Assembly: GCA_033581555.1 (NCBI GenBank)
Contig: JAVQSZ010000002.1
Location: forward strand, 141,778-205,777
Direction: 5' to 3'
Length of the DNA stretch: 64,000 bases
Origin: Nitrososphaerota archaeon
GTDB taxonomy: Archaea > Thermoproteota > Nitrososphaeria_A > Caldarchaeales > Calditenuaceae
The translations under genes were made by a program, and so were the position numbers. Shown one piece after another: positions 1-64,000 of the stretch (its first letter is position 1; every line of letters begins with the position of its first letter). The notes under the pieces are model-generated. The model ran no database searches and was not told where the DNA came from. It saw only the letters and a program-made list of their open reading frames with translations.

Positions 1-578
1 GCCAGGACGACCGTCATCAGACCCGTGGCGAGGAAGATCGCGTTGATCTCGGCGTGCTGAAGGAGGATGAAGGTGGTCGCGAAGGACCCGACGATGCTGC
101 CCGCAGTCGATAAGGCGTAGACGTTTCCCGAGACCGACCCGATCCCTGATAGGCCCTCGGAGAGCAACCTCACCGCTGAGGGGACGACGCCGCCGAGGAA
201 GACGCTGGGCACGCCGACCACGACCGACCCCATTACGACCGATCCCAGCCGCTCGTCTAATCGGATCAGCACGGGAGAAGAGCCCACGACTGCGATCACG
301 ACGGGCAGCGCGGTGACGTATGCCCCCGCGGAGGTCATCATCGCGGCCATGACGGTCCTCGGGTCGAAGCGGTCCGCGAGCCTTCCGCCAACATAGTAAC
401 CCGCCGCGAGCGCGGACAACACCACCCCTATCACCCCTCCCCAGACGACCGCGGAGCTCCCGTAGACCGCGTTCACGACCCTTCCGCCCGCTATCTCGAC
501 GATCATCACCGCTGCCCCCGACGCGAAGACCCTGACGTCCGTCAGTGCCCTGAGCGCGGCCAACCTGTCCTCCGTCAC
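1..578 (-). CDS. Fused MFS-like membrane domain / spermidine synthase family protein (5' part; runs off window start)
   Basis: Manual translation from GTG at 578: MTEDRLAALRALTDVRVFASGAAVMIVEIAGGRVVNAVYGSSAVVWGGVIGVVLSALAAGYYVGGRLADR...VSGNVYALSTAGSIVGSF. This matches the typical N-terminal membrane region of fused MFS/spermidine synthases. Not in the ORF track because there is no stop in the window. Confidence 0.75.
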   Translation of the reverse strand, partial: MTEDRLAALRALTDVRVFASGAAVMIVEIAGGRVVNAVYGSSAVVWGGVIGVVLSALAAGYYVGGRLADRFDPRTVMAAMMTSAGAYVTALPVVIAVVGSSPVLIRLDERLGSVVMGSVVVGVPSVFLGGVVPSAVRLLSEGLSGIGSVSGNVYALSTAGSIVGSFATTFILLQHAEINAIFLATGLMTVVL

Positions 579-678
579 CGAGCCCAGATAAAAATGGGGT
601 CTCCGAATCCGCGTGGAGGGGAAGCGCCAGCTCGCAACTACTAATTGACGGGCTGACGGCGATCCGCGGTAGGACCCG

Positions 679-1335
679 ATGAAGGGGGTCGAGAACAGGT
701 TCGCCGAGGACATAAGGGCCCTGATGGACGCGATTGGGTCAAGGTACGGCAGTCGGGCCAAGGACAAGCTCGTGGGGGTCGCGGAGAAGCTGATCGACCT
801 CTACTCGAAGGGCGTGGTGAAGATCAACCACTCGGTGATGGAGATGGTCTGTGCGGCCTACCTGGTCTCGAAGGGGTACGATGTCGACGTCGAGCACCCG
901 CTCGCGGAGCCGCTGGTATGCGACGTCTACGGCAAGAAGGGCGACGGGACGTTCATCGTCGAGATCGAGACAGGTTTCACTCCACCCGAGCACGCCCTTG
1001 ACCCGCTCACCTACCTGAGGGCGAGGATCGTGAGCAAGGTGGCGAGGTACAGCGCCTACGCAGACCGGTTCGCCCTCGCGACCCCCCGGTACAACCTCCT
1101 CGAGATCCACCGGGCCATCGTCAAGCCGCCCTCCAAGAGGACCGAGGACGAGCTGGAGGAGATGAGATCCCTCTGCGACCTCTACTACTCGAGGCCACCG
1201 GTCTCGCTGGAGGAGCTGAGGAACGCGAGGCTCCACTCGGTGATGGTGATCGAGGTCGACAGCCTCAGCGTCTACGAGTTCGACCCGGTCGAGTACAGGG
1301 ATGGCGTGATCCGGAGCGGACTGTCGGGCTGGTGA
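679..1335 (+). CDS. Conserved archaeal hypothetical protein with PD-(D/E)XK nuclease-like motif
   Basis: 218 aa with host-like codon style; H-S-V-M-E...CDVYGKKGDGTFIVEIET resembles the restriction-endonuclease-like fold. Confidence 0.6.
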   Translation: MKGVENRFAEDIRALMDAIGSRYGSRAKDKLVGVAEKLIDLYSKGVVKINHSVMEMVCAAYLVSKGYDVDVEHPLAEPLVCDVYGKKGDGTFIVEIETGFTPPEHALDPLTYLRARIVSKVARYSAYADRFALATPRYNLLEIHRAIVKPPSKRTEDELEEMRSLCDLYYSRPPVSLEELRNARLHSVMVIEVDSLSVYEFDPVEYRDGVIRSGLSGW

Positions 1336-1339
1336 GCCC

Positions 1340-2155
1340 TCAGGCGGCCAGGAAGTAGGCGACGCCCACAACCGCACCAGTCAGCGCACAGATCGCGTTG
1401 ACGACGTGGTTGTCCACGAACTTGAGCCCGGAAACGTGGACGGCCGTCTGGCCGCAGTGCTCGGGGTGCTCGACCACCGTGTTGCACGCGCTGCACCTGT
1501 ATCTGCCCTGCAGGAGCTGACCCACGACGCTGTCGACCGTAGTCCCGGCGATCGCGGAGAGCATCGTGGCCACCAAAAGCTTGAACGGATGGAGGGGGTT
1601 CGGGAAGCCGAACGCGTAGACGGTCCAGGTCAGGAAACCCGCGAGTGCCGCGCCGCCGTATCCGTAGAGCGTGACGCCGCCAGGCTCTCCAGGCCTGACT
1701 TCCCTGAACCCGACGATCGAGAGTACCTTGCCCCTGCTGAGGAGGCCGACCTCCGTGGCCAACGTGTCTGCGAAGACCGCGGCTACCGAGCAGACCATCG
1801 CCACCGAGTAGACATGGGACCTCGCCGGGTCGATGTGGTAGAGGATGGCAGCCCCGGCCGCGACGGACCCGTTCCCGAGCACGTTCCTCCAGCCCCTCAC
1901 CCCGCCCTTCAGCTCCGCCGCGCCCAGCGCCCTCTTCCTCTCGTAACCGATCCTGGTGAAGACCGCGGAGACCGCGAGGAAGATGAGCAGCACCACGACC
2001 CCTCCCCTGCCGATCGTCAGGTAGACGGCGGCGCCCACGGCGAGCGCGGCCACGGTGCCCTCGAGGTCGAGGACCTTGGTCCTCCAGATCAGAACCCCGA
2101 GGAACGCGAGGACCGCGGCGGCCTCGAGGATCAGATACGGGTCAACGGGCGCCAA
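1340..2155 (-). CDS. DUF92 (TIGR00297) family membrane protein
   Basis: RGWRNVLGNG, ADTLATEVG, PGEPGGVT, DSVVG, NHVVN motifs; C-terminal CxxC...HC insert. Confidence 0.85.
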   Translation of the reverse strand: MAPVDPYLILEAAAVLAFLGVLIWRTKVLDLEGTVAALAVGAAVYLTIGRGGVVVLLIFLAVSAVFTRIGYERKRALGAAELKGGVRGWRNVLGNGSVAAGAAILYHIDPARSHVYSVAMVCSVAAVFADTLATEVGLLSRGKVLSIVGFREVRPGEPGGVTLYGYGGAALAGFLTWTVYAFGFPNPLHPFKLLVATMLSAIAGTTVDSVVGQLLQGRYRCSACNTVVEHPEHCGQTAVHVSGLKFVDNHVVNAICALTGAVVGVAYFLAA

Positions 2156-3437
2156 CCCTGCTCACCACCTCTGACGTCAGCGACTCCAGCTCGAATTCCA
2201 GCTGCTCGCCGGTCCGCAGGTCCTTCACGGAGACCGTCCCACTCTCCCTCTCCCGGGGGCCGATCAACGCGACGAACCTCACGCCCCGCTCCGACGCTAG
2301 CCCCAGCTCCTCCCCGACCGGCCTGCCCGGGAAGGCTAGCTCGGCCTCTATCCCGGCCCTCCTCAGCAAGCCGGCCACCCTGACCGCGTAGAGCCTCTCC
2401 TGAGGCGTGACTGGCTTCACCAACGCCGTGGGGCCCGAGGACGCGGCCTTGACTCCAGCCCTGTCGGTCAAGTATTGCATCACCCTCGTTATCCCGATCG
2501 CGACCCCCACTGCCGGGAAGTCCCTACCGCCGAAGAGACCTATCAGCCCGTCGTACCTCCCCCCTCCGGCCAGCGCCACGTTGGCTAGGGGGCCGTAGAC
2601 CTCGAAGATCGTTCCGGTGTAGTAGCTGAGCCCCCTCGCGAAGCCCGGGACGAACCGGACTCTCGCTTCGCCGAGGAGCTCCCTAAGGGCGCCGTAGACC
2701 TCGATCAGCTCCTCAAGCTGCACTCCCGCGCCCTCGACCCCGCTCAGTACCTCAGCGAGCTCACCGGGGTGCTCAACATCGCTCCGCACCAGCTCCCCGT
2801 AGACCTCGGCCGCGTCCGCAGAGTCCGACCTCGACCTCACTAGCTCGATCGCCTCCTCGGCCCTCCCTCTGTCGATCAGCGAGAGGACATCGTCCGCGCT
2901 GTCGCCCTCGATCCCGCACGCCCTCAAGACAGCCCTATGGACCCCGACGTGTCCCAGCTTAACCGAGAAGTCCGGTATGCCAACGGCCTCCATGAAGTCC
3001 CTGCAGATGAGGACTTGCTCGACGTCGGCGTAGGGGTCCCTGACGCCTATGAGCTCGAACCCGGCGTGATAGAACCTCCTCCTCCTGCCCCACTGGGGCT
3101 CGTCGAGCCTGTAGCAGTCTGCGATGTAGGAGAGCCTCTGCGGGAGGGGCCTCCTGCTGAGCCTCGAAGCGAAGAGCCTCGCGACGGCCGCGGTCATCTC
3201 GGGCCTCAGCACCAGCTTCCGCCCGTGCTGGTCCTCGAAAGCGTACATGTGGCTAAGGATCTCCTCGCCGCTCTTCGCCGCGAAGACCTCGAAGTGCTCG
3301 ACGGGCGGCGTCTCTACGGGATTGTAGCCGTACAGCCTCATCACCGACCTCGCGACGCCTATCAGCCTCTCGTGGAGCGCGTACTCCTCCGGGCCGAAGT
3401 CGTCCATCCCCTTCGGGGGCTCCAGTGGTAACCTCAA
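2142..3437 (-). CDS. hisS: Histidine--tRNA ligase
   Basis: PKGMDDF, LRPEMTA, GRRRRFYHAGFE, RGLSYYTG, GGGRYDGL, anticodon-binding C-terminus. Confidence 0.97.
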   Translation of the reverse strand: MRLPLEPPKGMDDFGPEEYALHERLIGVARSVMRLYGYNPVETPPVEHFEVFAAKSGEEILSHMYAFEDQHGRKLVLRPEMTAAVARLFASRLSRRPLPQRLSYIADCYRLDEPQWGRRRRFYHAGFELIGVRDPYADVEQVLICRDFMEAVGIPDFSVKLGHVGVHRAVLRACGIEGDSADDVLSLIDRGRAEEAIELVRSRSDSADAAEVYGELVRSDVEHPGELAEVLSGVEGAGVQLEELIEVYGALRELLGEARVRFVPGFARGLSYYTGTIFEVYGPLANVALAGGGRYDGLIGLFGGRDFPAVGVAIGITRVMQYLTDRAGVKAASSGPTALVKPVTPQERLYAVRVAGLLRRAGIEAELAFPGRPVGEELGLASERGVRFVALIGPRERESGTVSVKDLRTGEQLEFELESLTSEVVSRVGAR

Positions 3438-3514
3438 CCCGCCGCGACTCCTCTGAGTCCCTATATGAGCCCTTACGGTTCGCGACCTCGCCTACTCCGC
3501 TGACGTCCACTGCC

Positions 3515-4351
3515 TCACCTCGAGGGGTGGAGGCCCATCGCCTCCCTGCCCTCGGGAGGGCGCGCGCCCTCGACCATCGCCGCGACCGCCTCGGGCGAGA
3601 GGTCCTTGAGGGCGCCACACCAGGGGCAGTGGAACCTGAAGACCGAGCCGGACCTCGCGGCCTCCTCGCACTCCTCCTTGGGGGGCAGGCCGACGTGTAC
3701 CGCCTCCTTGCAGTGCTCGCACCTCAACGAGGAGATGAGGCCCGAAGGCCTGACGGGGACCTCCTCGATCAGCAACCCGGTGACCAAGTAAAGCCTCGCG
3801 ACAGGGATCCCCAGCCCGCCCTCCTTCACCGCCCTCCTGAGCCTCTCGTTCTCGAGCTCCACCTCCCTCAGGAGCTCCCTTGCCTCCCTGAGACTTCTCT
3901 CGAGCATCGAGAACATCCAGACCGGAACGAACTTCTCCCTCACGGACTTCGCGATCAACTCCGCGAGCAGCGTCTTCACCCTCTCGAGCGTCCGGTCGTC
4001 GACGCGGACCGCGCCCGTCTCCATCGACGTCCCCAGCTTCGCCAACAACATCCCCATCCTCTTGAGCGACTCGGGGCTGACCTCCCGGGAGTTGGAGAAG
4101 AAGAGGGCCAGCGCGTTGAACTGCTCCTCGACCTCCCTGAGCCTCTCGACCTCCTCGCGCTCCCTCCCCAACCTCCTCCTCACCTCCTCCTCTACTAGTG
4201 CGCTCAGCGAGCCAGAGGGTCCTCCCTTCAACTCGGCCCTGAGCCTGCTATACTCGAGGAGCACCTCCGCGGCCTCCTCTGCACTCAGCCCGGCCTCCTC
4301 GACCGCCTCCAGCAGCCTCCCGCATCTCGAGTATGGAACGAACGCCTCCAT
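3515..4351 (-). CDS. Hypothetical coiled-coil protein with C-terminal Zn-ribbon (CEHC...CPWC)
   Basis: 278-aa ORF, E/R/L-rich heptads, two CxxC motifs. Confidence 0.6.
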   Translation of the reverse strand: MEAFVPYSRCGRLLEAVEEAGLSAEEAAEVLLEYSRLRAELKGGPSGSLSALVEEEVRRRLGREREEVERLREVEEQFNALALFFSNSREVSPESLKRMGMLLAKLGTSMETGAVRVDDRTLERVKTLLAELIAKSVREKFVPVWMFSMLERSLREARELLREVELENERLRRAVKEGGLGIPVARLYLVTGLLIEEVPVRPSGLISSLRCEHCKEAVHVGLPPKEECEEAARSGSVFRFHCPWCGALKDLSPEAVAAMVEGARPPEGREAMGLHPSR

Positions 4352-4505
4352 CCGTCAGCCCCCGCCCTCCCGCCGAGACCCGGTAAAATGCGCGACAACT
4401 CGTCCTGGTCTTTAGAGATCCGCAGGCCATTCCAGGGTATTACGCGGGTATTCTGGGCGCGACGGCGCGAGGAGCGCGAACCCTTTTCTCTAACTCTTCC
4501 GTCGA

Positions 4506-5342
4506 TTGATAATGTCCTACGAGTTCCCGCTGGTCTTCTACCACCCGGAGAGGAGGCTCGTAACGATCTCGGCGATCGTTGAGGGCGGGACCGGAGGACT
4601 GGCGGGACTTTTGGGGTTCTACGCTGCCAAGGGCGTCAAGGTCCTAGGGTTGGTGACCTGGGTCACCCTCTATCCGGAGCGGTCGGTGGGCCTCAACATA
4701 GTGGCCGACGTGACGGACGTGGAGGGGGATTTGAGCGACATCTTCGCGGAGATGGGACAGATCAGGGAAGTGGCTGCTATGACAGTCTACGAGTCCGGCG
4801 TCAAGGGCCTCGCGACCTGCCTCAAAGGGGGCTTCCCGACCTTCCTCGGCGAGAGGCTATTCGTGATGCCCCACGCGCTCTTCGAAGGCCTCTATCACAC
4901 GATCTTCGAGTCGCTGGGCGGATCGGCCTTCGCGATCCTGCGCCGAGCGGGCCGGAAGGTCGGGGAGTTCGCAAGGGCCTTTAGGGCAATAGTCGGAGAG
5001 CCGGTCGACCTGCTCCGCGTCATGAACGAGATCTCGAGCACACTCGGACTCGCGCAGGAGATCAAGGTCATCTCCGTGGAGGACAACTCACTGAAGGTGT
5101 CCGTGAGGGAATTGGCCGACTGCGTGAGCATCTCGGACCTCAAGCCAGGAACCAAAACCGGCCACTTCTTCACGGGGGTCCTCGAGGGGCTCTTCGAGGG
5201 CGTGGAGGGCGTAGAGTACGAAGTCGAAGAGGTCGAATGCATCAACGCAGGCGGCGTCGCGTGCGTCTTCGAGGTGAGGAGGACTACGGGTGGCCCTCAT
5301 AGAGGGCGAGACGCCTGGGGCGCTGCCCGAGGAGGGACCTGA
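4506..5342 (+). CDS. ACT-like + V4R (4-vinyl reductase) small-molecule-binding protein
   Basis: C-terminal GVLEGLF...VEEVECINAGGVACVFEV is the V4R signature; the N-terminal ~90 aa are ACT-like. Confidence 0.75.
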   Translation: MIMSYEFPLVFYHPERRLVTISAIVEGGTGGLAGLLGFYAAKGVKVLGLVTWVTLYPERSVGLNIVADVTDVEGDLSDIFAEMGQIREVAAMTVYESGVKGLATCLKGGFPTFLGERLFVMPHALFEGLYHTIFESLGGSAFAILRRAGRKVGEFARAFRAIVGEPVDLLRVMNEISSTLGLAQEIKVISVEDNSLKVSVRELADCVSISDLKPGTKTGHFFTGVLEGLFEGVEGVEYEVEEVECINAGGVACVFEVRRTTGGPHRGRDAWGAARGGT

Positions 5343-5350
5343 CGCCGAGA

Positions 5351-6823
5351 TCAGAACTGATACCTCTCCCGCAACCATTCGTAAAGCTCTAGGTCGCTGA
5401 CGACATCCTCGACCGGATACAGCTCGTAGGCCCTCGGGTCAGCGAACCTCCCCTCAATCGCGGTAGCTGCGGCCGTCAAAGGACTGACGAGGTGCGTCCT
5501 CGCGCCGGGGCCCTGGCGGTTCTCGAAGTTCCTGTTGGAGGTCGAGGCGCACCTCTTCCCGGGCTCGACGTAGTCGCCGGGAGCCATAGCGATGCAGTAG
5601 CTGCAGCCCGAGTTCCTCCACTCGAACCCCGCCTCGATAAGGGCCCTGTGGACCCCGAGCCTCTCAGCCCACCGCTTCGTCAGCATCGACCCCGGGACGA
5701 CGACGGCCTTCACGCCATCCGCGACCTTCCTCCCCTTGACCAACCTCGCGACCTGAACGAGGTCGGAGAGCCTTGCGTTGGTGCAGGACCCGATGAAGAC
5801 GACGTCGACCGGGACATCCCTGATCCTCTGGCCAGGCCTCAGGCCCATGTACTTCAGCGCCCTCTCGGCGGCGGCCCGCTTAGCTGGGTCCTCGAACTCC
5901 TCAGGAGACGGGACCTCGTCCGTGACCCCAGCCACCTGAGCAGGGTTCGTGCCCCAGGTTACCTGCGGCTCGAGACCGTCGACGTCCAACCTGACCGTCT
6001 TGTCGTAACGGGCACCAGCGTCGGACCTGAGGGTACTCCAGAACCTAAAGGCCTCCTCGAGGTCCTCGCCCTCCGGGGCGAAGGGCCTGCCCTCCACAAA
6101 CCTGAAGACCTTCTCGTCGGGAGCGATTATCGCGGTCCTCGCGCCCCCCTCGATCGACATGTTGCATAGGGTCATCCGATCGTCGATGCCCATCCGCTCG
6201 ACCGTCTCGCCAGCGAACTCCATCACGTGTCCTATCCCGCCGCCGGTCCCGATCTCGCCTATCAGCTTGAGGATGACGTCCTTCGAGGTCACGCCTTCGT
6301 CCAGCTCGCCCCTCACCTCGACGAGCATCTCCTTCGGTCTCTTGATCCAGAGGGTCTGGGTCGCGAACACGTGCTCGCCCTCGCTGGTCCCGATCCCGAA
6401 CGCGGCCGCCCCGAAGGCTCCGTGGGTGCTGGTGTGGGAGTCCCCGCAAGCTATCGTGAGGCCGGGCAGCGTCAACCCGAGCTCCGGCATTATCACGTGT
6501 ACGATGCCCTGGAAAGGGCTGAAGTAGTCGAAGAGCGCGATCCCGAACTCCCTCGCGTTCCTCTTCAGAGCCTCCATCTGGGCCGCGGACATCTCGTCGG
6601 TGACCGGTAGCGTCCTGTCATGAGTCGGGACGTTGTGGTCCATGACCGCGAATGTCAGGTCGGGCCTCCTAACCCTCCTCCCGGCGGACCTCAGGTTCTC
6701 GAAGGCGACCGGCGAGGTGACCTCGTGGGTGTAGTGCCTGTCGATGTAGATCAGGGAGGTACCGTCATCGCGCTCGGCGATCACGTGCTCTAGCCAGATC
6801 TTCGAGAAGACCGTCTTCGCCAT
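5351..6823 (-). CDS. leuC: 3-isopropylmalate dehydratase large subunit (bacterial-type)
   Basis: HEVTSP, DHNVPT, CGDSHTSTHGAFG, IGSCTN, SGCSYCIAM, STSNRNFENRQG. Confidence 0.95.
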   Translation of the reverse strand: MAKTVFSKIWLEHVIAERDDGTSLIYIDRHYTHEVTSPVAFENLRSAGRRVRRPDLTFAVMDHNVPTHDRTLPVTDEMSAAQMEALKRNAREFGIALFDYFSPFQGIVHVIMPELGLTLPGLTIACGDSHTSTHGAFGAAAFGIGTSEGEHVFATQTLWIKRPKEMLVEVRGELDEGVTSKDVILKLIGEIGTGGGIGHVMEFAGETVERMGIDDRMTLCNMSIEGGARTAIIAPDEKVFRFVEGRPFAPEGEDLEEAFRFWSTLRSDAGARYDKTVRLDVDGLEPQVTWGTNPAQVAGVTDEVPSPEEFEDPAKRAAAERALKYMGLRPGQRIRDVPVDVVFIGSCTNARLSDLVQVARLVKGRKVADGVKAVVVPGSMLTKRWAERLGVHRALIEAGFEWRNSGCSYCIAMAPGDYVEPGKRCASTSNRNFENRQGPGARTHLVSPLTAAATAIEGRFADPRAYELYPVEDVVSDLELYEWLRERYQF

Positions 6824-6868
6824 CGCGGACGCGTGGAGGCGACCTCTGATAAACCTTCGGGCCCACGC

Positions 6869-7294
6869 TCAGACCTTCCTGACCGGGGTCCTGGCGCCGC
6901 AGGCCTCGCACACGAGGTACCTGAACTTCTTCTCCCTCTGGATCTGGGTGTCAATGCCGCCGCAGACCGGGCACTTGACGAACTCCTTGAAGTAGAGCTG
7001 GAGTAACTTCGCGAACTCTGGGTCGCCGATCTTGCCGTTGAGGATGAGCCTGTCGCCCTCCAGGGACCCGGGCTTCCCGCTCTCCTTGAAGATGAACCTC
7101 GCGACGTGCTCAGGCTCCCTGCTGAGCGAGTCGGCGAGCTGCCTGAAGTTCAGGACGATGGTCCTGCGCTCGTCGTGGTATAGCGACGGCCGGAGCGCTA
7201 TCTCCCTCTCCCCGGAGGCTGAGGACTTGGCCCTGAGCTGGGCCCTCACCCTCTCGAGCAGCATCTCGTATGAAGCGCGGCCGCGCAGCTCCAC
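6869..7294 (-). CDS. eif2b: Translation initiation factor 2 subunit beta
   Basis: YEMLLER, TIVLNF, FVKCPVCGGIDT...CEACGA Zn-ribbon. Confidence 0.92.
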   Translation of the reverse strand: MELRGRASYEMLLERVRAQLRAKSSASGEREIALRPSLYHDERRTIVLNFRQLADSLSREPEHVARFIFKESGKPGSLEGDRLILNGKIGDPEFAKLLQLYFKEFVKCPVCGGIDTQIQREKKFRYLVCEACGARTPVRKV

Positions 7295-7341
7295 GGCGAT
7301 GTCCTGCGGAGCCTCGGGATAAAGGTGCCCGACAGGAGGGG

Positions 7342-7983
7342 TCAGAACCTGAGGACCACGTCGACCCTAGCCTTCAAAGCGTCCAACCGCTCGCGCTCCA
7401 CCGCAGTCAACCCGGAGCCCTTGTCGTCAGCGAGCTTCGTGCCCTCGTAGGCCGTCCCGACGAAGGTCTGGGAAGCATCGATCACTCTCGTCAGGACTTC
7501 AGGGTCTCCCGCGTGGAGGTAGATGGTGACGTCGTTGACGAAGAGGACCGGCGTAGGGGACGAGAGGTAATCGAGGAGCAGGGGCCCGATCAGCTCCGCG
7601 TTCCTCCTCGCGACCGAGAGGACCTCGTCCGCGTCCCGTCCAGTTAGCCTCGGACCCCTTACGCCATCCGACGTGAGGTACCTCACTCCGGAGACCCTTG
7701 GGTCGATCTCCCTTAGCTTGCCCCCGAAGCCTCCCGACCGCTCCGGCGCCATGTCGATCACCGTCACCTCCGTCCCGATCCCCATGACGAGGGCCTCGAC
7801 GACCAGGCCCGCGAGAATCCTGGACTTCCCGGACCCGGCCTCGCCGACGATCAGCACCTTCCTCCCCAGGACCGATCTCAGGCTGAGGCCCTCGGCTCGA
7901 AGAACCTCTCCGGAAGGGCCCTGCTCAGCGCGAGGCATAGCACGTACCCCAAAAGAGCTCCGGGGACCGAGCTGACAGCCCAC
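7342..7983 (-). CDS. Small P-loop NTPase (HerA/DUF87-like N-terminus); true start uncertain, possibly CTG at 7881 overlapping the thiW stop
   Basis: Walker A GEAGSGKS, VIDMAP, Walker B-like LFVND. Confidence 0.65.
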   Translation of the reverse strand: MGCQLGPRSSFGVRAMPRAEQGPSGEVLRAEGLSLRSVLGRKVLIVGEAGSGKSRILAGLVVEALVMGIGTEVTVIDMAPERSGGFGGKLREIDPRVSGVRYLTSDGVRGPRLTGRDADEVLSVARRNAELIGPLLLDYLSSPTPVLFVNDVTIYLHAGDPEVLTRVIDASQTFVGTAYEGTKLADDKGSGLTAVERERLDALKARVDVVLRF

Positions 7984-8444
7984 CCTGACCAGAAGACGAG
8001 GAGCGCACCGACCGGGCCTCTGCCCCGCAAGAGGTTCATCAGCGGCTCCGACCCAATCAGGGGCCCTATAACGAGCAGCGAGACGGTCCCGCCGATTAGG
8101 ACCGTCCCGACGGGCTCCGCGAGCGCGGAGAGGAACCTGAGCTCAGGCCTACTGAACCTCGAGGTGAGGTACCGGTGGAACAAGCCCACCATGAGCGCTC
8201 CGGGCAGACCTCCAGGGTAGGCGAAGATCGTGCCCAACCCCAGGGCTATCCTGACCGTTCCTACGACGAAGGGCACCACGAGCGAGCTGAGAGGCCCGAG
8301 CATCACGCCCGCGAGGACGTTCACCATGTGCTGGCCCGGGTAGGCCCTCGTACCCAGGAACGGGAACCAGAGTATCGGCGCCAGCGCTATTCCCATGGCC
8401 GAGAGCGCGATCCAGACCGCCACGGTTCTGGTAGCCCTCTCCAT
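7878..8444 (-). CDS. thiW: ECF transporter S component, ThiW family
   Basis: AYPGQHMVNVLAGVMLGP, GLGTIFAYPG, EPVGT motifs. Confidence 0.88.
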   Translation of the reverse strand: MERATRTVAVWIALSAMGIALAPILWFPFLGTRAYPGQHMVNVLAGVMLGPLSSLVVPFVVGTVRIALGLGTIFAYPGGLPGALMVGLFHRYLTSRFSRPELRFLSALAEPVGTVLIGGTVSLLVIGPLIGSEPLMNLLRGRGPVGALLVFWSGWAVSSVPGALLGYVLCLALSRALPERFFEPRASA

Positions 8445-8469
8445 CGGCTTAGAACCCGGAGCCTTGAGG

Positions 8470-8844
8470 TTATGAATTATGTGTTAAGCCACTTATGGCC
8501 CGTTCGACGTCATCGAGGAGTCGCTGAAGCTCGGAGGGGAGCGAGTACCTTTTCCCCTCTAGGACCGCGAAGACGCCCTTGGCCCGCCAGTGGAGCGCCG
8601 AGAGCGCGAGCCCCTTCAGGCTCATCGCGCTGACCACCTCGACCACCACGTCGGGCCAATATCTTAGGAGGGAGCGGACCGCGTTCAGGACGACCTCGAC
8701 GTTCGATCTGACCTCCTCGGGGTACTCGGAGAACTGCTGAGCGGTCGCGCTGATGCCCGCCAAGCTGGCCGGGTTACAGACGGCCTTGCAGCTGGTGGAG
8801 AAGACCGTCGGAAACACCCCGACCAGCGTCACCTTGACCGCCAC
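8470..8844 (-). CDS. Hypothetical protein (CxxxC, possible thioredoxin-like fold)
   Basis: 124-aa ORF with upstream TATA-like CATATAAG on the minus strand (8864-8871). Confidence 0.5.
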   Translation of the reverse strand: MAVKVTLVGVFPTVFSTSCKAVCNPASLAGISATAQQFSEYPEEVRSNVEVVLNAVRSLLRYWPDVVVEVVSAMSLKGLALSALHWRAKGVFAVLEGKRYSLPSELQRLLDDVERAISGLTHNS

Positions 8845-8988
8845 GCATTGCGATGATCCCGATCTTATATGACCGTTACCCCAACGCGTAGAGATGACGT
8901 TCAGGACCCGCTGAGCCGAGAGCGTCGAATCACCCGGGGTGGTCCTTCGCGGTCACCGTTATGAGCTACTGCGGTTATGTGATTTCGA

Positions 8989-10707
8989 ATGGGCCTGGAG
9001 GTCATCGACTCAGACGTAGTGATAGTTGGGTCGGGACTCGCCGGCCTAAGGGCGGCCATCGAGGCCGCGAGGACCGGCGGTGAGCGGCTCAGGGTCTCCG
9101 TGGTCACCAAGACCCAGCCGATGAGGTCCCACAGCGTCTCTGCGGAGGGAGGGACGGCCGCGGTCCTCTACCCTGAGGAGGGCGACTCCCTCGAGTCACA
9201 CGAGTGGGACACCGTAAAGGGCAGCGACTTCCTGGCGGATCAGGACGCGGTAGAGGTCTTCGTGAGGGAGGCTCCGAAGGAGATCGTCCAGCTGGAGCAC
9301 TGGGGCATGCCGTGGGCGAGGAGGGAGGACGGAAGGGTCGCCCAGAGGTACTTCGGTGGCCAGAGCTATCCGAGGGCCTGCTTCGCGGAGGACAGGGTTG
9401 GGTTCTTCGAGATGAGCACGCTCTACAGCACCTGCCTAAAGTACGACAACGTCGCCTTCTACGACGAGTGGTTCGCGTTCGCGGTCGTCAAGGACGACGG
9501 ATCCTTCGCGGGTTTCATGGCGCTGGACGTGAAGAGGGGGAACGTGGCATACTTCAAGGCGAAGGCTGGGATCATCGCGACGGGCGGCGCCGGGAGGCTC
9601 TACCCGTTCGCGAGCTTCGGGCACAGCTCGACACCTGACGGGATCGTGATGGCGTACAGGGCCGGCGTGCCGCTGAAGGACATGGAGTTCGTCCAGTTCC
9701 ACCCGACGGGCCTAGTGCCCAGCGGGATACTCATCACCGAGGCCTCGAGGGGCGAAGGAGGGGTCCTCAGGAACTCGAAGGGTGAGAGGTTCATGGAGAA
9801 GTACGCCCCGAAGATGAAGGACCTCGCTCCGAGGGACATCGTCTCAAGGTCCATAATGACCGAGATCAAGGAGGGCAGGGGCTTCAGGGACGAGGAGAGC
9901 GGGTACGAGTACGTCAACCTGGACCTCACCGTCATCGAGCCGGAGAAGCTCGTGAAGAGGCTCACCAGCATCAGGGAGATCTGCCTGAAGCTGAGGGGGA
10001 TAGACCCGCTCCACGAGCCGATCCCGGTCAGGCCAGTCGCGCACTATTACATGGGGGGTATCGATGTCGACATCAACGGCGCCACGTCGCTCCCAGGTCT
10101 ATGGGCTGCGGGCGAGGCCGCGTGCGTGACGATCAATGGCGCTAACAGGCTAGGGTCCAACTCGACGACCGAGTGCCTCGTCTGGGGGAAGATCACCGGC
10201 AGGGAGGCGGCAAAGTTCGCGTTGAGCAGGAAGGAGCCGAACGCACCGAAGGAGGCGATCCAGGCCGAGGAGAGGAGGGTCTTCGACGTCCTCCTGGGGC
10301 CTGCGCCGAGGGTCGACCCGTACGACGTGAAGTCCGAGCTCCAGGAGACGATGGAGAAGCACTTCCACGTCTTCAGGGAGGGGACGTCGATGGAGGAGGG
10401 GCTAAGGAAGTTGAGGAAGCTGATGTCGGAGTTCCAGATGGGCGTCACCGACAAGAGCAGGGCCTACAACACGAACCTCGTTCACGTAATGGAGGTGGAC
10501 GCGATGCTCGAGGCGAGCCACGCCATCGCGGTCTCTGCCCTCCACAGGACCGAGAGCAGGGGAGCCCACTATAGGCTTGATTTCCCGAAGAGGGACGACG
10601 AGGCCTGGCTCAAGCACATCCTCCTGAGGTGGACCGCGGACGGTTTCGAGATCGAGTATAAACCGGTAGTGATCACGAAGTACAAGCCCGCGGAAAGGGT
10701 CTACTGA
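8989..10707 (+). CDS. sdhA: Succinate dehydrogenase/fumarate reductase flavoprotein subunit
   Basis: GSGLAG FAD motif, RSHSVSAEGG, QFHPTG, EASRGEGG, GANRLGSNS, ESRGAH. Confidence 0.95.
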   Translation: MGLEVIDSDVVIVGSGLAGLRAAIEAARTGGERLRVSVVTKTQPMRSHSVSAEGGTAAVLYPEEGDSLESHEWDTVKGSDFLADQDAVEVFVREAPKEIVQLEHWGMPWARREDGRVAQRYFGGQSYPRACFAEDRVGFFEMSTLYSTCLKYDNVAFYDEWFAFAVVKDDGSFAGFMALDVKRGNVAYFKAKAGIIATGGAGRLYPFASFGHSSTPDGIVMAYRAGVPLKDMEFVQFHPTGLVPSGILITEASRGEGGVLRNSKGERFMEKYAPKMKDLAPRDIVSRSIMTEIKEGRGFRDEESGYEYVNLDLTVIEPEKLVKRLTSIREICLKLRGIDPLHEPIPVRPVAHYYMGGIDVDINGATSLPGLWAAGEAACVTINGANRLGSNSTTECLVWGKITGREAAKFALSRKEPNAPKEAIQAEERRVFDVLLGPAPRVDPYDVKSELQETMEKHFHVFREGTSMEEGLRKLRKLMSEFQMGVTDKSRAYNTNLVHVMEVDAMLEASHAIAVSALHRTESRGAHYRLDFPKRDDEAWLKHILLRWTADGFEIEYKPVVITKYKPAERVY

Positions 10708-10708
10708 C

Positions 10709-11851
10709 TCAGGAGCCCTTGCTCCAGAAGACCGGGATGAACCTCTTGGTCCTGCCGTAGTCCTTGGGAGGCGAGCCGACGATCGCGACCTTGTAGCCGC
10801 AGCTCGGGCACCTGTTGTCCTTGGTCAACCTCCAGTCGACGATGTCGAAGCCGTACCTCTCCACGACCATCTCGCCGCAGCCCGGGCAGTATGTGCTCTC
10901 GTAGGGGTGACCGGGGACGTTCCCAATGTAGACGTAGTTCATCCCCTCCTCCTTCGCGACCCTGTAGTGCCTCTCAAGGGTCTCAACCGGCGTCCAGGGT
11001 AGGTGCATCAGCTTGTAGTCTGGGTGGAACCTAAGGAAGTGGATCGGCGTGTCGGGGCCTAGGTTGTCGTGGACCCACCTGACTAGCTTCCTCGCGGCGT
11101 TCAGGTCGTCCCCGATCTCTGGCACGACGAGGTCCGTGATCTCGACGTGGATTTTGGTCCTCTCCTTGATCTCTAGGAGGGTCTGGAAGATCGGCTCGGG
11201 GCTCGGTATCCCGACGTACTTCCTGAGGAAGTTCACCTCCCCGTTCCCCTTGAAGTCGACGGTAGCGGCGTCGAGGAACTCCGCGGCCATGCTCACGGAC
11301 TCGGGAGTCCAGTAACCGTTTGTGACGAAGACGTTGATCAGCCCCCTTTGCCTCGCGTTCACGCCGACGTCGTGGGCGAACTCCATGAAGATCGTCGGCT
11401 CGTTGTAGGTGTAGGCTATGCCGTGGGAGCCGTACCGCACCGCGGCCTCCACGACCTCCTCGGGCGTGACCTCGATCCCTTCGACCTTCCTCCGCTGGCT
11501 GATGTCGAAGTTCTGGCAGTAGGCGCAGAGCCAGTTGCACCCGGTAGTGGCGATGCTGAAGATCTTTGTCCCGGGCATGTAGTGGGTCACGGGCTTCTTC
11601 TCGATCGGGTCGACATGGCTCGCGATGACCCTCCCGTAGACGAAGAGGTAAAGCTTCCCTCCCACAACGCCCCTGATCCCGCAGAGGCCGACCTGTCCCT
11701 CGCCGATCTGACAGTACCTAGCGCAGGCGGTGCACTTCACCCGGCCGGGCACCCCCTCGGTCCAGAGCCTAGCCGGAGCTCCTGGGACCTCCTCGAGCCT
11801 GAACGTCGCCACCGGAGTTAGACGTTTTGAGGCGCTCATAGGTTTTGCCAA
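10709..11851 (-). CDS. amrS: AmmeMemoRadiSam system radical SAM enzyme
   Basis: N-terminal CTACARYC...[39 protein letters not shown]-terminal CPGC/CPSC. Confidence 0.92.
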
Positions 11852-12991
11852 TCAACCCCCTTTCCGCTCGGGGGAGACCGCGACCCTAAGGAACCACAGC
11901 GAGAGGAGCTGGGCCGCGAGGGAGTAGGCGACGAGTCCGGCCGGTCCTACCCCTGCGTCCACCATCAACCCGAAGGCCAGTCCGGCTACCGAGTAACCGA
12001 TCCCCACGCCGAGGCCGAAGACGCCATACGCGGTGCCGAGGCGGCCCGACCCCGCGAGCTCCGCGACCACCGCCCTGAAGATCGACTCTTGGGCACCGAT
12101 CACGACACCGACCAAGCCCGCGCAGACAAGGAGGAGGTTGAGGTCGTTGGTGAGCAGCGCCGCGGGGACCGCGCTGACCAGCACCGTGAGCGAGACCACC
12201 CTCGCGCCGTACCGGTCGAGGGCCCTTCCCAGCGGGATCGCAGCGACGGCGTCGGTGACCATCGCGACCGAGTAGGCCAGCGGGACCATCCACTCGGCTC
12301 CCTCCGCGACAACCGAGACCTTGTAGAGTACGATCGATATCGGGAGGAGCCCCGCGACGTTGAGCGACGCAGCAGCGGTGTAAGCGATCACCCTCCGCTG
12401 GGGACCTCTTACAGGTGGATCCCGTTCCACCCTTGCGCTCACCTTCGGTACCCTCCAGACGAGGAGCAGCAGCGCCGCATAGGGGAGAAGGGTGTAGAGG
12501 ACGGCCGTCCTGATTTCGCCGTGGGCAGCTGCAGCGGCCGCTATCATCAGAGGCCCCGCCATCGCGCCGAACTGGTCGAGGAACTCGTGGAGGCCGAAGG
12601 CAGACCCGAGGCCCATCTCGCCCCTCAGCCTCGCGAGCATCGCGTCCCTCGCGGGGACCCTGAGGCCCCTCGCGACCCGCTCGACGAAGACGATCGCCGC
12701 GAGCGCGGCCCAGCTCTGGGCGAAGGCCATCAGGGGGACCACGAAGAGCATCCCGTAGCCGATCCTGACCAAGAGGTCGTACCTCCCGGACCTGTCTGCG
12801 ACCGCTCCGCCGATCGGCCTCGCAGCCCAGCCCGCGAGCTCCGCGGCACCCATCACCAACCCTACGCCAGCAGCCGTGAGCCCCAACTGCCTGAAGAGGT
12901 CCGGCGCGACGGCCCTCCCACCTTCGTAGACGAAGTCGCCGAAGAGGCTCAGGAGCCCCAAGAGGAGGACCGTTCTGAGGCCGGCGCGCAT
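11852..12991 (-). CDS. MFS transporter (start reassigned to ATG 12991)
   Basis: LGLLSLFGDFVYEGGR, ERVARGLRVPARDAM, AFGLHEFLDQFGA. The ORF-track extension upstream overlaps the SRP RNA. Confidence 0.88.
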   Translation of the reverse strand: MRAGLRTVLLLGLLSLFGDFVYEGGRAVAPDLFRQLGLTAAGVGLVMGAAELAGWAARPIGGAVADRSGRYDLLVRIGYGMLFVVPLMAFAQSWAALAAIVFVERVARGLRVPARDAMLARLRGEMGLGSAFGLHEFLDQFGAMAGPLMIAAAAAAHGEIRTAVLYTLLPYAALLLLVWRVPKVSARVERDPPVRGPQRRVIAYTAAASLNVAGLLPISIVLYKVSVVAEGAEWMVPLAYSVAMVTDAVAAIPLGRALDRYGARVVSLTVLVSAVPAALLTNDLNLLLVCAGLVGVVIGAQESIFRAVVAELAGSGRLGTAYGVFGLGVGIGYSVAGLAFGLMVDAGVGPAGLVAYSLAAQLLSLWFLRVAVSPERKGG

Positions 12992-13079
12992 CGCGCCTCT
13001 TGACCCAGCCCGCGCGATAAACTTCGGTCTCGGCGCGGTCCCGCGCAACTCATTAATACGGAGCGGCCGAAGCTCGATC

Positions 13080-13368
13080 GGGGGCGGTGGGTAGGGCCGG
13101 GGGGCCAGCCCTCCCCCTCCCAGAGGGGACCCGAAACGGGCTAGACGCGGGGGCCAGCAACCGAGCGGGGAGGCGACCGCGAAGGGACGGGCGCGGGCAG
13201 GGAGAGGGGTGAACGCGCGTCCTGGTGGAGGCGGGTAGGGCTCCATGCCCTCCGTAGGGAGGGCCCCTGGGGCCCGCGCGCGCCGAACCGTGTCAGGCCC
13301 GGGAGGGAGCAGCACTAAGGCGCGGCCCGTCTGCTGCCGGGGTGACGTGCGCGACCGATCCGCCCTCC
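13080..13368 (+). ncRNA. ffs: Archaeal signal recognition particle (7S SRP) RNA
   Basis: Helix-8 signature GCCGAACCGTGTCAGGCCCGGGAGGGAGCAGCAC; helix 6 CCCTCC-GTAG-GGAGGG; Alu-like GGCCGGGGGG 5' domain; complementary ends GGGGGCGG/CCGCCCTC; TATA-like CATTAATA at 13051-13058. Ends approximate. Confidence 0.93.
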
Positions 13369-13377
13369 GTCCGTCCC

Positions 13378-14766
13378 TCAACGGCCGCTGAACCGCCCGG
13401 GTCCACCGCCCCCTCTCCTCTCGGGCACGATCAGCCGTCCGTGTCCAGGCCTTCCGACGACATCACCCCTCTCTGCGACGACCTCGCCCCGCACGACCGT
13501 GTAGACGGGCCAGCCCCTCACCGTCACCCCCTCGAACGGCGTGACCTTGCTCCTGCTGTGGAGCGCCTCCGACGAGATCCTCCGCTCGGCACTTAGGTCG
13601 ACGATTGTGAGGTCCGCGTCCGATCCGACGGCGATCGCGCCCTTCCGTGGATGGAGCCCCCAGATCTTAGCGGGTTTCACAGAGACGAGCCGCACCAGCC
13701 TCCTCAGCGTCAGTTCTCCCCTGTTGACTAGGTTCAGCAGGAGCGGGAGCATCGTCTCGACGCCGGGGAAGCCCGAGGGAGCCACCCAGACTTCCTCGGC
13801 CCGCTTCTCCTCCGGGAGATGGGGGGCGTGGTCCGATCCGACCGCGTCGATCAGGCCGCGCCTGATTCCGTCCCACAGGGCCTCCGCGTGACCACGGTCC
13901 CTGATCGGCGGGTTGACCTTCGCGACGTTACCCATCTTCCTCAGCGCCTCCTCTCCGTCGAGGAGGAGGTAGTGGGGGCAGGTCTCGAGGGTGACGTCGA
14001 CGCCCATCGCCCTGAACCTCTCCGCGAGCTCGAGGCACTGGGAAGAGGTGACGTGAAAGACGTGGACCTTCGCGCCAGTTAGCCAAGCGGCAGTCAGTAC
14101 CCTCGCGACCGCGACGACCTCAGCCTCGACCGGCCTCGCCTCGAGGTGCGCCATCGGGTCGCTCCTCCCAGCCGCCCTGAGCGCCTCCCTGAGCGCAGCT
14201 ATCATCTTGCCGTCCTCCGCGTGGAACCCGACCCTTACGCCGGCCCTCGCGCACCTCCGCATCAGCTCGATGACCTCGTGGTCTTCTGGGAAATCGGAGA
14301 TCCCTGTCGTCTCGGAGAGGTAGACCTTCAGCCCGACGATGCCTCTCAACGTCAACTCCTCGAGGGACCAGCGCCCCCTCCTGTAACCGCCGTAGAGCCC
14401 GAAGTCTACGACCGATTTGGCCGACGCCCTCTCGAGCTTCAGGTCGAACGACTCGCCGTCGACGGTCGGGGGGATCGTGTTGGGCATCTCGAGGACCGTC
14501 GTCACTCCCCCAGCGGCCGCAGCCGCCGAACCGGTCCCGAAGTCCTCCTTGTGCTCCATCCCCGGCTCCCTGAAGTGAACGTGCTCGTCGATGACGCCCG
14601 GCAGGACCACCAGCCCTGATGCGTCGACCTCGACCTCTCCTCGGGGGACTGTCGCGTCCGTGCCGATCGCGCTGATCCTCCCGTCCTCGACGCCGATCGT
14701 CGCCCTGAAGACGTCATCCGGGGTGACGACGGTCGCGTTCCTGACGACCAGGTCGGGCCTAGCCAT
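13378..14766 (-). CDS. pyrC: Dihydroorotase (allantoinase/dihydroorotase family)
   Basis: PGVIDEHVHFREPG, GGVTTVLEMPNT, FHAED, ETCPHYL, KVNPPIR, SDHAPH; overlaps the pyrF-pyrE stop, supporting a pyrimidine role. Confidence 0.82.
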   Translation of the reverse strand: MARPDLVVRNATVVTPDDVFRATIGVEDGRISAIGTDATVPRGEVEVDASGLVVLPGVIDEHVHFREPGMEHKEDFGTGSAAAAAGGVTTVLEMPNTIPPTVDGESFDLKLERASAKSVVDFGLYGGYRRGRWSLEELTLRGIVGLKVYLSETTGISDFPEDHEVIELMRRCARAGVRVGFHAEDGKMIAALREALRAAGRSDPMAHLEARPVEAEVVAVARVLTAAWLTGAKVHVFHVTSSQCLELAERFRAMGVDVTLETCPHYLLLDGEEALRKMGNVAKVNPPIRDRGHAEALWDGIRRGLIDAVGSDHAPHLPEEKRAEEVWVAPSGFPGVETMLPLLLNLVNRGELTLRRLVRLVSVKPAKIWGLHPRKGAIAVGSDADLTIVDLSAERRISSEALHSRSKVTPFEGVTVRGWPVYTVVRGEVVAERGDVVGRPGHGRLIVPERRGGGGPGRFSGR

Positions 14767-16090
14767 CCCGCTGCGACCTGAGCTCCCTCACGACCTCCCA
14801 GAACTCATCATCGATTGTGCAGAGCGGGTGGAGGCTCATCCTCTCGGAGGCCAGCGCCTCGCTCGCGCCCTCCTGCCTGTCCACGACGACGAAGTAGTGC
14901 GAAATCCTGCCTCCCGAATCCCGCAGCGCCCTCGCGCACTCGGCAGCGGTCCTTCCGGTCGTCGTGAGGTCGTCGACCCCTATGAACTCCTCTCCCGGGG
15001 AGACGACGCCCTCAATCCTCTTCCCGAGGCCGTGGTCCTTCGACCCAGACCTGTAATAGACGAGCCCCGTGCCGAGCCTGTCCGCGACCAACGCCGCGAT
15101 CGGGATGCCCGCGGTCGCAGTGGTGGCCACCTTGAACCCTCCCCGGCCGACGACCCTGCTGACCGTGGCCACCATCAACCTCACGATCCTGTCCCTCGCC
15201 CTAGGATAGGAGTAGATGGCCCTCGTGTCGATGTAGTAGTGGGAGAGCTTCCCCGAGGAGAGCCTGATCGGCTGCTCAGACTCCACCACAGCGCCCTCGC
15301 AGGACGCGAGCGCCTCGATCACCGAGTACCTCGCCCTCAGCCGCTCGGCCTCGTCCCTCAGCTCCCTCGCCCTCTCCGCTGGCGAGGCGGCCTCGAGGAC
15401 CGACCTCCCGAAGTTCAAGAGGACCCTCTCGCCGCCGTACCTCGCCGCTACCTTTAGCTCCCCTCCCTGCGCGCCAAGCCCCGGTATCAGGAGGACCGCG
15501 TCGTCCCCGACCCTCCTCCTCACCCTCCTGAGCGTCGGTCCGTCCACGAAGGGCCCGAGCCCGACCACGAAGCCCTCCGAGCCAGCCCTCGCCGCGTCGT
15601 CGAGGAGCCTCTCGAAGAACCTCTCCCCGGTCGAGAGCGTCGCGAGGTAGGTCGCGGCCGCGTGGGGCGAGGAGGGTATGACAAGCGCGAAGGTCCAGAG
15701 CCCCTTCGAGGACGCCTCCCTGACCACGTGCTCCGAGTTGCCGATCACGGGGTTGAAGGTGAACCCGTCGAACCCGAGCTCCGAGACCGTCCTCACGCCG
15801 GCGGAGACCGTGTGCTCGACGTCATTCATCTTGCAGTCGAGGACCGTGATGCACTCCTTGGACCTCGCCAGGTCGTTCAGCTCCCTCAGGCCGTCGCCCG
15901 GGACGCCCCTTACGAAGTTCTCGTTCAGCTTGACCGCGACGACGTACGCCGAAAGCTCCTCGATCGCCCTCCTGCAGAACTCGAGCCTCGACTTCGGGTC
16001 CGGGAACCTCTCGGGCGGGGGATCCAGGCTCAGCGAGATCGACGTTCCCTTCCTCTGGACGATGTCGTCGTAGGCCCTCTGGAGCCGCAT
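14759..16090 (-). CDS. pyrFE: Bifunctional OMP decarboxylase (N-term) / orotate phosphoribosyltransferase (C-term); start reassigned to ATG 16090
   Basis: SLDP, VKLN, LDCKMNDVEHT, LIPGLGAQGG, GRSV (PyrF) followed by LSSGKLSHYYID, KDHG, VDDLTTTG, VVDRQEG (PyrE). Confidence 0.92.
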   Translation of the reverse strand: MRLQRAYDDIVQRKGTSISLSLDPPPERFPDPKSRLEFCRRAIEELSAYVVAVKLNENFVRGVPGDGLRELNDLARSKECITVLDCKMNDVEHTVSAGVRTVSELGFDGFTFNPVIGNSEHVVREASSKGLWTFALVIPSSPHAAATYLATLSTGERFFERLLDDAARAGSEGFVVGLGPFVDGPTLRRVRRRVGDDAVLLIPGLGAQGGELKVAARYGGERVLLNFGRSVLEAASPAERARELRDEAERLRARYSVIEALASCEGAVVESEQPIRLSSGKLSHYYIDTRAIYSYPRARDRIVRLMVATVSRVVGRGGFKVATTATAGIPIAALVADRLGTGLVYYRSGSKDHGLGKRIEGVVSPGEEFIGVDDLTTTGRTAAECARALRDSGGRISHYFVVVDRQEGASEALASERMSLHPLCTIDDEFWEVVRELRSQRDG

Positions 16091-16172
16091 TCGGTCCGAT
16101 TCGCCTCTCCGGGACTTTAAGGGTTGGCGACGCAGGTGAAGCGCTAAAAGGCGAGTAACGCCGCGCTCGCCG

Positions 16173-17030
16173 GTGTCAAGGGTCGCCAAGATCGGGAGGG
16201 TCGAGGTCGGAGAGGGCAGGCCGGTCGCGGTGATGGGGATCATCAACGTCAGCCCCGAGTCCTTCCACAAGTCCTCGGTGAGGAGGACGCCGGAGGAGGT
16301 CTCGGAGGCCGCGGTGAGGATGGTCGAGGAGGGAGCCGACGTGATCGACGTCGGAGGGATGTCCTCGGCGCCCTACCTCGATACCACGGTGCCCGAGGAG
16401 GTCGAGTCCGAGAGGGTCAGGATGGCGATCAGAGCCGTGAGGGACGCGGTCGACGTGCCCATCTCCCTTGACACCTATAGGGTCAGGCCCGCGCTGGAGG
16501 GCCTGAGGCTGGGCGTCGAGGCGATCAACGACGTCTACGGCCTCGCCCACCTCGAGGCGATCCTGAAGGAGATCGCGGACTCAGGTGTCTCGCTCGTCCT
16601 CATGGCGAGGGACGTCAGGGAGGGCGACGTGATCGAGGGGATCAGGTCGAGGCTGAGGTCCGCGATGAGAAAGGCGCTTTCAGCCGGAATCGGGGAGGAG
16701 AGGATAGTCCTCGACCCGGGCGTGGGGTTCCACAGGGAGCACGAGTCGCTGAAGTGGTACCAGGTGGACGTCGAGATCCTCCGGAGGCTCGGGGAGCTCA
16801 GGGACCTCGCGAGGCCGCTCCTGGTCGGGTGCTCAATGAAGAGCTTCATCGGGAAGCTGACCGGGAGGCAGGCCACCGACGAGAGGATCTTCGGCTCGAT
16901 CGCGTCCGAGGCGGTCGCGGTGTTGAGCGGCGCCGATGTGATAAGGACCCACAACCCGAGGCTGACCCTCGACGCGGTCAGGGTGGCATCGGCGGTGATC
17001 GGGAGGCCCGCGAAGCCCCTCATGGTCTGA
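16173..17030 (+). CDS. folP: Dihydropteroate synthase
   Basis: MGIINVSPESF, GADVIDVGGMSSAP, ISLDT, INDV, VLDPGVGF, S-M-KSFIG, IRTHN. Confidence 0.92.
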   Translation: MSRVAKIGRVEVGEGRPVAVMGIINVSPESFHKSSVRRTPEEVSEAAVRMVEEGADVIDVGGMSSAPYLDTTVPEEVESERVRMAIRAVRDAVDVPISLDTYRVRPALEGLRLGVEAINDVYGLAHLEAILKEIADSGVSLVLMARDVREGDVIEGIRSRLRSAMRKALSAGIGEERIVLDPGVGFHREHESLKWYQVDVEILRRLGELRDLARPLLVGCSMKSFIGKLTGRQATDERIFGSIASEAVAVLSGADVIRTHNPRLTLDAVRVASAVIGRPAKPLMV

Positions 17031-17949
17031 CCCTGTCGACCAGAAGCAGGACCGTAAGGGCCGCGTCGAGGACGTCGGCAGATGACCCTGGCCTGATGTC
17101 CCTCTCCCTGAAGCGCCTGTCCATCTCCTTGAGGATCCTCCTCCCCTCAGCGGTCGTCGCGCCCCCTGCCCTCAGGGCCCGTGCGGCCACCTCCTTCACT
17201 GATAGCGCCGCGTGGAGTCCGTTCCTCCTGACCACGTGTGTGTCGGGTCTCTCGGCCATCACCGCGAGGAGGCCGTTGACCGCGGCCGCGTTCAGGTCGC
17301 CACCGTTCCTCAAGACTCTCCTCAGCTCGCGCAGACACGTGCCGAACGAGAGGGGATAACCGCCGACGAGCTCGTCGGCCACGAGGTCCCGGCCCGGGTA
17401 CGCCCTCAGCGCGTCGAGCAGCCCGATCCTGCGCCTCCTCACCTCCTCGTACGTCCTCTCGTCGTTGACGTCGAGATACGGCACCGACCCGAGCCCTCCG
17501 GGCCTCGAGAGCCTGATCGCCCTGAAAACTCCCAGTGTGTCGCGCCAGTCGGTGCCCACGAGCACCACCCTCGCAGCCCTCCTCAGCGCGACCTCGCTCA
17601 GACCCTTGCCCTTCCCTATCGACGCTCCCGCGGCGGCGCAGAGCGGCACCACCAGCAGCACCGCTCCGAGGTGGGCGTTCCCTCCCCTTTGGGACGAGAG
17701 GGAAGACTCTACGGCCCGGAGGACCAGCTCGCCGAGCTCGCCGGGCCTCAACCCCCTCATCCCCCTTCTCGCGGCCTCGTAGAACCACCTGTACAGCGAG
17801 ACCGCGCTCGCCTGCATCCTTATCGCGCTGAGCTCCCTGAGGTCGCTCCGGCGGTCGACGAGCCCGGGCTTCGGGGTCGCGAGCAGCTCGACGAGGAGGG
17901 CCGAGGTCGCAGAGTAGGCCACGGTGTGAAGCGCGTCGTCCCTTGTCAA
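17020..17949 (-). CDS. citG: Triphosphoribosyl-dephospho-CoA synthase (CitG/MdcB)-like protein
   Basis: ELLATPKPGLVDR, NAHLG, DTHVVRRNG, RPGSSAD. Confidence 0.82.
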   Translation of the reverse strand: MTRDDALHTVAYSATSALLVELLATPKPGLVDRRSDLRELSAIRMQASAVSLYRWFYEAARRGMRGLRPGELGELVLRAVESSLSSQRGGNAHLGAVLLVVPLCAAAGASIGKGKGLSEVALRRAARVVLVGTDWRDTLGVFRAIRLSRPGGLGSVPYLDVNDERTYEEVRRRRIGLLDALRAYPGRDLVADELVGGYPLSFGTCLRELRRVLRNGGDLNAAAVNGLLAVMAERPDTHVVRRNGLHAALSVKEVAARALRAGGATTAEGRRILKEMDRRFRERDIRPGSSADVLDAALTVLLLVDRVRP

Positions 17950-17951
17950 GG

Positions 17952-18800
17952 CTAGAGCTCCGAGAGCAGCTTGTGAAACTCCCTCCTGTGTACCCGGAAG
18001 GAGCTGAACCTCCTAGCCCTGGAGTTCTCCCCGAGGTCGACGTCGCAGACCACCATGTCCTCTTCGAAGAGCTTGCCCTCGCCGAGGACTGAGCCGTCGG
18101 GGCCCACGACCATCGACCCTCCCCAGAAGTACTCCTCGTCCTCAGGGCCGACGAGGTTCGCGAACGCGACGTGGACGGTATTGGTGATCGCGGTGGCCAT
18201 CAGGATCGCCCGCCAGGCCTCCCTGATCCAGACGCCGTCGCGCCCTCGGTGCCCAGTGCCGATCCCTCTGGCGGGGGAAGCGGCGATGCACGCGATCAGC
18301 TCGGCGCCCATCCTCGAGAGGGCCTCGGCGGGCTCCGGGTGCCAGAGGTCCTCGCAGATCGCGACACCGAGGCTCCACTTCCCCAACCCGACGGTCCTGA
18401 CGTCCTTCAAGGGGTCTCCCTGCTCGAAGTACCTGGCCTCCTCGAAGAGGCCGTAGGTGGGCAGGTAGAACTTGGGAACGCGGGCCGCCAGCCTCCCGTC
18501 GCTCACGACGAAGGCCGTGTTCCTCAAGACCCCAGGCCTGACCTCATCGACCCCTCCCAGGACCACCGTACACCCCTTCGAGGCCTCCCTGAGTCTCGAG
18601 ACTGCGGCCCTACACGCCCCGACCACCTCGTAGGCGAGGTCCCTCAGGACGTAGCCCGTGAGCGAGAGTTCCGGGAAGACCAATAGGTCGACGCCTCTCG
18701 ATCTGGCCTCCTCGATGGCCGCGAGGTGTCTTCTCAAGTTCCACCCGACGTCACCGATCCTGCTCTGGACCTGCGCGAGCCCGACCCTGAGCTTCTCCAT
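17952..18800 (-). CDS. Carbon-nitrogen hydrolase, similar to the glutaminase domain of Gln-dependent NAD synthetase
   Basis: FPELSLTGY, KFYLPTYGLFEEARYF, ICEDLW (E-K-C triad). Confidence 0.85.
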   Translation of the reverse strand: MEKLRVGLAQVQSRIGDVGWNLRRHLAAIEEARSRGVDLLVFPELSLTGYVLRDLAYEVVGACRAAVSRLREASKGCTVVLGGVDEVRPGVLRNTAFVVSDGRLAARVPKFYLPTYGLFEEARYFEQGDPLKDVRTVGLGKWSLGVAICEDLWHPEPAEALSRMGAELIACIAASPARGIGTGHRGRDGVWIREAWRAILMATAITNTVHVAFANLVGPEDEEYFWGGSMVVGPDGSVLGEGKLFEEDMVVCDVDLGENSRARRFSSFRVHRREFHKLLSEL

Positions 18801-18816
18801 CTCTGTCCTCCCCGAC

Positions 18817-19344
18817 TCAGCCGTAACCCTCGACCTCCGGCCTCCTAACGGGGCCCCTCTTCGCCGCCGGGACCTCGCTCAGCGTCCCGATGATTCCCCT
18901 GAAGTCCTCCTTGACGACCGTTAGAGCGATGTGGGTGTTGGTCCTCTCGACGTACGGGATGCTCAGTATCCTCTTCGTGAAGTCGCTCAGCTCCTGCCTG
19001 TTCCTGAACTTCGAGACGACGATGCTGTCCACGACCCCCGTCACGTCGTAGACCGCGACCGTGTTCGGGAGCGAGGCGATCTCCCTCTGGACCTCCAGCA
19101 GCTTCCCCCTCGAGACCGTGACCGCGGTGATCGCGGTGAGCTCGAACCCCAGCTTCTCGGGGTCGACCAGCGCGGTGTAGCCCCTTATCACGCCCGCCGT
19201 CTCCATCCTCTTCACCCTGCTCGCGACCGTGCCTACGGAAGTGTTCAGCTTCTTCGCTATCTCCCTGAACGAACTTCTCCCATTTTCCACCAATTCCCTC
19301 AAAATGGCCACGTCAAGTTCGTCCAGCTCTACACCTTCACTCAT
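18817..19344 (-). CDS. Lrp/AsnC family transcriptional regulator (start ATG 19344)
   Basis: LDELDVAILREL..NGRSSFREIAKKL..TVASRVKRMETAGVIRGY; YDVTG RAM domain. Confidence 0.93.
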   Translation of the reverse strand: MSEGVELDELDVAILRELVENGRSSFREIAKKLNTSVGTVASRVKRMETAGVIRGYTALVDPEKLGFELTAITAVTVSRGKLLEVQREIASLPNTVAVYDVTGVVDSIVVSKFRNRQELSDFTKRILSIPYVERTNTHIALTVVKEDFRGIIGTLSEVPAAKRGPVRRPEVEGYG

Positions 19345-19442
19345 ACCCTCTGTACAATTAAACAGCAAATTTACCTTTTCTATAGACAAACGTACCGCAG
19401 GCGCGGAAAGCTTATAGCCGAAGTCTTAGCGGAGGCCGCGAA
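19345..19442. promoter_or_regulatory. AT-rich divergent promoter region, lrp / glnA
   Basis: Marked AT enrichment; GGAAAG-CTTATAG BRE/TATA-like element ~30 bp before glnA ATG; GGAGG SD. Confidence 0.6.
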
Positions 19443-20921
19443 ATGGTGTTGGCGGCGTACGAGAGGGCCAGAGCGAAGCCCTGGGAGACGACCGCGGAGC
19501 AGGTGATGGAGCTGATTAAGCAGGAGAACGTCAGGTTCGTCGACCTGCAGTTCACCGACCTGCCCGGGAAGCTCCAGCACGTGACCGTCACAGCGGAGTA
19601 CTTCGACATAGAGCACTTCGAGGAGGGCGTCCCGAAGCTCGACGGCTCCTCGATCAGGGGCTTCGCGGAGATCTACGAGTCCGACATGGTCCTGAGGCCT
19701 GACCCTGCGACGTTCGCACTGCTGCCGTGGGGGCCGGAGAGCTCTAAGACGGCCAGGATGATCGCCGACGTCTACAAGGGCTTCGGAGAGGGCAGGTTCT
19801 CGAGGGACCCGAGGTACGTCGCGCAGAGGGCCGAGCAGTACCTGAAGGAGCAGGGCTTCGACGTCTCCTACTGGGGCCCGGAGATAGAGTTCTTCGTCTT
19901 CGACCGGGTCCACTGGGACGTCTCGACACCGCAGCGGGGCATGGCCTATAAGATCGAGTCGAGGGAGGGAGCATGGAACTCCTCTGCGGACGGTCACGGA
20001 TACCCGATCAGGTACAAGGAGGGCTACTTCCCGGCCCCACCTCAAGACACGCTGATGGAGTTCAGGAACGAGATGAGTAGGGTTCTCCTCGACTACTTCG
20101 GGATCCAAGTCGACGCCCACCACCACGAGGTCGCGACCGCCGGACAGTGCGAGATCGACATGAAGTTCGACGCGCTCGTCAGGATGGCCGATAAGGCCCA
20201 GACCTACAAGTACGTCGCGAGGAACGTCGCGAACCAGATGGGCCTGATAGCGACCTTCATGCCGAAGCCGATATATGGTGACAACGCCTCGGGGATGCAC
20301 GTCCACGTCAGCCTCTGGAGGGACGGCGTGAACCTCTTCTTCGACCCGAACGACGGCTACGCTGAGCTCAGCCAGCTCGCGAGATACTTCGTCGGAGGAC
20401 TCCTCGAGCACAGCAGGGCCCTGGCTGCGATCGTGGCTCCGACCACCAACTCCTACAAGAGACTGGTCCCGGGCTACGAGGCTCCGATCTTCATCGCTTG
20501 GAGCAGGTCCAACAGGTCCGCCAACGTAAGGATCCCGGTGTACGTCAGGGGGACGAAGAAGGCCGCGAAGTCGAAGAGGGTCGAGTTCAGGACGCCCGAC
20601 CCGTCAGCGAACCCGTACCTCTGCTTCTCCGCGATGTTGATGGCCGGACTCGACGGCATTAAGAGGAAGATCGACCCCGGCTCGCCGGTCGACGAGAACA
20701 TCTACCACCTGACGCCCCAGAGAAGGAGGGAGCTGGGGATCAGGGAGCTCCCGGGGAGCCTGAAGGAGGCGGTGGAATCCCTCCTCTCGGACAGGGAGTT
20801 CCTCAAGCCGGTCTTCACCGACGACGTCGTCGAGGCGCTGGTCGAGTGGGAGATGTCGCAGTACAAGGCGGTCAGCGCGCTTCCGCATCCATACGAGTTC
20901 TACCTGTACTTCGACAGCTGA
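19443..20921 (+). CDS. glnA: Glutamine synthetase type I
   Basis: DGSSIRGF, GPEIEFF, HHHEVATAGQCEI, FMPKP..NASGMHVH, YKRLVPGYEAP, NRSANVRIP, EFRTPDP. Confidence 0.98.
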   Translation: MVLAAYERARAKPWETTAEQVMELIKQENVRFVDLQFTDLPGKLQHVTVTAEYFDIEHFEEGVPKLDGSSIRGFAEIYESDMVLRPDPATFALLPWGPESSKTARMIADVYKGFGEGRFSRDPRYVAQRAEQYLKEQGFDVSYWGPEIEFFVFDRVHWDVSTPQRGMAYKIESREGAWNSSADGHGYPIRYKEGYFPAPPQDTLMEFRNEMSRVLLDYFGIQVDAHHHEVATAGQCEIDMKFDALVRMADKAQTYKYVARNVANQMGLIATFMPKPIYGDNASGMHVHVSLWRDGVNLFFDPNDGYAELSQLARYFVGGLLEHSRALAAIVAPTTNSYKRLVPGYEAPIFIAWSRSNRSANVRIPVYVRGTKKAAKSKRVEFRTPDPSANPYLCFSAMLMAGLDGIKRKIDPGSPVDENIYHLTPQRRRELGIRELPGSLKEAVESLLSDREFLKPVFTDDVVEALVEWEMSQYKAVSALPHPYEFYLYFDS

Positions 20922-21130
20922 CCCTCACAGGCGTTGAACCGCAGCTTTTTCGTTCATGCCGTGCGAGAATTCAATTGCTCCCTCGCAATCCCATACTCGC
21001 TGAGACTGATCGCGGATCGGCCTTCATAGAGGAGCTCGGCGCTCAAGATCGCTCTCATCTCCAGAGGATCGACCTGGCCAGACCCCTCATCGCACTTAAG
21101 ACTAACGCCGACTGACTCATAAACGGTGAC

Positions 21131-22507
21131 TCAGTTGAGGAGCGACCAGACGACCGCGACGACCGAAGCGGGCATCGATCCTATCAGGCCTGGCTTGAGC
21201 CACTCCTTGAACGTCATGTGACCCAACCTCTGCCTCTCGATCATCCCGATCGCAACGATGTTCGCCGTGCTACCGATCATGGTGAGGTTGCCGATGTAGG
21301 TCCCTGCGAAGAGCATGAGCCACCAGACGATCGGACCGACGGTCCCCGTGGCGAGGAGCTCCTGCACCACGGGAATCCAGAAGGCCACCGCGAGCACGTT
21401 GTCCATGAACGCGCTCATGAACCCGACGACGAGGTAGAACGCGGGTATCCAGAAGTGCTCGGGGAGCGCGAAGAAGGGCGACAGGACCCCAGAGATGAAC
21501 TCGGTCACGCCCGTGTACCTCAGCGTGCCCACCGAGGCGAAGAAGAGCATGAAGAACGTCAGAGTCCACCAGTCGACCCTCCTCTCTATCAGCTCCCTCG
21601 CCTTCTCCCTCTCGATCAGAAGGACCGCGCCTGCGCCGACCATCGCGACGCCTATCAACATAGTGTTCTTCTTCAAACCTAGGAGCTCCTCGATCGGCGT
21701 GTGGAGCACGAGCCCTCCTATCACGCCCAGGAAGACGATCAGGGCGGTCCTGTCGATGCCGTGTACGCCGTTCGCGTGCGGTGTCGCGACCTGCCTCACC
21801 TCAGCGGCCCTCGCCCCCCTCAGCTTCGCGTCGAGTTCCCTCATGAACCCCCTGAAGTAGGACCTGCACGCGAAGTAAGTCACGAACGTCGCGACGATCG
21901 CCGGTGGTGTCGCCCACCTGAGGAAGTCGAGGAACCCATAACCCGAGTTCAGTGCGATCAGCACGCCTATCGGGTTCCCGACGACCGTGGCGCTGCTGCC
22001 GATGTTGGTGGCGAAGACCGTCATCAGCATCAGCGGTATCAGGGGGACTTGGAACCTGCTCGCTAGCGTAATGGCCGAGGACATCATGAAGAGTATCGAG
22101 GTCACTTCGTCCACGAGGGCCGCTGAGAGAGCGGACATCAGCATGAGTATGAGTATCAACCGGTCCGCGCTGCTCCCCCCAACCTCTAAAACTCTGTCGA
22201 CCACTACCTCGAAGAACCTCCTCTCCTCGAGGAACCCGATCACGGTCATCATGCAGAGGAGGAAGACGATCACGTCGAGGCTCGCGAACTCTATGAACGT
22301 GGGGACGTCGAGCAGCCTTGTCGCCATCAGGACGAAGACGCCGACGAGTGCGAAGGCGAGCCTGAACTTCCAGAAGAGGAGTGTCCCGCCGATGATCGCG
22401 GTGAAGATGGCCGTCGCTATCGCCTGGCTGGCCGAGAGTCCCGCGACTAGCGCCAAGACCCCGAACGTTATCGGTATCAGCGGGTAGGCTGCTCCCTTCG
22501 CGCGCAT
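21131..22507 (-). CDS. ArsB/NhaD/CitMHS (ion transporter superfamily) permease
   Basis: SALVDEVTSIL, TNIGSSATVVGNP, SAFMDNV, GNLTMIGSTANIV. Confidence 0.88.
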   Translation of the reverse strand: MRAKGAAYPLIPITFGVLALVAGLSASQAIATAIFTAIIGGTLLFWKFRLAFALVGVFVLMATRLLDVPTFIEFASLDVIVFLLCMMTVIGFLEERRFFEVVVDRVLEVGGSSADRLILILMLMSALSAALVDEVTSILFMMSSAITLASRFQVPLIPLMLMTVFATNIGSSATVVGNPIGVLIALNSGYGFLDFLRWATPPAIVATFVTYFACRSYFRGFMRELDAKLRGARAAEVRQVATPHANGVHGIDRTALIVFLGVIGGLVLHTPIEELLGLKKNTMLIGVAMVGAGAVLLIEREKARELIERRVDWWTLTFFMLFFASVGTLRYTGVTEFISGVLSPFFALPEHFWIPAFYLVVGFMSAFMDNVLAVAFWIPVVQELLATGTVGPIVWWLMLFAGTYIGNLTMIGSTANIVAIGMIERQRLGHMTFKEWLKPGLIGSMPASVVAVVWSLLN

Positions 22508-22561
22508 GGGATCACCTGGCGCTCTTCTGTGTGCCTTAAGATATACTAGAGACCGGCGCGC

Positions 22562-25135
22562 TTAGGCGAAGAACTGCTCCAAGCTCCCGACCCCGACGAT
22601 CACGTCGAAGTCCATGTCGAGGCTGTCGAGGACCTGCTCGAAGGTCGACCTCATGTACTCGATGTACTTCTCGACGTCCACCTGGTCTTTCGATATCTTG
22701 ACGCTCGGGTGGAGGGGCGCGACGCCGACCTTGTCCTTGGTCTTCACGTACCTGATGATATCGCCCGAGGTCACCTGAACGCCGTGTTGCTGCAGAATCT
22801 TCGCGGCCTTCACGTGGGGAGGCGTAGTCTCGGTGTAGCTCTCAGGCTGCTTGGAGAGCATCACGCTGAACGCGAGCTCGCTCAGCTCGAACTCCCTCTT
22901 CCTCAGCTTCCTGTGCCACGTCTTGATCAGGTCCGCGATGTGCCTCTTCACGGTCTCGAGGTCCTCGGGCGTCCTAACGTTGGCCAGCTCCTGGAGCATC
23001 GAGTTGAAGGCCTCCCTGATGAAGTCGGGGATGTGCCTCTTCTTCCCCGTCAAGCCCTTCACGTCGACCACGCCCTTCGACGTCAGGCCGAGGTAGTTCT
23101 TCTTCCTCGACGAGAAGACGATGTAGACGTACTCCTTGTCAGGCTCGAGGTCGAGTCCTAGCTCCGTCGCGGCCCACCTGATGAGTTTCTCGAGGATCGC
23201 GCCGTCTGCGCCCTTGAGGAAGAGCGAGTCGGTGTCTCCGTAGACCACGGTCGCGCCGAGCTCCCTTACCTTCTCGATCGCAGACTTGAAGACGTACCTG
23301 CCGATCGCCGCGGTGCTCTCGGCGAGGGGCGGGCAGTAGAGCGGAAACTCCTCGAACCCGAAGACGCCGTACGAAGCGTTGAGGAAGACCTTCGTCGCCT
23401 TCTGGACCACGTCGTACCACCTCCTCTGGCCCTCGGGGAGGCTCTTGTCGGAGCTCCGGGGCTTGTAGAGTCCGACCCTCACTTCCTTCAGGGCCCCTAT
23501 GATCGAGCTCTGGAGGCCTCTGTTCTTGGTGCAGACCCAGTGGGGCGTCTCCGGGACTAGGTTCCTCCTGCACTCCTCATGCGGGCACCTGATGGTCTCG
23601 TAGCTGAGGTTCCACCGGGCGAGGACGGATGGGTACAGCGACGCGAAGTCGACGACCTTCACGTCGAAGTGGATCCCGGGCGCCGGGTCGACGACGATCG
23701 CTCCCCTGTACTTCTTCCCCTCGATGACGGCCTTCGTGACCGTCCCTCCCTTGACCTCAAGGATCTCCTCCTTCCTCGGGATCAGCCAGCCCCTCCTCCT
23801 GTGCTCGAAGTAGAGGAGGTTCTTGATCCATCCCGATACGCCGTGCCTGCAGAGGTCCTCGACGGGGAGCCTGCTGATCCTGCAGAGGACCATCATCAGC
23901 CTCAGGACCAGCCTGTCCTCGAATGTGAGGAGGTTGTAGACGAGCTCGGCGTCGTTCATGCAGTACTCCGCGAGCTTGACGGCCGAGAGGGAGGAGATCG
24001 GCTCCTCGATCTTCACCTTCCCCTTCCCGAGGAGGGCCTGGGAGATACCCTCGAGGGTGAACTCCCTGTACTTGTTGTCGAAGGCGTAGATCTGGATCGA
24101 CTTGTTGAGGAAGAAGGAGTAGAGGTCGACGTGGACCGCCCTCACGAAGGTCGCGCCCTCGCGTCCCAGGACTATCGGGACCTTCTCCTTCGGTATGCCT
24201 AGCCGCTCGGCCCTGTTCCGGAGATAGGGGAGGTCGAAGTCGTCGCCGTTGAAGGTCGCGATCACTGCATACTCGCTGTCGAGCACCGCGAAGACCTCCT
24301 CGAGCATCTCCCGCTCTGACCCGTGGGTGATCATCCTGTAGCCGTCCCCCTCGACCGTCGACGGCCCGGCACCCTCGACCAGCACGTGGACGTCCTTCCT
24401 TCCGTCGGATCCACGTATCGCGACCGCGACGACCTTGTCCTCAGCCTTAGACGGGTCAGGGACCCTCGTGGCGATCGGGTTAGCGACCTCGATATCGATC
24501 CCGCAGACCGGGAGGTCGGGCTGGTCGGCCTCGAGGAGTCGTATCCAGTCCGCGACGAGTTCGAGGTCCCTCTCCTCGACGCCCTTCAGCCTCCTGGCGA
24601 TCGAGATCGCCTCCGAGGTGTCCATGGTGTACAGCGTGAGCCGGCCGTCCTCCCCGAGGAGGTATGGAGCTCCAACGATCAGGCCCCTGTCCATCAGGTA
24701 GTTCAGGTGGTAGGGTATGTCCGCCTCCCACGCCGTCACCTTCTCCCTCACCGAATACGCCCTTCCGCCGATGGTCAGAGGGTCCTTCGCGATCGCCTTC
24801 GTCATGGTCTTCTCTTGCTGCCTCAGCGCGTCGAAGAGTCTGACCCTCTCGAAACCGACCAACCTCTCGATGGTCTCCTTGAGCGCAGCCCGCAGCTCAG
24901 ACTCGTCGAGGTCAGAGTAGCAATAGGGGAGGTGGCCCGTGTTGTCCTCGAGGAGCTCGACCCTCTTGGTATGGGGGTTGTAGAGCTTCAGGTACGCCTT
25001 ACCTTTAGCGCCGTCGTACGCCGCCGAGAGCAGGAACCTGAGGTTCTCCGGCCAGGTCCTCTCGAAGCGGAGGGGCTCCTGCTTGGGGATCCCAGACGTC
25101 GTGGGAGCGAGAACGTCGGTGAGCTTCAGCTGCAT
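22562..25135 (-). CDS. polB1: Family B DNA polymerase, PolB1 type (likely start ATG 25135)
   Basis: DIEV (ExoI), FNGDDFD (ExoII), DFASLYPS, KVFLNASYG, YGDTDS, KKNY. No intein seen. Confidence 0.95.
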   Translation of the reverse strand: MQLKLTDVLAPTTSGIPKQEPLRFERTWPENLRFLLSAAYDGAKGKAYLKLYNPHTKRVELLEDNTGHLPYCYSDLDESELRAALKETIERLVGFERVRLFDALRQQEKTMTKAIAKDPLTIGGRAYSVREKVTAWEADIPYHLNYLMDRGLIVGAPYLLGEDGRLTLYTMDTSEAISIARRLKGVEERDLELVADWIRLLEADQPDLPVCGIDIEVANPIATRVPDPSKAEDKVVAVAIRGSDGRKDVHVLVEGAGPSTVEGDGYRMITHGSEREMLEEVFAVLDSEYAVIATFNGDDFDLPYLRNRAERLGIPKEKVPIVLGREGATFVRAVHVDLYSFFLNKSIQIYAFDNKYREFTLEGISQALLGKGKVKIEEPISSLSAVKLAEYCMNDAELVYNLLTFEDRLVLRLMMVLCRISRLPVEDLCRHGVSGWIKNLLYFEHRRRGWLIPRKEEILEVKGGTVTKAVIEGKKYRGAIVVDPAPGIHFDVKVVDFASLYPSVLARWNLSYETIRCPHEECRRNLVPETPHWVCTKNRGLQSSIIGALKEVRVGLYKPRSSDKSLPEGQRRWYDVVQKATKVFLNASYGVFGFEEFPLYCPPLAESTAAIGRYVFKSAIEKVRELGATVVYGDTDSLFLKGADGAILEKLIRWAATELGLDLEPDKEYVYIVFSSRKKNYLGLTSKGVVDVKGLTGKKRHIPDFIREAFNSMLQELANVRTPEDLETVKRHIADLIKTWHRKLRKREFELSELAFSVMLSKQPESYTETTPPHVKAAKILQQHGVQVTSGDIIRYVKTKDKVGVAPLHPSVKISKDQVDVEKYIEYMRSTFEQVLDSLDMDFDVIVGVGSLEQFFA

Positions 25136-25227
25136 CCACACTTCCCTTCGCGCGAGGGTGATTAAGGTTTGCCGACCGTGGAACTTAGCGAATTCCACTT
25201 ATATCGATCCCGCCGCGAACCGAGCTG

Positions 25228-27477
25228 ATGCGGGGCCGAGCCGCGCTGGTCGCCTCGCTGGTCGCGGGGCTGATCTTGAGGTCGGCCTTAGCGCCGGTGA
25301 CCGGCCACCCCTGGGACGTGCACGTCTGGCTCCGCACAGCGGAGCTCTTCACGAGCGGTTACTGGAACGTTTACACGGTCTCCGAGATACCCCAGTTCCC
25401 CTGGGGGTTCTACAGTTACCCTCCGGTCTGGCTCCTCGTGGTCGCGGCAACCTACGCGGCCTCGGGGGCGAACTCGGCGCCGACCTGGGCGGCCGTCGGC
25501 GCGATAAAGGCCCCAATCGTAGTCGCGGACGTCTTGGTGGCGGTTTGGATCTACAGGCTCTCCAGGGCAGTAGGAGTCGGGGAGAGGAGGTCTCAGACCC
25601 TCGCGATCGCCTACGCCCTCAACCCCGTCGCGGTCTTCATCTCCGGCGTGTGGGGGATGTTCGACCCGATTGCTGTGCTGTTCGCGTTGGTGGCGCTCGA
25701 GCTCCTGATTAAGGGGAGGTTCACGGCCTCAGGGGTCGCGCTGGGCCTCGGCATCGCGACGAAGCTCTTCCCCATCTTACTTTTACCGGTCACGGTGATC
25801 CACATCCGAACGGTTAGCGGCGAAAGGTTCGGCGGCGCGGTGATCGGCCACATCCTGGCCGCTGTCGGTGTTCCAATCGCGCTCTCCATGCCTTTCCTCG
25901 TGGACGCGCCGATGAACTTCCTCGGGAAGCTGCTCTACCACACGGCTAACGTCGGCCAGTTCACCTACTGGGCCCTGATCTACCCGTTCTTAGGCAAGGA
26001 GCTCTCGTCCATAGCGTCATACTCGATGCTGGCGGCGCTGTACGCGAGGTTGCTCTCGAGGTACGCGGGGGAGGGGGTCCCGGACGCGCCCGCGGTCGTG
26101 AGGCGCTCGACGGCAATGATCGCGGTGTTCTTGGCCTGCTCGACGAAGGTGAACGTCCAGTACCTGTTGTGGTTGATGCCGGTCGCCTTCGTCGCGGCCT
26201 CGGTGGACTCGGAGGGCATAGGGAAGAGGATCTGGGGGTCGATCGCGATACTGAACGTCGCAGCGGTCCTCTTCCTCGTCTACGTCACGAACCTCACCGG
26301 GTTCTCGATCGACTCCCTCGGCAGGGTCTCGCCGACCGCGCCGGTCGACGTGGGCCTCGCTGGGACCCTCTTGGTTCTTGCCGCGGTCCTAGCTGGATGG
26401 CAGTTCGTCAGGCTGGGGACGTTCGAAGTCTTGGGCGGTAAGTTCGACGCGGAGCTCGTCAAGCGGTTCGGGGTTGCCTCGATGCTAACGGTGCTGGTCG
26501 CGGCGGCCCTCGTGGTCCCAGCGCCAAGGGGCGTGAACCTGAACTGCGACGGCGAGAGGATCGCGGTCGTCGAAGGGCCCGATTCGTTCTTCCTCCCGAA
26601 CGGGTCGCCGGACGTAAAGCTGATTGAGAGGGCCGGAGGGCCGACCGCGGTCGCTATACCCTTCGGGCTTGACCTCTTCCTCCTCTACGACGGTCGGAAG
26701 GACATCAGGCTCGACCCGCACGTGAAGTTCAGGATAGGGAGGGACGACTGGGACGTCTCGAGGTTGGCCTCGTCCGTCAGATCCCTCAAGGGGCTCGGGC
26801 TGAGGGTCCTCCTGGGGATCTACGCGCACCGTGGGAAACCTCTAGTAAGCTACGGGGTCCAGGGCTTCACGACCCGGCTCCTCGAGTCGACTTATCCTCA
26901 TGCGGTCAAGGGGGACCTTATCGACTTCACGACCAGGCTGGAGGGGCGAGACGTCACGCTCGCGTCGCTGATCGGTGAGAGGGCCATCTCCTTGATGAGG
27001 GACGTAGGGTTCGACGGGATCTATGTGATCACGGAGCACGAGCACAGGGACGGCGTTTGGAGGTTCAACCCGACCGTGATAGAGCTGCTCGTCGAGCTGA
27101 GGAAGAGGGCGGGAAGGAATGCGACGCTGATCTTCGACGGGATCGACCCCTTGACGGAGCAGGTCGACTGGGTCGATGAGGTGGCCGCGGTCTCGGACGT
27201 CGTCGTCCTGAGGACATCGCCGTGGATGAGGAGGCTGAAGTCCAACTACCTCGAGGACGGGCAGCTCGAGAGGATCGCTGACGCAGTCAAGGGGCTGCTC
27301 GGCCGTCACGACCTCAACAAGTTCGCGTATGCGCTCTACGTCGTCGACTTCTCCGAGGGCTGGGTCGTCCCCGGGATACAGGTCCAGGCGGAGACCGAGG
27401 AGCTGGGGATGCTGATCAGGTCCTGCGTCGTCTACCACGCTAGCGTATACCTGCCCTATCGGTTGAGCTCGAGCTGA
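25228..27477 (+). CDS. GT-C (GT87/PIG-M-like) membrane glycosyltransferase fused to a C-terminal glycoside-hydrolase-like domain
   Basis: N-terminal GHPWD, YSYPP, KAPIVVAD, LNP...SGVWGMFD, K.FP, VNVQY; soluble C-terminal ~310 aa with LRVLLG and GFDGIYV barrel-like motifs. Confidence 0.7.
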   Translation: MRGRAALVASLVAGLILRSALAPVTGHPWDVHVWLRTAELFTSGYWNVYTVSEIPQFPWGFYSYPPVWLLVVAATYAASGANSAPTWAAVGAIKAPIVVADVLVAVWIYRLSRAVGVGERRSQTLAIAYALNPVAVFISGVWGMFDPIAVLFALVALELLIKGRFTASGVALGLGIATKLFPILLLPVTVIHIRTVSGERFGGAVIGHILAAVGVPIALSMPFLVDAPMNFLGKLLYHTANVGQFTYWALIYPFLGKELSSIASYSMLAALYARLLSRYAGEGVPDAPAVVRRSTAMIAVFLACSTKVNVQYLLWLMPVAFVAASVDSEGIGKRIWGSIAILNVAAVLFLVYVTNLTGFSIDSLGRVSPTAPVDVGLAGTLLVLAAVLAGWQFVRLGTFEVLGGKFDAELVKRFGVASMLTVLVAAALVVPAPRGVNLNCDGERIAVVEGPDSFFLPNGSPDVKLIERAGGPTAVAIPFGLDLFLLYDGRKDIRLDPHVKFRIGRDDWDVSRLASSVRSLKGLGLRVLLGIYAHRGKPLVSYGVQGFTTRLLESTYPHAVKGDLIDFTTRLEGRDVTLASLIGERAISLMRDVGFDGIYVITEHEHRDGVWRFNPTVIELLVELRKRAGRNATLIFDGIDPLTEQVDWVDEVAAVSDVVVLRTSPWMRRLKSNYLEDGQLERIADAVKGLLGRHDLNKFAYALYVVDFSEGWVVPGIQVQAETEELGMLIRSCVVYHASVYLPYRLSSS

Positions 27478-27525
27478 CGTTCTGTCCGCGCCGGTTTAGG
27501 CTTAAAAAGACCCACCGGTCGGATA

Positions 27526-28149
27526 GTGAAAGAATTGCTGGAGACTTGGACGCCTAGGACGAAGGTCGGTCAACTGGTCAGGTCCGGTAGGATAAACTCG
27601 ATCGAGGAGCTGATCGCGAACCACTACAGGATCACGGAGCCCGAGATCGTCGACTACCTGATGCCGAACATCGAACAGGAGGTGATCGACATACAGATGG
27701 TACAGAGACAGACCGACGCGGGCGAGAGGTCGAGCTACAGGGCGATCGTCGCGGTGGGGAACAGGGACGGTTACGTCGGACTGGGCGTGGGGAAGTCGAC
27801 CCACGTGGTGATGGCGATAGAGAAGGCGACCATGCGGGCGAAGATGAACCTGTCCCACGTCGTCAGAGGGTGCGGGAGCTGGGAGTGTGCGTGCGGCGAG
27901 CCTCACAGCCTCATCACGAGGGTCAGGGGCAAGTACGGGAGCGTCGAGATCGAGGTACTTCCGGGCCCGAGGGGGCTGGGGCTTGTGGCAGGCGACATCG
28001 CGAAGACGATCCTGAGGCTGGCAGGGGTCGAGGACTGCTGGACGAGGACCTTCGGCGAGACCAGGACGCCGCTAAGCATGGCCGGCGCGACGTACGTCGC
28101 CCTGAAGAACACGCTGAAGTTCGTCCTTCCCGCGGCTTGGAAAGCCTGA
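27526..28149 (+). CDS. rps5: 30S ribosomal protein uS5
   Basis: WTPRTKVG, QRQTDAGE, VGNRDGYVGLG, RGCGSWEC, PGPRGLGLVAG. Confidence 0.97.
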   Translation: MKELLETWTPRTKVGQLVRSGRINSIEELIANHYRITEPEIVDYLMPNIEQEVIDIQMVQRQTDAGERSSYRAIVAVGNRDGYVGLGVGKSTHVVMAIEKATMRAKMNLSHVVRGCGSWECACGEPHSLITRVRGKYGSVEIEVLPGPRGLGLVAGDIAKTILRLAGVEDCWTRTFGETRTPLSMAGATYVALKNTLKFVLPAAWKA

Positions 28150-28161
28150 AGGTGGTGGCGC

Positions 28162-28641
28162 TTGGAGGGCTCAGCGAAGTGCTACCTCGTGATCAGGTTA
28201 AGGGGGCCGTCCGGCCTCAGCGAGGAGGTCGAGTACACGCTCAGGCTCATGCACCTCAGGAGGAGCCAGTGGGCCTCCCTCGTGAGGGCAGACCCCTCGT
28301 ACCTGGGGATGCTGAACAAGGTCGCGCCCTACGTCACCTGGGGCGAGCCGGACCCTGAGGTCCTCGCGAAGCTGTTCAGGAAGAGGGCCGAGTCGTGGAA
28401 CCGCGCGCCGCTTTCGGATGTGCTCTCCAGATTGGGCTGCAAGGACGAGCTCGAGCTGGCGAGGAAGGTCGTATCGGGCGAGATAAAGCTCGGGGAGCTC
28501 TTCAACCACCTCAAGCCCTACTTCAGGCTCCACCCGCCCAAAGGGGGTTACAGGAGGAGCACCAAGAGGATGTTCGCCGACAAGGGCGAGGCCGGGTACA
28601 GGGGACAGGCCATCAACGAGCTCCTGCGCAGGATGATCTGA
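28162..28641 (+). CDS. rpl30: 50S ribosomal protein uL30 (archaeal)
   Basis: VIRLRG, TLRLMHL, GML.KV..YVTWGE, FRLHPPKGG, GYRGQAINELL.RMI. Confidence 0.96.
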   Translation: MEGSAKCYLVIRLRGPSGLSEEVEYTLRLMHLRRSQWASLVRADPSYLGMLNKVAPYVTWGEPDPEVLAKLFRKRAESWNRAPLSDVLSRLGCKDELELARKVVSGEIKLGELFNHLKPYFRLHPPKGGYRRSTKRMFADKGEAGYRGQAINELLRRMI

Positions 28642-28688
28642 GCCCTCGCCAAAGGATATCAGTACCTCGGGAATACGAGCTCCCGGGA

Positions 28689-29654
28689 ATGACCCGGGAG
28701 AGGATACAGGTCGGGTTCGGCGAGCGGCTCTTCAGCTATGGCTTCGGAGCTTATCACCCCTTCAACAGGGTCAGGATTAGCGTCTTCGAGGCGAAGTTCA
28801 ACGAGCTCCTCTCGAGGCACGGGGACCTGATCGAGCTGGTCGAGCCGGAGGAGTGTAGGGAGGAGGAGCTCACGCTCTTCCACACGCCCGAGTACGTCAA
28901 GTTCGTGAAGGCGGCCTGCTCCCCCGGATCGAACGTCAGATACCTCGACTACGGGGACACTCCTGCTTACCCAAACTGCTTCAGGAACGCGTGCACCGTG
29001 GTCGGCACTACCCTCAAGCTCCTCAAATCGATCGCCCAGGGCCGGGTAAGGAGGGCCTTCAGCCCGATAGGCGGGCTACACCACGCGATGAGGAACTCCG
29101 CCGGCGGGTTCTGCATCTTCAACGACGTCGGCGTCGCGATGGAGTACGCGTTCAGGTTCCTCGGCTACAGGTCGATCGCGTACGTGGACATCGACGCTCA
29201 TCACGGCGACGGCGTCTACTACGAGTTCGAGGAAGACCCGCGCGTGATCTTCTTCGACGTTCACCAGGACGGCAGGACGCTTTACCCGGGGACCGGCTTC
29301 GATTACGAGAGGGGTAAGGGCGAGGCTTTCGGGAGGAAGATGAACGTGCCGCTTCCGCCGGGAGCTGGCGACAGGGAATTCCTCAGGAGCTTCGAGAGGG
29401 GGATTGAGTTCCTGAAAGGCTTCGAGTTCGACCTCATAGTCCTCCAGTGCGGCGCCGACGGCCTCGCCGGGGACCCGCTTACCGACCTCAGGTACTCGAA
29501 GGAGGCCCACAGGTTCGCGGCAAGGTCGCTCGCGGAGCTCTCGGAGGAGAAGTGTCGCGGCAGGATCCTCGCGCTCGGCGGGGGAGGCTACGACCCACAG
29601 AACGTCGGCGACGCGTGGATCGAGGTAGTCTCGGCGTTAGCGGGAATCGAGTGA
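28689..29654 (+). CDS. Histone deacetylase-family (AcuC-like) Zn-dependent deacetylase (start ATG 28689)
   Basis: HPF, GGLHHA, GFCIFND, DIDAHHGDG, YPGTG, GAD...DPL, GGGGY. Confidence 0.92.
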   Translation: MTRERIQVGFGERLFSYGFGAYHPFNRVRISVFEAKFNELLSRHGDLIELVEPEECREEELTLFHTPEYVKFVKAACSPGSNVRYLDYGDTPAYPNCFRNACTVVGTTLKLLKSIAQGRVRRAFSPIGGLHHAMRNSAGGFCIFNDVGVAMEYAFRFLGYRSIAYVDIDAHHGDGVYYEFEEDPRVIFFDVHQDGRTLYPGTGFDYERGKGEAFGRKMNVPLPPGAGDREFLRSFERGIEFLKGFEFDLIVLQCGADGLAGDPLTDLRYSKEAHRFAARSLAELSEEKCRGRILALGGGGYDPQNVGDAWIEVVSALAGIE

Positions 29655-29712
29655 ACGGCTCGTGCCTCCTCCCGATCCGCGTCGCAAGTATCTGATGAAC
29701 TCGGGCCGTGAG

Positions 29713-30477
29713 ATGTCAGACACGACACCGCGTTCCGTCGGCCACGACGATGAGCTCTCTATAACGCCTAGGGTCGAAGCGAGGGTCCTGAAGGGACTCG
29801 TGACCGCGATGGAGAGGGGCCTGCCGCTCGACGAACGGACCGTCGCGGAGCAAGCCGGCGTCGCGACGGAGGTCGCTGGAGCCACCTTGAGGAGTTGGGG
29901 AGTGGGAACTGCGGCTCTGAAGGATGAGGAGCTCCTCGGGCTGGTCGAGGGGCTTCTGCTGAAGTCCGCGGGATCGGATCGACTCCTAGAGGGCCTGAGG
30001 TGGGAGCTCTTTGAGAGGGCGGTAGGGCGGATGCTGGGAAGGGCTGGCCTCGAGGTGCTCTGGGACGTGAGGCTTAACATCGAGCCCACGAGGTACCAGT
30101 TCGACCTGCTGGCGGTCGGAGGCGGAGCCGTCTACGCCGTCGAGTGCAAGAGGTGGCGCAGGACCATCACACCGTCGCTGATGAGAACGGTCTCCGGGGA
30201 GCTCCTCAGAAAGCTGGAGGCCCTCGAGCGCGCCCTCCTTCACCTCCTCGGTCAAGGCCGTGCGAGGGTGCTGCTGGTGCCGCTGGTGATCGCACCATAC
30301 GTCCCCCCTACCATGGGCGACGTCTACTTTGCCTCCGTTAGGCACCTGAGGTCCTTCCTCGCAGAGCCAGCCGCGGCACTGGAGTCCCCGCCGGTCAGGG
30401 AACTCCGGCTCACTTCGCCCCCGAGCGCGATGACGTTCAGGAGGGCCCCCTTCAGGTCCTTGAAGTCTCGCCCGTAG
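29713..30477 (+). CDS. Restriction-endonuclease-like (Mrr/NERD-type PD-(D/E)XK) protein; start uncertain
   Basis: WELFERAVGRML...QFDLLA...AVECKRW. Confidence 0.7.
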   Translation: MSDTTPRSVGHDDELSITPRVEARVLKGLVTAMERGLPLDERTVAEQAGVATEVAGATLRSWGVGTAALKDEELLGLVEGLLLKSAGSDRLLEGLRWELFERAVGRMLGRAGLEVLWDVRLNIEPTRYQFDLLAVGGGAVYAVECKRWRRTITPSLMRTVSGELLRKLEALERALLHLLGQGRARVLLVPLVIAPYVPPTMGDVYFASVRHLRSFLAEPAAALESPPVRELRLTSPPSAMTFRRAPFRSLKSRP

Positions 30478-30564
30478 AGACCCCACGATCTGGTCCTGCC
30501 CAACGACGATGAAGGCGGTCCTTCTACCTTTATTAGTTTCTGGCGGGACTACTGGGAGGTGCAC

Positions 30565-30618
30565 GTGAAGCTCGCGGGCTCTCTCGAGTCGAGACCGGCC
30601 GCATCGGCCATCGCCTAG
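30565..30618 (+). CDS. Putative 17-aa upstream ORF in the prf1 5' leader (MKLAGSLESRPAASAIA)
   Basis: GGGAGGTG SD at 30554-30561, GTG 30565, TAG 30616-30618; in frame with prf1. Confidence 0.3.
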   Translation: MKLAGSLESRPAASAIA

Positions 30619-30639
30619 TGTGTATCAGGGTGATTGATC

Positions 30640-31887
30640 ATGTCCGGAAGGGACTCCGTATCATTATACAAGTTCAAGAGGTTCATCGAGGAGCTGGAGC
30701 GGAAGGAGGGTAGGGGTACCGAGCTCGTCTCCCTCTACATACCTCCGGGTAAGAGGGTCGACGAGGTCATCGGGTACTTAAGGCAGGAGTACTCGACCGC
30801 GGCGAACATCAAGTCAAAGAGCACGAGGAAGAACGTCATGTCTGCGATCGAGAGCGCGATCCAGAGGCTCAAGCTTTACAGGGAGGTCGGGCCCAACGGC
30901 CTCATCATCTTCAGCGGCGCGATCTCCCACGGAGGTCCAGGCGAGGAGAAAGTCGAGGTCTACGACATAGTTCCACCCGAGCCGTTGAACCTCTTCCTCT
31001 ACAGGTGCGATAGCAAGTTCTACCTCGAGCCCCTGAGGGACCTCCTCAAGGAGAGGGACGTCTACGGGGTGTTGGTTATAGATAACGAGGAGGCTGCGGT
31101 CGCGGTCCTCAAGGGGAGGAAGGTCGTCGAGCTGAAGGTCTACACCTCGGGCGTTCCGGGGAAGCACAGGGCTGGTGGGCAGTCGGCGAGGAGGTTCGAG
31201 AGGTTAAGGGACCAGGCGCTGGAGGAGTACTACAAGAGGGTCGCGGACCACGCGAACGAGGTCTTCCTCAGCTATCCTGAGATCAGAGCGGTGATAGTCG
31301 CGGGCCCCGGCCCCACGAAGGAGGTCTTCGTCCAGGGGAACTACCTCCACTACTCCCTCAGGGACAAGGTGAAGGTCGTCGACACGTCGTACTCCGGGGA
31401 AGAGGGCGTCAGGGAGGCGATAGAGAGGGCTGCGGACGAGTTGAAGGAGCTGAGGCTCGTCATGGAGCGCCGGGTCGTCGAGGCCGTTATGCGAATGGCG
31501 ACGCAGGGAAGCGGGGTCGTCTACGGCGAGAGGCAGGTGAGGCAGGCGCTGGCGAGGGGCGAGCTGAGGAGGCTCGTCGTGAACGAGGACCTTGACGCCC
31601 ACGAGGTGACGATATCCTGCTCGAAGTGCGGTTACTCCGAGCGGGTCACGATGAACTCGGAGCAACTGGTCTCGGAGCTCCCGAAGAGGCTCGGCGCCAC
31701 CTGCCCGAGCTGCGGGAACGCCTCGCTCCTCGAGGCCGGGCGGGAGCCGCTGGTCGACGTCCTGATCCGCGAGGCCGAGTCGACCGGGACACAGGTCGAG
31801 CTGATCTCCTCGGACCACGAGGCGGGAGAGATGTTCCTGAGGATGTTCGGCGGGATCGCCGGGATTCTGAAGTCGGCGCAGAGTTGA
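30640..31887 (+). CDS. prf1: Peptide chain release factor aRF1 (alternative TTG start 30634)
   Basis: GRGTELVSLYIPP, NIKS, YRCD, GGQS motifs. Confidence 0.97.
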   Translation: MSGRDSVSLYKFKRFIEELERKEGRGTELVSLYIPPGKRVDEVIGYLRQEYSTAANIKSKSTRKNVMSAIESAIQRLKLYREVGPNGLIIFSGAISHGGPGEEKVEVYDIVPPEPLNLFLYRCDSKFYLEPLRDLLKERDVYGVLVIDNEEAAVAVLKGRKVVELKVYTSGVPGKHRAGGQSARRFERLRDQALEEYYKRVADHANEVFLSYPEIRAVIVAGPGPTKEVFVQGNYLHYSLRDKVKVVDTSYSGEEGVREAIERAADELKELRLVMERRVVEAVMRMATQGSGVVYGERQVRQALARGELRRLVVNEDLDAHEVTISCSKCGYSERVTMNSEQLVSELPKRLGATCPSCGNASLLEAGREPLVDVLIREAESTGTQVELISSDHEAGEMFLRMFGGIAGILKSAQS

Positions 31888-32507
31888 CGCGCTCCACCGA
31901 AGTCTACCGGCCCTCTGAGGACACCTTCCTCCTGATCGACTCAATCTCGGAGTACGCCTCCCGTGGGTTGGCCCTCGCGCTCGACGTCGGATGCGGGTCC
32001 GGAGCGGTGACGGAGTCACTACTGGAGATCTCAGACGAGGTGATCGCAGTCGACGTATCGCTGCCCGCGCTGGAGGCGACCAGGGAGAAGGTCAGGAGCC
32101 GAGCGGAGAGGGTTCACCTGATCGCGTCCGAAGGCGTCGCGTTCCTGAGGGAGGGCACACCGATTGAGCTCATCGCCTGCAATCCGCCCTATCTCCCCAT
32201 CGAGCAGGACGAGGAGTACGACCCGGCGGTCCACGGCGGGCCCACGGGTGTCGAGTTCTCGAAGGCGCTCCTGAGCTCGCTGGCAGACAGGCTGAAGGGG
32301 AGGGCCTGGACCCTCTTCCTGATCGCCTCATCCCTCTCCGACCTCGGATCGCTGGTCCTTCACGCCGAGCGACTCGGGCTCGAGGTCTCCTTCGCGGCTC
32401 ACAGGCGGCTCTTCTTCGAGGAAATCTACTGCCTCAGGGTGAGCGGGCACGGGTCGTCAGGCGAGGCTCAACAGCGAACCTTTTTTACCGACGGAGGGGA
32501 CGGGTGA
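31884..32507 (+). CDS. prmC: HemK2/PrmC-like release-factor glutamine methyltransferase (TTG start overlapping the prf1 stop)
   Basis: VYRPSEDTFLL, LDVGCGSG, NPPY, GGPTG, FFEEI. Confidence 0.88.
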   Translation: MTRSTEVYRPSEDTFLLIDSISEYASRGLALALDVGCGSGAVTESLLEISDEVIAVDVSLPALEATREKVRSRAERVHLIASEGVAFLREGTPIELIACNPPYLPIEQDEEYDPAVHGGPTGVEFSKALLSSLADRLKGRAWTLFLIASSLSDLGSLVLHAERLGLEVSFAAHRRLFFEEIYCLRVSGHGSSGEAQQRTFFTDGGDG

Positions 32508-32516
32508 CGAACTCGA

Positions 32517-32777
32517 ATGGCGTCGGGGGAGAGGAAGTTAACGAGGCGCGGCCAATTGGTCGAGTCGCCCGAGGGCGAGCTCATGCTCGTGAACGAGAGC
32601 GGCGTCGCGTATCTAGTCAACGAGTCGGTGGTCGCGGTCTGGAGCTTCTTCGAGGACAAGACCGTCGAGGAGGTCGTGCTGGAGCTCTCCCAAGAGCTTG
32701 CGATAGAGCCCTCGGAGATCAGGGATGCGATCAGGAACTTAGCGGACCAGCTGATCGAGGCTGAGCTCCTCGGGTGA
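32517..32777 (+). CDS. PqqD-family / RiPP recognition element protein
   Basis: 86 aa; beta-strands then YLVNESVVAVW..EDKTVEEVV..L..E...EIRDAI..L..L.EAELL, the PqqD helical pattern. Confidence 0.78.
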   Translation: MASGERKLTRRGQLVESPEGELMLVNESGVAYLVNESVVAVWSFFEDKTVEEVVLELSQELAIEPSEIRDAIRNLADQLIEAELLG

Positions 32778-32827
32778 GGGGCCGCATCGGTTCACCGATC
32801 GCCCGAACCGTTTTTGTTCCGCAGATG

Positions 32828-34045
32828 TCAGCGGAGGGTATGCACCACGATCAGCGTTGTCAGCGCCGCGCTGAGGTAAAGGGCACCCGTCGCCAAAACC
32901 AGTCCTGGCAGCGGGGGAGTGCCGAGCGCGAACCACGCCGACCTCAAGAGGTTGCCGGCGTTGAGAAGCGCGACCGGATAAAGGCTCAGGCCGCGGTAGG
33001 GCGTCTTAGCGGACAGGAGTCCTGGCAATAAGAGGGGAGCGTAGGCGATTATCGCGTGCCCTGCGAACCCGATGCCCAACGCGTGTATGAAGACGTCCCT
33101 CACCCCGAAAGCGAGTGGGGCACGGATCGCGGTGAGCAGGGATGCCGATATACCCGCTAGACCGCCGACAAGCAGCCAGACGCAGGCGATGACGTACGCC
33201 GCTGAGAAGTACAGATACCTGACCCTGTCCCTCTCGATCATCCTGTGGAACTGCTCGCCCCCTTTCACGCGTTTGAAACCGTCGACCGAAAGGATCCACA
33301 ACAGTGAGGTCGCCGCGTAGACCACGGAGGAGAGCAGGTCGAGGTTTCGGTCATCGAGAGCGAACGCTGCGATTGCCACCGACGCCGAGAGGGCTAGGAG
33401 GGGGAACAAGGCCTTCCATAGCCGCCTCCGAACCGCGAGCTCTATCCTGAAGTGGATGGTCTTGATCCCTATGCCGAAGATCATGCCTCCCGCCACGTCG
33501 TATAGGACGAGTTGCAGCATCCCGGCCCTTGAGTAGGGGTTGTGGCCCCAAGACTCCGCGACCGCCGTCAGAAGTACAATCACGGGTATCAAAACCGCTG
33601 ACAACGAGATCACTGGGTCCGCCGCGCCGAGCGGCCCGAGCGGCCTACGGAGCGTCTTCACGACGTAATATGCGAAAATCGACGAACTGGATGAGCTCAA
33701 CAGATGACCTAAAACCCAGCCTGCAGAGTTTGGGGGCCAGAACGCTCCCAGCAGGACCCCAATCTGATGTGCTGCGAGCGTCGTCGCCTTGAGGCGCTTT
33801 CCGGTTGAGACGTCGACGTTCCTGAACCTCGGGACCAGCACCAGAGCTACCGACTGGATGAACCCGTAGACGAACCCGAACGTCATGAGTTTGGGATGAG
33901 GGTAGAGCAGTAGGGATGCCGTACCTGGGACCACCATGGAGATCATCCAGAACACTCCGAGGAACGTCCCGACCATACCGGTGATCGAGGCGAGGGCTAT
34001 GCCGGGGACGGCTATCAACCTGGCGGCCCTCTGCCTGTCAAGCAT
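32828..34045 (-). CDS. NnrS-like polytopic membrane protein
   Basis: HPKLMTFGF...VPRF and HALGIGF...P motifs; about 12 hydrophobic segments. Confidence 0.6.
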   Translation of the reverse strand: MLDRQRAARLIAVPGIALASITGMVGTFLGVFWMISMVVPGTASLLLYPHPKLMTFGFVYGFIQSVALVLVPRFRNVDVSTGKRLKATTLAAHQIGVLLGAFWPPNSAGWVLGHLLSSSSSSIFAYYVVKTLRRPLGPLGAADPVISLSAVLIPVIVLLTAVAESWGHNPYSRAGMLQLVLYDVAGGMIFGIGIKTIHFRIELAVRRRLWKALFPLLALSASVAIAAFALDDRNLDLLSSVVYAATSLLWILSVDGFKRVKGGEQFHRMIERDRVRYLYFSAAYVIACVWLLVGGLAGISASLLTAIRAPLAFGVRDVFIHALGIGFAGHAIIAYAPLLLPGLLSAKTPYRGLSLYPVALLNAGNLLRSAWFALGTPPLPGLVLATGALYLSAALTTLIVVHTLR

Positions 34046-34133
34046 CCACCGATTCGCAGGTCAATCTATGTAAAAGCTATTATCAAACCAGCCGCTCAGC
34101 TAACCGGTTCAATTAGGGGGCTTGGGAGGTCCC

Positions 34134-35282
34134 TCACTCGAGGACGGCGAGCCCCTTGAGCACCAGATAGACGGCGGCGTGGGCCGGCAGCTCGGTCACT
34201 ACCGGTCCGTGGACCTCCTGGAATTCCAGACCTCCTAGCCTGAACCCCGGAGAGTACAGCACCTTCACCCTCATCGGTCTGCCCCTGATCGCGACGGCCT
34301 CATCGAACGGGTCGAAGTCGTGCAGCCTCTCGAGCGGGACCCTCCTCACCGCCAAGCCCGTCTTGCCGTTGAGCGACTCCGAGAGCCTCACGAGCCTGTG
34401 GACGTCGGCGGTCACGACCGGATCGATCTTCACCGACTCCTCACGGACGACCTCATCGAGCAGCCTCCTGACCTCCGAGGGCCTCATCCGTGCCAACGCC
34501 GACCCCACGTCCTCGTCCGTTCCGGTCGAAAGCCTCGCGTAAATCCTCCTCCAGATCCTCCCCCGCCACCCGTAGGCATCGAGCTCCGGTTCGCCGGCCG
34601 TTGCCCGACGGGGCCTCCCCCTTACGGACCCGAACCCCATCGCCTCTGGGGCCAACCCCTCCGCGGTCAGGTACTGGACTATCTCTCGCCTGCCCTGCTG
34701 GTCGAGGTCCCTCAGTTCTGAGGAGTCGACGACCACGTGGAACCCTCGGTTGCCGGAGAAGTTCACCTCGACGTCTTCCTCCCTGACGCCGAACTCGCCC
34801 AACAGCAATTCAACCAGCTTGATCAGCTCCCTCCGGGCCCCCTCGAGGCAACGCTCGCAGACCCAGTCGACCTCGACGGTCTTCGCGCCGCACCCGCACG
34901 ACTCGCCCTCCACGAGGCCGTGCTCCGTGCAGACCCGGAATACGTGATGTCCCCCGCACGGCGGGTCGGCGTGGTCAGCGTCGATGTCGAAGACGAGGTC
35001 CGCTCCAAGCCATCCCTTCTCCTCCATGGGAGCGGAGGGATAGGTGAAGTACGCGGAGGACCTGTATGCGTGAAGCGGGGCCACCCTCGCGAGCGTCACC
35101 AGGAGGTCATCGATGGACCTGAAGGCCAAGTGGCGAACCATCGTCGGCTTCGAGAACTCCCAGTACCCGAACTCTCTCTGCTCGAGACTCGTGACCCTAA
35201 TCGGGGGACGAGATCGATAATACTGCGAGAAGAGACTCCTGATCACCTCTAAGCGCTTAGCCTCGCTCTTGGTCGCCTCCAC
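34134..35282 (-). CDS. priS: DNA primase small (catalytic) subunit
   Basis: REFG, GADLVFDIDAD, FSGNRGFH, IDPVVTADVHRLVRL..SLNGKTG. Confidence 0.95.
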   Translation of the reverse strand: MEATKSEAKRLEVIRSLFSQYYRSRPPIRVTSLEQREFGYWEFSKPTMVRHLAFRSIDDLLVTLARVAPLHAYRSSAYFTYPSAPMEEKGWLGADLVFDIDADHADPPCGGHHVFRVCTEHGLVEGESCGCGAKTVEVDWVCERCLEGARRELIKLVELLLGEFGVREEDVEVNFSGNRGFHVVVDSSELRDLDQQGRREIVQYLTAEGLAPEAMGFGSVRGRPRRATAGEPELDAYGWRGRIWRRIYARLSTGTDEDVGSALARMRPSEVRRLLDEVVREESVKIDPVVTADVHRLVRLSESLNGKTGLAVRRVPLERLHDFDPFDEAVAIRGRPMRVKVLYSPGFRLGGLEFQEVHGPVVTELPAHAAVYLVLKGLAVLE

Positions 35283-35350
35283 CGCTGCTCCACTTACCAG
35301 CTCAGATAAAACCGGATGCTGGTCCTCGGCGCTGCAAGAGCGTGCTCGGA

Positions 35351-36154
35351 TTACTGCGGCGCCACCAGCGTCCCCTTCGGCTCCTCCAGGACCTTCAGTG
35401 GGTCCTCCACGAGCCCGTTGGAGATGATGGCCAACTTCACGCCGAACGAGACGGCCTCACCGGCCAGCATCAGCTTCCTGTTCATTCCGGGACCGATCCG
35501 CTGCGACAGGTCGAACGCCTCTTGAGGCGTCAGCCTCCCCACGACTTCCCCGTCCACGAGGACCCCGTCGACGTCGCTGAGCAGCACTAGGGCGTCGGCC
35601 GAGATCGCCTTCGCGATGGAGGTCGCTGCCTGGTCTCCGTCGACGTTCAGGAGCTCTCCCTCCTCGCTGACCGCGATGGGCGCGACGACGACCGTGAACC
35701 CGCTCGAGGTCAGGAGCTCCAGGAGTTGGGGCGAGACGGAGGTGATCATCCCGGTGTACCCGCCCTCGATGACGCGCTTCCTCCCCCGGTCGTCGACCAC
35801 GACTATCCTCTTCTTCCTCTCCGCCGTGAGCAGGCCGCCGTCGGCACCCGAGATCCCGACCGCCTTCACGCCGAGCTTCCTGAGGGCCGCGACGATCTCC
35901 TTGTTCAGCTTCCCTGCCATCACCATGACGTAGACCTCGAGCTCCTGGAGGTCCGTGTACCTGCTCCTAATGCCCTGCGGCGATGTCACGAACTTCGGCT
36001 CGATCCCCATGCGCCTGGAGTACTCGCTGACGACGTCACCCCCTCCGTGGACGAAGACGATCCTGTGGGAGCTGGAGCGCCTCGCGATGCTCTCCGCGAT
36101 CCCCGTGAGGTTCCCGAGGAGCGCCCTGCCCCCTGCTTTCACGACGACCCTCAC
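35351..36154 (-). CDS. lysZ: [LysW]-aminoadipate/glutamate kinase (acetylglutamate kinase family)
   Basis: VVKAGG, VHGGG, SRYTD, GGYTG, LNVDGD, SDVDG, GMNRK. Confidence 0.88.
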   Translation of the reverse strand: MRVVVKAGGRALLGNLTGIAESIARRSSSHRIVFVHGGGDVVSEYSRRMGIEPKFVTSPQGIRSRYTDLQELEVYVMVMAGKLNKEIVAALRKLGVKAVGISGADGGLLTAERKKRIVVVDDRGRKRVIEGGYTGMITSVSPQLLELLTSSGFTVVVAPIAVSEEGELLNVDGDQAATSIAKAISADALVLLSDVDGVLVDGEVVGRLTPQEAFDLSQRIGPGMNRKLMLAGEAVSFGVKLAIISNGLVEDPLKVLEEPKGTLVAPQ

Positions 36155-37296
36155 GCCCGAGTCGCCTCGCCGCTGTCCGGGAGGACCAGGTCTTTGCCCG
36201 TCCTCAGCACCGGGGGTATCACGCCAGCCCTGACCGCGTGGTCAGCCAGCACCATCGCCACGACCGACTCGACGACCGGGACGGCCCTAGGCCCTATCAC
36301 CGGGTCGTGCCTACCAGTCACCACGACCTCCTCCTCGGACATCGTGCGGACGTTCAGGGTCCGTTGTGGGAGCGCGATAGAGGCTGGAGGCTTGAAGGCG
36401 ACCCTCACCACGATCTCCCTCCCTGTCGAGAGCCCCCCGACGATCCCGCCGGCGTTGTTGGTCACCGGGACAACCCTTCCGTCGACGAGCCCAAGCGGGT
36501 CGTTGTTCAGGGAGCCCCGCGAGTTCACCACCCCAAAGCCCGCCCCGAACTCGATGCCCTTGACCGCAGGGATCGAGAGGAGGGCCCTCGCCAAGTCCGA
36601 GTCCAAGGAGGAGAAGACCGGCTCGCCGAGGCCCGGGGGGACGTTGAGAACCAGGCACTCGACGAGGCTGCCGACGCTGTCGCCGGACCCCCTCGCCTCC
36701 AGCACGACCTGCCTCATCCTCTCCGCCGCCTCCTCGTCGGGGCACCTAAGGTCGTTCGAGTACCGCTTGGCCCTTATCGCGTCCACGGGGAGCTCCCTCG
36801 CCTCTACGCCGTCGATCCTCTTCACGTAGGCGAGCACCTCGGTCCCTAGGGTCACCCTTAGAAGCTTAATCGCCACCGCGCCTGCCATCACGAACCCGGT
36901 GGTTATCCTCCCGGAAAACCTCCCGCCTCCGCGCCAGTCATTGAACCCGCCGTACTTGACCCTCGCGAAGTAATCGGCGTGTCCTGGCCTCGGCGTCTCG
37001 AGCAGCCTCTTGTAGCTCCTAGAGTCGACGTCCTTGTTCCAGACCACCATCGCGATCGGCGCCCCGGTCGTGAAACCGTTGAAGACGCCGCTGAGGATCT
37101 CGACCCTGTCCTCCTCTCTCCTCTGGCTCGCGACCAGCGACTGGCCTGGCCTCCTCAGGTCTAGCAGAGGCTGAACGTCCTCCTCTGAGAGCGGTAGGCC
37201 TGCGGGGCAGCCGTCGATCACGACGCCGACGCACCTCCCGTGGCTCTCGCCGAAGCTCGTCACGACGAATCTCTCGCCGATCGAGTTACCTGCCAA
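36151..37296 (-). CDS. aroC: Chorismate synthase
   Basis: GESHG, RRPG, RPGHAD, GGGRFSGR, NNAGGIVGG, FKPPAS, GRHDP. Confidence 0.97.
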   Translation of the reverse strand: MAGNSIGERFVVTSFGESHGRCVGVVIDGCPAGLPLSEEDVQPLLDLRRPGQSLVASQRREEDRVEILSGVFNGFTTGAPIAMVVWNKDVDSRSYKRLLETPRPGHADYFARVKYGGFNDWRGGGRFSGRITTGFVMAGAVAIKLLRVTLGTEVLAYVKRIDGVEARELPVDAIRAKRYSNDLRCPDEEAAERMRQVVLEARGSGDSVGSLVECLVLNVPPGLGEPVFSSLDSDLARALLSIPAVKGIEFGAGFGVVNSRGSLNNDPLGLVDGRVVPVTNNAGGIVGGLSTGREIVVRVAFKPPASIALPQRTLNVRTMSEEEVVVTGRHDPVIGPRAVPVVESVVAMVLADHAVRAGVIPPVLRTGKDLVLPDSGEATRA

Positions 37297-38566
37297 CCTG
37301 CACGACCTCCAGCCCTACGCTCGAGACGTCCCTCAAGAAGTCTGGGTAAGAGACGTCGACCGAGCCGATCCCGAGCGTCTTCACCCTCCCGTGCGTCGCA
37401 GCGGAGAGGACCGCGAAGGCCATGAAGAGCCTGTGGTCGTCGCGCGGGTCCAAGACGACCTCGTTCACGGTCCCAGGTGAGACCGAGAGCCCGTCTTCGA
37501 ACTCCTCGACGATCGCGCCCGCCTTTGCCAGCTCGGACGCGAGGACCGAGACCCTGTCGCTCTCCTTGAACCTCGCGTGCCTCACCCCCCTCACTATGGT
37601 CTTCCCGTCGGCGAAGAAGCCCAGGACCGCGACGACCGGGAGCAGGTCCGGTGAGTCCCTTAGGTCGACCTCGACCCCCTCGAGGGCCGAGCCGCGAGTC
37701 TCGACGTATTCCTCGCCCCGCCTGACGCTCGCGCCCATCGCCTCCAGTATCTCGAGGATTGCGGAGTCGGCTTGGGGGAGAGCGGGGTCCAGCCCCGCGA
37801 CGCGGACGTATCCTCCGAGGAGGACCGGAATGACCAGTAAGAACGCCGCGAGGCCGTAATCGCCGGGGACCGTGAACCTCCCACGCTTGAGCGCGCGACC
37901 TCCGACCACCAGCCGCTTACCGTCGAACTCTGCCCTTCCCCCGAAGGCCCTGACGGTCTCCAACGTCGCCGCGACGTAGGGCCCCGAGACCAGCTCCCCG
38001 ACGACCTCAACCTCGGTCACCTCCTCGCACGCGGAGCCCGCGATAGCCAGCGCGGAGAGGAATTGGCTGCTGACGTCGCCTCTGATGCTGCACCGGCCTC
38101 CCAACGAGCCCTTTCCCTTCACGACGACCGGAGCGTAACCGTTCCCCCTCGTCGACCAGGCCTCGACGCCGAGCTGGCCCAAAGCGTCCAGGAGCGGCTG
38201 CATCGGCCTCCTCCTCAAGCTCGCGTCTCCGGTGAGGACCGTGTGACCTCTGCTGACGAGAGCCGCGACGCCGGTCGCGATTCTGAGCGTCGTGCCGGAG
38301 TTCATCGCGTCGATCACGTCCTCAGGGACCTCGGGCCAGCCTCCCTCGATCACCGCCGCCTCACCCATGAGCTCGACGTCGGCGCCGAACGCCCTCACAG
38401 CGCCGATGGTCGCCCTCGTGTCCCTTGAGACCAACGGGTTGTAGACGACGCTCTCGCCCTGGGCCAGCGAGGCCATGAAGACCGCCCTGTGAGTGTAGCT
38501 CTTCGAAGGAGGGGCCTTGACCTCTCCGCCGATGCTTTCTCTCGGCCTCAATGCGACCGCTCCCAT
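37286..38566 (-). CDS. aroA: 3-phosphoshikimate 1-carboxyvinyltransferase (start 38566 or TTG 38551)
   Basis: PPSKSYTHR, NSGTTLR, RRPM, SSQF, KESDR, DHR. Confidence 0.95.
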   Translation of the reverse strand: MGAVALRPRESIGGEVKAPPSKSYTHRAVFMASLAQGESVVYNPLVSRDTRATIGAVRAFGADVELMGEAAVIEGGWPEVPEDVIDAMNSGTTLRIATGVAALVSRGHTVLTGDASLRRRPMQPLLDALGQLGVEAWSTRGNGYAPVVVKGKGSLGGRCSIRGDVSSQFLSALAIAGSACEEVTEVEVVGELVSGPYVAATLETVRAFGGRAEFDGKRLVVGGRALKRGRFTVPGDYGLAAFLLVIPVLLGGYVRVAGLDPALPQADSAILEILEAMGASVRRGEEYVETRGSALEGVEVDLRDSPDLLPVVAVLGFFADGKTIVRGVRHARFKESDRVSVLASELAKAGAIVEEFEDGLSVSPGTVNEVVLDPRDDHRLFMAFAVLSAATHGRVKTLGIGSVDVSYPDFLRDVSSVGLEVVQVGR

Positions 38567-39402
38567 CCAACCGACCTCCGCAGCGCGAACCTCCCGATCG
38601 CTTCCATCCATTTGTACCCGACCTCGGCCCCGGTCCAGAGCCTGAACGACGCGGCCGCTTGCCTCGCGAGGACCTCCACGCCGTCGACCAGCTCGAGCCC
38701 CCTCGCCGAAGCGAGCCGAGACATCGGCGAACCCCTCGGCCCGTAGACGAGGTCGACGAGCAGCGCGCCGTCCTTGAGGTCCTCAGGCCCGATCGGGAGC
38801 TCAGCGCCCTCCACGAGCCCGACGGGTATCGTGTTGACCACGACTTGTGACCCCTTCGCGGCCTCCTTTGCCTTCTCGAGGGGTACCGCCGCGAGCCTCG
38901 ACTCTCCTAACGTCCTGAACCTCTCGACCAGCTCCTGGGCCTTGGCGAGCGTCCTGTTGGCGATCGAGACGGATCCGGCCCCGAGCGCGATCAGAGCCGC
39001 GACCGCCGCCCTCGCGGACCCCCCTGCCCCAATGACGAGGGCGTCGAACCCGCTCCCGATCGAACGCTCAGCAACGGCCTCCCTGATCGCGACGTAGTCG
39101 GTGTTGTGTCCTTCCCACCCGTCGTCCGACCTCTTGAGCGCGTTCACGGCCCCGATCAGCGCAGAGTCCTCGGACAGACTGACAGCGTGCTTCGCCGCCT
39201 CCTCTTTGTACGGGATCGTCACGTTCAGTCCAGCGAACCCGAGTTCGTGAAGGGCCCTCATCACAGAGCCGACCGCGCCCGATGACCTGACGTGAACGGT
39301 CACGTAACTCAGGTCGAGCCCGAGCCTCCTCGCGGTTAACGTGTGGATCAGGGGCGACACCGAGTGCGAGATCGGGTCACCGATCAGCCCGAGCAGGGGC
39401 AA
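38548..39402 (-). CDS. aroE: Shikimate dehydrogenase
   Basis: GDPISHSVSP, NVTIPYK, GAVN, NTD, GAGGSARA, NRT, DLVY. Confidence 0.95.
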   Translation of the reverse strand: MPLLGLIGDPISHSVSPLIHTLTARRLGLDLSYVTVHVRSSGAVGSVMRALHELGFAGLNVTIPYKEEAAKHAVSLSEDSALIGAVNALKRSDDGWEGHNTDYVAIREAVAERSIGSGFDALVIGAGGSARAAVAALIALGAGSVSIANRTLAKAQELVERFRTLGESRLAAVPLEKAKEAAKGSQVVVNTIPVGLVEGAELPIGPEDLKDGALLVDLVYGPRGSPMSRLASARGLELVDGVEVLARQAAASFRLWTGAEVGYKWMEAIGRFALRRSVGWERSH

Positions 39403-40099
39403 GTGCCACCACCCGATTAAGGAGCTCCGCCAAGAGCTTCGTCTCAGGGACGCTCAGCTGTCCAGGTGCGACCTCTTTCCCCTTCAGCGCTGCGTAGGTG
39501 AAGGGCGCGCCGAGGACCAGCGAGAGCGGCCTCGTCAGGCTCCATCTCTCGCCGACCGAGAACGAGACGAGCCCTCCCCTCGACCACTCGACCTCCCGGT
39601 AAAGGGCGAGCGTCGAGGCGGCTCCCGCAGCGGTGACCGGCGAAGTGACCAGCTTCACTAGATCGCCGTGGGACCTCAGGGCCTCCGCGAGCTTGACGAG
39701 CTCCGCGACGCTAGGGTCTCCGGGCCCGAGGTGGACAGACGCGATCACCCTTTCCGCCCCGAGCTCAGAGGCGAGCGACCTAACCTCGCGGATCATGAGG
39801 GAAGTCCTGTCGAGGTCCACGAGGTCAGCGTGCTCGGAGACAGCCCTCAAGACCTCGACGAGCGGCTTTGGTCCCCCGCTATAGCGACCGCCCTCCTCCC
39901 TCGACCTGACGGTAGCGATCACCGTCGCGCCCAGGTCCTTCGCGCCATCCACGACGGACGCGGCGAGGTTTAGCTCAGCGAGCGCGTCGAGCCTGAGCTC
40001 GATCAGGTCGGCGCCCTCCTCCAGCGCTCTACTCGTCAAGGCCTTGAAGCCCTCAGCGGTCTCAGACATGAGGCTCGCGCAGACCTTGAAGGCCCCCAA
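39377..40099 (-). CDS. aroD: 3-dehydroquinate dehydratase type I
   Basis: IELRLD, TVRSREEGG, SVH, VKL, APGQ. Confidence 0.9.
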   Translation of the reverse strand: MGAFKVCASLMSETAEGFKALTSRALEEGADLIELRLDALAELNLAASVVDGAKDLGATVIATVRSREEGGRYSGGPKPLVEVLRAVSEHADLVDLDRTSLMIREVRSLASELGAERVIASVHLGPGDPSVAELVKLAEALRSHGDLVKLVTSPVTAAGAASTLALYREVEWSRGGLVSFSVGERWSLTRPLSLVLGAPFTYAALKGKEVAPGQLSVPETKLLAELLNRVVALAPARADR

Positions 40100-40101
40100 G
40101 C

Positions 40102-41091
40102 TCAGACCTCCTCGATGAACTCGTCGACCGCGGTGCCCATGTGTCGGGCGGCAGCGCCCGACGTCCAGACGAGCACCCTGTCGCCCTCAGAGATCGAGGT
40201 CACGTCGAGTAGTTCGCCGTCCGGAGAGACGAGCCTTATGGTCTCCGCGGCCTGGAGCGCCACAGAGCCCGTCATCCCGTCGACCTCGGCGACGACGTTC
40301 GCGAGCGGCCTCCTCTCGACCTTCACCCTACCCACCGAGACCACCCTGCACCTTCCGTCCCTCGAGACCGCGAGGACCCTGCTCCCTGACCTCAGCTCCG
40401 AGAGGTAGTTCGTCCTCCCGCCGGGAGCCAGGACGTAGCAGTGGACTGAGCCCGCGTTGACCCTGAAGGGCCTCGGCGGGGTCAGCCTGCTCCCGACCGA
40501 CTCGCTGTGAACGAGGAAGAGCATCCTGGACATGTTCCCCACGAGCATCCCCTCGCCGACCCTGAGGATCGAGGTCGTGTCGACGCATGCCCTCTCGCCG
40601 AGCCCAAGCCCGACGACCTCCCTAACCTCTGCCTCCCTCAGCTCGAGCCTCTGAGGGGTGGAGAGCAGGTCCCTGATCACCTTCAGCTCCCCGAGCAGCT
40701 CCCTCCCGACCACGAGGCCGTCCACGCCCGACTCTAGGGCTCCAGCGACCAGCTCGACCTCTTGGAGCGACCTCACCCTCGCGAGGACCTTCACCCCGGA
40801 GCCCTGAAGGGCCGCGATGACGTTCTCCAGCGCGATCACCTTGAGGTCCTCGGGCTCGACGAGGACGGCCTGAACGCCAGAGCTCGCCATCGACCTCAGC
40901 GCCTCCACGTCCGACTGGTCCCTGACCTTGGCGATCCTGAGGTTCCTCTCGAAGACGTACGATCTCGCCGCCAGATCCGGTGACTCCGCGGCAGGTACGA
41001 GGACCGCGTCGGCGCCCAGCTCCAGCGCCTCCCTCGCCTCGAGCTCGGACCCGGCCTCGACAACCAGCTCCTTGTGCCTACCCCTGGACAA
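40102..41091 (-). CDS. aroB': 3-dehydroquinate synthase II
   Basis: IALENVIA, GERACVDT, GEGMLVG, RPFRVNAG, YLSEL, GRVKVERRPL, Q.AETIRL, RHMG. Confidence 0.93.
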   Translation of the reverse strand: MSRGRHKELVVEAGSELEAREALELGADAVLVPAAESPDLAARSYVFERNLRIAKVRDQSDVEALRSMASSGVQAVLVEPEDLKVIALENVIAALQGSGVKVLARVRSLQEVELVAGALESGVDGLVVGRELLGELKVIRDLLSTPQRLELREAEVREVVGLGLGERACVDTTSILRVGEGMLVGNMSRMLFLVHSESVGSRLTPPRPFRVNAGSVHCYVLAPGGRTNYLSELRSGSRVLAVSRDGRCRVVSVGRVKVERRPLANVVAEVDGMTGSVALQAAETIRLVSPDGELLDVTSISEGDRVLVWTSGAAARHMGTAVDEFIEEV

Positions 41092-41863
41092 CCCTTAGAG
41101 CCTCCTCAACGGTCCTGCCCTCGATCACGATCCTCCTCAGAGCCGCGACGATCGATCGAGGCCTGTCGTGCATGAAGACGTTCCTTCCGATCGTGACCCC
41201 CATCGCGCCCGCCTTCATCGCGCCGTAGGCCATCTCCAGGACATCGACGTCGCTCTCGGACTTCGGGCCGCCCGCCATCACCACGGGCGCTGGGCAGGAC
41301 TCGACCACAGCCCTGAAGGTCTCCGGTGAGCCAGTGTAAGGCACCTTCACGACGTCAGCGCCAAGCTCTGCGCCGACCCTCGCGACGTGGGCGATCACCT
41401 TCGGGTCGCTCGGGTCCTTGACGTTCTCGCCCCTCGGATACATCATCGCGATCAGGGGCATCCCGTAGTCGTCGCACGCGTCCGCGACCCTCCCGAGCTT
41501 CTCGAGCATCTGGGGCTCTGCCCTGCTGCCGATGTTTACATGGACCGAGACCGCGTCTGCTCCGAGCCTGATCGCGTTCACGACCTCGCCCACGAGGACC
41601 TTCCAGTTCGGATCTGGACCTAACGACGTGCTCCCCGAGAGGTGGACTATGTGACCTATCCTCGGGGGCCTCGGCATGTGCTTCAGGATCCCCTTGTGGG
41701 TCAGGACCGCGGTCCCGCCTCCCAGCTCGACTTCCTCGATCGTCCGGTAGATCCTGTCGAGACCTTTCACGGGTCCAGTTGAGACCGCGTGGTCCATCGG
41801 CACGCAGAGCATCCTCCCGGACTCGGTGATCCTCGAGAGCCTCACCTGCTTGCCTGAGACCAC
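41078..41863 (-). CDS. aroA': 2-amino-3,7-dideoxy-D-threo-hept-6-ulosonate (ADH) synthase
   Basis: VPMDH, HKG, GADAVSVHVN, MMYPRG, ELGADVVK, AGGP, GRN; adjacent to aroB'. Confidence 0.92.
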   Translation of the reverse strand: MVSGKQVRLSRITESGRMLCVPMDHAVSTGPVKGLDRIYRTIEEVELGGGTAVLTHKGILKHMPRPPRIGHIVHLSGSTSLGPDPNWKVLVGEVVNAIRLGADAVSVHVNIGSRAEPQMLEKLGRVADACDDYGMPLIAMMYPRGENVKDPSDPKVIAHVARVGAELGADVVKVPYTGSPETFRAVVESCPAPVVMAGGPKSESDVDVLEMAYGAMKAGAMGVTIGRNVFMHDRPRSIVAALRRIVIEGRTVEEALRVVQG

Positions 41864-41864
41864 C

Positions 41865-42917
41865 TCACACCAACCTCCCCGTAGCGTGGGCCAGCTCGGC
41901 AGTCAGGATCGCTATCCCCGCGGCTCCCCTGACGAGGTTGTTGCTCAGCGAGACGAACCTGATCGTCCTCTCCCTCGCTCCCTTCCTCAACCTCCCGACG
42001 AAGACCGGCATGCCCCTCACGTCGCCCGCTTCTGCGTCGAGCCTCGGCTGAGGCCTGTCGGGCTCGCTCATCACAACGATCGGCCTTCGCGGCGCCGTCG
42101 GGAGCTCCAGCCTCTGCGGTAGGCCCTCGAAGGAGCTCAGCGCCTCGACTGCATCCTCGAGCCTGAAGTCCCTCCCGAGCTCGACTGAGACGGACGCGAG
42201 GTGGCCGACCAGCGTCGGGACCCGCGTGCAAGTGGCGTCGACCTCGAACCCAGCCGGCTCGACCCTGCCGTCCGCGAGCCTCCCCAGTATCTTCTTCGGC
42301 TCCGTCGAGACCTTCTCCTCCTCTCCCCTGATGTACGGGATCACGTTGCCGAGGATCGCCATAGAGGGGACGCCGTTGTAACCAGCTCCTGAGATGGACT
42401 GCATCGTCACGACGTCGACGTGCCTCACGCCGAACGCGTCGACGAGCGGCTTTAGGGGTAAGACGAAGGTCAGGGTCGTGCAGTTGGGCGTCGTCACGAT
42501 GAAGCCGTCCCATCCCCTTCTCCTCCTCTGGACCTCGATCAGGTCGAGGTGGTCGGGGTTCACCTCTGGGACCATGAGCGGCACGTCGTCTTGGTACCTG
42601 TGAGCAGAGGCGTCGGAGAAGACCGGGAAGCCGGCCCTCGCGAACCCCGGCTCGATGGTCCTCGCAGCCTCGGTAGGGAGGCAGCTGAAGACCAGGTCGA
42701 CGTCGAACCTCTTCGGGTCCGACGGCAGCACCTCTAGGTCCCTGAGCCTCTCTGGCACCTCGCCCCTCCCCCCGTAAGCCTCGGCCAACCTCCTCCCGAC
42801 CGTCGTGTTCCCTGAGACGGCGGAGACCTCGAACCATGGATGCCCGTCCAGCATCCTCAGGTAGATCTGCCCGACCATGCCCGTAGCTCCCAGGACACCC
42901 ACCTTCAACTTGCCCAA
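41865..42917 (-). CDS. asd: Aspartate-semialdehyde dehydrogenase (archaeal type)
   Basis: GATGMVGQ, PEVN, PNCTT, QSISGAG, EEEK, CTRVP..GH, PQPRLD, NLVRGAAG; SD GGGGTGA 7 nt before TTG. Confidence 0.96.
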   Translation of the reverse strand: MGKLKVGVLGATGMVGQIYLRMLDGHPWFEVSAVSGNTTVGRRLAEAYGGRGEVPERLRDLEVLPSDPKRFDVDLVFSCLPTEAARTIEPGFARAGFPVFSDASAHRYQDDVPLMVPEVNPDHLDLIEVQRRRRGWDGFIVTTPNCTTLTFVLPLKPLVDAFGVRHVDVVTMQSISGAGYNGVPSMAILGNVIPYIRGEEEKVSTEPKKILGRLADGRVEPAGFEVDATCTRVPTLVGHLASVSVELGRDFRLEDAVEALSSFEGLPQRLELPTAPRRPIVVMSEPDRPQPRLDAEAGDVRGMPVFVGRLRKGARERTIRFVSLSNNLVRGAAGIAILTAELAHATGRLV

Positions 42918-42972
42918 GCACGGTTCACCCCAGAGACGGAGGCGGAGGGGGCGGGCGCGGGTTCCTTCATCC

Positions 42973-43038
42973 TCAGTTCCCGAAGTAGAAGTAGGGGTAG
43001 GTCGTGAACCAGAACGCGTTCACCGAGCTCAGGACCAC
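42973..43038 (-). CDS. Aromatic-amino-acid-rich leader peptide of the asd-aro operon (MVLSSVNAFWFTTYPYFYFGN)
   Basis: Read directly: GGAGGGGGTAGGT SD, then GTG GTC CTG AGC TCG GTG AAC GCG TTC TGG TTC ACG ACC TAC CCC TAC TTC TAC TTC GGG AAC TGA; stop is 55 nt before asd. Confidence 0.8.
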   Translation of the reverse strand: MVLSSVNAFWFTTYPYFYFGN

Positions 43039-43076
43039 ACCTACCCCCTCCGCTCGGACTGCTCCGAAAAGACCAC

Positions 43077-43120
43077 GATAAAAACGTGTGGCGAACCTTT
43101 TTGCCGCCTGAACCATAAAG
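43077..43120. promoter_or_regulatory. Divergent TATA boxes for the leader-asd-aro operon (minus, TTTTTAT 43084-43078) and aroK (plus, CATAAAG ~43114-43120)
   Basis: AT-rich boxes ~25-30 nt upstream of the leader's 5' structure and of the aroK ATG, respectively. Confidence 0.55.
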
Positions 43121-43148
43121 CCCCGGAGTCCGCGCGTAGTTGCGGGTA

Positions 43149-44030
43149 ATGTCGCTGGAGGGCAAGGCGGTCGTCGGAGGGGCGGTGACGGTAGTCAACG
43201 CGATACCGACTGGAAAGGGGGCTGCGCTCGGAATAGGGCTGCGGACGCGGGCGAAGCTCAAGTTGGTCGAGGGCGGGTCCGGCGTGAGGTTCTTGAACGC
43301 GGATCGAGTCGGGGACGACAGGGTCGTCAGGGCGACGGTCGAGGAGGTCCTCAAGTGGTCGGGGACGGGGGAGTACGGCGTCGAGGTCGAGGTGCTCTCA
43401 GAGGTCCCGGTGGCAGTCGGGCTGAAGAGCTCGAGCGCCGCCGCGTCAGCGGTCGCCTTCGCGCTCTTCGACGCGCTCGGACTGCGACCGTCGCCCCAAG
43501 AGGCCCTGAGGCTGATCGCGGAGGCGTCGCTGAGGTCTGGGACGTCGATAACCGGTGCTGCGGACGATGCAGCTGCCTGCTTCATGGGAGGGTTCGTGGT
43601 GACCGATAACTCGACCAAGGCGCTCTTGAGGAGGGTGGAGATCGGGGGCGACCTCGTGGCGGTCGTCTCGGTCCCGAGGGGCAGGAGGACCTACACCTTC
43701 GAGTTCAAGCGCGAGCTCCTCGACCCGTTCAGGCCGGCGTTCGATGCGGCCTTCGACCTGGCACTCCGCGGTGACCTCTTCGGGGCCATGACCGTCAACG
43801 GGCTCGCGATGTCCACGGCCCTCGGTTACGGCGCCGACGTCATCACGTCCGCGATGAGGAGAGGGGCGCGGTCCTGCTCGATCTCGGGGACCGGGCCAGC
43901 GATCGCCGCACTGGTCAGCAGAATTGACTCCGGTGCCGTCTCCGAAGCCCTCTCGAGTTACGGCGACGTGATGGTCGTCGAGCTGAACAACGAGCCCGTG
44001 ACCCTCGGGAGCGGGAGGCGCTGGCCTTGA
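43149..44030 (+). CDS. aroK: Archaeal shikimate kinase (GHMP family)
   Basis: [51 protein letters not shown]. Confidence 0.93.
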
Positions 44031-44383
44031 GCGAGATGAAGCAGGTGATCGTCGTCCGGGCCGACGTGAGGATGAGCGTCGGGAAGCTCGCCGCCCAAGT
44101 AGGACATGCGGCCGTATCCGCGTTCCTCGAGGCGAGGAGGTCGAGGCCCGAGTGGGCCGAGAGGTGGCTCGAGTCGGGTCAGAAGAAGGTGGTCCTCAAG
44201 GTCGGGGGCCTCGACGAACTGCTGAGCCTCAAGAGGAGGGCGGAGGCGCTGGGGATTCCCGCGGCCCTGATCGAGGACGCCGGGCTCACCGAGCTCGAGC
44301 CCGGTACCACGACCGCCTTGGGTTTGGGACCCGCGCCGTCGGAGCTGATCGACAAAGTGACCGGCTCATTACAGCTCCTCTAG
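44027..44383 (+). CDS. pth2: Peptidyl-tRNA hydrolase Pth2
   Basis: [43 protein letters not shown]. Confidence 0.96.
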
Positions 44384-45432
44384 GTCAGGACCTCCTCGAG
44401 CGTCCCCTGCTCCTCGGCCTCCTTCAGCTCGATCGCGATCCTCCTCCCCATGCTCACCGCCCTGCCAAGCCAGAGCTTCGAGTAGTTCCCGCCCGTCCCC
44501 ATGTGGGCGTTGGTCCCTCCACCTATCCTGGGTGCGAAGTCGTAGACGACCGCCTTCAGGTCCGGCGTCACCATGATCTGAAGGGTGAAGGGCCCTATCA
44601 AGCCAGGAGGCTCCAACCGCCTTGAGGCCTCTAAGACCTTTAGCCCGATCTCGTAGCACTCGTTCAGGAGGCTCTCCCTGAGGGTACAGGGGACGTGCCC
44701 GACCTCGATCATCGAGTGCGGCAACTCGAGTCCCAGCTGAACTTTGGCTGGCAGCCTGGTCAAGCCGTCGAGGTTGGTCTGGATCCTCCTGTCCGCGCTG
44801 ATGATCTCGAGCCTCCCGTGGACCCGACTCCAGAAGAAGTTGACGTTGAAGTGGGCCCCTAGGACCAGCTCCTCCGCGACCGCGGTCCTCAGCCCGTTCT
44901 CCGATATCAGACCCGATGAGAGCGCCGTCCTCACCTTCGCGTTCAGGTCGTCGCGGTCGGTCGCGTAGATGAACGCCCTCTCCTGCGGCCTATTCGCTTC
45001 CTGGACCTTAAGGAGCACAGGACCTTCGACCTCGTCCAGGTCACTGAAGACCTTAGGCCTCCTGACGTCGGCCTCATCGAGGAGCCTGTAGTAGTTGGAC
45101 TCTCCGGTCCTCTCCTCCCACCTCAACATCCTCCTGTTCCCGAAGACAGGGACCCTCAGCTTCCGCTCTATTCCCTCGTAACCGACGTAGACGGCCATGC
45201 TCCGGTTCGGGACGACGACGCACCCGAGCTCCTCCAGCCTCCTCTGCACTTCATCCCGCAGCATCTCCCTGTAGTCGTTCAGGTCGATGCAGAAGTCCAC
45301 CAGCCTGGTCAGCGATTTGTAGATCAGGTCGCGCCCACTCTTACAGATCGCGACCGTCTCAAGCCCCTCGTCCTTGGCGCCGTCGAAGACGTCGAGCGCC
45401 GAGTGTGAAGCGACGCAGGCCACGCGGACCAC
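44380..45432 (-). CDS. purP: PurP-family ATP-grasp enzyme (DUF1297 paralog)
   Basis: [52 protein letters not shown]. Confidence 0.85.
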
Positions 45433-45465
45433 GGAGCTCCTATCGCCCCTCCTCGAGAAAAACGG

Positions 45466-46488
45466 TCACGTCAGGACCTCTATCAGGCTTCCGGTCTCCG
45501 CGGAGACCCTCAGCTCCAGCGCGATCCTTCTCCCGACGGTCATGGGCTCGCCGAAGTAGAGGGCGAGATAGGGGCTGCCGTGCTTGAGGTAGACGTTAGT
45601 CCCCGCGACTATCCTCCCGCTGAACTCAAAGACGTGGACGTTCAGGTCTCTGTCGACGACCGACTCGAGGCAGAAGGGGCCCGCGAAGGGCTGGCCCGTC
45701 ACCCTCACGACCGCCTCGACGAACCTCTCGCCGAGCTCCGCAAAGGTCTCGAGGAGCCTCTCCCTCGGGAAGACCGGGAAGTTCCCGACGACGGTGAAGG
45801 TCGGCGAGACCCTCTCAACCACACCCATCGGTGCCCTCCTCAATCCGTCAGCGTCCGACTCGTACCTTACGTCGAAGCCCGTGAGCTCGGTCCTCCGGTG
45901 GACTGGGGAGTGGAAGAAGTGCGCGTAGAGCGTCGTGCCGACCACGTACTGTTGGATGATCGGCCGCTCGCCGGGCCTCAGCACGCCCGAGGCACATGCG
46001 GTCTCCAGCCCCCTCCGCACCTCCTCGGGCGAGCTGGCGACGAAGTACCCCCGCCCTCCCCTCGCGCCGGGGAACTTCACGATCACGGGCCCTTCGACCT
46101 CCTCGGGCGAGCCGTACTCCTTCGGGACCGGTATCATGGCCTCCCTGAGGAGCCGCATCTTGGACTCCTGAGAGGACTCTATCGCCAACAGCCTCCTCGA
46201 CCCGAAGACCGGGATCCTCGTCCTGACTACGTTCTCGGCGCCCACGTACTCGACGACCGAGCCGTTCGGGACCAGAACGTAGCCCTCTTCGCCGAGCGAG
46301 TCCAGCGTCCCGATGCCCTCGTAGGGCCTCTGATCGAACTTGAGGACCGGGAACCTCCTGTACAGCCTGAGAGCGCGTTCGTCGCCGAAGAGGACTGCCC
46401 TGAGGCCCTCCTCGGTCGCGCCGATCACCACTTGGACCGCTGAGTGACTCGCGAACGCCGCTATGCCCGGAAGGGATTCCTTAGGCAT
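45466..46488 (-). CDS. purP: Formate--phosphoribosylaminoimidazolecarboxamide ligase (start likely ATG 46488)
   Basis: ASHSA, GARGGRGYF, RYESDADG, VVGN.P, GPFCLE, FEFSGRIVAGTN. Confidence 0.88.
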   Translation of the reverse strand: MPKESLPGIAAFASHSAVQVVIGATEEGLRAVLFGDERALRLYRRFPVLKFDQRPYEGIGTLDSLGEEGYVLVPNGSVVEYVGAENVVRTRIPVFGSRRLLAIESSQESKMRLLREAMIPVPKEYGSPEEVEGPVIVKFPGARGGRGYFVASSPEEVRRGLETACASGVLRPGERPIIQQYVVGTTLYAHFFHSPVHRRTELTGFDVRYESDADGLRRAPMGVVERVSPTFTVVGNFPVFPRERLLETFAELGERFVEAVVRVTGQPFAGPFCLESVVDRDLNVHVFEFSGRIVAGTNVYLKHGSPYLALYFGEPMTVGRRIALELRVSAETGSLIEVLT

Positions 46489-46540
46489 CCGGCTATCCAA
46501 AGTTAATCACTTATTAACCTCAGTTCGCAGGGGCCCCGGA

Positions 46541-47269
46541 ATGGACGCGCTCGACGAGGCTCTCGTTAACCAGGTGGCCTCCTACGTCGCCTCGGACATC
46601 GTCCTCTCGCCGGAGCCGGGCAAGACGATGAGGAAGTGGAGGCTCTTGTTCCAGCTCTCGCAGAGGGAGGTGGCGTCCCAGATGGGGGTCTCGCCGCCGG
46701 TGCTCAGCGACTACGAGAAGGGCAAGAGGATGTCGCCGGGGGTCCAGTTCGTCAGCAGGTTCGTGAGGAGCCTGATCGAGCTGGACGTGAAGAGGGGAGG
46801 GCACAACGTGATGAGGTTCGTCCAGGGCGCGATCAAAGTCCAGCGGTCGATAATGGACATCGTCGAGTTCCACGTCCCCATCGAGCTCAGGGACGTCGTG
46901 AGGGCCGTGAACGGGGAGTTCGTGACGCTGAAGGAGGAGCAGGGGGTCCTCGTGCACGGTTACACGCTGGTCGACAGTATCAGGGCGATCCTCGAGCTCG
47001 GGCCCTACGACTTCGTCAACATCTTCGGGAGGAACTCGATGAGGGTGATCGCCTTCGCAAACGTCACGACGGGCAGGTCGCCGATGGTCGCGATCAGGGT
47101 CTTCCCCCTCAAGCCGAAGGCCGTCGTGCTCCACGGGCCGGTCAACGCAGACTCCGTGGACCCGCTTGCGGTGAAGCTGAGCCAGCTCGAGAGGATACCG
47201 TTGATCGTCTCGAGGCTGCCCACGGTCGAGGACCTCCTGGAGGGGCTGAGGAGCCTCATCGGGAGATGA
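46541..47269 (+). CDS. Archaeal XRE-HTH transcriptional regulator (COG1709-like)
   Basis: DIVLSPEPGKTMRKWR, SDYEKGKR.SPG, GYTLVDS, VTTGRSPMVAIRV. Confidence 0.88.
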   Translation: MDALDEALVNQVASYVASDIVLSPEPGKTMRKWRLLFQLSQREVASQMGVSPPVLSDYEKGKRMSPGVQFVSRFVRSLIELDVKRGGHNVMRFVQGAIKVQRSIMDIVEFHVPIELRDVVRAVNGEFVTLKEEQGVLVHGYTLVDSIRAILELGPYDFVNIFGRNSMRVIAFANVTTGRSPMVAIRVFPLKPKAVVLHGPVNADSVDPLAVKLSQLERIPLIVSRLPTVEDLLEGLRSLIGR

Positions 47270-47997
47270 GAGCGATAATAGGGTGCTGCGGTTTCCCGGT
47301 CGCGAGGAACCGATACTACAAGATGCTCGGAGCCGTTGAGGTCCAAACCACCTTCTACAGGGTCGTTAGGAGGTCGACGCTCGAGCGGTGGAGGAGGGAG
47401 GCTCCGGAGGGGTTCGTCTTCGCCCTTAAGGCCTTTCAGGGGGTCACTCACCCGAAGGACAGCCCCACTTGGAAGAGGTCTAATGTCAGGCCGAAAGACG
47501 GACACGGGCTCCTCAGGCCCACAGAGGAGGTGAGGGAGAGCTGGAAGGTCACGCTGGACGCGTGTAGGGCCCTCTCCGCGAAAGCAGTGGTCGTCCAGAC
47601 GCCACCTGCGTTCAGGGATACGCCCGAGAACGTCGCGAACGCGATCAGGTTCTTCGGCTCGATCGAGCGGGACGAAGCGGTCGTGGGCTTCGAGCCAAGA
47701 GGTTGGTCCCAGGAGAGTGTTAGGAGGGTCTGCGAGGAGACCGACGTCACACACGTCACCGACCTGTTCGCCGCGATGCCCGTCGCCCTCTCGAGCAGGT
47801 CGATCGCGTACTTCAGGTTGCACGGCTCGCCTCCCGGCAAGAGGATGTACAGCTACACCTACACCGACGACGACCTAAGAGCACTCGCTGAACTGCTGCG
47901 CGAGGTCGAGGCTAAGGAGGTCTACTTGATGTTCAACAACGTCACGATGTTCGACGACGCCCTGAGGTTCCTTCGTCTCCTTCAATCGACGGGCTGA
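47266..47997 (+). CDS. DUF72 family protein (start ATG 47266)
   Basis: GCCGF, VEVQTTFY, KA...TH, QTPP, EPR, YFRLHG, Y.MFNN. Confidence 0.88.
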   Translation: MRAIIGCCGFPVARNRYYKMLGAVEVQTTFYRVVRRSTLERWRREAPEGFVFALKAFQGVTHPKDSPTWKRSNVRPKDGHGLLRPTEEVRESWKVTLDACRALSAKAVVVQTPPAFRDTPENVANAIRFFGSIERDEAVVGFEPRGWSQESVRRVCEETDVTHVTDLFAAMPVALSSRSIAYFRLHGSPPGKRMYSYTYTDDDLRALAELLREVEAKEVYLMFNNVTMFDDALRFLRLLQSTG

Positions 47998-48767
47998 GAG
48001 GAGGACCAGAGCAAGTCGAAGTAGGTCTGGGCCAGCGCCGTGAGCATCGCGTGGTCCGAGTAGATGCCGGCTTTGGGGCGCTGCTGGTCCGCGTCCATCA
48101 GGATCAGGAGGACCTCTGCCGAGTCTGCTATGACGCCGCCTCCGAACGTCAACTCCCTCCTCCTCACGCTCGCGACGTCGGTCAGACCCTTGAGTTCCCT
48201 GTCGCCGACCCCTGCCCCGACTAGAACCCTCACGCTCCGTCCCTTCTCCCGCATCACTGACGCCGCTGGGATCAGCGTCTGGAGCACCTCATCCGGCAAG
48301 ACCGGGAGCGCGACGGAGAGGTTGACCTGGGCCTTAGCGATGAGGGCCTTCGTCTGCCTCCAGAGCTCGGACTCGCCCCTGACGATCCAGAGCTGGGGCA
48401 TCTCCCTGTCGCCGCTCCTCCTGTAAAGGGGGGAGAGCTCCTCGACGACCTGCCTCCCCGCCACCTCCAGCTCGTTCTTAGCCCTCGAGAGGCTGGCCCT
48501 CACCGCCGTCTCGGGGTCCTGAGGCCTGTACTTGGTCGGCCTTCCGCCCTCCGCCAGCACCCAGCCGGCCTCGACGAGCGAGTTGATCACGCCGTAGATC
48601 CTCGAGACCGGTATTCCCGAGTGACCCGACAGCTCCGCAGCCGTCGCGGACCCGAGCTCCAGCAGGCCGAGGTACGCCCTCACCTCGTAGTCCGTAAGTC
48701 CGAGCCTCCTCATCGACGACCTCAGCCTCTCGGAGAGCCCGAACTCGGGCACCATCCGCTCCGTCAA
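47982..48767 (-). CDS. TrmB family transcriptional regulator
   Basis: LGLTDYEVRAYLGLL..G..TA..LS..SGIP.SRIY..L...GW...GRP.KY. Confidence 0.9.
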   Translation of the reverse strand: MTERMVPEFGLSERLRSSMRRLGLTDYEVRAYLGLLELGSATAAELSGHSGIPVSRIYGVINSLVEAGWVLAEGGRPTKYRPQDPETAVRASLSRAKNELEVAGRQVVEELSPLYRRSGDREMPQLWIVRGESELWRQTKALIAKAQVNLSVALPVLPDEVLQTLIPAASVMREKGRSVRVLVGAGVGDRELKGLTDVASVRRRELTFGGGVIADSAEVLLILMDADQQRPKAGIYSDHAMLTALAQTYFDLLWSSSQPVD

Positions 48768-48844
48768 TCCAGCCGAAATAGATCAACGTTGTCCGGGACG
48801 ATCGCTGGGAACGCTTATAACCTGATCCTTTGTTTTTAAAAATT

Positions 48845-50797
48845 GTGAGCGGATCAACAGGTTCAGTCACCGTTCTGGGGGCCGGCGCGATGGGCCACGG
48901 CATCGCACAGGTCGCCGCGATGTCCGGATACAAGGTGACCGTAGTGGACGTCTCAGACGAGATCCTGAAGCGGGCGATGGAGAGGATAAGGTGGAGCCTC
49001 GAGAAGTTCGCGGAGAAGGGAAGGATAAAGCAGGAAGACGTGGCTGCCACGCTGGGCAGGATCTCGACGACGACCTCCGTCGAAGAGGCCTGCAGGGACG
49101 CTGACATCGTGATCGAGGCGGTCTTCGAGGACGTCGGGGTGAAGAGGGAGGTCCTGAGGAGGGCGGATGCGGCGGCCCGGAGGGCGAGGGTGATCGGCAC
49201 CAACACTAGCTCGATCCCGATCAACGAGCTGGCGGCGGCGCTCGGCAGGCCCGAGAGGTTCATCGGGATTCACTTCTTCAACCCGCCCCAGCTCATGCAG
49301 CTCGTCGAGATCATCCTCGGCGACAAGACTTCAGAGGAGACTCTTAAGGCTGCGCAAGAGTTCGTGAAATCCCTCGGGAAGACGCAGGTCCTCGTGAAGA
49401 GGGACGTTGCGGGATTCATAGTGAACCGAGTACTGACCAGGGTCTTCGAGGTCGCGTGCCATCTGGTCCAGAAGGGGAAGTACACAGTCCTCCAGATCGA
49501 CTCGGCAACGAAGTACAGGGCCGGTTTCCCGATGGGCGTCTTCGAGCTCGCCGACTTCGTGGGCCTCGACGTAGCCTACAACGTCTCCAAGGTCATCGCC
49601 CAGAGGGACAAGAGGTTCAGAGAGATCCCGCTGCTGAGGGAGCGCGTCGAGCGCGGAGAGCTGGGCGTCAAGTCGGGGAAGGGTTTCTACGACTACAGCA
49701 AGGCCGCGAGGCCCGAAATTCCGACCGACGCGGGCAAAGACGTCGACCTCGCCTACATACTCGCCCCCGCGATGAACGAGGCCGCCCGACTTGTGGAGGA
49801 GGGGTACGCGTCCCATGAGGACGTCGAGACCGCCATGAAGCTCGGGACCAACCTGCCGAAGGGCGTCTTTGGGTACGCGCCTGAGCTCACCGTGGAGAAA
49901 GTGACGCAGGTCCTCGCGGAGCTCGAGCGGGAGCTGGGCGAGGGTTACAAGCCCGTCCCCTACCTGCTGACCCTAGTGGGCAAGGCACCGGAAGTGAAGA
50001 GGGAGTATCAGGAGATCTACATCAGGAGGGAGCCGCCGCTCGGGTGGATCGTGCTCAACAGGCCCCACAGGTTGAACGCGATCACCCCAACAATGATCGA
50101 GGAGCTTGACAGGGCCATCGACGAGCTGACCGAAGACAGGCAGGTCAGGGTGATAGTGATCACCGGCGAAGGTGGTAGGGCCTTCTCGGCTGGGGCGGAC
50201 GTCGCGGGCTTCATGGAGCTGATGGGAAGGGAGAACAAGGTCCACGCCGCCTCGAAGTTCTCCTGGAGGCTCTCAGAGGTCCTCCTGAAGGTTGAGGGGT
50301 GTCCGAAGCCCGTGATAGCGGCGATTGACGGCTATGCTTTAGGTGGCGGGATGGAGATCGCCCTCGCATGCGATTTCAGGCTCGCGTCGGAGCGTTCTGA
50401 GGTCGGTCAGCCGGAGATCAGGCTGGGCTTGATACCCGGGGCCGGAGGGACGCAGAGGCTCGTGAGGCTAATAGGACCTTCGAAGGCGAAGCTCGTGGTC
50501 TACTTCGGCGACAGGCTGAAGGCTAAGGAGGCGGAGGCGCTCGGAATGGTCGACAAGGTCTTCCCAACCGAGAGATTCATGGACTCCGTGAAGGAGTTCG
50601 CGCTTAAGCTCTCGGAGATGCCGCCCATTGGGCTCGAGTACGCTAAGAGGGCGATCAACGCGGCGCTCGACGTTCCGATAGAGGAGGGTCTCAGGCACGA
50701 GTCGTCGCTGTTCGGTCAGCTCTTCGCGACGAAGGACCTCATAGAGGGAATATCGGCGTTCTTCGCGAAGAGGAAGCCAGAGTTCAAGGGAGAGTGA
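48845..50797 (+). CDS. 3-hydroxyacyl-CoA dehydrogenase / enoyl-CoA hydratase fusion (likely GTG 48845)
   Basis: GAGAMGHGIA, IEAVFE, NTSS, HFFNP, GFIVNR, then crotonase AFSAGAD, GGG.E, PE..LG.IPGAGGTQRL. Confidence 0.93.
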   Translation: MSGSTGSVTVLGAGAMGHGIAQVAAMSGYKVTVVDVSDEILKRAMERIRWSLEKFAEKGRIKQEDVAATLGRISTTTSVEEACRDADIVIEAVFEDVGVKREVLRRADAAARRARVIGTNTSSIPINELAAALGRPERFIGIHFFNPPQLMQLVEIILGDKTSEETLKAAQEFVKSLGKTQVLVKRDVAGFIVNRVLTRVFEVACHLVQKGKYTVLQIDSATKYRAGFPMGVFELADFVGLDVAYNVSKVIAQRDKRFREIPLLRERVERGELGVKSGKGFYDYSKAARPEIPTDAGKDVDLAYILAPAMNEAARLVEEGYASHEDVETAMKLGTNLPKGVFGYAPELTVEKVTQVLAELERELGEGYKPVPYLLTLVGKAPEVKREYQEIYIRREPPLGWIVLNRPHRLNAITPTMIEELDRAIDELTEDRQVRVIVITGEGGRAFSAGADVAGFMELMGRENKVHAASKFSWRLSEVLLKVEGCPKPVIAAIDGYALGGGMEIALACDFRLASERSEVGQPEIRLGLIPGAGGTQRLVRLIGPSKAKLVVYFGDRLKAKEAEALGMVDKVFPTERFMDSVKEFALKLSEMPPIGLEYAKRAINAALDVPIEEGLRHESSLFGQLFATKDLIEGISAFFAKRKPEFKGE

Positions 50798-52507
50798 TCA
50801 CTTCTTCAGCGTCGCGATCGCCTCCTCCCTTAGGACCCTTCGCAGCACCTTTCCGGTCATGCTGACGGGCAGCTCGTCCTTGAAGAATATCCTCTCCGGG
50901 ACCTGGAAGGGCGCCAAGTTCTTCTCGCACCAGGCCTTTAGGGAGTCCTCCGTGAGCTTATCCTTGAACTCGGGCTTCGGCACCACGAACATCACGACCC
51001 TCTCGCCGACCTCGATGTCCGGAACGCCGACGACTGCTGCAGCCTTTACGCCCTCGTGCTTGAGGACGATGTTCTCGACCTCTGCCGGGTAGATCGACCA
51101 GCCCTTGTACTTGATCAGGTCCTTCTTCCTCTCTATGATGTAGAAGAACCCGTCCTTGTCGACCTTCGCGATGTCCCCGGTCCTGAACCACCTCCTGCCC
51201 AGCAGGTTGAAGAAGGCCGCCCTGTTAGCCTCGGGGTCGTCGAGGTAACCCTCCATCACCTGCGGCCCAGACACTGCCAGCTCCCCTATCTCGCCGATGC
51301 CGAGCGGTTCGTTCGCGTCGAGCTTGAAGACCCAGGCGTACGTGTTCGGGACGGGCAGACCTATCGAGCCGATTCTGGGGTTCGCCGGAGGGTTCAGGTG
51401 TGTAACGGGACTGGTCTCGGTCAGACCGTAGCCCTCAACGATCTTCTTGCCGGTAGCTTGCTCGAACCTCTTCGCGATCTCCTCGTGTAGCTTATCGGCA
51501 CCTGAGACGCAGAGCTTCACGTGCGAGAAGATCTCCCTCCTGAACTTCGGCGAGTTAATGAAGGCGTTGAACAACGCCGGAACCCCGAAGACTATGGTGA
51601 TCCTGTAACGCTCGATCAGCTCGAGCATTTCGTCGACATTAGGTCTGGGCACGACCACGAGCCTGTACCCGAAGCAGAGCCCGGTTCCCATTATCGCTGT
51701 CTGTCCGTAGATGTGGAAGAACGGGAGCACGGCCAGGACGACCTCATCCTCTGTGAGGACGGACCTCGCCACCTCGTAGCTCTGGTACACGTTCGCGACC
51801 AGGTTCCTGTGGAGGAGCACGGCGCCCTTTGGGAGGCCGGTCGTGCCGCTTGTGAAGCATATGGCAGCGGGCGTCCTCTCGGGGTCCACGCTCACGACCT
51901 CTTCACGGCGGATTGGCCTGTGGGACAACACCTCGCTGAACTTGACGACCCTCGGGTCGCTCACGAGCGGCTTCGTCGGTACCTTCTTCAGCAGCTTGCC
52001 CAACACCGCCTTGAACTTGGGCAGAACGTCAGCGATGTTGGTGACCACGACCTTCTCGACCTTCGTCCCCTCAAGGGACTTGAGGACTTCGTCGTGGAAC
52101 AGGTCCAGCGCGAAGACGAACTTCGATTTGCTCTTCGTGAGGATGTAGTTGATCTCGGTCGACTTGTAGAGCGGGTTGATCGGGACGACGACGCCCCCCG
52201 CCATTAGGGTCCCGTAGTAGGAGACGATGAACTGGGGCGAGTTAGGGAGGACCAGCGCGACCCTGTCACCCTCCTTCAGCCCGACCGACCTCAGATAGCC
52301 CGCGACCCTGAGTGAGTTCTCTAGAAGCCACCTGTAAGTGTACTGCTCACCAGCGAAGATCGCCGCGACCTTATTCGCCCTTTGCTCGGCTGACTCGACG
52401 AAAAGCTGGTGGTAAGACTTGCTCGGTATCTCGATCTCGAAGCTGACGCCCTGCGGGTATGCGGCCCTCCAGAACCTATTCGCGATTAACTCGTCCACGG
52501 TCGACAT
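50798..52507 (-). CDS. fadD: Long-chain fatty acid--CoA ligase
   Basis: FTSGTTGLPKG, LPFFHIYG, EGYGLTE, RTGD, RKKD, TGK. Confidence 0.9.
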   Translation of the reverse strand: MSTVDELIANRFWRAAYPQGVSFEIEIPSKSYHQLFVESAEQRANKVAAIFAGEQYTYRWLLENSLRVAGYLRSVGLKEGDRVALVLPNSPQFIVSYYGTLMAGGVVVPINPLYKSTEINYILTKSKSKFVFALDLFHDEVLKSLEGTKVEKVVVTNIADVLPKFKAVLGKLLKKVPTKPLVSDPRVVKFSEVLSHRPIRREEVVSVDPERTPAAICFTSGTTGLPKGAVLLHRNLVANVYQSYEVARSVLTEDEVVLAVLPFFHIYGQTAIMGTGLCFGYRLVVVPRPNVDEMLELIERYRITIVFGVPALFNAFINSPKFRREIFSHVKLCVSGADKLHEEIAKRFEQATGKKIVEGYGLTETSPVTHLNPPANPRIGSIGLPVPNTYAWVFKLDANEPLGIGEIGELAVSGPQVMEGYLDDPEANRAAFFNLLGRRWFRTGDIAKVDKDGFFYIIERKKDLIKYKGWSIYPAEVENIVLKHEGVKAAAVVGVPDIEVGERVVMFVVPKPEFKDKLTEDSLKAWCEKNLAPFQVPERIFFKDELPVSMTGKVLRRVLREEAIATLKK

Positions 52508-52611
52508 CAGTCACTATGTTCCTATCAGTTTTAAATAAGGGTTTACATCGGTCCCCAAATTCCGGGAGCGGGCTCTCCTCCCTAGTGCCGTAGACCCCCT
52601 CGGTACGCTAT

Positions 52612-53427
52612 TTAAGCCCGGGGCAGCTCGAGGAGGTCCAGGAGCGCGGTGTGCAGCTCCCGGTTCGCTGAGGCTATCAGGGCGACGCGGTCCCTAGTGA
52701 CCAGTGGTAGCGACGCGACGTCCAGCCCGGACGACCACATAGGGCACCCGAGTCGCGAGAGGACGAACATCGCCGGCACGACATCGAAGACCCTCATCTC
52801 CTTAGTTATGCAGACGTAGGCGTCGATCCTGCCGACGGAGATCTGCACGAGCTCGAGCAAAGAGGAGCCTAGGTTCCTGACGTACTTCGCCTCCGCGATG
52901 AGCCTCAGGTACCTGTTGGCGCTCTCTGGTCCCCTCTTCGCCGCCCTGTAGTCGACCATCATCACTGCCTCCCTGACCTCCCTGACGTCCGAGGGTCTAG
53001 AGGCAGAGGGGAGCCGGAGCTCGTCCTCGGAGGCGAGGTAGAGCTCGCCGTGAATCAGGTCTAAGACGCCGCTCGCTATAACGTCGCTGTACCTCTCGCC
53101 GCCGGCGACTGCAACGCCCGCCGAGACGCACTTGATCCCCCTCCTGAGGTTCGTGCTGCCATCGATCGGGTCCACGACTATCACGTAGTCCGGGGTCCCC
53201 CTCCACTCCTTGATCCCTGACTCCTCGGCGACGATGGTGACCCTCTCGGTCCCGAGGACTTTCATGAGCTCGGAGATTATCGCCTCCTCGCACATCATGT
53301 CGGCCATCATCGTCACGTCACCGAAGCTCCCCCTGCCGAGCCTCCTCGTCGCCTCGCCCCTCGAGCTGAGGTCCTCGTAGACCGACCTCGCCCTCCACAA
53401 CGCCGACGCGACCGCCTCTCCGATCAA
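52612..53427 (-). CDS. suhB: Inositol monophosphatase / FBPase family protein
   Basis: GDVT..AD, AEE, DPIDGSTN, RNLGS, FD. Confidence 0.85.
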   Translation of the reverse strand: MIGEAVASALWRARSVYEDLSSRGEATRRLGRGSFGDVTMMADMMCEEAIISELMKVLGTERVTIVAEESGIKEWRGTPDYVIVVDPIDGSTNLRRGIKCVSAGVAVAGGERYSDVIASGVLDLIHGELYLASEDELRLPSASRPSDVREVREAVMMVDYRAAKRGPESANRYLRLIAEAKYVRNLGSSLLELVQISVGRIDAYVCITKEMRVFDVVPAMFVLSRLGCPMWSSGLDVASLPLVTRDRVALIASANRELHTALLDLLELPRA

Positions 53428-53744
53428 ACCTCACGCGCCCTCCTCCGTCGCACCCTCGACTCGAGCGACCTCCTCATATAGGAGGCCAATACTGGGTACC
53501 TCTTCGAGAGCTCCGCCTCCACTAATTTCGCGAGCTCCTTGCTGATGCTGAACCTGGGAGTCGTGCTCTTCAGGTAGTTCAGTATCGCGGATGATAGGGG
53601 CGAGTAAAGGGCCAATCGGGGCTGGGCCAACGCTTGTGACAACGCAACCGCCGCCAACCTCCTGTCGACCTCCTCCCTTGTCGGCTTCTCCCGTAGTCCC
53701 CGTTTATCGTGCCTGCTGTGCCCACTTCTGTCCCGTTTGACCAC
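53424..53744 (-). CDS. segB: SegB-like (archaeal chromosome-segregation) DNA-binding protein
   Basis: PRLALYSPLSSAILNYLKSTTPRFSISKELAKLVEAELSKRYPVL aligns without gaps to the Sulfolobus SegB core as I recall it (PKIGVWSYPAFLVLQYLYHTVPGFKMSRTAKEALEKGLKEMYPTL); similar length and basic disordered N-terminus. Confidence 0.7.
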   Translation of the reverse strand: MVKRDRSGHSRHDKRGLREKPTREEVDRRLAAVALSQALAQPRLALYSPLSSAILNYLKSTTPRFSISKELAKLVEAELSKRYPVLASYMRRSLESRVRRRRAREV

Positions 53745-54150
53745 GGAGTGAATCTGTTGAAGCTCGTTTTAACTTATACGGTATACGTTCTAAGTTTTAC
53801 CCTTAAGCGACGTCCACAAAATCTCTTAACGGTTAAAATTGGAATAGTGATCCAGGCTAATTCCCCCAAACCGATTCGGGTCGTTAGCCGGGATCCGGAA
53901 ATATGAGCTTAAGTGCAAGAGGGACAAGGGTTGCAGACCAATGAGGATTGATCAGTTAATTTTGAATTAATTCATGAGGGTCACTTAAATATGGTCGATC
54001 GGGTCAAAAGATTTCACTTAAAACTGGAATAACGAATACTCGAACGGTTCTGACGCATCAACATCTTCGAGCTAGCGTTTGCACAGAGTGTTTACAGTTT
54101 ACGGTAAAAGGTAATAGGTTTACTTTATGTTTATTGATCGCCCCTTAATA
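53745..54150. repeat. AT-rich non-coding region with repeated palindromes and direct repeats (candidate centromere-like site or oriC)
   Basis: TATAC-G-GTATA 53775-85, TTAAC-G-GTTAA 53826-36, GAAC-G-GTTC 54042-50, TTTAC-G-GTAAA 54098-108; TTAAAAYTGGAATA at 53833-46 and 54018-31; TCACTTAAA at 53981 and 54014. Confidence 0.6.
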
Positions 54151-54282
54151 TCACCAGAGGCGCTATGCCCCTCGCAACATGGGTTGTGGCGGTCGACTGG
54201 TCAAGCCGTCCCCTCTACCCGAAGGCCCACGGTGAACACTTTATAAGTCGACGGTCAGCTGAACCGAACGAAAAGGAGGAAG

Positions 54283-54705
54283 ATGGGCGAAAGGGTAGGA
54301 AGGAGGAACAGGACTTCGCTGGTCCTGAGAAAAGGGGACGAGATCGTGGGGAAGCACGTGTATGGAAACCTGTACGGTTGCGACAGGGACGCGCTTTGGG
54401 ACGACGAGAAGCTCGAGAGGGTGGTGCTGGAAGCCGTCGAGATCGCGAATGTGAACCTCCTCGAGCTGAAGAAGTGGAAGCTCGACGGCCCGAAGGGAGG
54501 GGTATCTGTTCTCGCCATCGTGACCGAGAGCCACATCGCGATACACACCTGGCCCGGCTATGGGTACGCGACCGTAGACGTCTTCACGTGCGGCGAGAGG
54601 AGCGACCCGGTTGCGGCGTTCGAGCACATCAAGAACGCGTTGAGGCCTACGAAGGTCGTTAGGCACTACGCGGACAGGTCGTCGGTGACCACGGAGGTAA
54701 GGTAG
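54283..54705 (+). CDS. speD: Pyruvoyl-dependent AdoMet-decarboxylase-family proenzyme (probably the crenarchaeal arginine decarboxylase subtype)
   Basis: [16 protein letters not shown] self-cleavage site, HTWP, DVFTCG, YADRSS; TTTATAAG TATA upstream. Confidence 0.85.
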
Positions 54706-54788
54706 TACTCAAGGAATCCGGAGATCAAGCCCTCCGGAGCGGGAAAACAAAGCTCATTTTTCTGACGGAGCGGACGTGTCAGGCCGAG

Positions 54789-55322
54789 ATGATACTCTCG
54801 GACTTCGACCTCTGGAACTACATCAAGAGCGGGAGGCTTAGGGTAGACCCGATCTCCGAGGACACAGTTAGGGAGAACGGCCTGGACCTGAGGATAGGCG
54901 AGGAGATCGCGAGGCTCAGGCCGGTCGAGGAGGTCCTCGACACGATGGACTGCGACGTCAACAGGTTCTACCAGATAGAGCGGGGGAGCTCGTTCGTGAT
55001 AAGGCCCAGGGAGCACGTCCTACTCCACACGGTCGAGTTCGTCTCGATGCCGAAGGACCTGATGGGTTTCGTGAACCTGAGGAGCACCTTCGCGAGGCTA
55101 GGGCTCTCCATCCCGCCCACCATCATAGACGCCGACTTCGAGGGCCAGTTGACGATCGAGATGGTCGGAGGGGAGTTCCCCGTGAGACTCCACGCGGGCC
55201 AGAGGTTCCTCCACGTGGTGTTCGCGAAGCTCACCTCAGAAGTCTCGTCGCCCTACAGGGGCAAGTACCAGGGCCAGAGGGGCGTGAGGCTTCCTGAGTT
55301 GAGGGAGAGGGCTAAAGCCTGA
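54789..55322 (+). CDS. dcd: dCTP deaminase
   Basis: MILSD, ENGLDLR, RSTFARLG, DADFEGQLTIE, YRGKYQGQ. Confidence 0.95.
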   Translation: MILSDFDLWNYIKSGRLRVDPISEDTVRENGLDLRIGEEIARLRPVEEVLDTMDCDVNRFYQIERGSSFVIRPREHVLLHTVEFVSMPKDLMGFVNLRSTFARLGLSIPPTIIDADFEGQLTIEMVGGEFPVRLHAGQRFLHVVFAKLTSEVSSPYRGKYQGQRGVRLPELRERAKA

Positions 55323-56103
55323 CCTCGAGCAGATCCCTCGCTACGACGGTCCTGACCCCGCAGAGCTTCCGGACGGCCTCCGGTATCTCGTGTTCTCTCC
55401 CCTCCCAATGGGGATAGAGGTGGGTCGCGATCAGAAGCCTCGGTCTGACTCTTGAGGCGATCTCCGCGAGGCCCTTCTCAGAGGTGTGCTTTCCCATGAG
55501 CGCCTCGTCCGGGAAAGAGCACTCGTGGATCAGGACGTCTGTACCCCTCGTCAGCTCGACCAGCTGCTCGCAGGGTGCCGTGTCGCCAGAGTAGGTGATC
55601 GAGAGACCTGGAGAGGAGACCCGGACTGCGAGCCCATTCGGGTGGTCGACGTCCACGACCTTCAGCCGAAGGTCCCCGAGCGCATACTCATCTCCTGGGC
55701 GGAGCTCGATCACCTCGGTCAGATCCATCTGGTCCATCCACTCAGCCGCGTAACTGTAATAGAGGTTCCGCCGCAGCGCAAGGTCGAGGAAGTCCACTAG
55801 ACCCTCGCCCCCCATCAGCTTGAGGGGCCTCTCGGGAGGGCTCGGCCTTCCGGACCTGTCCATGCTGAGCGAGGTGATGAGGTCGGGGACGTCTGAGGTG
55901 TGGTCGATGTGGAAGTGCGAGAGGAAGACCACGTCGAGGTCCCTGGCGTCGACCCCGAGCCTAGCGAGCTTAGCGAGCGTCGAGGGGCCGCAGTCCAAAA
56001 GCAACCTGGTCCCGGACAGTTCGAGCAGCACGGAGCTCCCGTACCTAAGGGCCGTAGGCTTGAGAGACCCAGAGCCCAGGAGGACGACCCTCCCCCTCGC
56101 TAC
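55312..56103 (-). CDS. MBL-fold metallo-hydrolase, RNase Z/BN-like (extended to a putative GTA start at 56103)
   Basis: VVLLGSG, LLDCG, SHFHIDH, DH, YSGDT, HECSF, KH, TH. Confidence 0.8.
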   Translation of the reverse strand, partial: VARGRVVLLGSGSLKPTALRYGSSVLLELSGTRLLLDCGPSTLAKLARLGVDARDLDVVFLSHFHIDHTSDVPDLITSLSMDRSGRPSPPERPLKLMGGEGLVDFLDLALRRNLYYSYAAEWMDQMDLTEVIELRPGDEYALGDLRLKVVDVDHPNGLAVRVSSPGLSITYSGDTAPCEQLVELTRGTDVLIHECSFPDEALMGKHTSEKGLAEIASRVRPRLLIATHLYPHWEGREHEIPEAVRKLCGVRTVVARDLLEVRL

Positions 56104-56552
56104 GCCCCCTCACCCTTGACCTTCGAGAGGACCCTGACCCCGAATATCTCGGTGTGAGGGTACTGGCCCGACTCGTCCTTCTCGTACTGCTTGACCGCGT
56201 CCCAGACGTTCAGCAGCGCGATGGTCACCGCGACCAGCGCCTCCATCTCCACGCCCGTCCTCTCGCGGGCCTTAACGACGGACCTCGCCCTCACGCAGGA
56301 CCTTTCCTCGTCCACGGTCAGGTCGACTTCGACCTTCTCGAGCCTCAGCTGGTGGCAGAGCGGGAGAAGCTTAGGAGTCTCTTTGGCCGCGATCAGGCCC
56401 CCGACCTCAGCGAGCGCGAACGGCTCTCCCTTCTCCACCTTGCCCTCGACTATCCTCCTAACGGTCTCGGGCCTGAGCTTCAGGTAACCCTCTGCGACAG
56501 CTTCTCTCACGACCTCCTGCTTCCCCGAGACGTCCACCTGCTTGACCCTCAA
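56100..56552 (-). CDS. moaC: Cyclic pyranopterin monophosphate synthase (TTG 56552 overlapping the sdhB stop)
   Basis: VDVSGK, EKG, AAKETP.LLPLCH, TGVEMEAL, WD.VK.YEKD. Confidence 0.93.
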   Translation of the reverse strand: MRVKQVDVSGKQEVVREAVAEGYLKLRPETVRRIVEGKVEKGEPFALAEVGGLIAAKETPKLLPLCHQLRLEKVEVDLTVDEERSCVRARSVVKARERTGVEMEALVAVTIALLNVWDAVKQYEKDESGQYPHTEIFGVRVLSKVKGEGA

Positions 56553-57256
56553 CCTCTCATCGCTTCCCTCCTCAGCAGCTGTATCGCTAATGCCGGGTCG
56601 ACTCCCTTCGGGCAGACCTGAGAGCAGGAGCCTGCGAAGTGGCACCTCCAAAGGCCCACAGCCTCGTCGACGATCCTAAGCCTTTCCCTGCGTCCGTGGT
56701 CCCTGGTGTCAGCGAGGAACCTGTAGAGGCTCGCGAGCGCCTGAGGTCCAGGGAACTCGGGGAGAGCCGTCACGACGGGGCATGCGGCGTAACAGAGCCC
56801 GCAGCTTATGCAATATGAGAACTGGATGTATCGCTCGAGCTCCGCGTCGGACTGGGTGTACTGCTTCGTGGGGTTCTCCTGCTCCTCCGCGTCGGTCCTG
56901 ATCAGCCAAGGCCTCATGGACTTGTACTTCCTGAAGAAGTCGGTGAAGTCGGTGACGAGGTCCCTGACCAATGGGTGGTTCTTCAGGGGCTCGACCTTGA
57001 TCCGCCACCCGACCTCCTTGACCTGAGTGTAACAAGCGAGCCTAGGCAAGCCGTTGACGGTCATCCCGCAGGACCCACAGATCCCCATCCTGCAGGAGTA
57101 CCTAATCGCGAGCGTGTGGTCCAGCTTCTCCTTCACGTAGAGGAGGGAGTCGAGCACGGTCATCCCGCTCCTGTAGGGGACCTCATAGGACGCGTATCTC
57201 GGCCGCTCGTCGCTCGTCGGGTCGAACCTGTAGACCGTCAGCCTGACCGTCCTCAC
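56549..57256 (-). CDS. sdhB: Succinate dehydrogenase iron-sulfur subunit
   Basis: SCRMGICGSC..LAC, RDLV.D, CISCGLCYAACP, CHFAGSCSQVCP. Confidence 0.95.
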   Translation of the reverse strand: MRTVRLTVYRFDPTSDERPRYASYEVPYRSGMTVLDSLLYVKEKLDHTLAIRYSCRMGICGSCGMTVNGLPRLACYTQVKEVGWRIKVEPLKNHPLVRDLVTDFTDFFRKYKSMRPWLIRTDAEEQENPTKQYTQSDAELERYIQFSYCISCGLCYAACPVVTALPEFPGPQALASLYRFLADTRDHGRRERLRIVDEAVGLWRCHFAGSCSQVCPKGVDPALAIQLLRREAMRG

Positions 57257-57260
57257 GGTC

Positions 57261-57632
57261 TCACCCGATCATGTGCGCGATGATTATGGTCCGCGTGCCG
57301 TACACCATCAGGAAGACGCCGAGCGCGAAGAGGACGTACTTCGAGGCGGTCCTTACGACCGGAACCGGGAAGAGCTCCGTGATGATGACCCTGAGTCCGT
57401 TGAGGGCGTGGATCGTCGTGAAGAGCAGTAAGAACCAGAGCGACGTCGCGAGCAGCGCGTTCCTGTAGACCTCGAGTACAGCGAACTGGTGCCCCTCGAA
57501 GAGCATCGTCGTCTCCCAGATCGTCTCCCCGAGAGGCTTCGTGAAGAAGACCGTGAAGAGGTGGACCGCCCCGAAGACCAGGATGCCGATCCCCGAGACG
57601 TAGTGCACCAGCATCACGTTGCGCTCTCTCAT
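57261..57632 (-). CDS. sdhD: Succinate dehydrogenase hydrophobic anchor subunit
   Basis: Three TM helices, HY.SG...VH, HALNGLR; operon position. Confidence 0.8.
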   Translation of the reverse strand: MRERNVMLVHYVSGIGILVFGAVHLFTVFFTKPLGETIWETTMLFEGHQFAVLEVYRNALLATSLWFLLLFTTIHALNGLRVIITELFPVPVVRTASKYVLFALGVFLMVYGTRTIIIAHMIG

Positions 57633-58120
57633 CCGCTGAGCACCCCGAACAGGGCGTCGACGGAGTAGACGGCCGCGAAGGTCGCGAGGGCTATCGATGC
57701 CCAGAAGATCGCCCTCTGGAGGTTGCTGAAGGACCTCGGCGGGCTCTCGGGGTCGACCCTCGCGGGCTTGCCCAGTGTGATCCCGAAGTGGGCCAACGTG
57801 AGCCTGATGCCGTTGATCGTGTGGAAGGCGACCATCCAGCCTATGACCACTAGGCCAGCATCGAAGACGGGGTTATGGAGCAGCTCCTTCACGTGCTGGT
57901 AGTAGGCGGCCGCGAAGTCCTTCGGGGGCACGTACCAGACGTTTGGTCCGCCGATGAAGTTCCCAGTCTCCACGACGTGAAGGACGAAGTAGAGCGTCAC
58001 GACTACCCCCGTGACCCGCTGAAGCGTGTAGCTCCACCGCTCCACGGTGTAACCGACCGGCACGAGCATAGTCTTCAGTACCAGCGGGTAGGACCTCGCC
58101 TGGGACCTGACGGTCCTCAT
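57629..58120 (-). CDS. sdhC: Succinate dehydrogenase cytochrome b subunit
   Basis: QRVTG...LH, FHTINGIR; operon position. Confidence 0.82.
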   Translation of the reverse strand: MRTVRSQARSYPLVLKTMLVPVGYTVERWSYTLQRVTGVVVTLYFVLHVVETGNFIGGPNVWYVPPKDFAAAYYQHVKELLHNPVFDAGLVVIGWMVAFHTINGIRLTLAHFGITLGKPARVDPESPPRSFSNLQRAIFWASIALATFAAVYSVDALFGVLSG

Positions 58121-58249
58121 CGACCTTACTTGTTATTAACATGCCTAATAGCTGTATTTCGGCGTCTCCGTGATGAACGTATGACGATTTGGGACAGCGA
58201 GCCGCGGCGAATTTGGTTTAAAGCTGAGGGCCTGTAGTGCGGGTTGAGG

Positions 58250-59119
58250 ATGGAACTGAGGAGGGTTAGGGAGGTCGTTCAGGGAGGGCAGAAGGTATAC
58301 CAGTACGATCTGGTGATCACCGAGATTATCGATGAGACCGAGCTCGCCAAGACCTACTTCTTCAAGAACGTCAGCGATATGCCGATCTTCGACTACCACC
58401 CGGGTCAGGACGTGAAGCTGTACTTCGACACGCCACTGAAGAGAGGCGACTTCAGGTTCTACTCGATAGCGGGATCGCCGACCAGGACCCGCGACGGTAC
58501 CTTCGAGCTGATGATAAAGAGCGAGGGCGGGACCTTCGCGCCGTACTTCCATCAGCTCGCGAGGCCCGGCGACATCGTCACGATCGAGGGCCCTTACGGC
58601 CGGTTCATGAAGAAGGCCCTTCAGATGATCGAGGAGGGAAGGCTCAAGACCCTGGTCTTCTTAGGCGCCTCGAGCGGGATAGTCCCGTTCAAGTGCTTCG
58701 TCGACTACTCGACCGACAAGGGACTTGAGGTCGACGTGTACATCTTCTACGTTAACCGGACGCGGAGGGACTTCATTTACAAGAGGACGATCCCGAGACT
58801 GCTGGACGAATTCCCGAGGCTCCGGTTGGTGGTCAACTTCACGAGAGAGCACGACGTCTCCCGGCAGGAGATAATCGACGAGCTCTTCCTTGGCGACGAC
58901 AGGGGCGGGAGGGTCGACGCGATACTGGGCCGGCACGTCATGTTCGACGACATAAGGGACAGGGTCGCTGGATGGGACTCGGCCTATTACGGCATCTGCG
59001 GGGGCGCGAAGTTCATCGCCGGCGATAAGGAGAGGGGCACCGACGGGATGATCCAGAAGCTCGAGAAGGGAGGGGTGACGAGGTCTATGATTGAGATAGA
59101 CTCGTTCGGCACCGGCTGA
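58250..59119 (+). CDS. FAD-binding ferredoxin-NADP reductase-family oxidoreductase
   Basis: PGQ, RFYSIA, GGTF, GPYGRF, ASSGIVPF, ICG. Confidence 0.85.
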   Translation: MELRRVREVVQGGQKVYQYDLVITEIIDETELAKTYFFKNVSDMPIFDYHPGQDVKLYFDTPLKRGDFRFYSIAGSPTRTRDGTFELMIKSEGGTFAPYFHQLARPGDIVTIEGPYGRFMKKALQMIEEGRLKTLVFLGASSGIVPFKCFVDYSTDKGLEVDVYIFYVNRTRRDFIYKRTIPRLLDEFPRLRLVVNFTREHDVSRQEIIDELFLGDDRGGRVDAILGRHVMFDDIRDRVAGWDSAYYGICGGAKFIAGDKERGTDGMIQKLEKGGVTRSMIEIDSFGTG

Positions 59120-59123
59120 GACC

Positions 59124-60116
59124 TCACTTGGGGAACGGGGCTGCGATGTCCGCGATGTCCACTTGATCGTCGCAGATCCTCAGCAACTCAGAAAACATGA
59201 GCTGGTGCGTCCTAGAAGGGGCTACTTCACCCACCGCCTGAACCTCTGAGATTCGCTGCCGGACATCGGAGACCTCAGCGATAATGGAGTTGGCTAGGTC
59301 GGAGTCGTTCTTCAGGAACGCCTCGAACGCTCCCTTCTGGGTCTTGACCAACGGGCTCGCGGCCTCGTACAGCCGAATCAGTGGCCAGCTGCCAGGATCC
59401 GGCGGAATAGGGTTGGACTTGATGACCTCGGCTATCTTGACCACCCGGTCTCCGACGTCCTCGATGAACTTCGCGACGACCCTCATGTCCAGCAACCTGA
59501 TCGGAGACAGGTCTCGCCCTCGCGGAGACGAGGCACCTAATGCATAGCTTCTGACTACTCTGACGAAGGTGAAGTAATGCCTGTCGACCTCCTCGTCCAT
59601 CATGATGACGTTGAACGCCTCGTCGGGGTCCCACCTCCTGACAGCCTCGAGGACCATTGAGAGGTTGCTGACGACCAGCGCGTTCTCTCTCGTCAGGACC
59701 TTCTCGGGCTCTATGAGGCCGGCGTCCAGCAGCACCTGCACCTCGATGACGTCGTGCCCTTCCGATATCACCTCGGCCCCGGTGAGTGACCTCACGGTCC
59801 GCTTCACGACCTCCCTGTATGAGCTCGCGATGCCCTCCGAGGACTTCACGACGATCCTATCGTACCCCGCGAGGTAGGCGGCTATGAGGTCCCTCTGAAG
59901 CAGGGGTCCGACGGGAATCGTGACCGACTCGGCTATGTCCCTCTCCCCCCTCTTGGCCCTCTCGGGCCTCAGGAGCAGGCCTCCGTCGTCGCGGACCTCG
60001 ATCAGCAGCGCGTCCCCCTTCCGCAGGTTGTTGGTCTTCACCCAGTCCTTGGGGAGGACCACGCTGTAGGACCGGCCTCCGGTGAGGGTGAGGGACCTTT
60101 TGAAGACCCTTCGCAT
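59124..60116 (-). CDS. AbrB-domain / PhoU phosphate uptake regulator
   Basis: TGGRSYSVVLPKDWV..NL.KGD, AYLAGYD, DEEVDR, EDVGD. Confidence 0.88.
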   Translation of the reverse strand: MRRVFKRSLTLTGGRSYSVVLPKDWVKTNNLRKGDALLIEVRDDGGLLLRPERAKRGERDIAESVTIPVGPLLQRDLIAAYLAGYDRIVVKSSEGIASSYREVVKRTVRSLTGAEVISEGHDVIEVQVLLDAGLIEPEKVLTRENALVVSNLSMVLEAVRRWDPDEAFNVIMMDEEVDRHYFTFVRVVRSYALGASSPRGRDLSPIRLLDMRVVAKFIEDVGDRVVKIAEVIKSNPIPPDPGSWPLIRLYEAASPLVKTQKGAFEAFLKNDSDLANSIIAEVSDVRQRISEVQAVGEVAPSRTHQLMFSELLRICDDQVDIADIAAPFPK

Positions 60117-60231
60117 CCACTCTAAGGCTTCGCGATTAAATAATATCTGTTAACCCGACACATATGCTGAGCCATGTGAAAGTCGGGCATCGTGGCTGCA
60201 GTGGACTTAAAATGTTGTTTGCACGGGAGGA

Positions 60232-60957
60232 GTGATGTTCGGGGAGAAGGCCGTAGACGTCCGGACGAGGCTCGCGGCGATAGAGGCTCTCTTCGTTGTG
60301 AAGAGGTGGCTGGGCCAGAAGAGGGTAGCGGAGGCCCTCGACATATCGCCCTCGGTGCTGAGCAGGTATTCGAACGGCCGCTCGCTCCCCAGCAGGCAAC
60401 GGGCGGAGGCTATCCTGGCGTACGTGATGGAACAGGTCCTTCCCGAGCTGATCGGGTCGGTCGTCAAGAGGACCGGGGAGGGGCTCTACGACCTCTCGGT
60501 GGCTATGAGGGACCCGAACCTTCTGAGGCTGATCGCGTTGACCGCCTGTGCCGCGTTCAGGGCCCACAGGCCGACGAAGGTCCTTACGGTCGCGACCGAC
60601 GGCATACCTTACGCTACGGCAGTCGCGTCGGAGCTTGGCGCGGAGCTCGTCGTCGCTAAGGACTGGAAGGATCCCGTCTACGACGAGTTCGTGGAGGAGA
60701 GGGTGGTCAGGTCCCCTCCCGTCGTCGAGTACCTCTACATCCCCAGGAGGGCCCTGAGGAGGAACGACAACGTCCTCATCGTCGACGACGTGATAAGGTC
60801 GGGGAGGACCGTCGCCGCCCTCCACAGGATGGCCGTCAGGTCCGGCGCGAACCCCATAGGCGTCTTCGCGCTGGCCTCGATCGCCGACTCCGCTCAGAGG
60901 TTGGGCTCGGAGCACGGGGTCAAGTGCCAGGTGAAGGTCATCGTCAACCTAAGTTAG
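60232..60957 (+). CDS. HTH + phosphoribosyltransferase domain regulator
   Basis: SPSVLSRY..GRSLP HTH; T.ATDGIP, VLIVDDVIRSGRT. Confidence 0.85.
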   Translation: MMFGEKAVDVRTRLAAIEALFVVKRWLGQKRVAEALDISPSVLSRYSNGRSLPSRQRAEAILAYVMEQVLPELIGSVVKRTGEGLYDLSVAMRDPNLLRLIALTACAAFRAHRPTKVLTVATDGIPYATAVASELGAELVVAKDWKDPVYDEFVEERVVRSPPVVEYLYIPRRALRRNDNVLIVDDVIRSGRTVAALHRMAVRSGANPIGVFALASIADSAQRLGSEHGVKCQVKVIVNLS

Positions 60958-61360
60958 TCTCCTCCCGCACGAGTATTCGGTGAAGGGCCCTCAGGCAATC
61001 CCTCTCCGTGACGATCCCCACGAGCCTCCCTCCCTCCACCACCGGAACCCTCCTTATCCGCTTCTCGACCATCAACCTGACGACCTCGGCGAGAGGGTCA
61101 TCGGGAGAGCAGGTGTTGAGAGGCTTCGACATCAGGTCGCCCGCCCTCATCGTCAGCAGGTCGAGCACGCTCAGCCCCTTGTTGGTCAGCGCCCTCACGA
61201 CGTCGCTCTCGGTGATTATACCGAGCGGCGTCAGCCCGTCGGCGACCACGACAGCGCCTATGCCCTTAGATGCCATCAGCTCGAGCGCCTGCCAGACGGT
61301 GTCCTCAGGCCTGATCGTCACAACAGGGCCCTTCATCACGTCCCTGACCAGCAACGTCAT
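60944..61360 (-). CDS. CBS-pair domain protein
   Basis: VRDVM..VVTI, GIITESD, M....IRRVPVV, GIVTERD. Confidence 0.9.
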   Translation of the reverse strand: MTLLVRDVMKGPVVTIRPEDTVWQALELMASKGIGAVVVADGLTPLGIITESDVVRALTNKGLSVLDLLTMRAGDLMSKPLNTCSPDDPLAEVVRLMVEKRIRRVPVVEGGRLVGIVTERDCLRALHRILVREETNLG

Positions 61361-61429
61361 TCCATCGGCGTTTCAGCTCCCCCGAAATAAAACGTTACTT
61401 AATCTAGCGCGTGGGGGGCGTCACGGCGG

Positions 61430-62287
61430 ATGAGGAGGACCCTCGCCGTGGGAATCGCCCAGTTCCGAGTCGGGGAGAGCGTACCGGAGAACGTTAAAGC
61501 CGCGATCGACGCCGTCCGCGAGGCCAGCGCCTCGGGCGCCGACATACTCTGCCTCCCGGAGCTGTTTGCATACAGGTACTTCCCTCAACGCAGGGACACC
61601 CCCATGACAGTCATCAAAGACCACGCGCGGCTCTTCGGTTCGATCGTGGAGGAGTTGCGGTCCGCATGCAAGACCTATCAGATCTGCCTCGTAGCGGGAT
61701 CACTCGTGGAAGAAGAAGGCGGAAAATATTACAATACATCTGTCGTAATAGACGAAAACGGTAACGTCGTCGGTAGGTATCGGAAGACGCACATACCTCG
61801 CGACGAGTGCTATTACGAGGACCTTTACTTTACTCCAGGAGACTCGGAGCTGAGACCGTTCCAGGTGCGCGGTGCCGGGATAGGTGTCCTGATATGCTTC
61901 GACCAGTGGTTCCCAGAGCCCGCGAGAGCCTATGCCCTAAACGGCGCCGATGTGATCTTCTATCCGACCGCAATAGGGTGGGTCAGTGGGGTAACCCAGA
62001 CCGAGGGCGACTGGAAGGAGGCATGGGAGGTGGTCCAGAGGGGGCATGCGGTAGCCAACAGCGTCGCCGTCGTCGCGGCGAACAGGACAGGAGTCGAGGG
62101 GCGGATCGAGTTCTGGGGCTCGTCCTTCATCGCGGACCAGTTCGGGTCAGTCATAGCTAAGATGGGCGTCGAGGAGGAGGGCGTGCTGGTGAGACGGGTC
62201 GACCTAGAGCTCGGCGCGAGGATCAGGGAAGGGTGGGGGTTCTTTAGCTGTAGGAGGCCCGAGCTTTACGCGAGGGTGATCGCGTGA
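61430..62287 (+). CDS. aguB: N-carbamoylputrescine amidohydrolase
   Basis: LPELF..YF, YRKTHIP..CYYE..YFTPGD, CFDQWFPE, YPTAIG, QRGHAVAN, FWGSSF, RRPELY; overlaps aguA. Confidence 0.85.
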   Translation: MRRTLAVGIAQFRVGESVPENVKAAIDAVREASASGADILCLPELFAYRYFPQRRDTPMTVIKDHARLFGSIVEELRSACKTYQICLVAGSLVEEEGGKYYNTSVVIDENGNVVGRYRKTHIPRDECYYEDLYFTPGDSELRPFQVRGAGIGVLICFDQWFPEPARAYALNGADVIFYPTAIGWVSGVTQTEGDWKEAWEVVQRGHAVANSVAVVAANRTGVEGRIEFWGSSFIADQFGSVIAKMGVEEEGVLVRRVDLELGARIREGWGFFSCRRPELYARVIA

Positions 62288-63336
62288 ACGGCCTCAGGTC
62301 GCTCCAGCTGTACCCTGCGAAGCTGGGGCTCAGGAGACCTTCAGAGACGGTCCGGCACGAGGCGACCTGGCTCGTCTGGCCCGACAACGAAGGGACCTTC
62401 CCGGAGCCGATAATGGAGAGAGTGAAGGAGATTTACGTCAAGCTGATCGACGCGATAAGGTCCTCCGAGAAGGTCAAGCTGGTCGTGGGCGACGCGCAGG
62501 CGATGAGGGACGCGGAGCTCACCCTCAGCAGGTCGATCGGGCTGGACGGCATCCAACTCGTTAAGATACCCGCACAAGACGTTTGGATCCGGGACTACGG
62601 TCCCATGTTCCTCACGGGCCGAAGGGGTCTGGGAGGCGTCAAGTTCGCGTTCAACGCTTGGGGAGGGCTTTACCCGGAGCTTATGGCGGACGACCTCACC
62701 GGTCTTCGGGTCCTCGAGATGGTCGCGGATATCTGCTTCCTCTCCAACTACGTGATTGAGGGAGGGATGGTCGAGATCGGACCGAACGGCGAGGCGATAG
62801 CCACGAAGGAGTGCGTCCTCGACGTGAAGAGGAACGGGAGGACCACCAGGAGGGCGATGGAGTCGGCCCTGAGGAACTACCTCGGCGTGAACCGTGTCTT
62901 CTGGCTCAGCAAGGGCATCGTCGGGGATGACACCCGAGGCCACGTTGACACCTTCGTCAGGTTCGGCGAGGGCGGCGTGGTGCTCATCGGAGAGGATCAG
63001 TCCGGCGGTCCGAACGCCGAGAGGCTCAAGGCCTCGCGTAGAGAGCTAGAGGAGCAGCTGAGGGCGTCAGGGTCCAGTCTAGAGGTCGTGGGGGTGCCCA
63101 TGCCCTCGGAGGTGAGGGTGCTGGGAGAGCCCGTCCCAGCTACTTACTTGAACTTCTACGTCACCAACGGGAGCGTGATAGTCCCGGTCTTCGGCAAGGA
63201 GACCGACGACGCATCGGCCTCAGCCATCGCGGAGGCTTTCCGCGGAAGGAAGCTCATTACCATCAGGGCTGACGAGCTGTTCTACGGGCTCGGGGGCTTC
63301 CATTGCGTGACCCTCGATGAGCCCTCGAGGCCGTGA
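62284..63336 (+). CDS. aguA: Agmatine deiminase
   Basis: W.RDYGP, FNAWG, EGG, DDT.GHVD, ATYLNFY, GLGGFHCVT. Confidence 0.88.
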   Translation: MNGLRSLQLYPAKLGLRRPSETVRHEATWLVWPDNEGTFPEPIMERVKEIYVKLIDAIRSSEKVKLVVGDAQAMRDAELTLSRSIGLDGIQLVKIPAQDVWIRDYGPMFLTGRRGLGGVKFAFNAWGGLYPELMADDLTGLRVLEMVADICFLSNYVIEGGMVEIGPNGEAIATKECVLDVKRNGRTTRRAMESALRNYLGVNRVFWLSKGIVGDDTRGHVDTFVRFGEGGVVLIGEDQSGGPNAERLKASRRELEEQLRASGSSLEVVGVPMPSEVRVLGEPVPATYLNFYVTNGSVIVPVFGKETDDASASAIAEAFRGRKLITIRADELFYGLGGFHCVTLDEPSRP

Positions 63337-63349
63337 CTTTCTTCCGCAC

Positions 63350-64000
63350 TCAGTGGCGGTGCTCGTGGCCGCGCCGGTGCTCCAGCGCATGGAAGACGTA
63401 CTCCAGGAAGTAATGCTCCGGGAGCGCTCCCTCGAACGCCACCTCGTCGTTTATCACGACCTTGGGGACCGCCATGACGCCGTACCTGTTCGCGAGGTGC
63501 GGGAACTCTAGGGACTCGATCATGTCAGCGACGACGTGTTCGTTCTCGATCGCCATCTGGTGCGCGACCCTCACCGCCTTCGGGCAATAGGGGCAGGTGG
63601 GCGTGACGAAGACCTGAATGTGGACCGGCTCCTTGATCTCAGAGAGTCTCTGCTTGGTCGTCTGGGAGAGCCTTGATGTGCCCCTAGAGACGTCGACGAT
63701 GTCCTCGAGGAGCGCGGCGAACTCGTATCCTGTCGGCATCCCGAAGTACCTCACACCGTACTCCCTCTTGCCGAAGACCAGCAAAGCAGGTATCTTGTCG
63801 ACGCCCCACCTCCTCAGCCTCTCGGCGTCCTCCTCGAGGTCGTAGACTTCCAACTTAATTTGGTTCGAGAGCTCCGCGAGCTCCTCCGCGATGCTCCTCG
63901 TGACCTCGCAGCCCTCGCACTCGAACCTCTGGGTCGCCACCACGAGCCTTACCTCTCCCGCGAGCTCCTTCTCGAATAGCGACTTCACGTACTTCCTCTC
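63350..64000 (-). CDS. Protein disulfide oxidoreductase (double thioredoxin fold); start probably at or beyond the window edge
   Basis: CEGC and CPYC motifs, G.P.GYEF, VMAVP, FEGALPE; His-rich tail HRRGHEHRH. Confidence 0.88.
   Translation of the reverse strand, partial: ERKYVKSLFEKELAGEVRLVVATQRFECEGCEVTRSIAEELAELSNQIKLEVYDLEEDAERLRRWGVDKIPALLVFGKREYGVRYFGMPTGYEFAALLEDIVDVSRGTSRLSQTTKQRLSEIKEPVHIQVFVTPTCPYCPKAVRVAHQMAIENEHVVADMIESLEFPHLANRYGVMAVPKVVINDEVAFEGALPEHYFLEYVFHALEHRRGHEHRH

What the first reader, a model, noticed from the sequence alone, without database searches (positions are those of the whole stretch)
42918..43084. Phe/Trp/Tyr leader peptide with alternative RNA pairings ahead of the aromatic-biosynthesis operon: candidate archaeal ribosome-mediated attenuator
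SEEN: a 21-codon ORF on the minus strand (43038-42973) with a strong SD encodes MVLSSVNA-FWFTTYPYFYF-GN. That is 8 aromatic codons in 11 positions, covering all three end products. It lies between a TATA-like box (43084-43078) and asd-aroA'-aroB'-aroD-aroE-aroA-aroC. Three competing pairings are visible in the mRNA. (1) The Trp-Phe-Thr codons GGUUCAC (43010-43004) are complementary to GUGAACC (42928-42922), which overlaps the asd SD GGGGUGA. (2) The leader's own SD/start GGGGUAGGU-GUG (43047-43036) pairs with CAC-G-ACCUACCCC in the control codons (43006-42994). (3) GCGGAGGGGG (43053-43044) pairs with CCCCCUCCGC (42951-42942). There is no U-tract between the leader stop and asd. KNOWN: bacterial trpL/pheL/hisL leaders sense charged tRNA through ribosome stalling, and archaeal transcription and translation are coupled. 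I know of no well-characterised archaeal amino-acid leader attenuator. INFERENCE: a ribosome stalled on the aromatic codons masks the anti-SD and frees the asd initiation site (translational attenuation, perhaps with polarity), so one sensor integrates Phe, Tyr and Trp at the common pathway.
Basis: partly seen in the sequence, partly recalled or inferred. Interest (0 to 1): 0.92.

Follow-up and report, generated by a model that had tools for sequence, protein, structure and literature searches.

The report
Archaeal aromatic leader-peptide attenuator candidate
A tiny gene packed with tyrosine and phenylalanine codons, set inside a conserved RNA fold, lies ahead of the aromatic amino-acid genes of a hot-spring archaeon and many relatives, and probably lets the ribosome sense shortage of these amino acids, a control well known in bacteria but not described in archaea.

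Summary
On the minus strand a 21-codon ORF (43038-42973) with 8 aromatic codons in 11 lies between a TATA-like box and asd-aroA'-aroB'-aroD-aroE-aroA-aroC. The genome is a Caldarchaeales (Calditenuaceae) MAG.

Comparative evidence:
- All 18 loci of the family keep an in-frame small ORF. Three consecutive codon columns are Tyr/Phe in 54 of 54 cells.
- The ORF sits in a covarying three-way-junction RNA, found once per genome in 18 of 19 family genomes and in 0 of 57 genomes of the three sister families.
- Ribosome-footprint folding gave no consistent opening of the asd start site.

New finding: aromatic-rich leader ORFs, each followed by a hairpin, also precede aspartate kinase/asd-aroA' operons in 11 of 40 hand-picked loci from 8 further families. 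With the window's own class, that makes at least 3 classes of the phylum.

Best reading: a ribosome-stalling Tyr/Phe (perhaps also Thr) sensor. The output step is unresolved. Eight literature searches found no archaeal precedent.

The parts
43078..43084 (-). TATA-like box of the asd-aro promoter
   Evidence: Sequence. A TATA-like block is aligned at a fixed distance upstream of the leader RNA in the 17 family loci that reach that far. The spacing puts the TSS at about 43057-43053. This uses the archaeal rule that the TATA centre lies about 26-27 nt before the TSS, which I recalled and did not test.
43044..43053 (-). P1 5' strand: G-rich 5'-terminal stretch, which is also the SD of the leader ORF
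   Evidence: Pairs with 42951-42942. Helix 1 is paired in 90-91% of cells and shows G-C/A-U and G-U exchanges. The metagenome variant L125 adds a compensatory change.
42973..43038 (-). Leader ORF, 21 codons plus stop (GTG start, TGA stop)
   Evidence: The frame is open in 18 of 18 family loci. The two other frames carry stops in 17 of 18 and 12 of 18 loci.
42982..43014 (-). Regulatory codon run: Phe-Trp-Phe-Thr-Thr-Tyr-Pro-Tyr-Phe-Tyr-Phe
   Evidence: Three consecutive codon columns are Tyr/Phe in 54 of 54 cells, using TAC, TAT, TTC and TTT. The preceding Tyr column is Tyr in 17 of 18 loci.
43035..43047 (-). P2 5' strand: leader SD end and start codon region
   Evidence: Pairs with the Thr-Thr-Tyr-Pro codons. 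Helix 2 has 8-9 of 14 pairs with changes on both sides and 86% of cells paired.
42994..43006 (-). P2 3' strand: Thr-Thr-Tyr-Pro codons
42942..42951 (-). P1 3' strand: C-rich stretch 10 nt upstream of the asd SD
42905..42970 (-). Second small ORF (21 codons, Pro-rich). It starts 2 nt after the leader stop, crosses the P1 3' strand and the asd SD, and stops 13 nt into asd
   Evidence: Present in 7 of 18 loci: 6 of 6 in genus g1 and the single g2 locus. Absent from g3 (0 of 8) and g4 (0 of 3). Its role is unknown.
42925..42931 (-). SD of asd
   Evidence: Every family locus has an SD-like G-rich motif 0-22 nt after the P1 3' strand (sequences).
41865..42917 (-). asd, aspartate-semialdehyde dehydrogenase (TTG start), first gene of the operon
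   Evidence: NCBIfam TIGR00978 and NF006416, above cut-off. The TTG aligns with ATG in relatives. It is the only asd in the genome.
36151..41863 (-). aroA' (ADH synthase), aroB' (DHQ synthase II), aroD, aroE, aroA (EPSPS) and aroC
   Evidence: NCBIfam hits. The genes abut or overlap.
43149..44030 (+). Divergent archaeal shikimate kinase gene, outside the leader transcript
   Evidence: TIGR01920. The ATG is read.

Best explanation
This is a leader-peptide sensor at the 5' end of the asd-aro mRNA.

Shown:
- A short ORF is kept open across the family. Its last third is a run of Tyr/Phe codons, preceded by Thr codons and often accompanied by Trp.
- The ORF is embedded in a conserved three-way junction.
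  - P1 pairs the 5'-terminal G-rich stretch, which is the leader's own SD, with a C-rich stretch just upstream of the asd SD.
  - P2 pairs the leader's start region with the Thr-Thr-Tyr codons.
  - P3 holds the leader stop codon.
- The core Tyr-Phe-Tyr/Phe codons lie in the single-stranded junction between P2 and P3.

Inferred, when supply is good:
- The leader can be initiated only while the RNA is still being made, because the finished fold buries its SD and start codon.
- With ample charged Tyr/Phe-tRNA the first ribosome runs to the stop codon and leaves.
- The junction then closes, leader translation shuts off, and the operon sits in its low state.

Inferred, under shortage:
- The ribosome stalls on the P2 3' strand and the junction codons, so P2 and P3 cannot form.
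- The leader start stays open, following ribosomes occupy the P1 5' strand, and the junction stays open.
- The asd start site next to P1 is then used, and expression rises.

Not settled: how the fold becomes output. The options are hindrance of initiation at the SD that always lies 0-22 nt after P1, factor-dependent termination or polarity on untranslated RNA, or mRNA decay. The direction of the switch rests on physiological logic, not on data.
For: Conservation of the ORF:
- A small in-frame ORF is present in 18 of 18 family loci and in 0 of 11 loci of sister families.
- Frame 0 is open in 18 of 18 loci. The other two frames carry stops in 17 of 18 and 12 of 18.
- Start codons are conserved by genus. 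In g1, g2 and g4 the start lies 14-19 nt into the RNA, behind an SD. In g3 an ATG lies about 27 nt after the TATA box, which suggests a leaderless mRNA.
- The P2 loop differs in length by exactly 3 nt between genera and by 0 within them.
- Codon-periodic variation: 54 of 54 Tyr/Phe cells, using four codons.

RNA fold:
- 83.8% of cells are paired, against 46-50% when partners are slid.
- 13-15 of 29 pairs show changes on both sides.
- The covariation score is 0.25-0.26 against 0.175 for shuffles, reached by 0 of 500 shuffles.
- G-U pairs and weak antisense scores (29 vs 100 bits) show that the structure belongs to the sense RNA.
- Folding z-scores are -7.4 to -9.1 in four loci, -2.9 in the window and -2.5 in L015.
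- Single-sequence MFE at 70 C gives the three-way junction in 13 of 18 loci; L016 and L018 form P1 and P2 but no P3, and L001-L003 fold as described under evidence against.

Distribution and context:
- One copy per genome, always before asd, in 18 of 19 family genomes.
- Only 2 places in the genome reach this aromatic density.
- asd is single copy, and Thr makes up 13.1% of leader residues against 3.8% background.

Independent lineages:
- At least 6 aromatic residues in 10 codons occur within 230 nt upstream of the first operon gene in 11 of 39 loci, against 8 of 684 control windows. At a threshold of 7 the counts are 8 of 39 against 1 of 684.
- In those loci the next gene is aspartate kinase in 5 of 5 tested.
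- A hairpin follows the stop codon at p<=0.04 in 9 of 11.
Against: - There are no expression data. No RNA run holds this DNA, so the TSS, leader translation and regulation are all untested.
- Equilibrium folding with a stalled-ribosome mask leaves asd RBS accessibility unchanged. Means at 70 C are 0.541 free, 0.545 stalled and 0.544 at the stop codon. With a longer context the values are 0.531, 0.490, 0.512 and 0.535.
- No leader segment is more complementary to the asd RBS than composition allows. Mean z over segments runs from -0.21 to +0.37.
- Masking the P1 5' strand lowers predicted SD accessibility from 0.55 to 0.36. The drop is at least 0.15 in 11 of 18 loci. Taken at face value, this predicts the opposite sign from my model, namely less asd translation when ribosomes queue.
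- In the fully folded RNA the asd SD is predicted to be free.
- In the window itself the MFE replaces P2 with a pairing between the start region and the segment after the stop codon.
- The element is absent from the three sister families (0 of 57) and from 28 of 39 loci sampled across the phylum.
- No amino-acid-biased leader was seen before the trp, tyrA, his, ilv or hom genes of this genome.
Confidence: 0.7

Rival explanations
1. A ribosome stalled on the aromatic codons masks an anti-SD (the Trp-Phe-Thr codons, 43010-04) that otherwise pairs with the asd SD (42928-22), freeing asd initiation. This is translational attenuation of the erm or mycobacterial Cys type.
For: - The 7-bp complementarity exists in the window.
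- The mechanism has a precedent in mycobacterial leaderless Cys short ORFs (abstract of 10.1101/834739).
- In genus g3 the P2 3' strand is complementary to asd nt +5 to +20, with p<=0.05 in 4 of 8 loci.
- In two loci of another class (L176, L177) the last leader codons can pair with the first G of the aspartate kinase SD.
Against: - Cognate pairing between the leader and the asd RBS beats shuffles (fraction <=0.05) in only 2 of 18 loci, and it is no better than cross-genus pairs.
- It is broken without compensation in the closest relative L002.
- Accessibility is unchanged by a stall mask in 18 of 18 loci.
- No leader segment is specifically complementary to the RBS.
Confidence: 0.07
2. The same leader-peptide sensor, but with the output at transcription. 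Ribosome position decides whether the untranslated, C-rich RNA after the leader is exposed to a termination or cleavage factor (FttA/aCPSF1-type polarity) or to an oligo-U terminator, as in Rho-dependent tna control or classical attenuation.
For: - In two loci of another family (L178, L184) the hairpin after the stop is followed directly by a run of 5 or more U before the SD.
- The region after the stop in the window's family is C/U-rich and G-poor, and it becomes sequestered only when P1 forms.
- RBS occlusion models failed.
- Archaeal polarity and FttA are recalled from memory, not from a call.
Against: - No U-tract occurs between the leader and asd in the window or in genera g1 and g3.
- No factor-binding signal is known that could be tested here.
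- RNA polymerase is uncoupled from the leader ribosome in both states, so the discriminating step is unclear.
Confidence: 0.2
3. A translation-independent structured RNA: a riboswitch, a tRNA- or protein-binding leader, or a 5' stabilising structure. On this reading the open frame is a by-product of a pyrimidine-rich junction sequence.
For: - The fold is very stable and covaries.
- The fold buries the ORF's own SD and start codon.
- The conserved junction could be a binding site.
- g3 has an inverted repeat between the TATA box and the RNA start that could be an operator.
Against: - Variation in the junction follows codon positions exactly: first base fixed, second A/T, third C/T.
- The frame is kept open while the other frames are not.
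- Loop length changes in steps of 3.
- Start codons are kept at two different positions.
- Unrelated nucleotide sequences in 8 other families encode the same kind of aromatic run before the same operon.
- There is no Rfam match. The best hit scores 15 bits against a gathering threshold of 49.
Confidence: 0.08
4. The ORF encodes a small functional protein, for example a hydrophobic peptide acting on an enzyme or membrane, rather than serving as a sensor.
For: The C-terminal motif is conserved at peptide level across families, and in several lineages it ends in Phe-Gly-Pro.
Against: - The N-terminal two thirds are unconstrained.
- Conservation is confined to codons for the pathway's end products.
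- The position is fixed at the 5' end of the biosynthetic operon.
Confidence: 0.04

Closest known systems
Classical ribosome-mediated transcription attenuators of bacteria (E. coli pheL-pheA, trpL, thrL, hisL). Recalled from textbook knowledge, not from a call.
   Same: - A short leader ORF on the operon mRNA.
- A run of codons for the operon's end products. Here these are Tyr/Phe plus Thr, which recalls the multivalent thrL and ilv leaders.
- Regulatory codons that lie in an RNA helix strand.
- A stop codon placed close to the next helix.
   Different: - No terminator hairpin with a U-tract in this family.
- The conserved helices are nested and compatible, not mutually exclusive.
- The regulatory codons pair with the leader's own initiation region.
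- The host is an archaeon, with a different RNA polymerase and different termination.
Leaderless poly-Cys short ORFs of mycobacteria, which are translational attenuators (10.1101/834739; abstract and outline read).
   Same: - A short sensory ORF at the very 5' end. In genus g3 it is probably leaderless.
- Stalling on end-product codons.
- No terminator is needed.
- Control acts at operon level.
   Different: In mycobacteria the stalled ribosome blocks a duplex that sequesters the downstream RBS. Here no such duplex is supported.
tnaC/Rho-dependent control and erm/cat leader peptides (recalled).
   Same: A ribosome held near the end of a leader ORF controls access to the RNA just downstream.
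   Different: Those systems sense a free ligand or a drug through the nascent peptide. Here the conserved feature is codon identity, with an unconstrained N-terminal peptide.
uORFs reported by Ribo-seq in Haloferax volcanii and Methanosarcina mazei (PMC10117724 and PMC11456600; passages read).
   Same: Small ORFs in archaeal 5' UTRs, which those papers describe as reminiscent of bacterial leader peptides.
   Different: The passages seen give no amino-acid-specific codon run, conserved fold or biosynthetic logic. I could not open their supplementary tables.

Membership tests
Classical leader-peptide transcription attenuator (trpL/pheL/hisL type) | Short ORF with start and stop codons on the same transcript, upstream of a biosynthetic operon | tested here: met
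   The ORF is kept in 18 of 18 family loci, downstream of a conserved TATA block and 48-84 nt before asd. The transcript itself has not been mapped.
Classical leader-peptide transcription attenuator (trpL/pheL/hisL type) | Clustered codons for the amino acid(s) made by the operon | tested here: met
   8 of 11 codons are aromatic in the window. Tyr/Phe fill 54 of 54 cells in three codon columns. Only 2 such places occur in the genome.
Classical leader-peptide transcription attenuator (trpL/pheL/hisL type) | Mutually exclusive terminator and antiterminator hairpins | tested here: not met
   P1, P2 and P3 are nested and form together in the MFE of 13 of 18 loci. No conserved alternative pairing was found.
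Classical leader-peptide transcription attenuator (trpL/pheL/hisL type) | Intrinsic terminator (hairpin plus U-tract) before the first structural gene | tested here: not met
   There is no U-run between the leader stop and asd in the window or in genera g1 and g3. A hairpin followed by U5 or more is present only in L178 and L184, which belong to another family.
Classical leader-peptide transcription attenuator (trpL/pheL/hisL type) | Ribosome stalling at the regulatory codons changes operon expression | not testable with these tools
   No RNA or Ribo-seq data are available.
Translational attenuation by RBS sequestration (erm, cat, mycobacterial Cys short ORFs) | An RNA duplex that occludes the downstream RBS and involves the stall region | tested here: not met
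Accessibility is unchanged by a stall mask. Segment scan mean z runs from -0.21 to +0.37. There is weak partial support only in g3 and in L176/L177.
Known RNA families (riboswitches, T-box and others; Rfam 15) | A match to a curated covariance model at its gathering score | tested here: not met
   The best hits score 15.1 bits against gathering scores of 49 and 168.
Calditenuaceae aro-leader RNA (the family defined here by model R1) | P1, P2 and P3 with the embedded Tyr/Phe ORF, located directly upstream of asd | tested here: met
   The window scores 78.5 bits, E 6.6e-15. It has P1 and an imperfect P2. P3 is weak.

The most novel reading that the evidence does not exclude
Ribosome-mediated amino-acid attenuation exists in Archaea and is old and widespread there. 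A family of Tyr/Phe-rich leader peptides, several ending in Phe-Gly-Pro and each followed by a hairpin that holds or abuts the stop codon, controls the aspartate kinase/asd-aroA' operons of the archaeal aromatic pathway. It is found in at least 9 families and 3 classes of Thermoproteota. It works without a bacterial-type terminator, through a fold that also gates the leader's own initiation site.
Probability: 0.6. Interest if true: 0.9.

Novelty: new variant of a known kind. Interest (0 to 1): 0.85.

Why it matters
- Leader-peptide attenuation is a textbook example of coupled transcription and translation in bacteria. No amino-acid leader attenuator has been characterised in archaea. Eight full-text searches (and 50 for the taxon) returned none.
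- If this element works as read, archaea use the ribosome as an amino-acid sensor despite eukaryote-like transcription machinery. It would also provide a defined, phylogenetically broad system for asking how ribosome position is converted into gene output in archaea.
- It links aspartate kinase and asd to the control of aromatic biosynthesis. This fits the archaeal pathway, which starts from aspartate semialdehyde (pathway recalled from memory).
- A member of the family, Calditenuis ramacidaminiphagus, is now in stable laboratory culture (PMC12979851; abstract start and one passage seen). Direct tests are therefore feasible.

Tried and rejected
1. RNAduplex of the 28 nt before the P2 3' strand against the asd RBS, tested against 200 shuffles and cross-genus partners, was significant in only 2 of 18 loci. 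Rejected as a conserved feature.

2. Ribosome-footprint folding. A stall mask, a stop-codon mask, a 5'-arm mask and a whole-ORF mask were run at 37 and 70 C. No consistent switch appeared. The 5'-arm mask lowers SD accessibility mainly in genus g1.

3. Scan of every leader segment against the asd RBS (-20 to +6) and against asd +1 to +36. Nothing exceeded composition, apart from a modest signal for the P2 3' strand in g3.

4. Per-genus RNAalifold with the 5' arm forbidden. No alternative helix was shared between genera.

5. Other leaders in the same genome. I inspected the regions upstream of trpE, of the tyrA cluster, of the gene before hisG, of the gene before ilvB, and of the gene cluster that holds homoserine dehydrogenase. 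None has an amino-acid-biased small ORF. The pheA upstream region is coding. A genome-wide scan for biased short frames was too noisy to use.

6. Upstream regions of asd in 63 named loci from genome contigs.
   - Within 400 nt, only the two near relatives were positive (the script stopped with an error at L086, after 55 loci).
   - Over the full 1500 nt, two further unclassified MAGs were positive, and L077 also reached 6 of 10 but in a frame with nearby stops and was not taken as a leader.

7. Rfam: no match.

8. Sequencing runs: no RNA holder is listed. Read laying was not used, because DNA contigs cannot show a TSS.

9. L160 and L161 looked aromatic-rich just before aroA'. They have no start codon and lie in the promoter, so I rejected them as false positives. 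L183, from a sister family, has no leader.

10. P2-like and P1-like helices in the 11 leaders of other families. P2-like reached p<=0.03 in 3 of 11, and P1-like reached p<=0.003 in 2 of 11. These helices are therefore not universal.

No structure prediction or protein database search was needed. No supplementary files were opened. The Ribo-seq supplements of PMC11456600 and PMC10117724 may list archaeal uORFs that I could not see.
Full report
**What is in the window.**
- Read on the minus strand, a GTG at 43038 opens a 21-codon frame that ends at TGA 42975-42973.
- Residues 9-19 are Phe-Trp-Phe-Thr-Thr-Tyr-Pro-Tyr-Phe-Tyr-Phe.
- A G-rich SD-like stretch ends 5 nt before the GTG, and a TATA-like box lies at 43084-43078.
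- The genes that follow are asd, ADH synthase (aroA'), DHQ synthase II (aroB'), aroD, aroE, EPSP synthase and chorismate synthase.
- The divergent gene on the plus strand is an archaeal GHMP-type shikimate kinase.
- Over the whole 1.43 Mb assembly, in six frames, only two places reach 8 aromatic residues in 11 codons. This ORF is one of them.
- The closest named relatives are MAGs labelled Caldarchaeales and Calditenuaceae, from hot springs.

**Conservation of the ORF.**
- In 40 relatives the asd-aroA' pair is conserved: 29 of 30 loci, with the thirtieth cut by a contig end.
- All 18 loci of the window's own family (four genera) have a small ORF in the same frame, 48-84 nt before asd. None of the 11 loci from the three sister families has one.
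- Over the ORF span, the reading frame is open in 18 of 18 loci. The other two frames carry stops in 17 of 18 and 12 of 18.
- Three genera start at a GTG or ATG 14-19 nt into the RNA, behind the G-rich SD.
- Genus g3 has lost that start and instead has a conserved ATG about 27 nt after the TATA box. This suggests a leaderless leader mRNA. The rule for TATA-to-TSS spacing is recalled, not tested.
- The N-terminal part varies freely. Three consecutive codon columns are Tyr or Phe in 54 of 54 cells, using TAC, TAT, TTC and TTT. The Tyr column before them holds in 17 of 18 loci.
- In those codons the first base is fixed, the second is A or T, and the third is C or T. This codon-periodic pattern is what selection on amino-acid identity predicts.
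- The variable loop inside the ORF differs by exactly 3 nt between genera and by none within them.
- Trp occurs in 13 of 18 leaders. Thr is the commonest residue: 13.1% pooled, against 3.8% in long open frames of the genome.
- asd is single copy, so the leader may also read Thr. This is an inference.

**The RNA fold.**
- The nucleotide alignment shows three helices.
- P1 joins the 5'-terminal G-rich stretch to a C-rich stretch after the ORF.
- P2 joins the start-codon region to the Thr-Thr-Tyr codons.
  - P3 is a hairpin that holds the stop codon.
- I built a covariance model from the 18 sequences and counted pairs on its alignment.
  - 83.8% of cells are paired, against 46-50% with partners slid by 1-3 columns.
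  - 13 of 29 pairs show changes on both sides.
  - The covariation score is 0.256, against 0.175 for shuffles. No shuffle in 500 reached it.
- Adding five new metagenome variants raised the count to 15 of 29 pairs. Of the 24 pattern matches in the metagenome scan, 19 are true elements.
- The alignment was fitted to the model and so leans towards the structure. However, single-sequence MFE folds at 70 C give the full junction in 13 of 18 loci, with L016 and L018 forming P1 and P2 without P3.
- Folding z-scores are -7.4 to -9.1 in four loci. They are weaker in the window (-2.9) and in L015 (-2.5).
- Frequent G-U pairs and much weaker antisense scores place the structure on the mRNA strand.
- The model finds one element per genome in 18 of 19 family genomes. 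The miss is a 73%-complete genome without the aroA' orthologue. It finds none in 57 genomes of the sister families.
- Rfam has no match.
- P1 and P2 are therefore real, but they are arms of one three-way junction and not competitors. Only in the window's subgroup do they overlap, by four G. There the MFE prefers to pair the start region with the segment after the stop codon.

**The proposed output does not hold.**
- Pairing 1 (Trp-Phe-Thr codons with the asd SD) beats shuffled controls in only 2 of 18 loci.
- It is no better than cross-genus combinations.
- It is broken by one uncompensated change in the closest relative.
- Folding with a 30-nt stalled-ribosome mask, or with a mask at the stop codon, leaves predicted asd RBS accessibility unchanged in all 18 loci.
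- No leader segment is more complementary to the RBS than composition allows.
- In g3 only, the P2 3' strand matches asd nt +5 to +20, with p<=0.05 in 4 of 8 loci.
- Masking the P1 5' strand lowers SD accessibility from 0.55 to 0.36, mostly in genus g1, because the C-rich strand can then pair with the SD.
- What is constant is geometry. The first SD after the leader lies 0-22 nt after the P1 3' strand in every locus.

**A wider family.**
- From a phylum-wide sample (401 genomes, 258 with an aroA' match) I hand-picked 40 genomes. I took one or more per family from the 150 matches listed, so the sample is not random. For each I fetched 3.6 kb upstream of aroA'.
- One locus (L181) was dropped because the contig ends too close.
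- At least 6 aromatic residues in a stop-free 10-codon window occur within 230 nt upstream of the first operon gene in 11 of the remaining 39 loci, against 8 of 684 control windows. At a threshold of 7 the counts are 8 of 39 against 1 of 684.
- The 11 positive loci come from 8 families.
- Among the 19 loci whose operon starts with aspartate kinase or asd, 11 are positive.
- All 13 loci of the largest family (f5) are negative.
- In the positive loci the next gene is aspartate kinase in 5 of 5 tested. asd and/or aroA' follow it.
- Promoter-like TATA boxes precede the small ORFs.
- The stop codon is followed at once by a stable hairpin, with p<=0.04 in 9 of 11.
- In two loci (L178, L184) that hairpin is followed by five or more U, like a terminator.
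- In two families of another class the leader SD region pairs with a stretch just before the aspartate kinase SD. This resembles P1, with p=0.003 in L165 and L172.
- Several peptides end in Phe-Gly-Pro, as in genus g3.
- P2-like pairing of the start region with the aromatic codons is significant in only 3 of 11 loci.
- The window's class contains only its own order. The class of one positive genome contains four other families. The remaining positive families belong to neither. The leaders therefore occur in at least three classes.
- Two unclassified named MAGs (L034, L035) also carry one.

**Reading.**
- Independent lineages with unrelated nucleotide sequence keep a start codon, an open frame, a terminal Tyr/Phe run and a following hairpin before the same pathway's operon. 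This is very hard to explain except by translation of the ORF and selection on its codons.
- I therefore read the element as a ribosome-stalling sensor for Tyr/Phe and perhaps Thr.
- The mechanism I commit to is this. The folded junction is the resting, low-expression state, and it also closes the leader's own start. A ribosome stalled on the P2 3' strand and junction codons keeps P2 and P3 open. It also lets following ribosomes hold the P1 5' strand, so the junction cannot close and the adjacent asd start is used.
- The ORF, the fold, their conservation and their position are shown. The inferred parts are the translation itself, the timing, the sign of the switch and the output step (initiation at asd, termination or polarity, or decay).
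- One of my own folding results argues against the sign.
- There are no expression data.

**Known systems and novelty.**
- The element works like bacterial leader-peptide attenuators, and in g3 like the leaderless Cys short ORFs of mycobacteria (abstract).
- It fails the defining tests of both. It has no terminator with a U-tract, no mutually exclusive hairpins and no RBS-sequestering duplex.
- Archaeal Ribo-seq papers mention 5'-UTR small ORFs only as reminiscent of leader peptides (passages).
- A tool paper states in general terms that uORFs act in archaea (passage).
- Searches for archaeal attenuators or leader peptides found nothing specific.
- I rate it a new variant of a known kind, of high interest. 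It is directly testable, because a member of the family is now cultivated.

Noticed in passing
window 42970-42905 (-); also L002-L006 and L015: An ATG overlaps the leader stop or lies within 5 nt of it, in three different arrangements. It opens an 18-24 codon Pro-rich ORF that crosses the C-rich P1 strand and the asd SD and stops 4-13 nt into asd. It is present in 7 of 18 loci (all of g1 and g2) and absent from g3 and g4. It may be a termination-reinitiation relay or an occlusion device, or it may be a by-product of high G+C.
   Followed up: partly
L016-L018 (genus g4), between P1 and asd: An SD lies 0-2 nt after P1 and is followed by a start that resembles the asd start of genus g3. In L018 a 15-codon ORF from there ends in an overlapping stop/start on asd. 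The asd start lies about 35 nt further downstream than in g3 (sequences). It looks like a relic start turned into a coupling ORF.
   Followed up: no
L008-L014 (genus g3), between the TATA box and the leader ATG: A partly conserved inverted repeat of 7 nt arms separated by about 9 nt lies in the promoter-to-TSS interval. It may be an operator for a DNA-binding regulator.
   Followed up: no
G000 contig C5:92417-92600 (-), upstream of the gene before ilvB: A leader of about 150 nt follows a TATA-like box and has C-rich tracts just before the SD. It has no Ile/Leu/Val-rich small ORF. It may be another structured leader.
   Followed up: no
G000 contig C7:47830-47871 (-): This is the only other place in the genome with 8 aromatic residues in 11 codons, a Phe-rich stretch. 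Its context was not examined.
   Followed up: no
window 35351-36154 (-) and 34134-35282 (-): The aro operon is followed on the same strand by a LysW-type amino-acid kinase (LysZ/ArgB family) and then by the DNA primase small subunit PriS. This is ordinary.
   Followed up: no
G034 and G048 (sister family f4), aroA' match: The aroA' match contains one in-frame TGA in two genomes of one genus. This could be a sequencing error, a pseudogene or recoding. I did not examine it.
   Followed up: no
L178 and L184 (family f21), oriented positions about 2104-2230: The leader ORFs (one with seven Tyr in a row) are followed by a 14-15 bp hairpin and then five or more U directly before the aspartate kinase SD. 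Among the loci seen, this is the closest to a classical terminator-type attenuator.
   Followed up: partly
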